DNA from: Paecilomyces variotii
Taxonomy: Eukaryota
Length of the DNA: 64,000 nucleotides
Strand: one strand, 5' to 3'
Assembly (NCBI GenBank): GCA_004022145.1
Contig: RCNU01000005.1
Shown here: positions 1-64,000 of the stretch, in pieces
Position numbering within the stretch: the first letter of the stretch is position 1
Layout: each line of letters begins with the position of its first letter
Position numbers and translations under genes: made by a program
The notes under the pieces: generated by a model
The model's input: the letters and a program-made list of their open reading frames with translations, nothing else
Databases searched by the model: none
Told to the model about the DNA's origin: nothing

Positions 1-2
1 AT

Positions 3-469
3 AATGCATCAAAGGCGGCTCTTCATGCTTATATAAATACTCTGCGCATCGAAATGAGCCCCTTTGGTGTAGAGGTCGTAAATGTCATCACAGGAGGGGT
101 GAAGTCGCATATATGGAATGCTGAGAGGATCTCCAAGGAAGGTTAGTAGTATGGAGCCCTGTGTATATGAAGTTAAGTGGTGTAATTTTAACGTATCTGT
201 ACCTAGATTCTCCGTATACGTCTATCCAGGAGAAACTGGACGAGGCTAATGCCTCGAGTGCTAAGAGCTCCACGGATCCAGCCGTATATGCGAGGAAAGT
301 TGTCTCGGCCATTGTGAGAAGAAATCCGCCTGCGGATATCTGGGCTGGGGCGGGTGCGTCAGTGTTTTGGTTCATTGATCGTCTGAATCTCAGATGGATG
401 TACCGTTTTGTCTTTGCGAAGATGTATGGACTAGATTCACTCTGTACATCTCAAGACAAGTCTAGGTGA
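3..469 (+). CDS. Short-chain dehydrogenase/reductase (AYR1-like), 3' part; the gene starts upstream of the window
   Basis: Frame 3 reads NASKAALHAYINTLRIEMSPFGVEVVNVITGGVKS, i.e. the tail of the YxxxK motif plus the typical 'LRxE..PFGV.V..V.TGGV' segment. A GT-AG intron at 142-206 joins in frame to DSPY...; stop at 467-469. Confidence 0.85.
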
Positions 470-686
470 TGTTTTTTGTCCACTACCATGCGGGGGGAAA
501 CATGGCGCAGTTACCTAGCTCAGTTGCATACCAGATATCATCCGATCAATGAATCTTTCCACTTTCTCGCATGCGGCCCAGTTTTTGAGATGCTTGGAGG
601 CGAGCAATTGTTGATCGGCGCTAGGTCTCCCGATGTTTAACATCGAAATATGATCATACCCCAAATTGGAGCCTTCAATTGGCCAG

Positions 687-2460
687 AACCAATGCAGCGG
701 CCTCCAGAGGCCGTGCGCAAAATGTGCAAAGGCCGGTCTAGAATGTTCGGAGAAAAGACCTGTGAGATGGGTTAAGGGTGTGGCCATCCGGGGCAAGATG
801 CGGGGTGTGTCCCTGGAGGATGGACACGCTGATGCTAGGGGATCAAATAACCTTAAGCAGAGAGTCAAGCATACTAAACCTCTTATCGAACCTAGTACAT
901 GTGTGATCGGAAGAGATGTTAAACATGGCGGTAGGCTTCTCTCATGCCCATCGTTATTCACTGGTATTCTCTAGCACTGTCCGCATAGTAATGTCTATCA
1001 TATAGTCTAATGAACTAGAGCTAATTTACATACAGAATCTCGCATAATGCATTTCGACAACTCTTCGCCAAATTTGCCAGTCGTTCTGGGAGACCCTTCT
1101 ATCTCAAACTTGAATGAAGCGGGTAGATATTACCTTGATTATTGTAAGTGCAATTATCAATCTGCTCTTCGAGACGTATCCACAGGCCTAATATGAGAGA
1201 ACAGATAATGGTCACATATGCAAGCTCTTCATCGTGTACGACAGCGAAGAGAACCCCTTCCGGAGTCTAATTGCTCTTGCTTTGGAAGACTCTATTCTCT
1301 TACAATCAGTCCTTGCTCTAGCAGCATGTCACAAAGCCAACACAGGCCGGTCCTTTCATCAGTCAGAAATGACGAGGTCTGTCGAGACGATAAAGGCCCA
1401 ACAGGACGCACTATCTTTCAAGTGCCGCGCTATGAAAGAACTTTCGGGTGCTCTCCACGAAGCGATCTTACACAGACGAGACAGTACAGTGGCTAGCATA
1501 TTCCTTCTGATATTCCTGGATCTCTTAGAGTCCGGAAGTGATAGATGGAACTTTCATCTTGAAGGCGCTAAGCGCTTGATGTCATCATTCCAAGTGTCAG
1601 CCCAGCCGCAGAACGGAATCAGCCAGGATCCGGGCGAACAGTGCAGCGAATACGCAGCTTCATCACCAAGCAGATCTACTTGTATGTCTACCTCACGGTG
1701 TTGATTTGAAACGCACACGTTTATTATTATGATATGTTGCTAATGGAGCATCAGGATTGAAACCCTTGGAGCAACCTTTGTGCGTCCAAAATTAATTTCC
1801 CAGTATTCTTCCTCGGTCTATCCAGATATATCATTACAAGAAACGGTGGAACGATCCTTTCTTGGATGCCCAGGATATCTGCTCAACGCAATACAATTCT
1901 TCTCGCTCAAGAGAGACATCATTGCTAGCTCGGAGCCGTTCGATCAAGGCACTCTTACGGACCATATACAAGATACAGACCGCATGCTCGAATCTATACG
2001 GAATTTCGATTACTATGCTTGGGTATCCAGTCTGCCCCAGTCACACCATTCACCAGAGCGGGACGTAAGTCGTCTTTGCATATTATCAGAATCATACAAG
2101 ACTGGGGCTCTCCTATACGGCGAACGCGTCCTCGACGCTTTCGCTCAACGCACCACGGCGCAGGATGACCTGGTCTGCAAATTAATCGGATTAATTGGTA
2201 TCTTGAAGGATGATAGGACTCTATTAAAATGTGCACTCTGGCCTATATGCATTGCTGGCCTGGAGTGCCGATGGCAAGCCCAAAGAGACTTTCTGATTGG
2301 TTGTCTGGAGAAATTCTGGGAGGACACGAGTTGTTTAAACGTGATCAATGCTGCCAAGGTATTACAGACATACTGGCGACAGATCGATGGGCAGGGAGGT
2401 GACTCATCGCAATGGATATTCACTATAGGTTGCTTGGGTGCCGATTGGCTCCTTATATAG
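687..2460 (+). CDS. Zn2Cys6 / Fungal_trans_2-type transcription factor (acr-2-like), apparently disrupted; 5' start not located
   Basis: Partial Zn cluster CSGLQRPCAKCAKAGLEC followed by RWVKGVAIRGKMRG. Further motifs: YYLDY|YNGHICKLFIVYDSEENPF, LDLLESGSDRWNFHLEGAK, SFLGCP, LWPICIAGLEC. Introns at about 931-1035, 1144-1204 and 1682-1754. A 1-nt frame change near 1635 is needed to read RTVQRIRSFITKQIYL into the next donor. The first CxxC was not found. Confidence 0.75.
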
Positions 2461-3349
2461 GATGAGCCGACTGGGCCTGTCAGAAATAGTGCTATATGTT
2501 TATAGACTATCGATTAATTCAGAGAGAAGTAGTACACATGCCGAAGAATACATAGAAAGAAACATGCGATATCTACTATTCTGTACCGAAAAGCGTATGA
2601 AAGTTCGTATCTGGACCAGCGCTTGAGGTAACGGTTGGATTAAGGTTATTATGAACAGCAGTCCAATACAAACCCCTGAAGCTTACGGATAGAGGTGGCG
2701 TAAGGACAAAGAAAACTAGGTGACGAGCGCCAGATTTCGACTGATTCTATTAGTATTTTCCTGCTCTTCTCTAGAACCTAAACAGATGGCCTGATGATAA
2801 CCCCGGGAATATCCACTATTGATAACGCAGGCCACTCGCATGGGAATACCAAACTAGGAAGGGCAACTAACATACTCGAAAGTTATCCTGACGCACCACA
2901 CCCATCGTGACTCAAGTTACAAAGCTATCCATCGAGTACCAGTACAGATAACTTCTGAAGCGAAGCCCTCTAAGCTTGAATTCTCTAGCAACTACCATAG
3001 CTCAGCCCATTTATCTCTGCGGGTGAAGCCAGAAAGACGTGGGAGAAACCCGACAAGAGGAAGGCCTGCATGTAGACAGGCTCCGACATAGCTCAACACC
3101 GAGTGGAACCTAGCAGTATGATTTTCCATGCGGTTGGACTCGTCGGGAACTACCTTCAATTATCGGCGCAGTCTACCAATCAGACCGCGGTGATATTAAT
3201 CCCCGATTACCATGATCTCCGCGGAGGCGGGGGAGTTTTGTATGTATGTGTATAAATTATTTAAGATATCTTAGATACCCAGCTGATAAAACAACTCCTT
3301 TCAACTCAACCCCTCTGACTCAGTCTCGATCATCCCAGAACATCACATC

Positions 3350-4129
3350 ATGTATCTCCGAGCCGCCCACGCGGAGTCATCTATCCCTATTCTGCACCAA
3401 CTCATCCGCGAGAATCCCCTAGGGATACTGACCACTGCAATCCCATCCGCCAACCACCCCACTATTCAATCGAGCCATATTCCATTCCTCCTCGACGTGC
3501 CAGAATCCGAGGATGGAACACATGGCATCCTGCGGGGCCACATAGCCAAGCAGAATCCACAAGCAAAAGCCCTCATGGAAGCGCTAGAAGCGAACTCACC
3601 AAACGAAGGGAGCCACCCACTCGAACTACCAGATGAAGTCCTAATTCTCTTCAACGGACCATACCATCACTACGTGACACCGAAATTCTACACGGAAACA
3701 AAGCCAAATACAGGAAAAGTCGTCCCGACATGGAACTATTCTGCCGCACAGGCATATGGCAAGATTCGCGTATATTGCAATTCGAAATCAGAGGAGACGA
3801 GTTTGTTTCTCCAGAAGCAGGTTGAGGAACTGAGTCAGCATGCAGAGATGTCTGTTATGGGGTATACGGGAGAAGGGGACAGGCCGGGTTCGTGGAAAGT
3901 GTCCGATGCGCCAGCGTCGTATGTGGAGCTGTTGAAGAAGAATATTATCGGGATTGAGATCAGGATCGATCGTCTGCAGGGGAAGTTTAAGATGAGTCAG
4001 GAGATGGGCCTGGGAGACCGACAGGGTGTAATTGAGGGGTTTGAGCAGTTGGGGACGGAGGTTGGGAAGGGGATTTCGAAGACTGTGAAGGAAAGGAGCG
4101 AGTTGCTGGATTCGAATTCGAAGAAGTAG
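3350..4129 (+). CDS. PAI2-type FMN-binding split-barrel protein (negative transcriptional regulator family)
   Basis: Intact 259-aa ORF: MYLRAAH, SHIPFLLD, LRGHIAKQNPQ, HYVTPKFY...KVVPTWNY, GKFKMSQE. Confidence 0.9.
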   Translation: MYLRAAHAESSIPILHQLIRENPLGILTTAIPSANHPTIQSSHIPFLLDVPESEDGTHGILRGHIAKQNPQAKALMEALEANSPNEGSHPLELPDEVLILFNGPYHHYVTPKFYTETKPNTGKVVPTWNYSAAQAYGKIRVYCNSKSEETSLFLQKQVEELSQHAEMSVMGYTGEGDRPGSWKVSDAPASYVELLKKNIIGIEIRIDRLQGKFKMSQEMGLGDRQGVIEGFEQLGTEVGKGISKTVKERSELLDSNSKK

Positions 4130-4564
4130 AGTTGAATTATTTCTGTATGCATAAGTTGATTATTCTTACTCATCCGCAAAGCGCATTGTAGCGGCTAGAT
4201 ACCTCTTAGATTCATTACCAGTGCCAGTCCTCCAAAGCTAAACCAGACACAACCAAGTTTCTACTCTGTTCAATAATAATAATAATAACCGACAATTAGA
4301 TACTGCACGTATTATACGCCATCAACTTTCCATTCTAGGAACTTGACGGGAGTGGGTCAGCGGCAAATGTCAAATTGCCTATTTAAGAAGTTAATGGGAG
4401 CGGGGCATTTGGTCCATATAACATATTATTATTCTCTATTACTTGGCTTGAGGTTGCTTCCAGTATTCTTATATATATAGCTAGAATCGTATAAATATAA
4501 GGGAAGGACTCTGAGTATTAATCCATCTCAAAGTGTTGTACCTGCTCCAACACCGATTCTTATA

Positions 4565-5964
4565 ATGCGTCCATCTATCTCAACCGCAATGCCACCAGCA
4601 AATAACTCTCCAGCTCATCCTGCCACGCGAGCTTTACATGCTGATGACCCCTTAAACCAAGTGACGGACGTTGCGCCTCCAATCCACTTGTCCACGACAT
4701 ATAGATATCCCAATGAACCGGAAGACTTGATCCCCAGCGCAGATCCTGTTGTACGTATATCCACCCATCCATCCATTCATTCATACGTATATACATACCT
4801 CCTTCCCTAGGAAAAGAACAGTAACTACCCCCTCCCTCTTCATATCCAGAACACTAACACAAAACAATACCCTCTAGGCCGAATTCACCGGAAAAAAACT
4901 ACATCTACTCCCGCGAATTCGCACCCAACACCACACGTTTCGAAACCATCCTCTCCTCCCTCCTCCACGGCCACACAATCAGCTACTCCTCCGGCCTCGC
5001 CGCCCTCCACGCGACCCTAACTCTCCTAAACCCTCACCACATCTCCCTCGGCGACGGGCTACCACGGCAGTCACGAAGTAAATCTCCGTAATATCCCGTC
5101 TATCAGGTCTACAGAAACCCCCCCCCCCCCCCTTGACTGTCCCGCCTCGAGCCTAGAAAAGGGGGGATGTAATCCTCCTCGAAACACCAATCAATCCGTT
5201 CGGAACGGCATTTAATATCGAGGAATATGCCATAAAGGCCCATTCGAGAGGAGCGTATCTTATTGTTGATAGCACGTTCGGTCCGCCCGGTCTGCAGGAT
5301 CCGTTTTTCTATGGGGTGCGGATATCGTTTTGCATTCATTCTGGATCGAAGTATTTCGGGGGGTCATAGCGATCTAGTTATTATGCGGGGTGGTTGCGAC
5401 GAAGAATGAAGAGTGGACAAAGAAAGACTCTTCTGGAAGATAGACTGGCTACCTAATTGGGAACGTCATGGGTAATCTGGAGGGAGATGGCTTGGTGTGC
5501 GGAGTCTGCGGACGTTGGAAATCCGTGTTCAGCGCGCGAGTCAGAATGCAGCGGAGTTAATCGCTTGGTTTTCAGCGTGGTTTGAATAATAATACAGAAT
5601 CAGAATCAGAATCAACACCTGCGAAGGGAAGTGAAGATTACTTCGTCCAGACTGTCGTCGAGAAAATCCACCACATCAGTCTTCAAGATGAGCCATGGAT
5701 CCGGAAACAGATGCCCAATTAATGGCTTCGGATCGCTCTTCTCTCTCGTTCTGCGCAACGAGGAGTTCGCTCGGCGTTTACCTATCTAGCAAATTGGCCT
5801 TTTTCCATCATGCGACTAGCCTTGGAGGTGTCGAGTCGTTGATCGAATGGCGGGCATTGTCTGATTCGAGAGTCGATCGAAAGCTGCTGAGGATTAGTGT
5901 GGGGTTGGAGAATTGGCTGGATTTGAAGAATGATCTTCTTGGAGCGTTGTCAAGGCTTTGGTAG
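4565..5964 (+). pseudogene. Cys/Met-metabolism PLP-dependent enzyme (cystathionine gamma-synthase/lyase family), multiply frameshifted
   Basis: Motifs DVAPPIHLSTTY, YIYSREFAPNTTRFE, ILLETPINP, LIVDSTFGPPGLQDP, HSGSKYFGGHSD (PLP lysine), RSLRTLEIRVQR, HATSLGGVESLIEWR and LLRISVGLE can be assembled only by removing about 16 small insertions. Intron at 4751-4877. Confidence 0.9.
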
Positions 5965-6786
5965 AGGAGTCAATTTAATAACTACTGAGATTAAATCGGA
6001 TCTAGATGGTGATTGTATGTACATACTTAACTACTGTACATAGTACTGTACATACATACAAAATAACCACAGCTTCCCTCACTCGATCATCCACCCATCC
6101 CATGAGCAAGCAATCAGGTCCCCACCTCTAAAAAAGCATTACAATATAAACTAGGAATATAAATAAGACGTATCACACAACCCAGGGCAAAAAAAAAAAA
6201 AAAAAAGAAAATATCTTCTGCTGCGTCTCCAAGTGGGTCTTGACAAAGCTATCGTCGATGTGGATGCAGACTAGCAAGCGGGCCAGGGGCAAAAACACAA
6301 CTGATCTTCCACTGTCCAGCCTCCTGGGATGTGGGCGTCTCCTTAACGGGGGCTAAATGGATCATCTGCAGAGAGAGAGCCACGAGACCCACAAGCTATT
6401 CTTAGGATGATCTTGATTTTGAGTTGGCGCAACGTTCTATCAGAACGTCTGTGTTACAATGTTTCACTATACCATGACTTGTTTAGATCCTTTGGCAGTA
6501 GATGCCTTTCGACGGGAGAATTCATAGAAAATATCCATCATTGAATCGCTAACGCTTAAGAAAAAATGTAGATAGATATACAAGGCCCATCAGAATGAAA
6601 TCATTAATCCAAATCGCCCAAAAAGCCTGCACCAGACCTTGCTGTCGCCAATAGAATCGAATCCATGATAGCCAATTCCAAAAAAGGTTCCCTCCTGAAG
6701 AATAGAATATATGCTGCCAGACTCATGGCAGCGAACTCCAAATACACCAAACGACCGTTTCCGATTTGGTGGAAGCAAAAAAGCAC

Positions 6787-9645
6787 TTAAACCGCCAGTC
6801 GTCGATCCCAGCCGTCGACCAGGCCAAAATCATCAATTTCGTCATCTGCCGCCGGGATGATGATCCCCTTGAAAGGATCCATCAGGTTCACGTTATCCTG
6901 GTGGTGCAGTCCCATATCATTAAGCGGCGACACCTCCTCGGCGCTTCCCAGACTCTCCTCCGAGTAGCTCAGAACACTCTGGGTGGTTGCCCCTTGGTTG
7001 TGCGGCAAGTCGCCACTGCTGGAAGACCAGGCTTCTGGCGACAAGCTGTGAGCCTCAGTGGCATGGGGCTGGATGCTCAAGGAATTGGGATGCTGTTGCT
7101 GAAATTCAGCAGTCAGAGAAGCAAAAGGCCCGTGGTCTTCACCGCATTCCTTTCCTCCGTAGATCCCGGTGAAAATATTGGAGTGGCCCTGCGCCATGTC
7201 ACTGACGACGAACTCCCAATCCGCCATACTGAGCGCAGACTTGGGAAGATCCGAGGAAGACATGGCGCGATGAGAGTCAGCGTTGAGAGGGAAGTACTCG
7301 AAGTTATTGTACTCTAGAGAAGGATCGTTGATTCGAGGCTTCTCTGCGCCCATCTGGCCCATGTGGTCCGTCTGCTGGGCGGGGAGGCTAGACCGGCTTG
7401 AAGAGCGAATGTGCCGGTGGGGTGTCGGAGGGCTGGCGTTGGTGATGGTAGCTCTGCGGGAGTGAGACTCCGCTCGTGCTGGCTGGAACGAGGGCCCGGA
7501 TACTGATCCACGAGACTTCAAGGGCTGGTACTGCTTCTTTGGAGACTTGGGCTTGAGAGATGACTCGCGCATCTCGGACGATTGCTTGGCGGCCGCTTCA
7601 CGCTTCCCACCATCGACAGAGATGAGCAGATTGGCAACCACGGTGAATTCAGCCGCGGCTCCGGCTGATTCTGATTCAAGCTGGTCGATGACGGTCGAGA
7701 GAAGCTTCTGGCTCTCCTTAGCAAGCTTGCTGTCGCGCTTCAGACCCATGTTCTGCCAAAGTAGGCCCAGTCCAGAGAGGAAGACCAGTTCCTTCCTGCT
7801 CATGCAGAAGGACAGGCTCATCCTCCTCTCATCAAGCAAGTCCAGAATTTGGATCATGTGCTTATTCGAGTCGGACAGAGCGAGGACAGAAGTGGAGGCA
7901 ATGGTAGCATCTCCAAAGCAGACCGCAGGGCGGTGGATCAGTGTTCGGATGTAATAATACACCATTGACTACGTAGAGTCAGTACCAGAGTCAACGACGA
8001 AGAATGATCGAGCTTACCAGAAGAGGAGACCGACTGCTGGTCACATTGGTGCTAGGCTTGTCCTGCGCGAACTCGAGTCTCAGGTGCGGAGGAAGGTTCT
8101 TGGACCACCCATCCAACTGCTCGGACAGCGCATGGAGCTTGGAGACTGGGATCTCATATCCAGCAGGCGAGGGATACAAGTCTTCCAGGACTTTGTTCAG
8201 AATCCGCGAAGCGGCAAACAATGCAAGGGCGCTGGACAGGCGTGTCGATTCGCCCGGAAGCGTAGGAAGGAAGCCAGTCTCCGTCACATTCTCGTCGTCC
8301 ACATCCGCAGGGTACTCGGTTCGGATATCGTCTTCACGCAGGAGCACGGGCAGGCCGGTCAGAGCAGCAGAGAAACTGTTGAGACTTGTTAGCTCCAATA
8401 AAAACATCGTTATTAGCGAAGAGAGAGCGTACCGATCCAGAACATATTGACACCAGAAGACCTTCTTTCTGGTCTCGCTGGTCAACGGGTTCATAGAGAA
8501 GCGTTTCTGACTCTGGTGGAGCCCCAGCTGGTGGACTAGTCCGACCGCAAGACCACGATACCGCGAGAGACCTTTGTAGTCCGCCTTAGCGGTGCAGTAC
8601 ATCTGGGCCAAGATGAGGCACTGAAGAGTGCCGATGGACACATCTCCGGACAGAGACTCCAGAGCGGGGTACCAGTTCTGTTCGAAGAACGCTGGATCCT
8701 GGTTGGTCCTCGACTGTTGCCACGGTCAGCATGCTCGACGGATCAAATCGAAGCGCTGTGGTATCTTACCCTCGCAGAAAGCGCAGCAATTCCAAAGATG
8801 AGGTTCAACTGAGCCGCGGCGTATTTGTTGCTGGACAGAGAGTCTGCATCAGTGAGGTAGTGATCGTAGGTCTTGAGAATCGTTGGTCGATGGACGACCG
8901 GATAGAGCGGCGCCCATTCTTGGAAGAAGATATTGATTAATTGGTCCGATACCAATCGAGGAGGAGTCTTGATGGTCTGATCGAGGACGGGGTAGGAGAT
9001 CATGGGCGGAGACGAAGTCAGCTCCTGCGTCGAGAAACTCGACGCGGACTGGCCGTTCTCCTCCAGTTTACTCGTGAACACATCTATCAACCACCCTCGT
9101 CAGCATCCTGTCACCCACAACTACTGCGTCATCCGTGGAGGAAGAGTATACATACCAACAAACGCTCTAGTGCTCGAGGGACCGGCAAATGGAGTGTCTG
9201 GTGTAGGGTTCCTCAGCAGCGACGGTGAATGCTGCACCCGAATGACACCTTCACCGCTGTGATTCGTTGTCGTCGTCTGTTTCTTCTCTTCTGCCGCCGG
9301 TGATTTCAACGCCGTCTTGTGTGGATGGGGGGAAAATGAATGTATGCGGGAGAGCACATCGATCTTCTCGTCCTTCTCGTCGAGTAATCCCTTCAGCTCC
9401 CGTACTTCGGCCTCCAACGTCCGTACCCGATCCTCCAGAGATTCTGTGTATCCTCGCGGGAAGGCGCGACGGCTCAGCTTGTCGCTGGTCTTGCACTCGA
9501 AACCCACATTGGCACATTGCGAGCAGCATGGTCGAATGCCATCACATCGAATCTTCTTGCTTCGACAACGATCACAGGCCTGGGCAATGCGGCTCTGGGA
9601 GCTGCTGCCCACCTTGATGACTTTCATCGGTAGAATTCCCGGCAT
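6787..9645 (-). CDS. facB: Acetate-utilisation Zn2Cys6 transcription factor FacB (Cat8/Acu-15 family), multi-exon
   Basis: The N-terminus [13 protein letters not shown]...[57 protein letters not shown] is the characteristic FacB/Cat8 sequence. Middle-homology region: [49 protein letters not shown]. Confidence 0.93.
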
Positions 9646-9950
9646 GTTGGCGGTTTAACACGTTCTGGCACAACCAGTCGTCTGCATCTGTCCCCGTGCG
9701 CGTCGTGACACCCCAGTCTGGGCAAGTTCGTCGTCGTATAGTTCTGTCGTTTTCGTTTTCTTTCGTGATTGATATCTTCTTTTTTTTCTCGTCCGTCTCT
9801 TTTTTTCTTCCTTTTCTCGTGTCCAATTGCCAGATCGATTTGCAAATGGCCCAGGGTGATAAGATAGAGAGTCGAGAGTATCTAAGCGTACGTCTAGAAG
9901 GAGAGGAGAGTGGATAAGAATGGGAAAGCGGAACACGGGGGGCAGGACCG

Positions 9951-9992
9951 GATGGATATGGATATGGATTATGGATTATGGATTATTATGGA
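9951..9992. repeat. Degenerate (ATGGAT/ATGGATT)n microsatellite upstream of facB
   Basis: gatggatatggatatggattatggattatggattattatgga read directly. Confidence 0.85.
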
Positions 9993-10525
9993 TAGACGTG
10001 GTAAGCGGCCATCTTTTGGGGGCGCCTTGGGAAGGGGAGGTCAGGCTGGTTCCACCAAGTGGAGCGGGCGCGGGTGGTCAGTCGTGGGGAGCGGCCAAGG
10101 GGGGGAAACTTGGGAACACGACGAGTCTTGGGAAAGGCAGCAAACACCTGGCGGCCGATTGTTCAGGCAGGGGGCTGATTGGATAAATTACCAGAATACC
10201 CCCACTTGGCGTCGCCTGCAGGCCTCGTTGGGAATGCGTCGACTGTGCTGGCCAGAGAGACGCCAGGAAGAAGAATAAAATACCTAGTAGTAAAGTAACT
10301 ATGGTACGGAGTATACCAGAATCCCTGTGGCCACCGGCAGGCACATGCGCCGAGTCCGGCAGCAAGTCCAGGGAATAAAAAAAACGATGGAACTCGTGAC
10401 GCAGCGGGCGAACTGCTTGTTCTTGCACACACACACACACACAATTCGTCCATAAGCGCCAGACCACTCTATCTAATTTATTATTACCTACTCACTACTG
10501 ATCATGAAGTGAAAGTATGCAACCA

Positions 10526-10550
10526 GAGTCGAGTCGAGTCGAGTCGAGTC
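10526..10550. repeat. (GAGTC)5 microsatellite
   Basis: Five perfect units. Confidence 0.95.
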
Positions 10551-13500
10551 AAATCAAATCAACTTGCAAGCAGCCGCTAGATAGTCTAGTCTGCTTGCGA
10601 TCTCCAGACGAGTGACTCGCCCCGCTCTCTGCATCGCGCGCGAGCCACCTTGACGAGAGAGCCATATTTGCTGACGTCGGGGACCATCGATCGCAGCGGG
10701 CCTTTTCGTTCGACGATCCCCGAGTGTCTTCCATCTCCAGGGACCCCCCCGACACCGGAGCCGCTGATTCGCTCGTGCCCCTTCCCCGGGCCAGCCAGCG
10801 TCGCGGGGGAACAAGCAGTCTTCGTTCTCTCCACGTCGGCTCCCCCAGTGGCGGTCCCAGCAGCGGTCCTTGGAACCAGCCGCTAAAGCCATCACCGCTA
10901 ATAATCTTTCCCACGAGTTTCCGCCGAGAAAAGTACGCTGCTATCCGCCGAAAGGACCCCGGGGAAAACCATGACTTCACTGCCTCAGGTTACAAGGATC
11001 GTCTGCCACTAAAGCAACAACGGTGAGGGAAATAAAGGGTAAAAAGGGAACCAAATAAAGTAAAAAGAGGGATCTCTGGTCAATCCAGGCGAGGGGTCGC
11101 TACTTTTCGCTTTTCGACGCAACAGTCTCTGAATACGACACCGTTAGCCCTCTGACGCTGGAGGCACGAGACGTCCAGTGTTTGGGTGAGTTATTACTGG
11201 ATTCCGTCCGATGGCGTAGTCTAGTCGCACTTTCATGCCTGGTTTGGCATTTTCCGTCTTCGTCGAGAATAATTGCCTCAGCCGCCTTTTCAGCCACGGG
11301 CTTCCAGTAGTATACCATACTCACTTTTACCCCGGAATCGACTGACGAAACGAGTGCAACTGCCAACGGCGAGATGATCTAACTTTCCCCATGGGCAGGG
11401 CAGTGCAACTTCGACCTCACCCGCGAGGGGTTCCGTGATCGTCCCGTTCCTGCTTCGACAGGCTTTTTTTTTTTCGCTCTGGAGTCGTCCGATGATCACC
11501 ATACGAATGATGCTGACCAGAGTCGGACGACCTCGTATTCCAGTCCAATAGACTAGATAGACAGCCCGTGCCCGATGGCAGCTTCAAAACGATGGACGGC
11601 GCCCAGAAGGTTCTGTAGTAGGGCTGCCCCCCTTTTTTTGCTCGACGCTCTCCGATCGAGCATAGTCTAGCACCACTCACGTGACTTGGAAAGGCCCCCA
11701 GCGATATCGGTCTGTCTCGCTTTAAGACTGTGATCCGCATTGCTTGTAGGAGTCGATTATTAGACAGGTAGAGAGTACGGATCCAGACCCCGGTTCCTGG
11801 CGGATGAACCCACTCCGGAGTCCGCAGGGTCTTTCGGCAGTCGCTGTGGATGAGGCTTTTCTGCGTGAGGCCGCCACGTCCGCAGTAAGAAAATAATCTA
11901 TCTTTTTCTGCTTGCTGGTGGGAAATGGACTCGTTTCCAAGGTTCATTCAAAATTTCATCCTGTCCTGCTGGCGGTGGGAAGTAAGAATTGGCGCTAGTG
12001 ACACGCTATCTAGGGGATCAGGCACCCTACTTCAAGCGTCAGCGTTGGGAGATCCCAGGCGGAGCCTCGCCAACCGTCGATCTCGATTCCAAGTCTGCAG
12101 ACGCTCCATCGAGTACCCTAGGACGAAGATCAAGGCTAGATATCGTGATAATCACAGAAAGAGTTTCTATCACTCAGTTGACCCAGAAAAACAAACTATC
12201 CCCAGGTCACGATGCTCGCCGGTAGGAGAACCGACCACAGCATTGAGTTTAATGTGAGTTTAACAATGAACCCTACCGGCAGTGGAAGCAGGGTAGGCAC
12301 TACCGATCTATATTATTCAATTAATTACGCAGCGTTCAATCGACGGAAACCAACGAGATCTCTCTCATTATTATTCTTTTTCTTTTCTCTTTCTTCTCAC
12401 TTGTGCCCGCCTCAGGACGAGGATCGGGCCGAACGACCGCCGTGACTTAGATCTCTAACTATCGGTCCCTCCACCGGTCAACAATACCGATCGCCTTTTT
12501 CAGACTAGACGTGATAATTACCATTCACCGCTGCAGGACTGGCTCCCGGCACTCTGCGGCGGAAAAGGCGGGATCTATAGTTAAAAAAGAAGCAAAAAAA
12601 TATGATCCATCGCAGGTACCTGGACCCGACTGCTGGGCTCTTGACAGCCTGGACTATGCCCCTTTGGCTCGGGATACGTACGGCATTATGGACCCTATCT
12701 CTATTTCGGTTGATATGATCCGAGAGGCGTAGCATCCTCAGGGTTTGTGCGGTTGACATCATCGGAACACACTACTCGACTCTACTCCGTGAGACTGGCG
12801 AGGTTTCTCTTCACAGAGCCAGTTTTTTACGCGTAGCGTAACTAAGATATTTTGGACTTGTTTCAGAAACATTAGTTTCTAGGATTTCTTTTTTCTTTTG
12901 AACTCCCGCTAACGACTCACCGAATACCACTTTGAAGCGGTAGCCACGGAGATTTTTCGCACATGGCACGGAAATGGAATCATCACCGGCCGAAGCCACA
13001 AAAAAACGGAGCGGTTACTAGACAGGTAGAAAATCGTGGTGGGGTAGATTAGGTATGCAATCTGCATGCGGAACTAATTAGAGTATTGCTCGATGCTGCG
13101 GCACGGACAATCCTACATGCAATACTAGTCTACTACTGACAAGAGATTCAGTAGAACGCTAACCTATTCAGATCCGTCCTGATGCATGAGGTCATCCACA
13201 TCGATTTACAACTTACTACATATGATCCCTGGTCTGGAAGCGAGATCACAACGCTTTATCGCAGGCTCCAGGGATACGTAGCATAAGCTATGAAACATAT
13301 CTATCAGTATGATTGCTTATTCGAGTACGGAGTACGTCTCTAGCAATGCAACTCAGATGGACCTGCCGAAAAAGCAATAATACCTTGATCCAGATCCAAC
13401 TACTAGTTACTGCTAACTAACCCACAGTTGCGGCGTAGTAGTTATCTTCAAAGGGCTCTATTGGAATCACGTCTTGACCAGTGGTTCAGTCGGTCTCAGA

Positions 13501-15500
13501 TTTCATTTCACGAAATGCGAAGATCAATGATCTTCATTACTGCTGTTTTCGACCGTGGAATAATGATTGGTAGATGTGAGTTCTTTTCTTTTATTCTTTC
13601 TCGTCCACGCTAAGAATTCATCCTAGAATAGAGCATGTCTGCACAGCTAACGTTACCTAGATAGCAGCAGCGCAGCTGGCAGAACGTTCCAAACCCCCTC
13701 CCCCTCCCTCGTGCCCCTCGTGCCCCTCGAAGATCAACAAATCTGGACGTCACTAACACGAGAATCAGAAAGTATTTCCATTCCTCTTGCCTGCCCACCC
13801 CTCCATCATCCTGCATTAAGTAAGCGATACAGCAAATCCAGAACAAAAGACAGGAAACTTCATCACCAGTTCCATTAACCAGGGAAAGGAAAAGCAAAGT
13901 CGGGGTAAAACGTTTAATCTTAACTTAAGCCCAATCCCGACAATTCGGAATCTTTCCCATGGTTACCATGACATTCTAACTTACCAAGAGGTCCTCATTC
14001 ATTGATAATTCATTATTCATTATGTCCGCATCATGATTAGACTATCTGCGGAGTATAGAATCCACGGATAACTTTCCTTTCCCGTCCTGGTAAGTACCCC
14101 TGTTCTGCCCCAGATAACCCCGGGCGCTTTAGGACCGAGCCACACCTTTGTAACCACCGGGGAATATACGGGGAATATACGGGGACAGGCGGGTGGGTTG
14201 GGTTAGCAGTTCTCGCGACCGGTCATTGTCATTATTATTATTATGATTATTATCCTCAAAAACAAACTTTCATGGAGACTCCATGGGGGAAAGACGGGAC
14301 CGCAAAATCGAAATAGCGCATTGCACCATCTTTCGATTCTAATTGCGGAAGACCAAACGAAAATCCTGGAATACGATAACTAGTAACCTTTCATAATAAT
14401 AATGGGATACGGAGTGGACTAGGTAAGATAGTGATACATATGCATCCGATCGGGAGGATTCGGGGCCGCATGGGCGCAGGGTTGCGGTCCGGGGATTTTT
14501 CGCGTTTATCATTAACTACTCCGTACTCCGTATTATTGCTCCTAACCTTCCCGCCCCCGGGTTTTCTCCGTGGGGTACTCCTCCAGAGTCCAGAGTAAAA
14601 AGCCTTGGCTGTGTGCTTTTCTTGAATTATGGTTATGAAGGGTCTCCAGGGATGGATGGATGGGGTCGGTTTCTTTAGTTTCTCCTTATTGCGAACCGCC
14701 CACGGGCCCGCTTAGACCTTGCGTCTATTGTACGGGAGATGCTCGTCTAGCCCTTTTTAGACCTGTGTACCTCGTAGGTACCGGCTCCGAGGTTGATTGC
14801 CCTTTGGTCCTAGTTTCTATAGCAGTCGTTGCTCGTCATAAATGCTCGACGACAGTCCTTGGAGGGGTTCTCTCTCCTGCCTCGTGAACAGGCACTGCTT
14901 GTTACCTACAGTCAGTACTGATTCTTGACTGACTGGAATGCGTATTTCGAGAGGTCAGTGAGATTTATATTACGCAAAGAAAGCAATTATTGTTCGTTAC
15001 TCATTTATGCAGACAAAATCATCAGTGCTATGGGGTCTCGAAGGACTGAGGTGAGTACCCATGTTAGATTTGGTGTTAACTGTGTAGTGCAACCTATATA
15101 TCATTCCTCTGTGACTTGTACCGCTACTATCAGATCAATATTATCCGTTAATGTACTTCCAAAATCGGTGTTTGGTACTAATAAGTCATAAGTCAACCCT
15201 TTCCATGATGCTGATATGTATGTCTCCATGTATTGTACAAGATTATCAATCTGGTTATCGCGATAAGACACCAAAAAGTCGGCAAATCCTCGGAAAACGC
15301 CAATCACATGACGTTGGATAACCTAAACAGGGCAAGCGTTTCCCTATCTGAGATTAGCAAGATGCGAATGGCAGATTGCCCCTCCAAGCGAGTACCCCCA
15401 CTTGTTCCGGCGCTGCAGTTGAGTAATAATATCACCGCACACGCGCACAACTTCACCTGGAACAGCTATCTTTCTACGCATTTACTATAGACCGACAACC

Positions 15501-17620
15501 ATGGCTCCTCAACGTGTTCTGCTGCTGTAAGTGTCGAGTGAAAACAATCCCAAAGTAGTGATCTATATAGTAACATCATTCCAGCGGCTCGGGCTTCGTT
15601 GCCAGACCTACGCTGGATGTCCTGAGTGACGCCGGCGTTGAGGTCACTGTGGGTGAGTCATTTGGCGGATGGATGTATAGCTTGACATGATTCAATTGAC
15701 ACAACCATATATAGCCTGCAGAGGTCTTGACAGCGCCAAGAAGCTCTCGGAGGGTGTTAAGCTCGCAAAGGCTATCTCTCTCGATGTCACTGACCCCGCT
15801 GCTCTGGATGCTGCTGTCGCCCAGCATGATCTTGTTATCAGCTTGATCCCGTACATTTTCCATGCCGATGTAATCAAGTCCGCCATTCGCAACAAGAAGA
15901 ATGTCGTGACCACTAGCTACGTCTCCCCTGCTATGATGGAGCTTGATCAGCAGGCTAAGGATGCGGGCATCACTGTCATGAACGAGATTGGTGTAAGTTT
16001 TATAATGACTTCCTGAGTTGTTATTTGTCTTCATAAGTATAACAATTTCTCAGCTCGACCCTGGTATCGACCACCTGTATGCCATTTCTACCATTGAGAA
16101 CGTCCACAAGGCTGGTGGAAAGATCAAGTCTTTCCTCTCATACTGTGGTGGACTGCCCGCCCCGGAAGGTATGTGCAATGGACGTGACGTATGGGTATAT
16201 TGCTGAGACTGAGTTTTAGATTCTGGCAACCCATTGGGATACAAGTGAGTACAAATATATCTTAATCCTTTGGAAAGACCAATACTAATATTATTCTATC
16301 ATAGGTTCTCTTGGTCGTATGTGCCCTATTGGTTTTACATTGTACTTTTGTATTCAAGAAATCATACTAACGCTACATGGCTAAAGCTCCCGCGGTGTCC
16401 TTCTCGCTCTGAGAAACTCTGCCAAGTTCTACCAGGGTGGAAAGATCGTCGATGTCGCCGGTCCTGGTAAGGAACCGCTTGCGTATGCCATATAAAGTAC
16501 TACGCTAACACCACATGAAAAGACCTGATGGCTACCGCCAAGCCTTACCACATTTACCCTGGTACGTTTGGTATCCAATGCAGTATGCTTGTGCTCCATT
16601 CTTACATATCTAGGCTTTGCCTTTGTCGCATACCCCAACCGTGACTCTACCCCGTACAAGGAGCGCTACCAGATCCCCGAGGCTGAGACCATCATCCGTG
16701 GTGTAAGGAATTGTTTCTTTCCATTCTAGGCTTGTGTACTGCTAACCCGCTATTAGACCCTGAGATACCAAGGATTCCCCGAGTTTGTCAAGGTCCTCGT
16801 TGACATCGGCTTCCTCAGCGACGAGGAGCAGAGCTTCCTGAAGGAGCCCATTGCCTGGAAGGAAGCCACCCAGAAGATCCTGGGTGCTACTTCCTCGACC
16901 GAGAAGGATCTCCTGTGGGCAATCTCATCCAAGACCGCTTTCAAGGACAACGATGAGAAGGACAGAATCGTTGCAGGTCTCAAGTGGCGTAAGTAACTGC
17001 GAGCATCCATAATCGCTTCTTCCCGATTAACATGACGATGCAGTTGGTATCTTCTCCGATGCCAAGATCACCCCCAAGGGTAACCCCTTGGACACTCTGT
17101 GCGCCACTCTTGAGGAGAAGATGCAATTTGAGGAGGGTGAGCGTGACCTGGTGGTATGTACAGTCTTGACCTTCAAACGATCTTCAGTAATCTCTAATCC
17201 CCGTTTTAGATGCTTCAACACAAGTTCGAAATCGAGAACAAGGATGGAAGCCGAGAAACCAGAACTTCTACCCTCTGCGAATACGGTGCTCCCACCGGGT
17301 CCGGTGGTTATTCGGCAATGGCCAAGCTGGTCGGCGTTCCTTGCGGAGTCGGTACGTAACCCGCACTGTGATATTTCCTGCAGATTGCTATTTTGAGAGA
17401 TGAGTACTGACGCAATGTACCAATCAGCTGCCAAGCAAGTCCTCGATGGTACCATTTCCGAGAAGGGTATCCTCGCGCCGATGAACTCCCGTATCAACGG
17501 ACCCCTGATGAAGGAGCTGAAGGAGAAATACGGGTATGTCTTCTCTTTCCGATCTTTAAGCACCTTGCATACTAATATAGCACTTTCAGAATCGCCTGCC
17601 AGGAGAAGGTCATCAACTAG
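15501..17620 (+). CDS. lys9: Saccharopine dehydrogenase [NADP+, L-glutamate-forming] (saccharopine reductase), about 13 introns
   Basis: MAPQRVLLL|GSGFVARP, HDLVISLIPY, NVVTTSYVSPAM, MNEIG|LDPGIDHLYA, FLSYCGGLPAPE, NPLGYKFSWSSRGVLLALRN, AFVAYPNRDS, TLRYQGFP, LDTLCATLEEKM, YSAMAKLVGVPC; stop at 17618-17620. Confidence 0.95.
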
Positions 17621-19282
17621 AATAAATCGTACAGTGGAAAAGATCAGTCTTTACGGACTGAAATCCGTTATGTATCGTGACAAAAGTTCTACGTGATCAT
17701 TTTAGACATGCTATAGATAGCAAAAATCAAATGGGCCACACTAAGTCCTGCTTTCATGCGACCATTCATCGCCTAGTCATCCCTTGACTTTGTCGATATC
17801 CTGCTCTGCCTGATAAGGCTTTTAAAGACCAGCTACTGTTCCTCTCTATCCAAGACGGCAATATATTCCAGGAACAAACAGCAATAATACTGCGCATAGA
17901 TCATATAGTGATAAGAAATAATAATAACTAGACAATCTCGCTCAAACTCACCGCTACACGGAAAGGGAATACGGAGCATATCCAACAATTCACCGCTGGA
18001 GTGCCCCGACCAGCGCTATGACCAAGCATACTAAACAAATCCAGGAGTATGTCCGTGCGGAATAGTACTCCGTGCACTGCCGGCGATAGCCCATAGGTAG
18101 ATAGAGACCAGGGAGTCAGGGACCATGCGTAGAAGGTACTATTCCAGCGTCTAGACCAGACTCTAAACTTTACAGTCTAAAGTAAAATGCATCTGATAAG
18201 GCTCCACTATCCGAAGCGATAATGCATGAGTATGGTATGGTATGCCAGCAGCAGAATAGAATTTCGAATTAAATCCGTACTAATGTGCAGTACCAGCCTA
18301 GTCACTGGATAGGATAGAGAGATGCTTAAGTGACAAATCGAGGGTAGTTCTCGAACAAAGAGATATATATCCCTGTAAGACGGGGGGAGAAGCATCGGCT
18401 TCTGTAACAAAAGCAAGATAAATCACGAAAATACCCTTGCAACAGAAGTTAATTAACTTATGTATGTACATGTACATACTAACCACCAGCACGTGGGTCA
18501 CAGACTGCATGGATAACTACATAGTCTAGTGTCGGGAGCAGGGACAGGGACAGGGATAGGGATGGTTGAGTTGAACAACGATAATCTTCTTCTGAACGGT
18601 GAACTACTGCGCCGTTGGGGGAAATAAGAAACGGCTTGCCGATCTTTCTGTCGGTCCGGTCACCCGCGAAGTTCGAGAACTGCCAGCATCATACCTACCC
18701 ACTTGGTTAGTTTTTCTTAGCTTTCTTTTCGTTTTGGAATACGAGAGTAATAGTAATATTATATTTGCATTAGCTGAAACACACTTCGTTTGTATGGTAG
18801 GTTAAGGTATCTGTGGCTAAATCCCGCATACTGAGAGAGAACTTAGTTAACTATTATGTATGATTGTTGGTTACCTAGGTAATTATCCTTTTGTCTACTT
18901 AACTATTTAACTAGTATCCTCGATGTTTATGATATGCTTTATGCTTTGGCGTTGTCTATCTGTCTAGTCGAATATGTATTTCTGTAGTGCGCTGCAATTA
19001 CCTACCAATATACTCCATATTTTCAAAGAATTCCTATAGAACCCTATCAAGAAGTCTAGACTCTAGAAGTATAGTCTAGTTAGTAATCTACTCTCAAACT
19101 CTTGCAGGAGCGATCCCTACTTAGTACTGTATGTATGTACCTACCTTAGTTCTAATGTGGCACCAACCCAGGATCCCCTGCCCCCTCCCCCCCTGTGAGG
19201 TGGAACGGATTCCGGTTGAGAGAATTAAAAGAAGTGGATAGACTACTAGGTGATGATAAGTTCAGGTTCTGTTTTCATCTAC

Positions 19283-21848
19283 TAGGGATGGTGAAAAGTG
19301 GAAATTTAGATTTAATTTCATGAAAAGTTGAAATTTCGCCCTTTTTTTTCCTTTCCAGTTTCACTGCGCATAGACCAATTAGTGTTCCACGCTATACTTA
19401 AATAGGATAGGTAAGCGACCGATCTGGCCAATCAGTTGGTGTAAATGCTTGTATTACCCTATTTTATAATTTGTTAGAGCTATTTTACCTGGTAATTAGT
19501 AATTTAAGCAGAAGCTATTGATTTTATATATATCTATGTTTATTTTGAATTTCTATTGGCATACTATACCCTAAAATTATTAAAAATGGGTAGAATTGGC
19601 TTTAGCAGGGGTAAACCCACTAATTCTATACTCCTAGATGCTTTTAATTATATTTGTGAGGATTTAAAAGTATATTTAATTAAATATGCCGTTATTTACT
19701 AGTTTAACTGATCTTTTTAAACATTATTTATGTTGCCGCTATTATAATAATAAAACTGTTTAAAATACTACCTATAAAAAGAAATACCTACGCAGCTGCC
19801 TAAACTGGCTTAAATCTAGATTTTTAGGTCCTCCTAGAATTGTTCAGACTCTGCTAACTAAAATAATTAGACCTCCTTTATTGAAGTATTAGTTAGATCA
19901 GAAATATAGAATATTGATTTTTATAGGTGCCAGACCCTTCTCCCTATATATGGATTTTATGATGTTAGACTTTATTACTAGTCTAGATCCTAGCTATAAA
20001 CCTCCCGACTATTATATAATAGGAGATATAATTTTTAAAGATTATTATGAGCTAATTGCTAAAGAGGTTAATAAGCTGCTATAAGTAAGCAGCTATTTGA
20101 ATATTATCGCCGATAAGACTACTAATATACACAATTAATGAATCATTAACCTATTTTTAATTATTGGGAAATACTCTTTCTATTACTGCAGCTAGGATAT
20201 TAGATCCTAAATAATAAACGCGGAGACTGTTGCGAATTAAGTATATAATAGGATAAAATTAATCCTAGGCAATAATCTTAGCTAGAAAAGAATCAACTCC
20301 TTCGCTAGTAACACCTGCAATATTATGTAATTAATATAGATTACTCTATAGAGGATAGGAGGATTAAATACTATTTTTTTTATTTTATATAATTCTTATG
20401 GGCTTTAACTCCTAATAAAGGATATCTTTAAGCTGTTAAAGATTATAGAGGTCTTTAATACTGTAAAGAAGATTGTTAGATTTTTTTAAAGCTCCCCTAA
20501 ATAACACGCGATTTTTTAAGATCTCTAGCTTAAGATCTATAAAAAGCGACTATTCTTAGTATTAAGTGTTATTACTCGCTGGGGTTTATAGTATAGAATG
20601 CTTTATTCAATCTACTATAGTAATGAGGCGATTAGATAGTAGGCAAAGGAATTTATTATATTTCCCCCTATAAAATTAGAGATTCTATTGCCGTAGTTCT
20701 AGGAGTTATTAGTAGATTTAATACTGCTTATTAAGCTAATCTATAATATCCAACTAGCTTCAGAGAATATAGAGTTAAATATTTTTATAGTAAGTACTAA
20801 AGTAGTCCTAATTATAGCTTTATTAATAATTTAGGTAGTATAGCAATAGATAAAAATATATTAATACCTTATATAATAAACCGGTTCCTTGCAGTCCTTT
20901 ACTTATAAAATCAGCTTATACCTAAACTCTAGATAGCACAGCCGATTAAATAAATAGCTTACTGGGCTTCACTAGGCTGCTTATTATCTAGATCCTCAGA
21001 CCTATTATAAGAGTATTAAGGATTATAATAATACTGTCTATTGTGCGCTTAGTTAATATATTAGTAAGCAAATAGTATTTAATTTTTACTGCTTTAGGGG
21101 GTGAACTAAAGCTTTTTATAATAGAGCTAATTGTTAGAAATAACCTATTATTGAAGCCTTTTAGAGAGTTATAATATAGACCCTATTTTATTGCTTTTAT
21201 ATCCTATTAACCTATATAATCTATTACTAGACTCCGCTAACACTAGATCTTGCAAATTTTATTATATAGCTATTTAAAACAACTGCCAACTTTATTACCT
21301 TTAAATAATCTTTCTCTACTATAAACCTCCAATATATAAAGCTTTAAAATAGGCTTAACCCTGATTATGTAGATAAGCTTATTTATATCTATATAAACTC
21401 GCGGGTGCTACAGTAGATAAAGGGGGAAGATATAAAATACTATATTAAAGGAGATATTAAAGCAGAATTATTAGCTATAGAGGATCAGGAGATAGAGAAA
21501 GCCTAATTTGCAGAGGGACTGCTAGGCAAAGCTATTAAAGAACCCCTACCGGCTAACAGCCGATTAATGGGATGATTGCTTAATGCTTAAATATAGCAGT
21601 AAGATCTAGGAGGTTTAATACCTTTACTAGCTTTAAAAAGCGATATTTCCTAAGAGTTGAATAGCTTTAAATTAATCTTGTTTTTTCTTTTTGCTACTTA
21701 TAGACTAGCGGTAAAATATTAGGTAGGTCAGATTTACCATACTAATTTATTAGCGTATTTTAAAATGTTAGGACACTTTTTCGTTACGCAATTTAAATCC
21801 AAAATGTCGGAAATTTCTGACATTTTGAAATTTCACTGACCTACGCTA
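19283..21848 (+). mobile_element. Full-length (2566 bp) hAT-superfamily DNA transposon, inactivated by RIP-type mutation
   Basis: Exact 8-bp TSD TCATCTAC at 19275-19282 and 21849-21856. Ends TAGGGATGGT... and ...ACCTACGCTA are imperfect TIRs that both start with TAG. The body is very AT-rich and TpA-rich and carries transposase remnants. Confidence 0.9.
19586..21420 (+). pseudogene. hAT transposase relic (many TAA/TAG stops); end coordinate approximate
   Basis: Remnants GARPFSL, LNIIADKTTN, NSFASNTCN, (C)NSYGL*LLIKDI (CxxH-like region), LSVITRWG, AAYYLDP, and a C-terminal dimerisation-like segment SFSTINLQ..L*NRLNPDYVDKLIYIYINSRVL. Confidence 0.85.
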
Positions 21849-22033
21849 TCATCTACATACTATCTAGAGTACTTACTTAGACTGCTATTATGTAGATCAT
21901 TCCCTTCTCGCTTCCTGCAATGCATCGGGTATGCATCGGGTAGGAGATAAGATAGGAGATTCAGTGGGATGGTGGGTGTAGTTAGTTAACTAGATAGTCT
22001 AATGCTTTTATTCATAGTGAGTAGATAGTTAAC

Positions 22034-22090
<57 letters not shown>
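22034..22090. repeat. (TAG)19 microsatellite
   Basis: Perfect 57-bp trinucleotide array. Confidence 0.97.
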
Positions 22091-22092
<2 letters not shown>

Positions 22093-22883
22093 AGTCAGCT
22101 GGATATTTTCAGAAAAGAGTTTTCTGTTGTGGTTTAGCTAGCAACTGTGATATAATATGATGAGCACTGGGCTTGAATGGAGAGTATAATTATTACCTAC
22201 ATAGTAGTTGATACCAATGTCAAGTGTTGAAGGGAGATTGCATAAGCATATCTGGTTGATGAAGTAAGGAACGCCGGAGTAACCGTCCCTTTTCTCAACG
22301 GAGAGATCAGAAGTATAGCAGCAGCATTTAGTATTTGGTATCTATAACTTTTGCATGTTTTGGGTCGAATTTCCTGGCCCTGTGGGGATAAATGATCGCT
22401 GAGGATATTAGTTATCAATAAAAAGTCTGTCTGATTAGAAATCCTATTTCACTTCGTAAATTTTTGCCGATGTTAATAACTCTGACTACTGTCTGGTAGA
22501 TAGTGCGTTGTGTACCTATACTTATATATAGTTCGTGAAACTAGGAGGGGCCTGTGCATTTTGCTAATACAGACCTTGTTATCTTATTGTGCCTCACTTT
22601 TGAGATGACCCATAGAAAATTCCATACTACCTAGCTAATTATTTATATTATCCTGTCCTCAGCCATCTCGTCCATGTGTTCATTAATAATAACGGCTTGA
22701 TGCGGAGATATGCCGGGGCTCCGACTCACCGCCTTCCAGCAATAGCAGGAATTGTCAGCAGAAAATGTAACTAAGTAAGTGAACCCCTCCGCGCGGTGCG
22801 GAAGCTCAGTCAAATTCCTACTATCATTATTGAAGAAGCTCCCGGAGGACCCTGATTGCTGCTAGGGCAATACTACTGTCAAT

Positions 22884-24804
22884 ATGCCGCGCGATCCTCT
22901 GATAGGACTGGTGGGAAAGGTCAGTTTTCTTGAGCATGTCTGCTATCCGCTCATGACTCACGACTGATCTGGTCTGGGATTTTTACAGCCATCCAGCGGG
23001 AAGTCAACCACGTTGAATAGCTTGACAGATGCAAGTTCTAAAGTCGGTGAGTATCTTATTGATATATCTGTAATCTCCCGGATTGCTCCTCTAGAATTAT
23101 CTAACGGTCATTTTTCTCGTAGGCAATTTCCCGTAAGTTATATTCTTATACTTAGATCAACCTGCATTTCGCCGCCATGATGATTTCCCGTTGGCCCTGC
23201 GTATCGGTGTCGTTACCGGCGGAATTTTCGGCAAGATACTGAGACTCCCCGCCAGATTCACTACTATCGATCCGCAACGGGCAATCGGTTACCTCCAGAT
23301 CGACTGCGCCTGCAAGCGATACGGCCTGACGGATAAATGCAAGCCAAACTACGGAGGATGTCACGAGGGACGGAGATCAGTGCCGATCGAGTTATTGGAT
23401 GTCGCTGGTCTGGTTCCTGGTGCGCATGAGGGCAAGGGACTGGGGAATAAGTTCCTGGACGACCTACGACATGCCGATGCTCTGATTCACGTGGTGGACG
23501 TTAGCGGGACAACGGATGCTGAAGGTCGGGAAACAAAATCCTCTGAGCAGGGATTTCATATCTGGATCATGAAACTAAATATATTCGATACAGGAAAGGC
23601 AACACGAGGATACGACCCGTCTAATGATATTGTGTGGCTGCGATCCGAGATCGTAAGATGGATTGAAGGGAACCTGATGCAGAAATGGTAACAATCCATG
23701 AGCAGACATTCGATGATTAAGACTAATTCTGTACTTAGGGGGTCCATCAAGAGGAGACATCTTGCCGTCAGTAAGTCGCGCCCGCTCAGATCCGACAACT
23801 GAACATCTGTTGATCATTCGCAGAGGCGACCGCCGTCGAGACGTTGCAACAGCAATTTTCCGGTTACGGAAGTACCTCGCAGACTGTCCAACGTTGTCTG
23901 GATCGAGCACAGATAAAGGAGCCACTTGAGCACTGGTCAGACGAGACGGTCGAGAAAGTCGTCAACGCATTCACCGACGAGAAGTTTCCTACCGTGTTTG
24001 CATTGAATAAAATCGATCATCCGGACGCGGACAAGGTGAGATGAATGGATTTACGATCAATGAGACGTATTCGCTTCTAACAAGATGATGTAGAACATAA
24101 GCAAGATTTCCAGGATGCAGGATCCGAAGTCCATCGTTCTCTGCTCGGCCATATCCGAAGTCTTCCTTCGGAGACTGGCAAAACAAGGCTATGTCAAGTA
24201 CGTGGAAGGTAGTGAATTTGTCGATACCAGGGAGGACCTCATCGAAATGGGAGATCCTGAGGGCGGTGGCCTTAAAGAAATGGATGAAAAGTTGAAAACG
24301 TGGGTAGACCCTTACCTGAGACCGTCTGTCGCAAGATCCGACTAACATTATCTAGTCGCGTGGAAAATCTGAAAGATATGGTATTGTATCGCTTTGGGTC
24401 CACCGGAGTTGTCCAGTGTCTATCGCGAGCAGCAGAACTGCTAGGGCTCGTGCCTGTATTTCCTGTCAAGAACATTCACACATTTTCTTCAGCAGCCGGC
24501 GGCGCCAACGCGGTATTCAGGGACTGTGTACTGGTTAAGAAGTATGTTATCGCCAGATGTCGGATCTTGAGTGGTATATTCTAACTTCGAACAGGAACAG
24601 CACTGTGGGTGATGTGGCCCGCAAGGTTATGGGTGACGTCCCCATTGCCTATGTTGAAGGCGCTGGAGGTGTGAGGGTGTCAGAAGATGAAATTGTAGAG
24701 GTTGGGAAACACGACGTAGGTACTCCTATATCTTTTTATTCCAATGTCTACATGGCTAACGCGCTTAACCATTGTAGGTACTCTCTTTCAAAGTCGGTCG
24801 ATAG
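22884..24804 (+). CDS. Obg/YchF-family GTPase (YGR210C-like), multi-exon
   Basis: [22 protein letters not shown] (G1), GNFPFTTIDP (G2, built with a 10-nt micro-exon at 23123-23132), [26 protein letters not shown] (G3), ALNKID (G4); ends VLSFKVGR*. Confidence 0.92.
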
Positions 24805-25033
24805 TACCCGGCCGATGTTTCATTATCTAATGTACACTCTCAAGCCATAATGATGAATATAGAAACGAGACTTATCAATGATGCAATGTAGCTCCCGGAA
24901 AATAGAACAGAGGTGGTGCATGACTGTATTTAAAGATACGGGAAGGAGATATATGATCAATAACCCTTCTATAAGGAACAGTTAGCTGTCTAATTCTGGG
25001 TCATTTTTGAAATTTGTGAAGCCATCGCTTATG

Positions 25034-25537
25034 CTAGACAACCATGCACAACGCTTGCTGGCAATTGACGCATGAATAGAGAGCTAGGGCATCATCAGCG
25101 GAACTCACCTCTCCCTTCTCGTCATTTACACCGATCACTGGCTCCGGCGCATGAGGATGCTCCTTCTTGGCTCTCTCCTGGCTCTTGTTAACATCCCTCT
25201 CTGTCGTGCTGCTACTCTTGCTGGCATCAGCGATCGCTTCGTTCCTTTCCCTCTCCCCCTGACCAGACTGGGTCGATTCCATTTGCGGATCCGTTATATC
25301 ATGCTTCTTCGTCCGGTTGATGGCATGGTCATCTGTCGAAGTGCCTCTCCATTCCCTGGACTTGAGAGAACTAGCCTCCATCGAATCGCTCTTGAATCGA
25401 GCGGATACTCCATACGGCGCCGGAATACCCGCGGGCCGGACGATAGATTGGACAGGCACGAAAGACGGTCGGATAAGGTGAGGGGTCAATAATTGCCTGA
25501 CCCTCGAAGTCGACGATGGGAAACGGTTGCTAGCCAT
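25034..25537 (-). CDS. Small conserved hydrophilic fungal protein with an Arg/Ser-rich N-terminus (possible mitochondrial presequence); 3' end uncertain
   Basis: MASNRFPSSTSRVRQLL...WRGTSTDDHAINR...SSTTERD...AKKEHPHAPEPVIGVNDEKG; probable GTGAGT donor at 25108. Confidence 0.65.
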   Translation of the reverse strand: MASNRFPSSTSRVRQLLTPHLIRPSFVPVQSIVRPAGIPAPYGVSARFKSDSMEASSLKSREWRGTSTDDHAINRTKKHDITDPQMESTQSGQGERERNEAIADASKSSSTTERDVNKSQERAKKEHPHAPEPVIGVNDEKGEVSSADDALALYSCVNCQQALCMVV

Positions 25538-26835
25538 TGTATATATATGATTCTTGTGAATTGCCAATGCGATTATGCTGAGCTTGTCAATGTATGGTGG
25601 TGGTGGTGGTACTGGTACTGGTACTGGCACTTTCCTGATGACAATTGGGATTGAGCGGACTGGGACGCCCCTCAATATATACCGAGCAGGAAAGAGAAAA
25701 AAGTTAACTTAATCCAGTTTTCTCGGGTTCTCGATTAGCTGTTGAAGTACAGGATTGTCCAATGTCTCTACGTTGTTATTCATCTTCGTATGACGTCGTG
25801 ATGCTGCAATACGATATGCGATATGTGAATGCCAAGATGTCGCTGAGGTGATTACTGTAATATCACACATCTCCATCTATACCATCTTTTGCGATTCCAA
25901 TTTCTCGATGCTAAATAGAAGGAATTGAATCTTAAAGAATTTCTTTATTTTTTGTTAGTAATGTTGTTTTATTGATATTGATATTTGCGCTTCTAACAAC
26001 TGAGCTGTTGGAGCATTGGGCTTGCGTTACGTCATGTGCGCTGATCTGGTCAATCCCTCAGCTAGATTCTAAGGTGTACGCTGCCCTTTCTTTCTTTCTC
26101 TAAATTATGGTAATCTCCTTGATTGAGAATGGCCAATATCATTCTAGAGTTTTGATGTTTTGCCGTTGTTCTCCGTGTTGGGACTTGTGCCGGTCCTTCA
26201 ATCGTTATCGTACAGTACTTCCTATATTTGCTCCAAACTTTCTTTCTGTTCTCGCCTTCTGCGTATATTCTAGAAGCTGATAGAGAGACAAAAACAGACG
26301 ACTGCTCTCTGGGAAATATGTATGAAAAAAGCAGCAAACTGCCAGGTTATCGTGGTATTTAATCACTTTTCTTTATTGGACAGAGACTAGAGAACGGTTA
26401 GTAGGCATATGAGAATGCTACAACTTTCTTCGTCAATTCTACTTACCGGTGATCTACTTACATTTTGCGAAGCTTGGCCTATCATTTCTGCGCAGTGAAT
26501 TCAGCTGGGGGCAAGCAATTCTTGGTCTCGAATGGCGGCTCTATTCTCGAAGCGCTATGGAAAAGGGAATCCGCTATAGAATGCTAAACCTCAATCACTC
26601 AGGACCTGCTCTATAAACCCTAGACCCGATGGAAGTGGGAGACTTTGCTAGTTCATTGTTGGGAGATCCTCAAGTTCATAATCTGCTGGGCATTAAGACT
26701 GGCCTTCGGTTGGTACCATCGCTTTCTTTAAACAAATATTAAAGTCTTCTACGGCTTTCCAGTCGATCTGGAATGCGCTACCACTATAATCCGAGTCAGT
26801 TGGTCATTCTGCCATTCATTATATTCGGAGTAGAC

Positions 26836-27693
26836 CTACAAATCGTACTTCAAATTGTTTTGATAAACACGATTCAGAAGGCCAATCAAATCTTGGTCAT
26901 CAGTATTCAGCCCATATTTTCGATAAACCAAGTCCAATGAATCCGCAAGAATCTTAGCATACGTATAATCTTCCTCTTGTCCGAGAAAGAGGATACAGTA
27001 TCTTTCAAAGACCCTTGGGTAAAAACCTGCGAACTCCCAATCCAAGAGACAAAACGACTCGTCGACTTTAATAATATTCCGGTAACTGAGATCCAAATGG
27101 CAAAATACGCAGTCGTCAAGCTGAAATTGAAACCTTTTTTCAGACCCAGTGAGTCGTGCGCGTCTGTCGAGCCATAGATTCAGCTTGTCCATGCTGTCTA
27201 GCGGTTCACCAGCCCCGTCCTCGGAGAAAAGATATCCTCGAGGGATTCCACGGCCCCGGGGCCCAGGAAAGTCCGCCTTAGCTTTGGTGGTGAAGTCGTA
27301 AAATGCCTCCGCTAAATCTCGGACAGGTTCATCGAACGGTGCGAAGTTGCCCAGCGGTATGCCATCAATGAACTCCATCAGTAGGTAACCTATCCCTGAC
27401 CTTTGGAAATATCGATACACTTTCGGGACCCGAATGTTGGTTCCTAGTGATTGATGATAAGCGTATACCTGGTTTGCGGCCTCATCGCCAGTGACGCTCC
27501 ACCCATATTTGACTATGATGTCGCCCAGTATCTTTTCTAATAGCCGTCCACATTTTTCTGCACCAGGATTGGGGCAAAGATGAACGATATCATCGTCGGA
27601 AAGATCATTCACTTGATGAGCCATGTAGTCGTAATCGTCAGAAGATATAATCAAGAGTTCAGGAAAATATCGCAGAGTCGTTAGCTCGATCAT
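26836..27693 (-). CDS. Aminoglycoside-phosphotransferase/choline-kinase-like phosphotransferase; N-terminus uncertain
   Basis: IVKYGWSVTGDEAANQ, IRVPKVYRYF, YLLMEFIDG, Brenner-type motif VFCHLDLSYRNII, LLDWEFAGFYP. Confidence 0.85.
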   Translation of the reverse strand: MIELTTLRYFPELLIISSDDYDYMAHQVNDLSDDDIVHLCPNPGAEKCGRLLEKILGDIIVKYGWSVTGDEAANQVYAYHQSLGTNIRVPKVYRYFQRSGIGYLLMEFIDGIPLGNFAPFDEPVRDLAEAFYDFTTKAKADFPGPRGRGIPRGYLFSEDGAGEPLDSMDKLNLWLDRRARLTGSEKRFQFQLDDCVFCHLDLSYRNIIKVDESFCLLDWEFAGFYPRVFERYCILFLGQEEDYTYAKILADSLDLVYRKYGLNTDDQDLIGLLNRVYQNNLKYDL

Positions 27694-29339
27694 GTGATAA
27701 TGCTATCCCACCGTGCTCTCTATGGGTCGATTTTTCGTTTCTATATTTGACGCTTGATTTCTTGCAAGAGCCGGATTCGCTATCCATAATCCCCTAATTT
27801 TCAGAACAATCTCGCTGTTATGGATTAACAAAATATAACACAGCGGTAAACATTACAGCAAGTCGAAATGGTCTATTGCTACCTACAGTTCTTGTAAGAG
27901 GGTATTCTAAGTCTCCAGCCTCCAGACCTAGATGCCACTAGTCTAAAAAAACACTGTAATAGTCGACTGGCTATTACGGGCTGGCACCCCTTATATAGGT
28001 ATACATCGAACCCCAGGACGAGTTGCCCTTACAGTCCTTTAGATCATCGATGCTACGTTGTAGTGAATATACAAACTAGAGACTCGTTTCCCGAAATAGC
28101 AGCAGAAGAGACCGCAGCGCTTACGCGATTAGTGTGGAACAGCGAATTTCCTCGGCTTCTTTTTAAACAAAGAAACCTTGGAAAGCTAGATACATCGTCA
28201 CAAGAGGTTAACATAGGTAGTACTGAGTTATGGTGACAGAAGGACTCTAGATTTCGTGACTGCCCATAATGCCACTAGATACGCGCGGATGATGCGATAT
28301 AGTGGATAAAGTACTTGTTTGGGCGGGGTAATTATGTATTCGCCAGGGGCGGAAATCATTTAAATGTATGTACTATATACACCGTTGACATGCGGTCTGG
28401 TCTGCTAAGAAGATCAAAGTGTTCTTGTCGAAAAATTGGTCCCACAGCAAAAGCGGGGAGATATAATGCGTTATATTATGGGCTACGCCGAGTACCTTAG
28501 TACTTAAGCGCCTTTTGTAAAAGAGGCGCGTACTTTTAGCAAGTGCAGCTAAGTAACTAAGCTAGCGAGACAGAAGTGGGAACTTTTGTCTGCCGGTCTC
28601 TAGAATAGGTAATCCCATTACACGTTAATAGGATTGATATTGGGTAGTATTTTCCGAATTGGAAGTAGTACAAATTATCTACAAATAGGATAACAGAAGC
28701 TGTTCTGTCTCTAAATCTCTGAATGTGGTAATACTTTCTCAAATAATTATCCAGGAAGATTGACGAATTGACAGTCGGGACAATGGTCCCTGTGTCGACT
28801 CCTGGTTGAGTCTTGTTTTCTACAATAAGAAAGCCAGACTGAGCCACGCACAAGCACGGCACGGGTACGTCGTTCCTTTGTTTATATTGTAAGCTTTACC
28901 TGACTTCCGCCCTGCATAAAGAGTGGGCCATCGTCCCTTCCAAGGAAAAGGTCCTTAAACCTAGGTAAATATACTCCATTTATGCAGTATGTAGGACTCT
29001 GCAGGCTGCGGCGAGAGGAGACGCTCAATCCTTTCCCGTGTTGGAGATACTCGTATATATCCATTGTACGTCGGAAGACAGACCTGACCTAGACTTGCAG
29101 ATACATGCATCATACGAGAGAAGTAAGTCACTTAGCTCTGGGACCATCGTCTCGAGAAAGTACCTGATGGGTGTATGTCTCAATGAATTAGTGTATGATT
29201 CAAGTATACGGGGTTATTTAATGTTCGCCTTCCCATCTTTCATTTCGTTCCAAGTCATACAAAGATGTTTTACCAGAAACTCTCGATATATCTTTGCTTA
29301 TAAGATCATACTTGTCTCATCTCAGCTTGCGAATCCATC

Positions 29340-30842
29340 ATGGCAGCCACTGGAGATTCTATTATTACACTCAAGCAGCGTACGAGTAAACTATCCGATT
29401 CCGTCAAGTATGAGTCCATGAAACTATCAACGGCCGATGAACCTCTCAAGGAAGCTACAGGCGACAGCAAGCATGTTCTCATCATTGGCGGCGGTGTCAG
29501 TGGACTACTCGTAGCATGGATGCTCCTTGATAAAGGCTTCCGGGTGACCATCCTCGCCCGGGAATGGGCTTGGACCAAAGACTTTCAGGGATCTCGCATT
29601 ACCTCGCAAATTGCCGCGGCCCTGTGGGAGATGCCACCAGGTGGGTGCGGGCACAGAGAGATCGAATCACCGGGAAAGGGCTGGGCTAACGTTCAGCATT
29701 ATCGAGAATGGGCCTTGGACAGCTATGATTTCTACACCGAGCTCGCAAGTATTTCCAATAATCACGAAAATGGAGGGCGCTCCTTTGGTCTTAAAGTCGC
29801 AGATCTTCACCAGTTCTTCTATTATAATGTGGTTGAAGATCCCAAAGACAAGAAGTCGCAGATATATGAGCACTATGATAAGTTTTGTGCCGTTAAAGAC
29901 GAGATACTGCTCAAACGTGTTATGAAAGACAAGGGGTTAATGGGTGACACCATCGAAAACTATACTTACAAGGATAAGACCGCCATTGCAACTAAATTCG
30001 GGTCGGACCTGATCAATTTAAGCCTAGGAGGGAAAGACTTCACAAGCGGTTATTCTCATCCAGCTCCAATCATAAACACGGACAAGGCGTTGGCATACCT
30101 GATGGCCCTAGTCAAGAACAAGGGAGCCACGCTTGAGACGCGAGAGATCAAGGATCTTTACACTACTGGGGAAGAGTTGTTGAAAGATTTTGATGCGCAT
30201 GTTATTGTCAACGCCACCGGTCTCGGTGCCAGAGAACTGGTCAACGACAAAGATGTGTATCCTGTTCGGGGCGCTATTCGACGAGTCGAAAACACTCGCA
30301 ACGGCAAGTTCCGTCACCTCGCTGATGCGTATTTGGTCCCAGCGCAAATTGGACCTTCGAAACTACCCACCAAAACGGTGTTCATCGTACCGCGCAACGA
30401 TGATATCCTCTATGTGGGATCCATAATCCAACCGAACAACGGCCAATTGAACTTGGGTCCAGAGTCGCCTGAGGTCCAGCAGATGTGGAATCGAGCAGGA
30501 GATTTCATGCCGACCTTGCATCATGCGGGCTTCAGGAAAGACTTTCCATTTGCTCAGGGCTTGCGGCCATTTACCAAGAACAATGTCAAGGTGCGAGCAG
30601 ATGAGAAAGTCACATTTCCCCTCGTGCACAACTACGGCCATGGAGGGTCCGGATGGACTCTGGGGATCGGAACTGCTCGCTCTGCTGTATATATCGTGGA
30701 GCGGCTTCTGAAAGAGACGGCAGAAGTGAAGGAGAAAGCGGCAAAGATCAACGAAGATCTATATAGCCCCCGCCCGAAACCAGACCTCAACGTAAGGAGG
30801 AGTAGACATCGATCCTCAATCCATCAGAAAGCAAAGCTCTAG
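29340..30842 (+). CDS. FAD-dependent D-amino-acid oxidase-family protein, intronless, with C-terminal PTS1
   Basis: Rossmann motif VLIIGGGVSGL, TSQIAAALW, VIVNATGLGAREL, VYPVRG, GLRP, VHNYGHGGSGWT; terminal tripeptide AKL. Confidence 0.9.
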   Translation: MAATGDSIITLKQRTSKLSDSVKYESMKLSTADEPLKEATGDSKHVLIIGGGVSGLLVAWMLLDKGFRVTILAREWAWTKDFQGSRITSQIAAALWEMPPGGCGHREIESPGKGWANVQHYREWALDSYDFYTELASISNNHENGGRSFGLKVADLHQFFYYNVVEDPKDKKSQIYEHYDKFCAVKDEILLKRVMKDKGLMGDTIENYTYKDKTAIATKFGSDLINLSLGGKDFTSGYSHPAPIINTDKALAYLMALVKNKGATLETREIKDLYTTGEELLKDFDAHVIVNATGLGARELVNDKDVYPVRGAIRRVENTRNGKFRHLADAYLVPAQIGPSKLPTKTVFIVPRNDDILYVGSIIQPNNGQLNLGPESPEVQQMWNRAGDFMPTLHHAGFRKDFPFAQGLRPFTKNNVKVRADEKVTFPLVHNYGHGGSGWTLGIGTARSAVYIVERLLKETAEVKEKAAKINEDLYSPRPKPDLNVRRSRHRSSIHQKAKL

Positions 30843-31185
30843 GACTAGACATGCTTATAGAAATGTTAGTAGTGTACGTAACTTGGCTTCACTTCACCAT
30901 CCAGTTTATTAGCATCTTGTGCTGGAAACGTATCATGCCGTAAAGTTCGTGGCATGCGTATTCTATGCGATTCAGGCCTGTTTATTTAAGAGCTTTAATG
31001 AATCGATGGGCGTCACTTGAAAGCTATATATGGCCCGTGCATATCATATCACGTGTATACAAGCCGCTGACCCACCAAACCCTCCCGATTAGGAACGTCC
31101 CATTCCATCATGAACCGCTGAGGGAATTGTTAATAGTGGGATGATCAACACAATTTAGCCTCTCGCTATTACTATTACGCACACC

Positions 31186-32941
31186 ATGAAACGTGAGTAT
31201 CTACCAATAGAGGCTCTTCCAGCCTGGTCGAAGCTCAATGGCATCAGCTTCAATGGCGTTGCTTTCGAGCGGTTCCAGGCCGAGGATGGAACGGATAAGG
31301 GTTCAGGCGTTGTCGCTACGGAAGAAAAGTACAACGGAGATCCGGAGAGTGAAGAGTCGAAACCTGAATTCTTAATCACAGTCCCGCCGGATATGGTTCT
31401 ATCATTGGATCTGGTGCAGAACTATGCCAAATCCGACAGGTATCTGAGGGAAGTGCTGGAAGCTGTGGGTGATTATGGAAAGGTAGGCTAGCGATGTCTT
31501 GCCATAATGGCGGTGCAATTGTGCTATAATACCTATGTACTGTTTCTTTATACTATTGTTTCTATCAATTGGAATCGATTTGCGCAAAGCTAATAGTTAC
31601 AGACAGCTCGAGGCGCAATTCTGATCTTTCTGCTGCTCCATATAACATATTCCAGCCCGGATTTTGAGAATGTGCCTTACAAGATTGGCGTTTCTAATCC
31701 ATGGTCGGAATATATCAAGTTCCTACCTGCTTCGGTTCCATTGCCTACCTTCTACACAGAAGAAGAGCACGAGCTGTTGTACGGCACATCACTTAAAGCC
31801 GCAGTGGATGCAAAGATATCCTCTCTCGAGAAAGAGTTCGACTTGCTACGCGAGTCTACCCAGAGCATAGCTTGGTGCGAACGAGTATGGTGGGGAGTGG
31901 AGACTGGCAAGTTGACGCTCGATGACTGGAAGCAGGTCGACGCGATGTACAGATCTCGAGCTTTAGATCTTCCAGGGACGGGACACGCCATGGTGCCATG
32001 TATTGATATGGCCAATCACTCTTCTGGGGATGCTACTGTTGCACTTTACGAAACAGACTCGGAAGGCAATGCCGTACTGCAATTGCGATGGGGAAAGAAG
32101 CTGCGGCCCAGAGACGAAGTGACGATCACGTATGTATCTTCTCCGTTTACTCATGGCTTCTTATTAAGCGGACTTTTGCAGATATGGAGACGAAAAGGGC
32201 GCATCTGAAATGATCTTCTCCTACGGGTTTCTGGAGAGTGAGGTAAACAATGCAAGACAGCTGTTTCTCGGGTTGGATATCCCCGATGATGATCCCCTGA
32301 AACCAGCAAAGAAAATCTACTGCCAGGACGCCCCTGGTGTACGTCTTTTTCTTCCGCAGTCATCAGAACAGACGGACTGGGAGAGCGGGTTTGTCTGGTG
32401 GGCATGTGTAAACGAAGAGGACGGTCTCGATTTCTCTGTGCTGCAGACGAATGAGGGACAGCGAGAGCTCAAGGCTACGTGGAAAGGAAACGAGATACCA
32501 TCATCGAGTTCTTTACGCGATATTATTTCAAACGATCCGCTATGGGATGTTTTCCAGCTTCGTGCGGTGGTCTTCCTCCTTGAACGCCTTGAGGGACAAT
32601 TTGCGATGCTCCAAGCAAGCTACGAATTTGTCTCGAATGCAGGGCACGACGAAAGCGGCACGAGCACGGGAGTGCGAAGCGATATATACGGGACCATTGT
32701 GAAGCTGCGAAAATTAGAGTCTGAATTATTGGAGCGCGGAATCCATGATCTGTCAAAAAGGGTATGTGAACCGATCATTCTGCTTTCTGCACACAGACGA
32801 TGCATACGGCCTCAAATCCTTCACAAGGGCTAACTTGGGTGATATTTCACGCAGAGAGATGATCTTCTCTCATCTGAAACAGTGGTGGCCTATTTCAGTC
32901 GACTTGCGGAGGGCCCAGAGGAGGAGGAGGACTTTTCGTGA
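31186..32941 (+). CDS. SET-domain protein-lysine methyltransferase (Rubisco-LSMT-like), multi-exon
   Basis: AWSKLNGISF, DKGSGVVA, NPWSEYIKFLP, YRSRALDLPGTGHAMVPCIDMANHS, EVTIT|YGDEKGASEMIFSYGF; last exon ends EEEEDFS*. Confidence 0.9.
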
Positions 32942-33549
32942 TGACCTCCTGAGGACCTTTTACGGGTTCCCATGAGATATCCATATTACATATGGCTTGC
33001 ATCTCTTATCGATATAGTCTACAGCAGGAACATAGGATCTCCCTGCTTTCCCTGGGGAGTGAGTAAAGAGTTCTCCCACACATTCCCGATCAGGGTTGGG
33101 TACATGACTAGTTAGATAGCTCCCCAGATCGGTTCCTAGATCGTTTCCGCACAGAAATAGCGCAAAGATTCTGATGGAAGATACTGATGCCAGCTTGGCC
33201 TCTACTGGACAAGATTTCCTGGTACCTGACGTCGTAGTCCGTTGTGTCGAATGCCTAGGTAACTCCATCGGGTGGAGAGAGAATGTCCAGCTTGCTTGCG
33301 AGGGCGGAGACTGCCAGGGCGGAGAACCGAATGTCGTCATACCAGCACAACCGCCATTAACGTCACCACCCAAACGGCGACAGTGCTGGTTCTCGGTGAA
33401 ACGGTGTATAAGAGGCTTTAATAACCTCTGCTCTACGTTCGATAGTCTCGTCAGAACTCAAACGAGAAGCAGACCTGAACACATCTGTTATTCCATTCTA
33501 TACCAACTGTCCAAACCATCCCCCTCGCATATAACACACAATCGCCATC

Positions 33550-34040
33550 ATGACGGACACTACTTTCCACGTCACCAAGGAAGACATCCGCAAGCCTGAG
33601 TCTAAGCTCGGTGGGCACCACCACGGCAAGACTCCTGCCAACTCCAATGTTTCTGGACTCAAGGTATGTCGAATCGTCTCAAGCTAGACAGGGACCCCGA
33701 ACAAAAACAGCTCACCAAGTCCTAGTCTGTGATCGACAAGAACACCGACAAGGTGAAGGAGATCGACGAACGCAAGGCCAATCTTCCCCTTCCTGATCAG
33801 CCACCCACAGCCAGTGACTGGCAGTCCGCCAACGGCAAGGTCACTGGTACCGGTTCCGGCCAGTTCGAATCCCCCGTCTCTGGAGAGAACAACAGCGCCC
33901 TGAGAGGCCCAGCTACTGCAGGCAGCAGTGTTCGTGTGGATGGAGAGGAGTTCAAGAAGGAGACGCAGCCTGGAAGCGGCGTTGGACGACAGGCGAAGGA
34001 CCAGCTGGACGACCTGCCCAAGGACGCGCAGGCGCGATAA
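33550..34040 (+). CDS. Small hydrophilic (LEA/hydrophilin-like) protein, one intron
   Basis: MTDTTFHVTKEDIRKPESKLGGHHHGKTPANSNVSGLK|SVIDKN...ERKANLPLPDQPPTASDWQSA...ALRGPATAGSSVR; GTATGT...TAG intron at about 33664-33725; strong codon bias. Confidence 0.8.
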
Positions 34041-34469
34041 ACGGGCTATGGTGTAACTATTATTCTTGTGTGGATTGACTTTGCATCTGTTCTATTATGA
34101 TTAGGGAGCATCCGACATGGGGAATGTCGGATTGAAACATAAATAAATGACGACTTAATGAATATTTTTCATTCATATCACTTTAAGTAGGAGGTACCTA
34201 AGAAAGTAGTCCGTAGCAAATGATCTAGATCTCTTATCTACTATGGATGTTGCAAAAGCTTAAGAACTGAGGACTAGTCGTTATCCCAGTCCTTGCCTCT
34301 TGCATACATATCATATCTTCTCTCCTCGATTCAGAATCAGTGAATTGAATTGAATTGGAGCAAGTCTCGAACGCATAACGTGGGCCAAATGCCACTTCCC
34401 GACGCCAAGAAAGCTGGACCGGAGCGGAGGGCGGATTGTCGCGTGCTTCGATTCTAGACAAACGGGCGG

Positions 34470-34477
34470 TGACGTCA
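34470..34477. promoter_or_regulatory. Perfect CRE palindrome TGACGTCA (candidate AtfA/AtfB bZIP site), 500 bp upstream of the gene at 34970
   Basis: Direct match; a second TGACGT core lies at 34665-34670. Confidence 0.5.
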
Positions 34478-34969
34478 ATCCCGCCAAAGCCTGGCAAGAA
34501 ACATCTCCAGCAGTTCACATCATGGCCGGTTATGAGAGCAAGATAGCTCAACTCTGTGCCCATCATCAGCAGAAAGGAAGCAACCTCATCTCTCCACCGG
34601 TCCATTCTGTCTTTTCTGCTACTCGCCACTCAAGAGGCTCTCAGTCGCTTCAAGGCCCGCTTGTTGACGTATCGTCCCTCATTCGCTGCAGGCTGTCTCT
34701 CGTATTAGAGTACTTCTTTGCCGTAAGGATGACATCAGGACAGCCCAGCCCCCAGAGCTACACTGCTTCTCGGAGACCTTCCTTACCTTTCTCTACTCAT
34801 GGATAAGATATACTTATATCTCCAGATTGCCCTCTTCCACCATCAAGACTCACAGAGAAATACCACAGTGGACAGATATCTATATCTTCCTACTCAACAA
34901 CAGCATTACCACAAGATATCACGACTTTTTTTGATCTGAGATACCAGTACCCTTTGAACTACGTACAAA

Positions 34970-35789
34970 ATGGATCTTCAGGGCACTCCCATCGGAAACA
35001 CTACCACCGGCACCAAGGTATGTCTCATTCGTTTGCAACCCCTATATTGTGTGTCTAGGAGAATCATATATTGACGGCTTTTAGGTCACCTCTGACCCTG
35101 AACGCTACAACAGACCCGTCCAGGAGAAGCCTGGTGCCATTGCCAATGACTCTCTCGCTGCTGAATCTGTGAAGCAGGGCGGTGCTTTCCAGCGAAACGC
35201 TGATGCCGCTCCTCTCGATGTCTCCGGCAGCAGCTCGACCCTGAACAACACCAACACTTCTGGAGCCAGCCAGCTCTCTTCTAGCCGTGATGCCGCCACC
35301 AGAGACCCCGACAACAAGGAGAGATACCCTGACAGCCTGGGTGGCCAGGGCAGCTTCCCCGGAGCTCATGTTCCTGAAACCGGCTACGTCGGCGGCCCTA
35401 CCAGCGCTAAGAAGAATCTCGGTATCGGACAGGAGGGTTACCCTGCCTCTGAGAAGGGCCGCCAGCCTGCCGAGGCTAGCGGCAGCGGCGTCAGAAGCTC
35501 TCACTATGGCGGACCTGCCCCGTCGTACATTGAACCCGTTATCCACAACCCTGGCAACACCAAGCCCAAGGGTCAGAACCTGAAGGAGGGTGGATTCACC
35601 GACAAGAAGAACGCTAGCTGGAACACCGACATTGGTAGCAGGAACGACCCTGGCCGTCTGGCTGAGAACAAGTTCGAACGCTACAACAAGGAAAGTGGCA
35701 TTGATGCTGGCTACACCAAGCAGAGTAGCCGTGAGGACCCCAGCAGCGCCCAGCCCTATGGTGCTCTCCGCAATGAGGAGAGCATCTAA
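34970..35789 (+). CDS. Gly/Ser/Asn-rich hydrophilic protein of the conserved fungal 'DSLAAES' type (stress or spore hydrophilin-like), one intron
   Basis: MDLQGTPIGNTTTGTK|VTSDP...GAIANDSLAAESVKQGGAF...NTNTSGA...YPDSLGGQG...KPKGQNLKEGGF...DIGSRNDPGRLAE; strong C-ending codon bias. Confidence 0.82.
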
Positions 35790-36324
35790 GCGTCTTCCTC
35801 AAGAACTATAATGACATTATGAGGGATACGCACAATTATTTACATGTTTCAGAAAATCACAAATCTGCGATGAATCTTGTTGAAGTTGGGCAATTCAGGG
35901 GTACATACTTTGGCATATTTTAATTGTTGATTTTGTTTTTCCATCCTGTCCTGCTGGTATTTTCGGGACAGAAATCGCCAATGGCTCCTATATATTGCTG
36001 GTACGTTATATCCATACCAGATGTATCAATAGAAATGCATAATCAAAAATAAATTAAAATCCCATTATGGAAATTATGCATGAGCTTGACCAAGCCTAGT
36101 AAGTATAACGTAGACTGATTTCGCAATTCAAATATCACAAATGGTCACTTGGGTCTTCCAGAAAGGTAACCGATCATGTGAGAGTCAAAACGCTCTCTCA
36201 TCTCTTGGAAGTTACTTAGCACGTGCCTTCGATTTCTGCAATGCCTTACGGTACAAGCAGATACATGTGGACGTATTAGAAAACGAACCAGCAACTTTTC
36301 TATTTCATATGGAAATAAAAATCT

Positions 36325-37194
36325 TTACGGTACAAGATCATCAAACCCGTCATCCGAAGAATCATCATCGTCATAATAATGCTGAATCATATAACCTCCC
36401 TCGATCTTCATACCCTTCTCTCCCCTTGCCATCTTATCGGCCGACATCCAAAGCCGACTTTTGTGTCCGGATTCGATGGAATCCAAAATATTCGCGTCTC
36501 CCCGATACCACATCCACGCGTATTCTAGCATTTCGACTAGTACGACGGTAATGGGTACTAGCCATATCATTCCCAGGACGATCATCCATGGTTCAAGAGC
36601 AGCTTTGGAATCATGATGAGGGACTGCGCTAGATGCGGCCGTGTGAGGCGCAGTGGTATTGCTTTCCTTTTCGGAATTATCCTTGGAAAGAGAAGAAGGA
36701 GAGAATGACGGGACGGAAAATCCGTGTAAGACTCGAGATACCGTTCTCAGAATCCCCGCGTGTGCGGGACAGGAGGGTTTCAAGGATCTGTTATTATTAT
36801 TATTATCCTGCGCGGATTGTTCCGGTTCATTAGAAGGGGTGATGATGTTTTCGATCTGGCGGTGATTATTCAGAGATTCTGGCGAGTTTGATGCTTGTGG
36901 TTTCGTTTCAGTTTCAGTTTCTTCCAGATCGGTTAATCTTGCGTTGGCGGGATCGGGATCGCGCGCTGTGGAGATAATAGTAGTAGTAGGAGTAGTAGAT
37001 GGCGTTGTTGTCTGATGTCTTCCCGTATATTCTTCTTTTGCGAGGAACATGAAATGATGACCCTCTTCTTTCCCGTGAGACTGGTCGTGTTTCAACGTGA
37101 GGGTATCGGGCCGCAAGCTATCTGGGAGAGGGATTGCGTTGGAAGTATGTAGTATGGAAAATAACGAAAGTGGAAGAATCAGCAAGGACTTCAT
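36325..37194 (-). CDS. Predicted single-pass membrane protein (signal peptide, low-complexity S/T/N ectodomain, C-terminal TM helix)
   Basis: MKSLLILPLSLFSILHTSNAIP signal-like start; hydrophobic WMIVLGMIWLVPITVVLV; acidic tail; 289-aa uninterrupted ORF. Confidence 0.7.
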   Translation of the reverse strand: MKSLLILPLSLFSILHTSNAIPLPDSLRPDTLTLKHDQSHGKEEGHHFMFLAKEEYTGRHQTTTPSTTPTTTIISTARDPDPANARLTDLEETETETKPQASNSPESLNNHRQIENIITPSNEPEQSAQDNNNNNRSLKPSCPAHAGILRTVSRVLHGFSVPSFSPSSLSKDNSEKESNTTAPHTAASSAVPHHDSKAALEPWMIVLGMIWLVPITVVLVEMLEYAWMWYRGDANILDSIESGHKSRLWMSADKMARGEKGMKIEGGYMIQHYYDDDDSSDDGFDDLVP

Positions 37195-38279
37195 CTTGAA
37201 TGTTTTGAGGCCTTATAATGCGAATGGCAATAGGGGACTTTGGGGGGTGGTGTATGCTATGGTATGGTATGGTATGTAGGGCTGAAGTATCCGTGCTACC
37301 CTGTAGGTAGGTAGGTTGGATGGGAAGATAGGTAGATTATAGAGAATATGTAGGACCTGTTGCTGCTATCATATAGCGATGTCCCGTAAGGAAGGAAAAA
37401 GGCAAAGAAGAAGGGGAAAAAAGGGTAATCCGCCATGAAGAGTCGGAAGCACATCCGAGGACAAAGGTCCTTCTTTATATGTATGAAGACATCATGACGC
37501 CCGCCTAACCTAGCCGGTCCGGCTAAGCAGGGACTAAGTATGGGCGCATTGGAACGACTTTTTTTTCTCTCTCTCTCTTCTTTTTTAGCGCAAACAGCGA
37601 GGCTGCAGCACCGCCGCGATCTAAAAAACGTCTACGGTGCAATTATTTCTAACGCTTTCAGGCAACAGGGGATCATTAAGGGGCGGGGGGGCCGAAAGGA
37701 AGAGTAAATAATCTGAGCTGAGAAATGCGCTGGATTGACTACTCTGGCCGACCGGGTCGCTGATTGGACAGGATCAGTCGGCTCGGGCAGTCAAGCTTTT
37801 TAGAGCGACAGGACTATCTATCTAAATCCGGCTAGGAGGTACGTTGGATGGGGATCAAGTCTCAAGTTGCACAATTTAATTATTACCTATTGTTGACTGC
37901 TCTGGGACTTTGTTGTGTACTAATGAGCTATTATTATTTACCGTCCTCGTCTGATTTCCTGGATAACTTCAGCTTGGCTGTCTTGCTGGAGCAAATTTGA
38001 CCGAGGTACGGCTTTCCTGCGCGCACCATCCATCAAATCCGTCGATTTGTTCAAATAAATAACTCAGCCCTCCCCGTGGGATCAAACTAACTTAACTAAC
38101 TTAGTCAGTTAGCTCATTGTGCCAGCACAAAGAAGCCTCGAAGGATCATGCTAAGTTTTTATTGTTACACCGAGACCACGGATAGTTACAGGTCATGTTC
38201 CATTTATAGCGGGACCACTTAACTAAGTCCCTGCCGTCCGATCATGAAGCACCTAAATAATTCTCAGCCACTGGTACTT

Positions 38280-38900
38280 TAACTTAGATTGGTAATTGAT
38301 CTCCTGATCTTGTGTGAGGCTCGAAAAAAATTAATGTCTAAGCGCGGTAGTTAATTAGTTGCCTTGAGCCTCAATTCTTAGGATCGGCTCAGCCGCTCTG
38401 TTTTGTCCCCCACGCGGGAGGAGCTAGGGCTGTGAAGGGGCTTCTGGACGGAGTCACGCAAGGGATGTCGAATTGGGTGTTAGTGAATTTCTGATGAGAT
38501 GGAGATGGTTTATGCCGACTTCAATAGTTATTTAGCTCTTTGAACCAAGCTCTATGGGGATGATCTACTCGAGCCTGTTGACCTTAAAGTGGTTCTTGCG
38601 ATGGATACTAGTACTGTATGGGCCTAACGTCCGAGTGTCTACTTTCTACCCCAGAGTGAGCTTCAGTGAGAAACACTCCTCATCGCTTTTTCTGCTAGAA
38701 CATTCGCAATCACTCAATTCAACTCCGTTGGCGTTCAAATTCCTTAAACTCCTCCGTATTAATCCTCTATTGCAGTTGTGATCGGCTAAGCCTAGCATGA
38801 GATCGAGCGCCGGACTAACTCCTGTTCCGGCCTGACCGCTTCGAGTCCCTGACTTGTATCGTTGGGAGCTGCGTTTCTTACCTTCCCACAAGATCGGTTA
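38280..38900 (-). pseudogene. Degenerate coding-like relic of unknown origin; boundaries approximate
   Basis: Minus-strand stretch reads like protein (TEEFKEFERQRS*IE*LRMF*QKKR*...) with frequent stops and TpA-rich flanks; no family recognised. Confidence 0.3.
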
Positions 38901-39210
38901 TCCTCGTATAGTGGCCTAGCTGGTTGAACAGATCTATTTCAGACAGCGATAGTGCTCTAGATATTAAGCAGTTAGAGAATTAGAACGACTGCTAAAGCGA
39001 TCTTCTTACCCGACCTTCTGGTAGGTCAGTATAAACGCTAAACCTATTCGGGTAAGCGTACAATAAATCAGTACTCATTCGACTCTATACCTAGTGTTGA
39101 TAACAGTACCTGCTAGTAGTTAGGACCTTCTAATTCTATTTTAATTGTTTTCTTATTAGTGACTTATTAATCAGTTAAGAATCGGTTTCTAACTAATTCG
39201 GGTTTCTACA

Positions 39211-40063
39211 ATGCAATCGTCCAACGGTGCGACCCACCAAGACTCGGGCTCGGGGGCTGGATCAACTACTGTTCCTGAGAACAACAAGACCTCACACCTG
39301 GTACCTTCGATTGTTTGGCAGCTCCTTGGTAATTAGATACTAACCGATTGAAACTTCGATAGAGTGGTCTAACTCCGTTGAATGATGGGGGGAGGAAGAC
39401 AGTATTCGCACGTAAGATAGATCGTGCCGCTACATTACCTGAATATCCAACTAGCGATGCTGTTGGATATGCATACATTGTATCTACCTGGGGGAAAACA
39501 GAGAAACAGATTGAAGAATAATTCAAGATTGTTCATTAAATTCAGTTATTAACCAGCTGTTACGTACCTAGGTTCGATATAACAAGGGCCTCAAATACCC
39601 AGTTAAGAAGAACCGATGCATTATTCAACTTGGATGGTGTAATCGTTATCGATGGCAATGTTCTGGAGTCAAAGGCTGCGAACATTTACATCCTGACTTG
39701 CAGGCGTTCGAACACACCAAGGTTGATGATGATCTTCTAAATCGTCTTGAAAGCCTCTCTCAATCGATTCGCGATCAGTTTCCGCAAAATGGTGAACAGT
39801 GTTACGTGATAAAGTCACAAAGCACCAGACGGACTACATGTGGTAGTTATGTGATGATTCTATGGCCGATTGGAGGAGCTCGAGATCGATTTCTAACTGG
39901 TTGTTAAGAGGCACCTCACCAAGAGGATGCTAAAATAATTTCACGACCTTGTCCAGTGGAATTCAATGCGTTTGTTCCGTTGGATTTGAATGAAAGACCA
40001 TGGTATCTATGGTGCTCATTTGGTGTCCATAACCATCCTCCTCCTCCGACACGGGGCAAATAG
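39211..40063 (+). pseudogene. Degenerate, intron-containing Cys/His-rich gene fragment, probably transposase-associated
   Basis: Spliced reading: ...DRAATLPEYPTSDAVGYAYIVSTWGK...EE*...WQCSGVKGCEHLHPDL...HTKVD...FLTGC*...CPVEFNAFVPLDLNERPWYLWCSFGVHNHPPPPTRGK*; internal TAA stops. Confidence 0.6.
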
Positions 40064-41524
40064 TTGAGAGTACGGCCCGCGCGGACAAGGCCACATGACT
40101 CGATCGGATAAGCTTGTTTAGGTAAACCGAGCACAGGCTTCATGGTATTCTGCTGTTGTTCTAGTGAATTACTCGAAATACCTCTCTGAGCTAGATTTCT
40201 AATTGCTAGATCGATCATGATCCCCTTGTGATCTTCTCTGTGCGACGATCTCGTCGTACGATACTGCTAGAATAATAGAATAGATCCCTTTTTATCCTAT
40301 CTGCCGTTGGTATTTAGCCTTCATCAGTCATTAATATTAGCGAGGGGCAAAGCCAGCAGTCGGGGTGGAGTGGATGGAAAAGGCCGGCGGAGCAGGGTAG
40401 TCCGGGGCCAACCAGGGCCTCTGGTGGTGCTTTGTCAGGCTTTCTCCGGGCTGCTTAACTTAGTAGTAGTTATGTATCCATCTTTCATGTCATCATTACG
40501 ATCCCCGTCGAACTGTTTAGCCACGAGCTGGTCGATTCGATAACCGACTGCAGCTTGACCGACCTTTGCCGGCTTTCAATACATATCATCTCCCAATTAT
40601 TGCGTCTGGGCTGCATGCTTGCTGCTGGGTGGATACGGAGTTGATAATGTTAATATTATTATTTAGTACTCTGCTCTTACTGAGCATTGAAAGCAAGCAG
40701 CTAAGTAGGTAGCTGGCTACTCCGTATATGGTACTTCATGTCCTGGGAGCTTGAATGAGGAAGGCTCGCACTCTGGTTGGCGCGGGATGGGGAGGCAATT
40801 CGAATTGATTCCAGACGCAAGCAATGCTCATTCTGGGGCAGAGAACGTCGCAGATTCTCGTCCATGCAGGCATCTCCCCGTAAGTACCATAGAGTAGAGT
40901 ACCAATACGGCAGAAGGGGGACATTGTCATCCGAATGGGCCAGCACAGCACTCAACAGCAGCAATCACTCTAGAATAATAGCAATTATTATCCGGTCTGC
41001 AAGAATTATTAATAAATATATACATAACTTACTGACTAACTACTACTAGCTGAAAGATAACTAGAAGTTCTAGAGTCGAGTCTCTTTATTATTATTATTA
41101 AGGAACGCAGGACTGTCCTCCGGAGGTTACAGCTCTCTCGTCGAATTCCCCCCACCACGAAGACATCATCGACCGTCCTCACCGGGAATTGCCCCACCTA
41201 ATCATTCCCGCCCACCACAGCAGCAGCAGCAGAGAACTCCCCTCATCTTTCCCTCGCAACTGATCAGAAGAAGAAGGGGTTAAGAAAAAAAAATTGAATT
41301 GGCTTATTCATTCTTCATATCCTAGAATTACTAGTGTGAAAAAAAGCCAAGCCAAGCGAAAGAGGAACCTCGACCAACGTTCTTCCGCGCCGCCGTTAAA
41401 TAAAGTTGGTCCCCCTCCCCAACCTTTCCTCCACGCTTGCTGTAACAACTCTTCCTGTTGAAAAACTTCCCTCCTGTTGTTGCTTGCTTCGTCCTAACGC
41501 TGTCGACGTCAGAAGCCTGCAATC

Positions 41525-44182
41525 ATGGGTTACACCGATCTTGATCAATTGGCCATCAACACGATCCGTACTCTTGCGGTAAGTCTTGCCTTTTTCTATT
41601 TCCTCTTGGTGCTTGTGAGAGGGGGAGGGCAGTCAGAACGGCTTTCTTCGGACCTCGACGGGAGCTGCGCGAGTTGCTGTGCTGGCGGAGTCGTCCGCAG
41701 GGTAGCTTGTCTATTGTTGCGGGTGCAGCTCTGGACGGCTCTATGCCAGCTCTATATAACCCATCGCTCGTTCTAGGATGTTTTGAACACCGCTGGAAAG
41801 ATTCTTTCATACTGATTGAGCTCGCTTTTTCAGGTCGATGCCACCTTCAAGGCCAACTCCGGTCACCCCGGTGCCCCTATGGGCATGGCGCCGGTGGCCC
41901 ACGTCCTCTTCAACAAGTTCATGACCTTCAACCCCCAGAACCCCAAGTGGCTCAACCGGGATCGTTTCGTTCTCTCGTAAGTAGATCCTGTTTTCTCAAC
42001 CTACTCTGGGATCAAAGTGTGGCCATTCCAATGGACACTTGGTTGCGGTAGCATGGTTCAAGAGCCATCAAAGATCCCGAAGGGCCCGCTCAAATTGAGA
42101 AGAGACCATGGCTGACACTCTTTCTTCCTCTCAGGAACGGCCACGGTTGTATGCTGCAGTATGCCCTGCTGCACATGTTCGGCTACAAGGTCTCTATGGA
42201 CGACCTGAAGAACTTTAGAGTACGGTTACCATTTATTCAGATCGTTTCATTGATACGAGACTGATCTGTTTCTCGTAGCAAATTGACAGCATCACCCCCG
42301 GTCACCCCGAGTCTCACGACACCCCTGGTATCGAGGTCACCACTGGTCCCCTTGGTCAGGGTTTCGCCAACGCTGTCGGTCTGGCCATTGCTCAGAAGCA
42401 CACCGCAGCCATTTTCAACAAGCCCGGATACGACCTGGTCAACAACTACACCTATGTCTTCTTCGGTGATGGCTGTGCTATGGAGGGTATTGCCAGCGAG
42501 GCCGCCAGTACTGCTGGTCACTTGAAGCTCAACAACCTGATTGCTATCTACGATGACAACCACATCTCCATTGGTAAGGGAGCTCCGTTTCCCCCGGGAC
42601 CGCTTGGCAGAAACTGACCTCGATAAATAGACGGTGACACCAAGTGCGCTTTCACTGAGGATGTCCTGAAGCGTTTCGAGGCCTACGGCTGGCACACCGA
42701 GTGGGTCAAGGACGGTGACCACGACCTTGAGGGTATCGAGGCCGCCATCAGGAGGTGCAAGGAGGTCAAGGACAAGCCCTCCGTCATCAAGCTGACCACG
42801 ACCATTGGTTTCGGTTCCAAGCTCCAGGGTACCGGTGGTGTTCACGGAAACCCTCTGAAGCCTGACGACGTCCAGCACGTCAAGAAGCTCTTCGGTTTCG
42901 ACCCTGAGAAGACCTTCGTCGTCCCCCAGGAAGTGTACGACCTCTACCACAAGCACGCCGCCGAGGGTGCCGCCAAGGAGCAGGAATGGAACCAGCTCCT
43001 CCAGAAGTATGGCACTGAGTACAAGGCCGAGTACGAGGATCTCACTCGCCGTCTGACTGGCAAGCTGCCTGAGGGCTGGGAGAAGAACCTCCCTACCTAC
43101 AAGCCTTCTGACCCTGCTGTCGCTTCCCGTAAGCTGTCTGAGGCTGTCCTCGAGAAGGTCCACGGTGCTATCCCTGAGCTGCTCTCCGGATCTGCTGATC
43201 TGACTGGCTCCAACAACACCCGCTGGAAGAACGCCGTTGACTTCCAGCCCCCTGACCTCGGTATTGGTGACTGGTCTGGTCGCTACCTGCGCTATGGTGT
43301 GCGTGAGCACGGAATGGCTGCTATCATGAACGGTCTCGCGGCCTATGGCACCATCATCCCCGCCGGTGGTACTTTCCTGAACTTCGTCTCCTACGCTGCT
43401 GGTGCCCTTCGTCTGTCGGCGCTCTCTCGCGTCCGTGTCATCCACGTGGCCACCCACGACTCCATCGGTCTGGGTGAGGACGGTCCTACTCACCAGCCCA
43501 TTGAGACTCTGGCTCACTTCCGTGCCATGCCCAACCTCATGGTCTGGCGCCCTGCTGACGGCAACGAGACCAGCGCTGCCTACTACTCTGCCCTGACCGC
43601 CCAGCACACCCCTAGCGTTCTGGCCCTCACTCGCCAGAACCTGCCCCAGCTGGAGAACTCTACCATTGAGAATGCTCTGAAGGGTGGCTACACTGTTCTT
43701 CCCACTGCCAACCCCAGCGTCATCCTCATCTCCACTGGTTCCGAGGTCAGCATCTGTATCGAGGCTGCCACCTACCTCAAGGAGAAGCACAACATCGATG
43801 CCGCCGTTGTCTCCGTTCCCTGCTTCGAGGTCTTCGATGCCCAGAGCAAGGAGTACAGACTCTCCGTCCTCCCCGACGGTGTCCCCATCCTGTCCGTCGA
43901 GGCACTCAGCACCATGGGCTGGGAGCGCTACTCTCACGAGCAGTTCGGTCTCAACCGCTTCGGTGCCTCTGGTCCCTACAAGGAGGTCTACAAGGTAAGC
44001 CACATCCCCAGTAGTCGCAGTCAGCAGATATACCTTTTTTGGAGACTAGTTGCTAACTCATCGTCTAGAAATTCGAGTTCACTCCGGAGGGCATCAGCAA
44101 GCGTGCCATTGCCACGATTGACTTCTACAAGGGCCACAAGGTCCGCTCCCCGATCAACCGTGCTTTCCAGCAGATTCTGTAA
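41525..44182 (+). CDS. tkl1: Transketolase, multi-exon
   Basis: [106 protein letters not shown]; stop at 44180-44182. Confidence 0.97.
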
Positions 44183-44869
44183 GCACCTCATTGCAGGTGT
44201 TTGCTCTTCGTTGATGACCAAAGTTATGATGATGGTTTCCGGGATGTATTCGATATCAGAAAATGGGTACCTCCCGGGGTTTTAGGGATCTACGACCTTT
44301 CTTCAGCGTTTTATTTGCGCCACTTCTTTACGCCGAAATAATTGGCCCCGAAGTATCTATATTAGAGATTAGAACAAAGGGCTGTTAAAATAAAGTATAT
44401 GTTTGTCACGCCAAATCCCTTCACTTATTGTAATTTTTTTGCCATTCAGGAACTAGTAGGTTATTATCATAGCACAACAGAGTGAGAATCAGTAAGCAAA
44501 TAATAAGAGGTTTCATTTAAAAAGGCTCATGAGAGTCTTTTACTCTGACGACTATGGAAGCAAAGTGCATCCCAATTTGGAAAGCGACTTTTTCTACTAT
44601 TTCTGTAGAGACATGAAGGGTTGCAGCAATATTTCATCAAGCGACCTTTGCTAATCCCATCTTCGCCTTTTTTTATTTTATCATCGAAGAAGAGGTCGTG
44701 ATCATCAGTCGAATGGAATCAAATCAAATCCCAAGCCCATCCTAAGTACATGCATAATTTAATGATCATGTCTTCTTTCTTTCAAAGGGTGCCTCTGGTC
44801 CTAATTTTATATTCAGGGGGTGGGGGACGGCGTTCTTGAATCGGCTTTTGGACGTTTTCGTTATTGCTT

Positions 44870-44875
<6 letters not shown>

Positions 44876-44906
<31 letters not shown>
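44876..44906. repeat. T31 homopolymer (A31 on the spe3 sense strand, just 3' of its stop)
   Basis: Read directly. Confidence 0.9.
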
Positions 44907-44941
44907 CAATTTGATTTGAAAAGCAAAGTCCAGGGAATTTT

Positions 44942-46336
<1,395 letters not shown>

Positions 46337-47537
46337 TGTGGGGAGAATTGATCGAAAAGAACGGGATTGCAAGAAGAGAGATGAAGCACGAGACCGCAGA
46401 TACGGAGAGAAGACAGACGATCGAAGGGTATAAGAAGTTGGCGACAAAGATAGACGGCCTAGCATGAAATTTTTCGAGATTTTTCTCTCTCTTTTTTTTT
46501 TTTTCCCACCTCTGGGCTCTTTTGGATTTACCCCTCCGCACATCCAGCGGCCAGTGGGGATTTTCAGGCAGAGAAGGCGGCACCGTCGCTTCTGGGCCGA
46601 AACTCAACCCCGCCGACTTCAATCAATCCATGCATTATTTGGCTGCCTTCGTTTTGCTGCCAATTCACTGCGAGTTGACTGGGATGTTTCGGATATTCCC
46701 TCCTGGTGGGCATTCATTCATCCAGGTCTGCTGGACAGGGACATGGTGATTAATGCCCTGCACGACATGCCAGAAGCACTGCTTTGATGCGCTGGTGATA
46801 CCCTTCCTGCTGCTGACCAAGTCGCTACAGTAGTAAAACAACACAAAGAAAAGGTTCTGGTAGAAGCCGTCGGAACCAAGGTGCTGAAACAGTCTCAACC
46901 GCTCCGAACCCAATCTTGACTCCGATGTTTGGATCCATGGCACGTTCTGCAGCAGTTTTAAAACGACTTTCGAGGCGGTTGGGCATCCGCACCGAATTTG
47001 GCAAGATTATCAGTGCACTTCAATCGCGGCCATTCTCGTCATTGATAACGGGTGCTCAGAGACTTTTCGATAGTAAAGGATTTCAGATGAGCCTGTTAGT
47101 CGACAAGTACGAGACCGGTTCTTTGTCTCTGTTTCTCAGTATCTTGCTGGACCCACACATATAACTACGACAGACGTTAAATACTGATAGGACCGCAGGA
47201 TGGAAGATAGACGAAAATCAAGTCCCCTGATCCCTCGTAGGAGAAGGCTTCCTGTAATGCAACTCATCAATATACCTACGATTGGGTAGTTGCGTGAAGC
47301 TCGTACACGGGGCTCTTTGCCAAGTTTCTGAACCGGAACTGACTGCGGTGTCAACAAGGTAGTTTTACAGACAGCTATCTCCAGCATCTATGACTCCAGA
47401 CTTAACAAAGGAAAACTGTGAGGATTGGTTTCGGATTGCCTTCTAGTACTGTACAGCGCGACCACGAAAGGACTTCCCAAAACGGAAGTGAACAACACGT
47501 GACTGTCCACAGCCAATCACGACCCCCCGAACTGCGT

Positions 47538-48268
47538 TTACTCAGATTCACCCTCGGCCTGACGACCAGGCTTGGAGTTGAGGTACTCGTTCCTAGAAAA
47601 AAAGCAAGATTCATATCAGTTCCATGCCCAATGCCAACCGGTGGTGCGTTTCGCGCTCGTCAGGAGCGGAATGCAAGGCTTTTCGCGTACCTCTCAATGG
47701 CCCAGTTCATGGTAGCGTAGGCGATAATGAAGGGAGGGGCGACGTAGAGGACCTGGTGGCGGAATCGGCGCCAGACGTTGAAGATAGCGGCGTGAGCAGC
47801 GCCGGCCATGGGCCTCTGTCGGTTGGCGGAGAGGGAATAGGTAATGATGTTCTTCTGAGGGGTCGTGCAGCCTGGATGTTGCAAATCAAGAGATTAGCGC
47901 CGTTCTTCAGGCCCTTCGAGCGCGGACAGCGTGGAAGTTATCCAGGCGAATTGTCATTGCCATTGAGGCTGCAATTGAAGCCCTCCCAACTCTTCCCATA
48001 TAGCGATATATATCCCGTGTCGCCGGTGTTTCAACTCAGGTCGCGGAGGACTTACCGATGGCTCCCCAGTTACCTAGGAAACTGTAGATAGGAATCGTTA
48101 GCAAAGAGTTCAGCACGAACAGGTAGATAGAAGACCAATTGAGAGGCCTGTTTGGGTTGCACATCTCCATCACGGTTGCTTCCGGGCGACTGGAGAAGGG
48201 AACGAGGCAATCGGAAAAGGAACGGTGACTTACACTCCATGCTTGGGGTCCGCGCCGTGGTTACCCAT
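47538..48268 (-). CDS. qcr8: Cytochrome b-c1 complex subunit 8, four exons
   Basis: MGNHGADPKHGV|FLGNWGAIG|CTTPQKNIITYSLSANRQRPMAGAAHAAIFNVWRRFRHQVLYVAPPF...AIER|NEYLNSKPGR. Confidence 0.93.
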
Positions 48269-48565
48269 TGTGACTGATTGAAGAACGAAAGTGACTGAAA
48301 GAGGAGAGAGACGCTACTGCGGTTCGTAAAGAGGACTGGCGTCGGCGTGGCACAGAGACAAGACGTTGTGATGAAAGACCGGGAGAGCGAAGGTCGAGTT
48401 CGGTTTGGGCGCAACATCCGGGCGCTAAGCCCGATCGGGACAGCATCGAGAAAAGCCCGTGATCAGCTCCGCCGCAACATCCAGAAGAGCCGCAGCAAGC
48501 AACGACGAACAGTCCCGATTTCCCCCTCATCTCTCAGCCAGTGACCATCTCGAGTTCCTGCAGCG

Positions 48566-49488
48566 ATGGCGGCCAACGCTCTCTACAATGTCTACAAGTG
48601 GGTGATCCCCGCCACCGGTGGCGTCTGGCTCATCCAGAACTCCATGTACGATGTTAAGGGCGGTTCGCGCGCCGTCATCTTCGACCGGATGTCGGGTGTG
48701 CAGGAGAAGGTTGTCAACGAGGGTACACATTTCCTGGTTCCTTGGCTGCAGAAGGCAATCGTCTACGATGTGCGGACGAAGCCTCGAAACATCTCCACGA
48801 CGACGGGGAGTAAGGACTTGCAGATGGTCAGCCTCACTCTGCGAGTGCTTCATCGACCAGAAGTTCCCAAGCTTCCTCAGATCTATCAGGTATGTTGTTT
48901 TCCTGTGTGACGGCATGTCTTTGGAATAAAAAGAAAACATCGAGGATTCGAGCTAACGCTCGATCCCAGTCCTATGGTACAGACTATGACGAGCGTGTTC
49001 TGCCTTCGATCGGAAACGAAGTCCTGAAAGCCATCGTCGCTCAATTCGACGCCGCCGAACTCATCACCCAGCGTGAAGCCGTCTCGAACCGCATCCGCAC
49101 CGAGCTGATGCGCCGTGCGCAGCAGTTCAACATCGCCCTGGAGGACGTTTCCATCACGCACATGACCTTCGGCCGCGAGTTCACCCGTGCTGTCGAACAG
49201 AAGCAGATCGCACAGCAGGACGCCGAGCGGGCACGCTTCATCGTCGAGAAGGCTGAGCAGGAGCGTCAGGCCAACGTTATCCGCGCAGAGGGAGAGGCTG
49301 AGAGTGCCGACATCATCAGCAAGGCTGTTGCCAAGGCCGGAGATGGCCTGATCCAGATCCGTCGTATCGATGCCAGCAAGGAGATCGCCGCGACGTTGGC
49401 TCAGAACCCGAACGTTACCTACCTTCCAGGCGGAGAGAGCAAGGATGGTGGAAAGAGCACGAGTCTCCTGCTTGGTCTGCGGGGTTAG
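48566..49488 (+). CDS. phb1: Prohibitin 1, one intron
   Basis: [79 protein letters not shown]. Confidence 0.95.
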
Positions 49489-49973
49489 ATTGGGGACTCT
49501 AGGATGATTGCGGTGGAGACTTGAAAATTATTAAAATGAGGACGCAGCGGGACCCTCTCGGATATGAGGAAAGATAATAAGGGAAAAGAAATATCCACGA
49601 AGATTATCATAAGCCTGTGTGCATTGGCTGTATGGGTTTCGGAAGACATGATACTGGGGATGTTACATTCTGTACCCCTAAGCGCTTTTAACCTCTTGTA
49701 GCAATATATTCCTCTTTACTCTTCTCAAGTGACTCATATACATCCAGAACAAACACTATCCAATCATGGATGGAGTTCAGGGGACTGATATACGACCTAA
49801 TCCTAAATCAACCTCGCTTCTCTTTCCGATGAAGAGTTATTTTCTATCCAATGACCGGAGATCTTTCCCCCTCTTTCCCAATTGAAACAGATATACATAT
49901 ACACCAAAAAGTAACATCTATATAAAACCCCCAGAGTATCCCAATCCAAAACCCACCAAACAACAAAAAAGAT

Positions 49974-51455
49974 TCACGTTTCCAAACGCTTATAAACATG
50001 AATCTGAAACCTCATATCCTCCAACCCAGCCCCCTCTCCAACAGCGTACCTCAACTTCGCTGCATCTCTTCGAAACCAGCGCGAATCCTGCGAGAGAACC
50101 TTATCCCACTTCCCTGCCGCAACAGAAAGAAGGGTATGATCCAGAAGGAATTTCATAGGATAGTTTCTCTGCTGTGGTTTATCTGGCTCTGACGACGATT
50201 CGGACTCGGGTTTAGTTGTTGAACTCTTGCTTTTCCCCAAAGTAACAGTAGAGTAACTGCCAGGACTATCAACCACGAGGAGAACAGTGCCTGGTTCGAG
50301 AAGGTCGGTGATTCGAAGGAGAAATGCGGTCGTTTTGGCCATGGATACGGAGAATAGTTCGTTTAATGTGAACATGAGTGTGACGAGGATGGTGTTTGAG
50401 TTGTTGTCTTTGTGAAGGATGCTTCGCAACTCAGCGTCGGAAAGAGTGAGGATGTCTGATTTCTGGAATGAGATGGAGAATAAGCTCCCTCTGTGAGAAT
50501 CGTCCTGAGGGGGTAGTAGCGGTGCTGGATGGGCCTTTGAGCCCGGGATATCAGACGATCTGATAGTGGAGGATAAGCGGTTCACGACAGAAGACCAATC
50601 TGCGATATCGACTGCTGTGATTGAGATGTTGGGAATAGAAGAAACCTCGACTTGTAGAGACCTGCCTGGGTCTTCTTTCGTCAAGGTCATTTCTCCAACA
50701 GCGCTGGATATGGACTGTGCATCATCATCACCACCACCACCACCACCTTCCCCTCCATCTTTCTCAGCCTCAGTCCCATTACCCTGCCTTCCCAACTTCC
50801 CTCGCTCCTCCTCATCCATCAAATCCCTCCAAACACACGCAAGAGCAACAATCTCCGCTCCCGCGCCCCCTCCTATACACAGCACATGCCCATCCCTCCT
50901 CCTCCTCCTCCTCTTGACCACCACTTCACCCCCACTCATCCCCTCATCATCAACCTCTCTCTTCTTCTTGAACTCAAGAATCCCCGATCCCACAACCCCC
51001 CTAAAAATCCCCGCATACCCTAACGCCCTACTCGCGCTCCATCGTAGCGCATAAGCTCTCAATAACTCCTCATTCGCATCGGTGAACGCAGAGTCGAAAT
51101 CTCGATTATATAAATGCGATTTGATGGTTTGGATGAGTGTTTTCATATCCAATTCTTCTTCTTTTTCTTCTCTTCCGTTTTCTTGTCCAGCATCATAACT
51201 TGAACGAAGTAATCCAGCTTTGAAAATATTCAAAAGTAACTGCTGTAATGAAATGGGGATTGTGATAGAGAGGTCTATTTTCTCTTCTTCCTTTTCGTTT
51301 CCGAGTCGTCGTTGTTGTTGTCTTTCTCCTTCTTGATGGTTTGCTCTGCGGGATGTCGTTGGAGTTTGCTTCTTCTGCTGCTTCTGCTTCCCTTCTTTGT
51401 TATTTGTATTAGAAGAGGTTCCTTTTCGAGGTGGGGCACGGCGTGGTGGACCCAT
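49974..51455 (-). CDS. 25S rRNA uridine-N3 methyltransferase, Bmt6/DUF3115-like
   Basis: IKSHLYNRDF..AF, AYALRWSASRALGY, SAM-binding VLCIGGGAGAE, VDIADWS, TLMFTLNELF, LLVVDSPGSYS, YPMKFLLD, LEDMRFQIHVY. Confidence 0.85.
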   Translation of the reverse strand: MGPPRRAPPRKGTSSNTNNKEGKQKQQKKQTPTTSRRANHQEGERQQQRRLGNEKEEEKIDLSITIPISLQQLLLNIFKAGLLRSSYDAGQENGREEKEEELDMKTLIQTIKSHLYNRDFDSAFTDANEELLRAYALRWSASRALGYAGIFRGVVGSGILEFKKKREVDDEGMSGGEVVVKRRRRRRDGHVLCIGGGAGAEIVALACVWRDLMDEEERGKLGRQGNGTEAEKDGGEGGGGGGDDDAQSISSAVGEMTLTKEDPGRSLQVEVSSIPNISITAVDIADWSSVVNRLSSTIRSSDIPGSKAHPAPLLPPQDDSHRGSLFSISFQKSDILTLSDAELRSILHKDNNSNTILVTLMFTLNELFSVSMAKTTAFLLRITDLLEPGTVLLVVDSPGSYSTVTLGKSKSSTTKPESESSSEPDKPQQRNYPMKFLLDHTLLSVAAGKWDKVLSQDSRWFRRDAAKLRYAVGEGAGLEDMRFQIHVYKRLET

Positions 51456-52567
51456 TTTATATATATATATATATCGTTCTTATTTATTGATCTTTTTTTT
51501 TTTTCTTTTCGGTGGTTCAAACTTCATGACAAGACTTTTTTTTTTGGCGATTTGCCGTTTAGATTTTTGGCTCGGTCACTGTGGAGCTTAAATACTCTAC
51601 ACACCCCACATCCCGTAGTTAACTTAGATGCTCCAAGTAACTATGCTTTAGGTAGATGACACAGATATCGATCAATATACTGTAAATACAAACTTCTCTA
51701 TCATTTCGATCGTGCATACACCCGGAATGTTCCTAATTGTTGTTTCGGTGCTGGATGAGATTATCCAGTTGATTTCTGGTGTTGTCGATACGCTACCTTT
51801 TATCTAAATCTCCCTCACTTATCCTACTGATAGATGCGCGATTAAATGTATACCGGTGACAACCACATTGTGGCTTTGCATTGCTATGTCTGTGGAAGTA
51901 TATCCCAAGAAACCCCTCAAGGAAGATGCTCCAGCCGCTTAGAAAGAGGCGAAGATTGAAAATAAAAAGATTCCCGCCGCTGGCTCCTAAACTCTCGACA
52001 GAAATGGGCCCTGACAGAAAAAAAAGACCTCCCGGAATGAAACCTCGGGGGAGAAAATGAAAAAGAGAAATAAAAAGAAGACCGAGGCTCTGGTGGAACG
52101 AACGTGGCGAAGGTAGATACAATGCTAAACTCGAACAATCAATGGACATGTTAACATCTGTTCACGCTAACAAAGAGGGGACATCAACGAGAGAAGGCGA
52201 AGAGAATAAGAGTCCAGACACCTGAAGTCATAAATAGACAGACCGAAAAGAGAAAACGCATATAAATGTTCAAACAAGAGGGTTCAATAAAAAATACGCC
52301 CATCCTGATCAAGTAAAAGAGAAATTAAATCAGTCAACATCGGCCACTGAGCATATGTACAGATGGCGAATGAAGAAACAACGTTTTATGTGAAGATGGA
52401 GGAGAGAGCCGAGATCCGAGAGTAATAAATAAGGAAAATGCGTTTCCATAAATCAATATCCCATCCGCCATGGTATCGTGCCGTACAAGGTTGCGCCGAA
52501 AACATCAGACCAGAAAAAAGAGAAAAAGCAGCAGCAAGAGCATGATCAGAAACGGTGAGGACCCTCT

Positions 52568-55207
52568 CTAATCTCCATTTGTCCTGTGCTTATCCTTTTC
52601 TCTGATTTTCCAGAAATGCATCAGCCGGCTGATCCTATGACCTTTCTTTTTCAGCTTCTCGGTTTCATCACCAGACGCCTTCATTTCGTAACTGAGCTTG
52701 CTCTTCTCCCCGTGCGAACCGACGACCAGCTTCGAAAGGCTGGCCAGGCTTGACCGTTTCGTGGCGTTGGAACGGCTGGTGCGACGGGGCACAGGAGCAG
52801 AGTAAGACGCTGCGCGTTCGCCTCCAGGGCGGAAATTGAAGGTGGTAGAAAACCGCGGCAGGTTGCTGGTCATCGTAGACGTGCTGCTAGTCAAGGATGG
52901 GACATCCTCGACCGAGCCATGCGGGTATTCGACTTGAGGATCGTTACTGTACAGCGAATGGGATATATTGCGGTCGGTCATCGACGAGGCGGTTGCGGAA
53001 CGGGGAGCTTCAGACGGATCGGGAGAGGGAAAAGCTGAATTCACTCGAGCGTCTCCTGGTAGTGACAGATGAGGGATGTTAAACGCCAAGTCAGCGGACG
53101 AGGTGTCAGGCCGCTTATCAGCCGGGACAAAACGAGGAGACACATCCGGACTATCAAACTTGCGGTGATAAGCGTCATGGGGAACGATCTCAACCGAAGA
53201 TTTCCGGGCGAAGGGCGATGACATAGTCACATCATCCTGAGCTTTTACACTCTCATCTCGGGTCTCAAAGTCGTCTCTCGGGCGTGAGGAAGTGGAGTGA
53301 GAGGATAAGACATCATTTGGCACCGAAAGCCGAATCCCCAAGCCTTGGTCGTGAACGGATGTGCTGCTATCTGCTGCGACTGGCGTGACGGTAGCTGAAG
53401 TATCGTTGCTAGAGGACTCGTCGGCGGGCTTTTCAGCCACATCAGACTGACCAACTTCCTTAAGAGCTGGCACCTGCTCTCCTCCTGGAGATTGGTTGCC
53501 AGCAAGGAAGGCATCCTCTTCTTCTTCGTAGAACACGTCTGGAACTGGCATGGCAGGATTAGCACCAGCCAAGCGAGCAGTAGCCAAGAAACTTCGGTCA
53601 AATGGAGGCATCTCAGGGGCGCTTTCTGCACGTCGATGATAGCGCATCTCAGGTCCAACAAACTCGCCGCGTCGACCACCACTGTACATGCGCCTGGTAG
53701 CAACCGAGAAGGAACTACCAGCAACACGGTCAGAGCTCATCTCCGGGGTGTTGAACGGACCCAGAGCGGCATCCAGGTCGATAACCGGGCTAAACATGTC
53801 ATTGTCTACATTTTGTTCGTAGAAGCTCTTCGGTTTCCATGCACTCTCCAGCGACGAGGCATCAGTGTTCAAGGGAGGAAGAGGCGGTCGAGGAGAGGTA
53901 GGATTAGTAGGGGTCCTGATAATGACAGTGTTATCTTCATCAAAGTCGACTTCGGCCAATGATCCGACCTCTGAGTTTGTCCGAATGAGGATGGGCCGCG
54001 GGGGAGGTGACTTGGTGGTGGGTGATTTCTTTGAGTGATGTTTCTTGCCCTTGCCCCTGGTGAGAATGGCGCCAGCCCACGACCGCACCTTTTTCTGCCG
54101 TTTCTGAGCCTTGCTGCGGAGGTGAGATTTGTGCTTGGACTTGGATTCGTCCTCCACGGTAGTGTCGGATGAGTCGCTGTCTGAAGAAGCCCGGGAGGAA
54201 CCGGCCCCCTCATTGGCAGCATCCCAGTTGTCCCTCTCCAGGTTCGGAGACTGGATATCTGAGAATGACGCACGGCGGGACGGTGGAGCAGCGGCTGATA
54301 CAGGGCGTCTCCATGCATTTTCCGAAGATCCGCCAGCCCCAAACTGAAACAAGGCCAGAGAGGAGTCTGCCGTCTTCGGTCTCGGTCTGAGCGGCTGGTT
54401 GGGAGAGTTCTTTGTCGTGGATATGGAAGCGTCACTGATGACAGTTTGAGTCGGTCGAATCGTCGTTAGGCTGCTGGAGGTCTCTGCGGAAATGGTTGAC
54501 AGGGGGCGTGGAGCAGCGGTGGGCCTCTCCGCAGACTCAAGTTTCTCAGTCGACCCCGACTGCTCTTCTACCTTGGCAGGAGAAGCCGGAGGGGTCGACT
54601 GACGCGGGCTGGGGACAGAACAGGATGTTGGCCGGGCCATTTCATCACACAGGTCGTGCTGTTGCTTCATGTCGGCCGGGGTCGAGGGAGCACTGCCCAC
54701 GAGGGGCATGCCCGGAAAGGCCTTGGTGATGGCAGTCAGATCCATGCTGGAGACCGCTGCTGAGCGGCGATGAGCATGACCACGTCTCCCTGGTCCAGCA
54801 CCACTGAGACCGGGGCCTGGAAGGGGCAGTGTCGTTGAGCCAGTGCTGTTGTCCGTTTTGCCTGGAGGACTCGACCCTAAGCCGGAACCGCCAACGGGAT
54901 TGAACTCCGTGGCCCGACGACGGTGCCCGCCAGCGCGTGCATGCGCCGGCATCGCAGACGTCGATGCCGTCGGAGCGTGACCATTGCCCGGGTTGAACGA
55001 GAAGGCAGGCAGCGGGGGCGGAGCAGACGATTCATCCTCCCTGGCCGTGGACGGGGCATCCGGTTCTCGAGCGGGGAAGACGAAAGGCGGATTAGGCAGA
55101 GGCGCAGGTACGGCCAAATGATTATGTCTGAGATTCGACGTATGCGCATTGCTCAGCTGTTCCGTCAGCGCTGAGATGGGGCGCTGAGAGAGTGAAATCG
55201 AAGCCAT
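52568..55207 (-). CDS. Conserved Pro/Ser-rich disordered fungal protein (often labelled 'cell wall proline-rich protein')
   Basis: 879-aa ORF with LPNPPFVFPA, LPAFSFNPG, RRGHAHRRSAAVSSMDL, KKVRSWAGAIL, PVIDLDAALGPFNTP, HRRAESAPEM, KRSSLASLSKL; no signal peptide. Confidence 0.85.
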   Translation of the reverse strand: MASISLSQRPISALTEQLSNAHTSNLRHNHLAVPAPLPNPPFVFPAREPDAPSTAREDESSAPPPLPAFSFNPGNGHAPTASTSAMPAHARAGGHRRRATEFNPVGGSGLGSSPPGKTDNSTGSTTLPLPGPGLSGAGPGRRGHAHRRSAAVSSMDLTAITKAFPGMPLVGSAPSTPADMKQQHDLCDEMARPTSCSVPSPRQSTPPASPAKVEEQSGSTEKLESAERPTAAPRPLSTISAETSSSLTTIRPTQTVISDASISTTKNSPNQPLRPRPKTADSSLALFQFGAGGSSENAWRRPVSAAAPPSRRASFSDIQSPNLERDNWDAANEGAGSSRASSDSDSSDTTVEDESKSKHKSHLRSKAQKRQKKVRSWAGAILTRGKGKKHHSKKSPTTKSPPPRPILIRTNSEVGSLAEVDFDEDNTVIIRTPTNPTSPRPPLPPLNTDASSLESAWKPKSFYEQNVDNDMFSPVIDLDAALGPFNTPEMSSDRVAGSSFSVATRRMYSGGRRGEFVGPEMRYHRRAESAPEMPPFDRSFLATARLAGANPAMPVPDVFYEEEEDAFLAGNQSPGGEQVPALKEVGQSDVAEKPADESSSNDTSATVTPVAADSSTSVHDQGLGIRLSVPNDVLSSHSTSSRPRDDFETRDESVKAQDDVTMSSPFARKSSVEIVPHDAYHRKFDSPDVSPRFVPADKRPDTSSADLAFNIPHLSLPGDARVNSAFPSPDPSEAPRSATASSMTDRNISHSLYSNDPQVEYPHGSVEDVPSLTSSTSTMTSNLPRFSTTFNFRPGGERAASYSAPVPRRTSRSNATKRSSLASLSKLVVGSHGEKSKLSYEMKASGDETEKLKKKGHRISRLMHFWKIREKDKHRTNGD

Positions 55208-58200
55208 GGCGACAATGCAGCGATATTCGTTTGTGAGCGTTGGTGTCTCGAGATCAGCTGGGCAACCGTAATCGTTCCTTTTGTTCTTTTTTTTTTGTAA
55301 ATCGTCCTCCTAGGGATCCAGACGCACCAGGCCTCCAGACCACTGCAACTTCCCGACGGGCGGACGTGGGAAAGTTCAACTCTGGCTGGAGGCCTTTAAT
55401 CTCTCACTGCTGGCATTTGACACTGGGAGCTGTTTCCCAACCGTGATGACCGTCTTCTTCTTCCCGATCGTATCTGGCAGTTGTCTCGTCTCGTGGGTGG
55501 TTCGTTATATCCTAGAGGGACGGTCGGTTAGGCGATGAGATGGGGAGGAAGACGGTCGGGAAAAGGCGGTTGTCGGAGTCGGGAGGGAGCTGTAAGGAGC
55601 GGACGGCCACGAAGACGGGCCAAAGAGGCGAGGAAGGAGGGAGATGAAGGGAGAAAAAGCAGCAGCAGCGGGGATAGCTGGAGGAGGAGGGAAAAGAAGA
55701 TGAAGAAAGATGAAGCTGGAAGGAATAAAGAAACTGGCCACGACGTGGAGGCGAGCGAACAGGCAGTGATGGTTGTTTTGAGGGTGGAGGGAAAGGATGG
55801 AGCCGGGCTGGGTGGCTGGGGACAGGCTGATTGGCTGCGGCCACGCGGTGCGGAGGCCGTTCCTTTTTTCGCCTTTTTGCTTGTTCGCTAGAAGAGAGTC
55901 AACTATTTGATTAGTTGATTAATTAATTTATTAATTAATCGGCAGTAAGGAAGATGGCAGAGAGAGTATTGTTATTTTTTAATTATTATTATTGTTAGGG
56001 GGTTGTATTATTTTCTTGTTCTGGCGTGGTGCAGGGATAACTAACTAGGGTGCAGGAATCATCATAATCAGAATGATAACCAGCTGCTAAGCTATCTATC
56101 TGGCTCACTTTCTCTTCCTACCTAATCTCTCTCTCACCCTCTCTCTCTCGCTCTCTCTCTCTCTGCAGGCGGATTACGCGGGAAGGCAGCAGCCATTTTG
56201 TGATCTCCGGACGTCATGACCCGCGAGTGTGCCGTGTAATACTAATAACCAACTAAGTTATCCTTTCCGTCTTCTCCATCTGTATTTAGTTACTCTATCT
56301 ACTCTAGTAACTAGTATCTCCATCGCCATCTCCAGTTCTTCTTCTTTTTATTTCTTTTCTTCTTTACTTCTTTTCTTTTCTTTCCTCTCTCTCTCTCTCT
56401 CTGTCTCTCTCAACTTCTCAACTTTCTTCTGTCTCCCCCAAAGACCCGCTTTTTCGATCCACCTGACCGGCGCCAAGGCTGCATGTGCGCTAGTGCCGTG
56501 TCCAGATCCGCCAATCACATCGCCTGCTGGCTCATCGAAATCTCGCTTGTCTCAGGAGTTCCGTCGACGGTCGCCCCCCCTCTCGGCCTGCTTTGCTCTC
56601 TGCTCTCGCTCTCTCGTCGGCAGTTTGAGTCTGAGTCCTGTTGAGAGTCACAGCAACCGACATGTTTCTACTCGAGAGGATGGTAGAGGAGGCAGCCTTG
56701 ATGCATGTCGCCTATCTTGTCGTGACTACTCTACGCAGGGGAAGGGTAGATAGCTAACTTAGGATGCATTAGGGTCCAGTTCGTACTCGAACTCGTAATA
56801 GTAGTACCATACCATAGACTACCCCGTAATCCAGAGATAAGACACGACACACGACACACGACACAGCACGACAGATAGATACTCGAAATGGCCTGAAACA
56901 CGACTCACCGCAGTCGAGTAACATACCTGAAAAGAGACACAGATCCACTGTGTTTTTTTTCTGTACTGTACTAACTATACTATAATTACCATAGAAGAAA
57001 GAAATAATAGTGAATAGTTAATACAATAATAATACTAGAGAACTAATAATAATAATCCTCAGCAAAAAAGGCCCCAGCAAAAGCGGAGAATATCTAGGAC
57101 CCCCGTCGTGTCAATGGACAATCCTCATTTCGTCTGTCTCTCCCTTTTCTGTCCGGCTGCGAAGTCAACTAGTAGTACCATAAACCCAGCACGAGCCAAA
57201 CCCTGGAGAGATCCGTCTCTCTGCGCCACCCCGACCCGTTCAAGGTTCACCTAACAATCCATCTAGCTGGGCAACAAGACTCTCTCTCTTATCTCTATTT
57301 CCCGTTTTCTCTCTCTCGCTTCCTTATCTCCCCATCATCACTGCAGGGAAAGACAAAAATAAATAAATAACAAAACCTGACACAGAAAAGAATAACCTAC
57401 AATCCTGAAATGATGGTGCCTGAGGAAGAGACACAGGACGCGATGGCCGACCGTTCACCAGACTAGATCGCTAGTCAGGTCTCTAGTCAGGAACAAGAGT
57501 CTAATAATAATAATAATAATAATAAGACCAGCAACACTACTAACTAACTCGCCCGTATCCACGTAAACTAATTTAAACCCGATATTACCGCCCTGTACTC
57601 TTGGCGTAAGATTTCAGGGACTGCTTCGAGTTTGGGATTCATTATTATTATTAGTTAATCTTCATTTTATCCAGGCAGCGCAATAACAATAACAATAAAA
57701 ATAAAATAAAAATAAAAATAAAAATCGACAACGAATGCTGGGGTGAGGTAGATAACTTAATCACACGAGGCTGGCTGCGTTTTCTCGCTACATGGCCTTT
57801 TTGAGTTCAACGCCCACGGCCATCCCCGAGGTTCCAGGCCCGTTAGAGGCGTCGCTGCAACATTCCAAAACGATAAAGATAAATCAACTACCTTATGCTC
57901 ATGCTAAGTTAACTGTTGCGGGAAGAGCCCCTAAGTCACGGATATGCATTATAATAACCAGCAACTAACTAGTAATAATACTTCTTATGCAAAAAGTCCT
58001 TCTTGTACAACAATTTCCGTAGCATTTCTCCATAATAATGATTCTTAATTAGTTACTACATGGCATCACTGTATTCCGGAGTCCGAGGTCCGCATGCTGT
58101 TTAACCCAGGCTACATGTCTAGTACGGAAATATCATTGATTCTCTCTCTAAGCCAATCGAGTCGAGCTCTGGCTCAAAAGAGATTAGTGTAGAGCGGCCT

Positions 58201-60434
58201 TGTACTATCAATGCACAGTACTCGTAACACTCTATCTATAATTATCCAAGCCTTTCCTCTCTCTTCCTTGACTTGATGCTATGTAGTCGACTAACGGCAA
58301 GTTAACCTGTCCCTTTCCTTATCCGTATAATTCGTATTGACCATCTAAGTTAACTACGTACAGGTCTACGACAAATACGAAGTAGACTAGACTACGAAGT
58401 ACACTAACTCCCCTCCCCTCTAGTCTCGTCTAACCTCCAGCGCCGTCTCTCCATCTCCCCCAGATGGCCCATGTGCCGTCAGATCGACCGTCTTTTCCTC
58501 ACTCGACGAACAAATGGGGGCGCCTCGTACGTCAGAGCGGTTGGAGTCTGTTGTTTCACCCTGTGTTACGACCACCTGTTGATCAGGGAACGGTGCCGGT
58601 TGCGCAATCGACGATCATGCTCTGTCGCGGAGGGAGGGGAAACGGAAGAGAGAGGGGGGGGGTGTCTTTGCTCTAGATAGCTCTCCCGTTCTTTAGTTAG
58701 TGACGCGGGATTTTACTTGGATAGCATACGGGGTACGGATACACAGTGCACTAAGTACTAGTTACACAGTTCAGATTCACCTATGACCTGTCTATCTTAT
58801 TCTATCGCCCCGTCTATCCCGTCCTGATTTTCTATTTTTGAAATCAAGATACTCCCGACCCGGGCGGACTCCGGAGAAATAAGCAAATAAGCATGAAATC
58901 ATGAAAGCGGGATGACACGAGATCATCATATGAGATGAACCTACCTATCCGCCAACCAGTCGTGAGAATAATGATCAACTAACTAATCAGCCTTCCGTTC
59001 CGCACGGACAGTGTTCAACTTGTCCAGTCTCCAAGGCATCTCACCAGATAGCCTTCGAGGGCCTGATGTTCTCCATATCTTAGTCTACACAGCCCATCAC
59101 GAATATCCAATCCTCCGCGTTGCAGAAAGAACAACAAAAGCCGCTGCGGTTCATTCTGTGCCATGTGACTTGAAACCCAGGTTTCCATTTCCACGACTGC
59201 AGAATCTTGAGGTGGAATGTACTGTAATTTGGTAGCTGGCTCTGTCTATTCATCGTATCCTCTTCCTATTCCTCCCCCATTCGCATGGTGAAGTCCTCCC
59301 GGTCCGTACATTCTTTCGTATTCACGCTGGGAAGGGAGTATTCATTCCTGTCCAACCCCGATTTCTTATCTGCCCTCCTCCTCGGGCATAAAAAGATGTC
59401 TCTGTCGCCTTCCTCTACTCTTCATTATATACTGGATTCGAATTTGATATACAGTTACGTGATTGCGGATAGCGCTCCGCCGCAGGTACCTAGTATAACT
59501 TCATAATTTGTACCATCCCGTAATAGCCGGCGAAAGAGCCCCTCTATTCGAAGACAAGCATTTCTTCTTTTTGCGACCTGACCTTTCCACACCCTGATCG
59601 CGACTCTAAGTGTACAATCTTTTTAGACGACTGGTATAAAGTCTAGAGGCTGGCGGGTGAAACAGCCCTAGGTTCTCTAAAGCCAGGTGCATTGGATCAG
59701 ATTCTTGATGATATTCTTGATAAAATCGGTTCCAAAACTACTGCACAAGAACTGCGACAACGATCCATTATAGATGGATTCCGCGATGGCCCCCATATCT
59801 CTGGCTGGTGGGCCAAATGGGATACGGATGGTGGGATAACACCGTGTCTTGCTCGCGCAGTATGGGAGCAATCCATACCATCTGATCGATAAAGAGGGCA
59901 TGCATCCCGAGCAAAACCCAGACACGCTCATGGACTACACCATTATGCACGTATCTGAGCTGGCGATAACGAGATTTAAGGATATAGACCTTAGAGAGGC
60001 ACTGAACCAACAGATACAGGAAGCACTAACCGACCCACCCTAAATTTTTCCATATAGATATATTTTGAATACAAGACCTCTATTTTGGATTCAGGATACC
60101 TTTTGATTTTAATCATGCCATCTTTCTCTCCCGCCAGAAACTTTTCAAGAATCACGCCTGTCGACATATCGCTCGCAAAAAGAAGCAAAAGCGAGCATTC
60201 GAGCTGGATAATGAACCAACTACGATTCATACGATACCGCAAATTTTCTGATGTCCCACCGCACACGTGGTGATAGAGTCAAAGAGTACAATCCTACCAG
60301 ACCATGTAGTCCCATATAAGGAAAGGCATTTTACATCTGAGTATGTTCAGCCATTGTCTCATGTTGCTATGGAAGTCGTTCGATTTTCTTTCTGATACTC
60401 TATTCCATTTAGTTACATTAATCTTATCTCCGAT

Positions 60435-60960
60435 ATGCAAGAAAACGGTCTTCTCTATGCAGAGGATCACGACGGACGCAAGAGACTGTGCATCCCGCAA
60501 GCGGTATTGCCCGAAATTCTACGGCTTGCCCACGGTGACGCCGGTCACCCAGACTTCGAACGAACTCTCAAGCGCTTGGACGGCCTCATCATCTCACGTT
60601 GCAGCAAAAATCTCCGCAATTATATCAAATACTGTCCACAATGCATACTCAACAAGACGAGACGACACAAGCCTTACGGCTCACTGCAGCCTATACTCAC
60701 GCCACCAATACCCTTCCATACAATCACAATTGACTACATTCTGGGCCTCCCCGAATCTGGTCAACTTGATTGTTGTATGTCTGTCACGAGTAAATTTACT
60801 AAACGCGTGACCTTCATCCCAGGCGCAGCCATATGGACCGCTGGACAATGGGCAGAAGCATTACTTGAACGGCTTCGCCTAGGAGATTGGGGTATCCCGC
60901 GAGCTATTATTTCGGATCGCGATAGAAAGTTCTTATCAGAACTATGGCGTTCGCTTTTCC
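60435..60960 (+). mobile_element. Truncated Ty3/Gypsy LTR-retrotransposon integrase fragment
   Basis: RLCIP...AHGDAGH...CPQC (HHCC zinc finger), RHKPYGSLQPI..PPIPFHTITIDYILGLP, KFTKRVTFIPG, WGIPRAIISDRDRKFLSELW. Similarity stops before the third catalytic residue region; no RT, RNase H or LTR found. Confidence 0.9.
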
Positions 60961-63900
60961 GAGAGGACGTAGATCTACAGGTTCAAACCGAATTACACAC
61001 ATACAATTCCACTTTATCTCTCCAAGGGCGAAAGAAGTGGTAGGGAGACGTACTTTCGAACAATGCGAATCTGTCTACAATCTGTTTGATGATGTATTTG
61101 AATCCTCTGACTACATTACCGAGCTGCGTTGTCTGGCATGCTAAATCAACGATTGCGAATCACCGGACCCCAATTCTATACGACTGCGCCTATTGATGGA
61201 ATAATATTGATCGAAGAGCTGATTTTTCGAGATGACATCGACATTCTTTACGACCCTCGAGTTTCTGCCCGCTGTCGTCGCATTGAGTGGCCGACCGCTG
61301 CCATCTCGATTCTTAGTTAATAATCCGAGTTCTGACTCCAGTATCAGACGCATGTTGTTTCTAACCGCTACAATGTCACGACTAGATCCCACGAGCTCTT
61401 TCGTGCCTATATGTTGGAGAGTAAGCGTGCGACGAGAAAGACAATCAAGATGGTCACCTTTCAGTCCAATAGTCAATAGATCAAGTATAAGCATAGATCC
61501 GATATTTTGTGAACTCCTGAAAGATTCCAATTATGCAGGCGAAGATCTCCATGGGAACCCAACTGTCGTTACGGCGGCCTATTGGGAGTTTTCTAAACAG
61601 TCTCAAAATGGAAGCACATACTGTCTGAATTGGTAGAGTGCGTAGATCATTGTTTTTTTTTTTTTTTTTTTTTCTGTATCAGATTCTGAGTACCCTTTTC
61701 TGTTCTGTTTTGTTTCGTTATCCTCTCCATCAGTACAATACAAGACACAATACGATGCACAAAACGTATGCAAGACATTGACCCATTTACTACTCCTGAT
61801 GCCAAGGGAAATTTCTTTTTGTAGATTATTACGCCTCACTAGGTAGTACTATGTATCATTCGTGGTGAAACCGGAAAAGGGTCTGAATCTCCGGAAGATC
61901 CGGAGTTGTGGTTCCGAAAAAGCACTTCGTAGAGAATGGAGACCAATTCAACTTATGCAGGTCTTGTTCTAATTTATCCAAAACAAATAATTAACACGCG
62001 AGCGTCCACTACTCCGTACATGGTCGTCACTACGTGCGACAGACAATAATAAGGCTGACTGACGGGCTCAGCTCCGTGATGTCTTCGATTCCAAATCTGA
62101 TCCAGCAGAGCTGAGGTCGAACAGGCTGCCACTAGCCAGCGAGGACTGTCCGCGCGGAACATAGAACCATGGATACGCCCGAATAGGCAATCGATAGTTA
62201 ACTACTCTGTATGGTACACCAGCTAGCCACCACGATGGATCTCTCCCAGCCACTTTCTTCTTTTCCGTTGTGGAACCTTGACAATCCACCCGGATTCCGG
62301 GACTGAGTACGGAGTACGTATGGTAGAATTATTTCCTCGTACCTTGTGTCCCTTTTCGAGAAGCCTCGTTTCCGCCACATCGGAGACTCGGCAGATCCAC
62401 CGTGCATGGGGCGATCCAGTGTACTCCGTATCGCGGAAGCGGCGTGGGACAGCATAGTCACGGATAGTCCGTACCATAATCGTGTGGCTGGTGGTGATCG
62501 AGCCAAGTCAATAATCAACATCTCGATCCATGGTTGGGTATAAATGAGTATCAAATTTCCGTTACCGAGCTAGCAATCCCGCCGGCTGCGTATGCACGTC
62601 GTAATTAACACTTGAACAATCGGAGCTGGAGCCGTGTTGCTTTTCCCCCGAGGCCATGCAGGATGGATGCGATGCGCACGTTGCGCTGTCGGGTAGGGAT
62701 TCTGATATGTTTATTTTGGAGTTTCAGCTCATATACAAGGTACAGCCTGTTTGCTGTCCAGGAAACGCAGCGAGGAAGCATCGTGCTAGTCAGCCTGCGC
62801 GATGCAAAGTAGATCATCTAAGACACATAACCAACTAGTTAGTCACTGTATCGCATGACACATAGGATTAGGACCACTTTGAACTGATCAATTCGCTAGT
62901 GTCGACTTCCTGTATGCGATCGACATCCGACTTGGCGATCTTCTTTTTCGCGTCAACGGCAAGACCACCACACATGTCATTCACAGTATCCACTGAGAAG
63001 AATACATGTTAACAGACTATCAGATTCAATCAAGCTGGCAGCCAAGGAGCGATCCACGCAAGGAGGTGACGGAACAGAAACTGTACGGAGTATACCCGGG
63101 CCCGCAAGATACAACCCGTAGACGCGATCGATCTTGTATCCGCAAGTTCCCCCGCTTGTCTTGCCGTGCAGCCGTTCTGACTTCCCATGGAACAGTTCTC
63201 GCTGTGCAGTGTGGAGTGTCCGCAGAACAAACCCGCCTTACATGTTCTCGTAGTTCTTCCAAGCACGAAGTCGATAGAGCTGTCCCGTTTCGATAACTAT
63301 AAGCAGCACGAACCTGTCCCTTATGCAAGGAGGTTCGTGTCTTACTCGTGATGTCGCGTTTTTGTCGGCTATTATTATTGATAAAGAAGTAAACAATGCC
63401 GGGGCATTGTCGTTTCAGGTGGCAACAAGAGGATGTATTTGGATATGAAGAGGGTCAATTGTCCGCTTATCTGGGCTGCGATTATTGCTTCTATGAAAAT
63501 GAGGGCGTTCCTGGGCCGATTGTGGTCACTACCTCACTGTTACCCTGGTGAACAGTAGTGGTTGTTCCCGGTGGGATAGGAACCTCCAGATGCACCGTGT
63601 TGTTGGCAGCAGAGGACATCCCGTGTCTGCCATAATTTAGTAACTAGCAGGAATAGTCTCGATAAGCAGGATACTTAAGTATACTCACGTGAAGAACTTC
63701 CCCGCCATGCTCGCAACCTTTGTTTTGCGTCGAAACAAGATCTTTGCCCAAAACGATGACTGAACAGCCTAAGCGTAGAAAGAGAGATAGTGCAAAGGAC
63801 CAACTGCTGCTCTGTATACTATCCTGTAGCTGCTAGCACGGCCACATCTAAATCCACGAAGACGGCCCTGAGGATACCGACCACTCCATGTGCTAGGAAG

Positions 63901-64000
63901 AACTGGCCGTCCCAAACGCAAACAGAGTCTCGATGGAAGTGTTGGCGTGAGTAAAACCACCGCCAACATGAGGAGCGGCCTTGATTGCACGATAGCCTGG

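Follow-up and report, generated by a model that had tools for sequence, protein, structure and literature searches.

How does a gene come to be broken by insertions and by almost nothing else? This question is raised by a locus of Paecilomyces variotii that lies in the window analysed here (the whole 64,000-nt stretch of DNA). A preliminary description of this DNA had read the locus as the record of an insertion-biased mutator of the lineage, adding 2–4 nt duplications of the kind that follow staggered breaks by trapped topoisomerase II.

A recently dead trans-sulfuration-family gene and its lesions

An open 70-codon stretch of the region has its closest protein matches among the P. variotii members of PF01053 (Cys/Met metabolism PLP-dependent enzymes), a class annotated in Eurotiales as cystathionine gamma-synthase or trans-sulfuration family protein. 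The PF01053 profile is matched by the open pieces of exon 2 and, over profile positions 2–381, by the intact allele P0001. The order of a PAI2-type gene and the PF01053 gene is kept in three other fungi (syntenic orthologues L049, L035, and L036), and an intact paralogue (L002) is found on a different contig. The locus is a unitary, polymorphic PF01053 pseudogene, and its homologue at the syntenic position is intact; unlike P0001, the copy in the window is dead and unable to encode a protein. The names PAI2 and facB for its neighbours are those of the preliminary description, and what we confirmed for both is the Pfam class. The gene and its neighbour are laid out as follows:

3350–4129, plus strand: intact FMN-binding (PAI2-type) gene, upstream; Pfam PF04299; strong C/A-to-G/T strand skew like that of the pseudogene
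4589–4750, plus strand: first exon of the trans-sulfuration-family (Cys/Met PLP-dependent) gene; reading frame undamaged, no substitutions relative to P0123
4751–4877, plus strand: intron of 127 nt, enlarged by micro-repeats; the orthologue introns align with its donor GT at 4751
4878–5978, plus strand: exon 2, pseudogenised; 16 frameshifting insertions, no deletions, no nonsense substitutions

The introns of the orthologues measure ∼50–70 nt as against 127 nt in the pseudogene, where the micro-repeats include TA-CG-TA-TA-TA-CA-TA at 4784–4797. The intron stretch 4751–4811, 61 nt long in the window, is longer in both X7 (108 nt) and X12 (83 nt), in record coordinates.

Exon 2 was analysed by frameshift-aware alignment of positions 4879–5973 with the intact P. 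variotii proteins P0001, P0123, and P0005; the intact alleles are ∼98% identical to the window copy. The same 16 frameshifting insertions were found against all three proteins, and no internal deletion (two alignment lines of deletion type lie at chosen ends). When the 16 inserted stretches are skipped, 350 codons are read without a stop. All insertions are absent from the DNA of the three syntenic orthologues and of the intact paralogue, and the lesions are therefore gains. The lesions, all on the plus strand, are:

4892–4898: +A at 4893; A run lengthened beforehand by a C>A substitution (X7 and X12 have C at 4894 and one base fewer at 4895)
5056–5082: +G at 5056 (GG to GGG) and +A at 5081 (AA to AAA); from the alignment, X3 contig over 4545–5088 identical
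5118–5132: C15 run, +8 C relative to the intact frame; grown stepwise (run 5 shorter in X7), exact length spanned by no contig
5161–5166: +G at 5162; G run created by an A>G change at 5165 (X7 and X12 have A at 5165 and one base fewer at 5161)
5304–5308: +TT in a T run; X7 holds a +1 intermediate
5333–5340: CATT-CATT, exact de novo 4-nt duplication; from the alignment and orthologue DNA
5358–5363: +G in a G run; absent from X7 and X12
5375–5380: TA to TA-GT-TA (+4); four letters at 5375 missing in X7 and X12
5418–5427: AAAG-AAAG, exact de novo 4-nt duplication; the alignment places the insert as AAGA at 5420
5450–5456: TA to TA-CC-TA plus one A (+5 at 5451); intact codons GCT ATT deduced from protein and orthologue DNA
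5484–5487: GA-GA, exact 2-nt duplication (+GA at 5486); also in P0002 (...NLEGDGL), absent from X7
5569–5572: +T in a T run; from the alignment
5585–5617: in-frame AAT and 6-nt repeat expansions (+21 nt relative to P0001, +3 nt relative to P0123); polymorphic among frame-intact alleles
5716–5723: CAAT to CAAT-TAAT (+4 at 5717), imperfect duplication; absent from X7 and X12
5783–5788: TA to TA-TC-TA (+4 at 5784); intact codons CCT AGC deduced, from the alignment and orthologue DNA
5948–5949: +TG (+2 at 5948–50), the 16th frameshift; absent from X7 and X12

Counted as 17 events, the lesions comprise eight homopolymer-run gains, one exact 2-nt duplication, one imperfect 2-nt gain, the in-frame region, and six insertions of 4–5 nt. 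Two of these six are exact duplications (CATT and AAAG), one is imperfect (CAAT-TAAT), and three have the form TA-NN-TA. Four nucleotides is the size of 5 of the 17 events, with A or T at 15 of 20 inserted bases. RIP was rejected as the origin of the insert mismatches, as a CpA to TpA change fits CAAT-TAAT alone.

The core of the preliminary description, insertion-only decay of a Cys/Met PLP-enzyme gene, is borne out by these alignments, which show gains and not a balance of insertions and deletions. Its claim that no stop arose by substitution also holds, yet this is unremarkable because only ∼15 substitutions are involved; as about 4% of substitutions are nonsense, ∼0.6 would be expected. 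Most of its insertion sites stand, but the two 2-nt gains it placed at 5419–32 are one exact AAAG duplication, and a further frameshift (at 5948–50) lies beyond the range 4878–5800 to which it had confined the damage. The (AAT)3 and (CAGAAT)3 expansions that it listed are present but common to frame-intact stretches of other alleles (P0122 and P0123). Nor is the flanking PAI2-type gene free of such changes, since its alleles carry in-frame indels and differ in length between strains.

The disabling lesions lie in the DNA. Contigs of run X2 match the window at 4130–4980, 5119–6177, and 6271–6790 with no other letter and no gap, and contigs of run X3 match it at 4545–5088 (no differing letter, no gap), 5141–5762 (one, none), and 5765–5969 (none, none). 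The two runs, both public, come from separate studies, and one of the runs could be the source sample of the window. Together they reproduce every lesion save the length of the C15 run, within which an X2 contig begins, and assembly error is excluded for everything but that exact length. A local sequencing or assembly error, or frame correction at the transcript level, is hardly credible: the C15 length is spanned by no contig and X3 as RNA is a guess (it covers genes and skips intergenic DNA), but the contigs are gap-free, X3 retains the intron and every insertion within its coverage with no corrected frame, and single lesions are common to other strains, which refutes such an error for all lesions other than the exact C-run length.

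Intact and broken alleles still segregate in P. variotii, and the locus is shown to be a recently dead, dispensable gene of the trans-sulfuration family. Alleles P0001, P0121, P0123, and P0005 are intact. The otherwise intact P0006 ends at the stop of the 5451 lesion (...EDRLAT, then stop), the 5486 lesion is present in P0002, and the stop of the 5717 lesion (...KQMPN, then stop) terminates P0122, P0004, and P0124; the lesions further upstream are absent in every case. In a search for shorter alleles, P0004 was the sole one above 80% identity among the 120 matches listed. All four combinations of the 5486 and 5717 lesions are found in the allele set, which requires recombination or recurrence.

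X7 has 3 differences from the window in 621 bp upstream and 51 in 1,979 bp (2.6%) downstream, with the switch at the intron. X12 is 65 nt shorter over 4812–6790, as expected of an intact allele. The comparison covered 40 out of 120 rows for substitutions and 12 out of 50 for indels. Among these indel rows X7 is without seven of the frameshifts and its C and T runs are intermediate; the seven unlisted lesions amount to 20 letters, of which X7 must share at least 11 by gap arithmetic (34 letters left out, 25 listed). Among the substitution rows, fifteen changes in exon 2 set the window apart from X7 and X12 alike, of which 8 are synonymous and 7 nonsynonymous (hand reading).

The insertion bias against its fungal background

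Relative to P0123, 12 amino-acid differences were listed, 3 of which are placement artefacts at lesions or the repeat. The changes relative to the intact alleles thus number at most ∼9, over both branches. Scaled to all sites these give at most ∼12 substitutions since death, as against 16 frameshifts, or at least ∼1.3 insertions per substitution. Finding no deletion in 17 events has P = 8e-6 at a ratio of 1:1 and P = 0.077 at the ratio published for Schizosaccharomyces pombe, where 288 insertions arose during mutation accumulation alongside 47 deletions and 326 substitutions (PMC4704713). The premise of the preliminary description that neutral decay is usually substitution- and deletion-dominated does not extend to every fungus, given this 288:47 ratio (PMC4704713), and the insertion:deletion ratio of the pseudogene is within the known fungal range. 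As in S. pombe, where insertions are ∼6 times as frequent as deletions and nearly as frequent as substitutions, an insertion-only pseudogene alone is less surprising given this precedent. What sets the locus apart is its TA-anchored 4-nt class, which is not mentioned where that study discusses the bias, namely for microsatellite slippage (PMC4704713). Quiescence was rejected as a model, since quiescent S. pombe is reported to show a deletion bias (PMC5734874).

Deletions do occur in P. variotii: the broken alleles of a DAO gene are one +1 and one net −1 (hand reading), and a Cu-fist gene and an 879-aa gene have minority deletions only. Six MutS_V loci (one just a 108-bp piece), three MutL, two Pol X, TOP2, MRE11 (in a 774-codon open frame), and two TDP1-family loci were matched in the genome. 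The preliminary description had pointed to TOP2 and the mismatch-repair genes as places to look for lesions. None was seen in the matched domains, to which inspection was confined so that subtle alleles may exist, or at the two TOP2 residues compared, which are aligned to yeast K720 (a relevant position) and R1128 and are unchanged. A mismatch-repair-deficient mutator was rejected on the presence of MutS and MutL homologues, at the level of matched domains. Because no mismatch-repair or TOP2 defect was seen and the bias is already published for fission yeast, a lineage-wide mutator of the Top2 type is not established. The neutral insertion-only decay is real and an insertion process does extend beyond the gene (TA-NN-TA excess on 5 of 5 contigs, see below); the mutator proposed earlier keeps that much, with no repair lesion found and with a 4-nt class that is not uniform across the genome.

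The uneven distribution of this class is seen in RIP-mutated repeats, where 15 copy pairs (14,729 columns; pairs share copies and are unpolarised) held 1,724 transitions, 80 transversions, and 44 indels, 29 of them of one base. None of the 44 was a tandem indel of 3–5 nt, and the 4-nt class is therefore not uniform genome-wide. Insertions of 4–5 nt make up 6 of 17 events in the pseudogene vs. 1 of 44 indels in the repeat pairs (P = 0.0013, the pairs being neither independent nor polarised). No second pseudogene was found in large-family searches (best candidates scored), in a Pfam scan of 87 of the 694 window frames, or in a longest-frame check beneath 47 skew peaks. An ab initio frameshift detector recovered 2 of the 16 lesions in a positive control together with many false ones, and was set aside. 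Main texts of the mostly open-access literature yielded no description of indel bias or TA-NN-TA arrays in P. variotii, and the term ‘indel' was absent from the text of PMC6300479 and PMC10055108 covered by a term search.

TA-NN-TA in non-coding DNA and its possible source

In three of the six 4–5 nt insertions a TA already present was duplicated (with random tetramers this has P = 0.021, a post hoc value, as the idea was formed after inspection of the lesions; the intact DNA was deduced at 5451 and 5784 and taken from X7 and X12 at 5375). All three can equally be described as 4-nt duplications that differ from the copied unit at a single base. Five contigs supplied 84,167 bp of non-RIP, non-coding DNA, in which TA..TA pairs at period 4 were observed at 1.58, 1.79, 1.62, 1.75, and 1.50 times expectation (pooled 1.66), and TA pairs at other spacings at 0.98–1.11 times. 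A RIP-mutated block gave a period-4 ratio of 0.93, and the fungal controls, a small set of 35,352 bp from unnamed taxa centred on one gene family, gave 1.06. From the control sets, 8 near-duplicate loci had been removed. Eight other dinucleotide classes gave 0.88–1.14 at period 4, and AA was raised at all spacings above 0. This TA-NN-TA pattern marks non-coding euchromatin on all five contigs sampled. What is new here, judged by the mostly open-access literature searched, is this TA-anchored 4-nt class, young in the gene and old on these contigs.

The excess is present both where NN shares nothing with its flanks (206 vs. 145 expected) and where one base is shared (356 vs. 246). As the flank-independent excess is as large as the other, decay of perfect duplications would not yield such a pattern. 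Flank-independent cores are led by AC/GT (38 vs. 17 expected) and CC/GG (41 vs. 18). Different cores also stand in register in mixed arrays, with 10 arrays of four or more cores (0.4 expected) and 12 of three cores (2.3 expected), compared with 0 (0.1 expected) and 2 (0.7 expected) in the controls; no comparable excess was found at periods 5 or 6. One such array lies directly behind the gene:

6016–6033, no strand assigned: mixed-core array TA-TG-TA-CA-TA-CT-TA-AC-TA

Neighbouring cores are often the same or reverse complements, the latter at 7.6 times expectation vs. 2.5 for unrelated cores. The commonest core in mixed arrays is AC/GT (49), with CC/GG second and GA/TC joint third. Hairpin (P-nucleotide) scars of hAT type were rejected, as the palindromic single-core class reaches 1.40 times expectation vs. 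1.37 for unrelated cores and none of the three TA-NN-TA lesions in the gene is palindromic to its own flank.

We give about an even chance to the reading that polymerase slippage and transposon excision footprints together explain the insertions. A gene freed from selection would here have recorded two insertion processes. The first may be slippage with an insertion bias like that of fission yeast, giving the +1 and +2 run gains, the C15 run, and the short repeats, i.e., ∼11 of the 17 events; several runs had probably been created beforehand by substitution, as comparison with X7 and X12 shows for those at 4894 and 5165. The second process duplicates TA with two other bases between the copies and would account for three of the six 4–5 nt insertions. 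Its most likely cause might be pogo/Fot1-type elements (Tc1/mariner superfamily), which would insert at TA and duplicate it and later be excised, with end-joining retaining two terminal bases of the element. Several such rounds at a single TA could then build the mixed-core arrays, and error-prone repair around such breaks might conceivably enlarge the local insertion excess.

Sixteen DDE_1 matches were found in the genome. Nine have ends of the type AC...GT between two TA (two of them RIP-altered), two have CT...AG, one AT, and one GC, and three are without readable ends; a tally of element ends elsewhere gives two AT, and three CG-ended miniatures are also present. One element of 1,874 bp (L142) has terminal inverted repeats that agree at 30 of 30 bases, is flanked by TA at either end, and contains an open transposase frame of 557 codons with DDE_1 and HTH_Tnp_Tc5; from its sequence it is a candidate for a competent source.

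Tc1/mariner elements duplicate TA, and end-joining leaves short TA-flanked footprints (PMC2874221, PMC7913693). By analogy, excision of an AC...GT element that leaves two bases behind would yield TA-AC-TA or TA-GT-TA; this class ranks first in the genome and includes the 5375 lesion, which is thus a candidate footprint of such a pogo/Fot1 element. The footprint length rests on analogy because no published footprint of a fungal ACGT-ended element was found in the mostly open-access literature searched, with older Fot1 work outside its scope; in PMC10104507 footprints are mentioned solely as absent, for Starships.

The resident pogo/Fot1 family has the commonest core, AC/GT, as its ends, and reverse-complement neighbouring cores are what both ends of one family would give; we count both for excision footprints. 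The doubled TA target, the short filler, and the net gain of four are also as described for Tc1/mariner footprints (PMC2874221, PMC7913693). Unlike those, the present class was read from sequence statistics (∼3 per kb of non-coding DNA), forms mixed-core arrays, and has two common cores without a donor. The GT filler matches 9 of the 16 DDE_1 loci, and the CC and TC fillers match no element end found. We count it against footprints that no element with CC/GG or GA/TC ends, the cores of two of the three gene lesions, was seen among the 16 DDE_1 loci and the miniatures examined. CATT, AAAG, and CAAT-TAAT lack a target TA and need another source. In the four sequencing runs compared, no long insertion was seen at the three TA-NN-TA sites and no strain had an element standing there. 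The implied rate is a modest ∼0.013 TA-NN-TA events per substitution. Non-coding density predicts 0.17 events in the gene as against the three found (P = 0.0007, rough steady-state model), and a local hotspot or recent burst must therefore be added to the footprint reading.

If footprints are the source, low-copy cut-and-paste transposons limited by RIP would still have left ∼3 scars per kb of non-coding euchromatin, or tens of thousands genome-wide (extrapolated from 84 kb). Past transposition could then be counted from scars after the elements have vanished, and TA-based microsatellites would gain an origin other than slippage.

Alternative origins of the insertions

Possible, if rather doubtful, is the mechanism of the preliminary description with a TA preference added. 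Staggered breaks with 4-nt overhangs, made by trapped Top2 or a TA-preferring nuclease, would be filled in and end-joined with a misinserting Pol X and give all 4–5 nt insertions and some of the +1 gains. One mechanism would then serve for all six events, and two Pol X genes and TDP1 are present. In yeast, trapped Top2 causes mostly 4-bp, AT-rich duplications at hotspots and raises +1 insertions 7.6-fold (bioRxiv 10.1101/2020.05.03.075358). The present lesions resemble these in their 4-nt mode, AT-rich inserts, exact CATT and AAAG duplications, extra +1 gains in short runs, and recurring sites, and in the non-coding DNA no class is enriched more strongly than perfect tandems that include a TA (184 vs. 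77 expected). The yeast events are duplications, however, whereas here only two of six are exact, three are TA-anchored, and four of the six young insertions are imperfect against a background divergence of ∼1%. The size mode and AT-richness of Top2-type duplications are seen here, and their exactness is not. Against such breaks we also count the flank-independent class, enriched as much as the one-mismatch class, the enrichment at period 4 of TA and no other dinucleotide, and the two unchanged TOP2 residues; the Discussion of the yeast study gives no flanking consensus, only an AT preference (bioRxiv 2020.05.03.075358).

Unlikely, but worth keeping in mind, is a TA-specific cut-and-fill in open chromatin, in which TA is cut by a DDE transposase or other nuclease, no stable integration follows, and a TA together with two variable bases is added during repair. 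It would explain the CC/GG and GA/TC cores that match no element end, and would give the species a permanent insertion mutator, one that builds mixed-core arrays and inactivates dispensable genes. If a nuclease and end-joining make the cores, they would be a natural counterpart of the Top2 duplication signature. As P. variotii is transformable and crossable, with many sequenced strains, this and the footprint reading are both directly testable.

We consider it quite improbable that the gene lies in a hot region of recombination (meiotic breaks) where error-prone repair synthesis is responsible for the strand skew, the mosaic alleles, and the majority of the insertions. The switch of X7 at the intron and the four combinations of 5486 and 5717 would suit such a region. 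The pseudogene and its PAI2-type neighbour are C/A-rich in the 5′ half and G/T-rich in the 3′ half, fourfold sites included (fourfold-site asymmetry 0.84 in the pseudogene vs. 0.22 in the intact paralogue), and the centre of the gene is the 4th strongest, and PAI2 the 6th, of 41 A/C-to-G/T skew peaks in 654 kb. Six skew-peak genes, two of them picked by skew before their alleles were seen, had 22 in-frame indel regions per 152 variable sites, whereas the four non-peak genes had 4 per 138 (P = 0.0016); minority insertions:deletions were 14:5 vs. 0:3 (hand tally, P = 0.036). Of 20 sequences looked up for alleles, 11 were represented in the collection, which gave 8 usable clusters, and a GNAT region due to differing start annotation was left out of the indel tally; with 10 genes compared, low-complexity content confounds the difference.

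Human meiotic break hotspots are reported to have a small-indel excess with insertion bias and C>N/A>N strand asymmetry (PMC7615360), and a local small-indel excess is likewise described for DNA-transposon excision repair in grasses (PMC5023962). In P. variotii, unlike in these cases, the skew is shared with other fungi and does not follow TA-NN-TA. It was rejected as a species-specific mark, since 17 of 27 scored homologues in other fungi, all intact, have an asymmetry of at least 0.7. Skew was unrelated to the TA-NN-TA excess (rho 0.03, P = 0.70) and to the density of 4–6-mer tandems (rho 0.10 and −0.01). Being common elsewhere and unlinked to TA-NN-TA, skew with break repair stays a secondary hypothesis. 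A second metagenome scan gave 51 loci of other fungi, none near-identical to the gene, and the first scan none.

That the locus is nothing special we hold to be decidedly improbable. A haploid fungus with slippage like that of S. pombe and a small sample would then suffice, with micro-slippage for the 4-nt events and a TA pattern that is compositional or regulatory. The S. pombe ratio does make a lack of deletions in 17 events unexceptional (P = 0.077), ∼11 events are run or short-repeat gains, and the RIP-mutated repeats are likewise indel-rich (44 per 80 transversions). The non-coding excess of 4–6-mer tandems, 2.55 per kb, also falls inside the range of 21 control loci (−0.27 to 3.22). Against this stand the concentration of the 4–5 nt class in the pseudogene relative to the repeat pairs and a TA signal that the control fungi lack. 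Slippage copies one unit, and in-register arrays of different cores (10, with 0.4 expected) are beyond its reach.

An open pogo/Fot1-type element and miniature elements with CGG ends

The locus L142 carries a transposon of the pogo/Fot1 type, and three short elements with CGG ends lie on other contigs of the P. variotii genome (G000; contigs C1, C12, C18 and C23):

L142:787-2664 (C18, about 64,070-65,950), pogo/Fot1-type transposon whose inverted repeats match each other, flanked by TA at both ends
C12, about 1,105,377-1,105,793, 413-bp miniature element, copy 1, TA|CGGAG ends
C1, about 2,037,949-2,038,365, 413-bp miniature element, copy 2, TA|CGGAG ends
C23, 101-bp element, TA|CGGCA end

Reading of the L142 sequence showed a transposase frame that is open over 557 codons. 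Among 16 DDE_1 matches this is the only transposase free of stops, in a host genome that has RIP. The 30-base terminal repeats of the 413-bp miniature are identical between the C12 and C1 copies. The motif TACTCCGTA reads as TA, then the 5 terminal bases of the CGGAG miniature, then TA, and therefore could be a longer footprint. As raw counts, it was found 33 times in 794 kb of G000 vs. 10 times in 427 kb of control DNA from other fungi.

Other repeats in the window

Window 19,290-21,850, RIP-mutated DNA transposon
Window 22,037-22,092, long (TAG)n microsatellite adjoining the RIP-mutated element
Window 60,310-61,040, integrase zinc-finger fragment (PF17921, Pfam match)

The RIP-mutated transposon, which we take to be hAT-like from its end motif, was used as a neutral control; it has 12 more matches in the genome, 317-bp derivatives among them. 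The PF17921 fragment is a retrotransposon remnant.

Third-position skew, TOP2 and contig depth

Strong third-position skew (C/A-rich 5′, G/T-rich 3′) was seen in about 5% of long frames, is frequent in other fungi as well and appears to start anew at introns. A literature search found no paper on such exon-scale resets. Places where the skew was seen:

Window 3350-4129, 4878-5978 and 49977-51455
Loci L117, L034, L106, L112 and L033

In TOP2, the intron following ...EKRK (L015:4678-4732), judged by eye, seems to have a GC donor. Contig depth in X3, a public sequencing run guessed to be RNA, was 8-56 over the pseudogene vs. 1,533 at window 6533-6790, over the 3′ terminus of the convergently oriented Zn2Cys6 gene. 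Expression is poorly reflected by contig depth.

Genes with variable or broken alleles

Window 29340-30842, FAD-dependent oxidoreductase
L018:584-1474, DCG1-like racemase

The oxidoreductase is intact in the window copy. Its strain alleles are about 5% divergent, several are broken (split, early stop or late start), and no in-frame indel was found among 11 alleles. In the annotation, the tails of racemase alleles P0305 and P0308 are shifted, which suggests a lesion masked by an invented intron.
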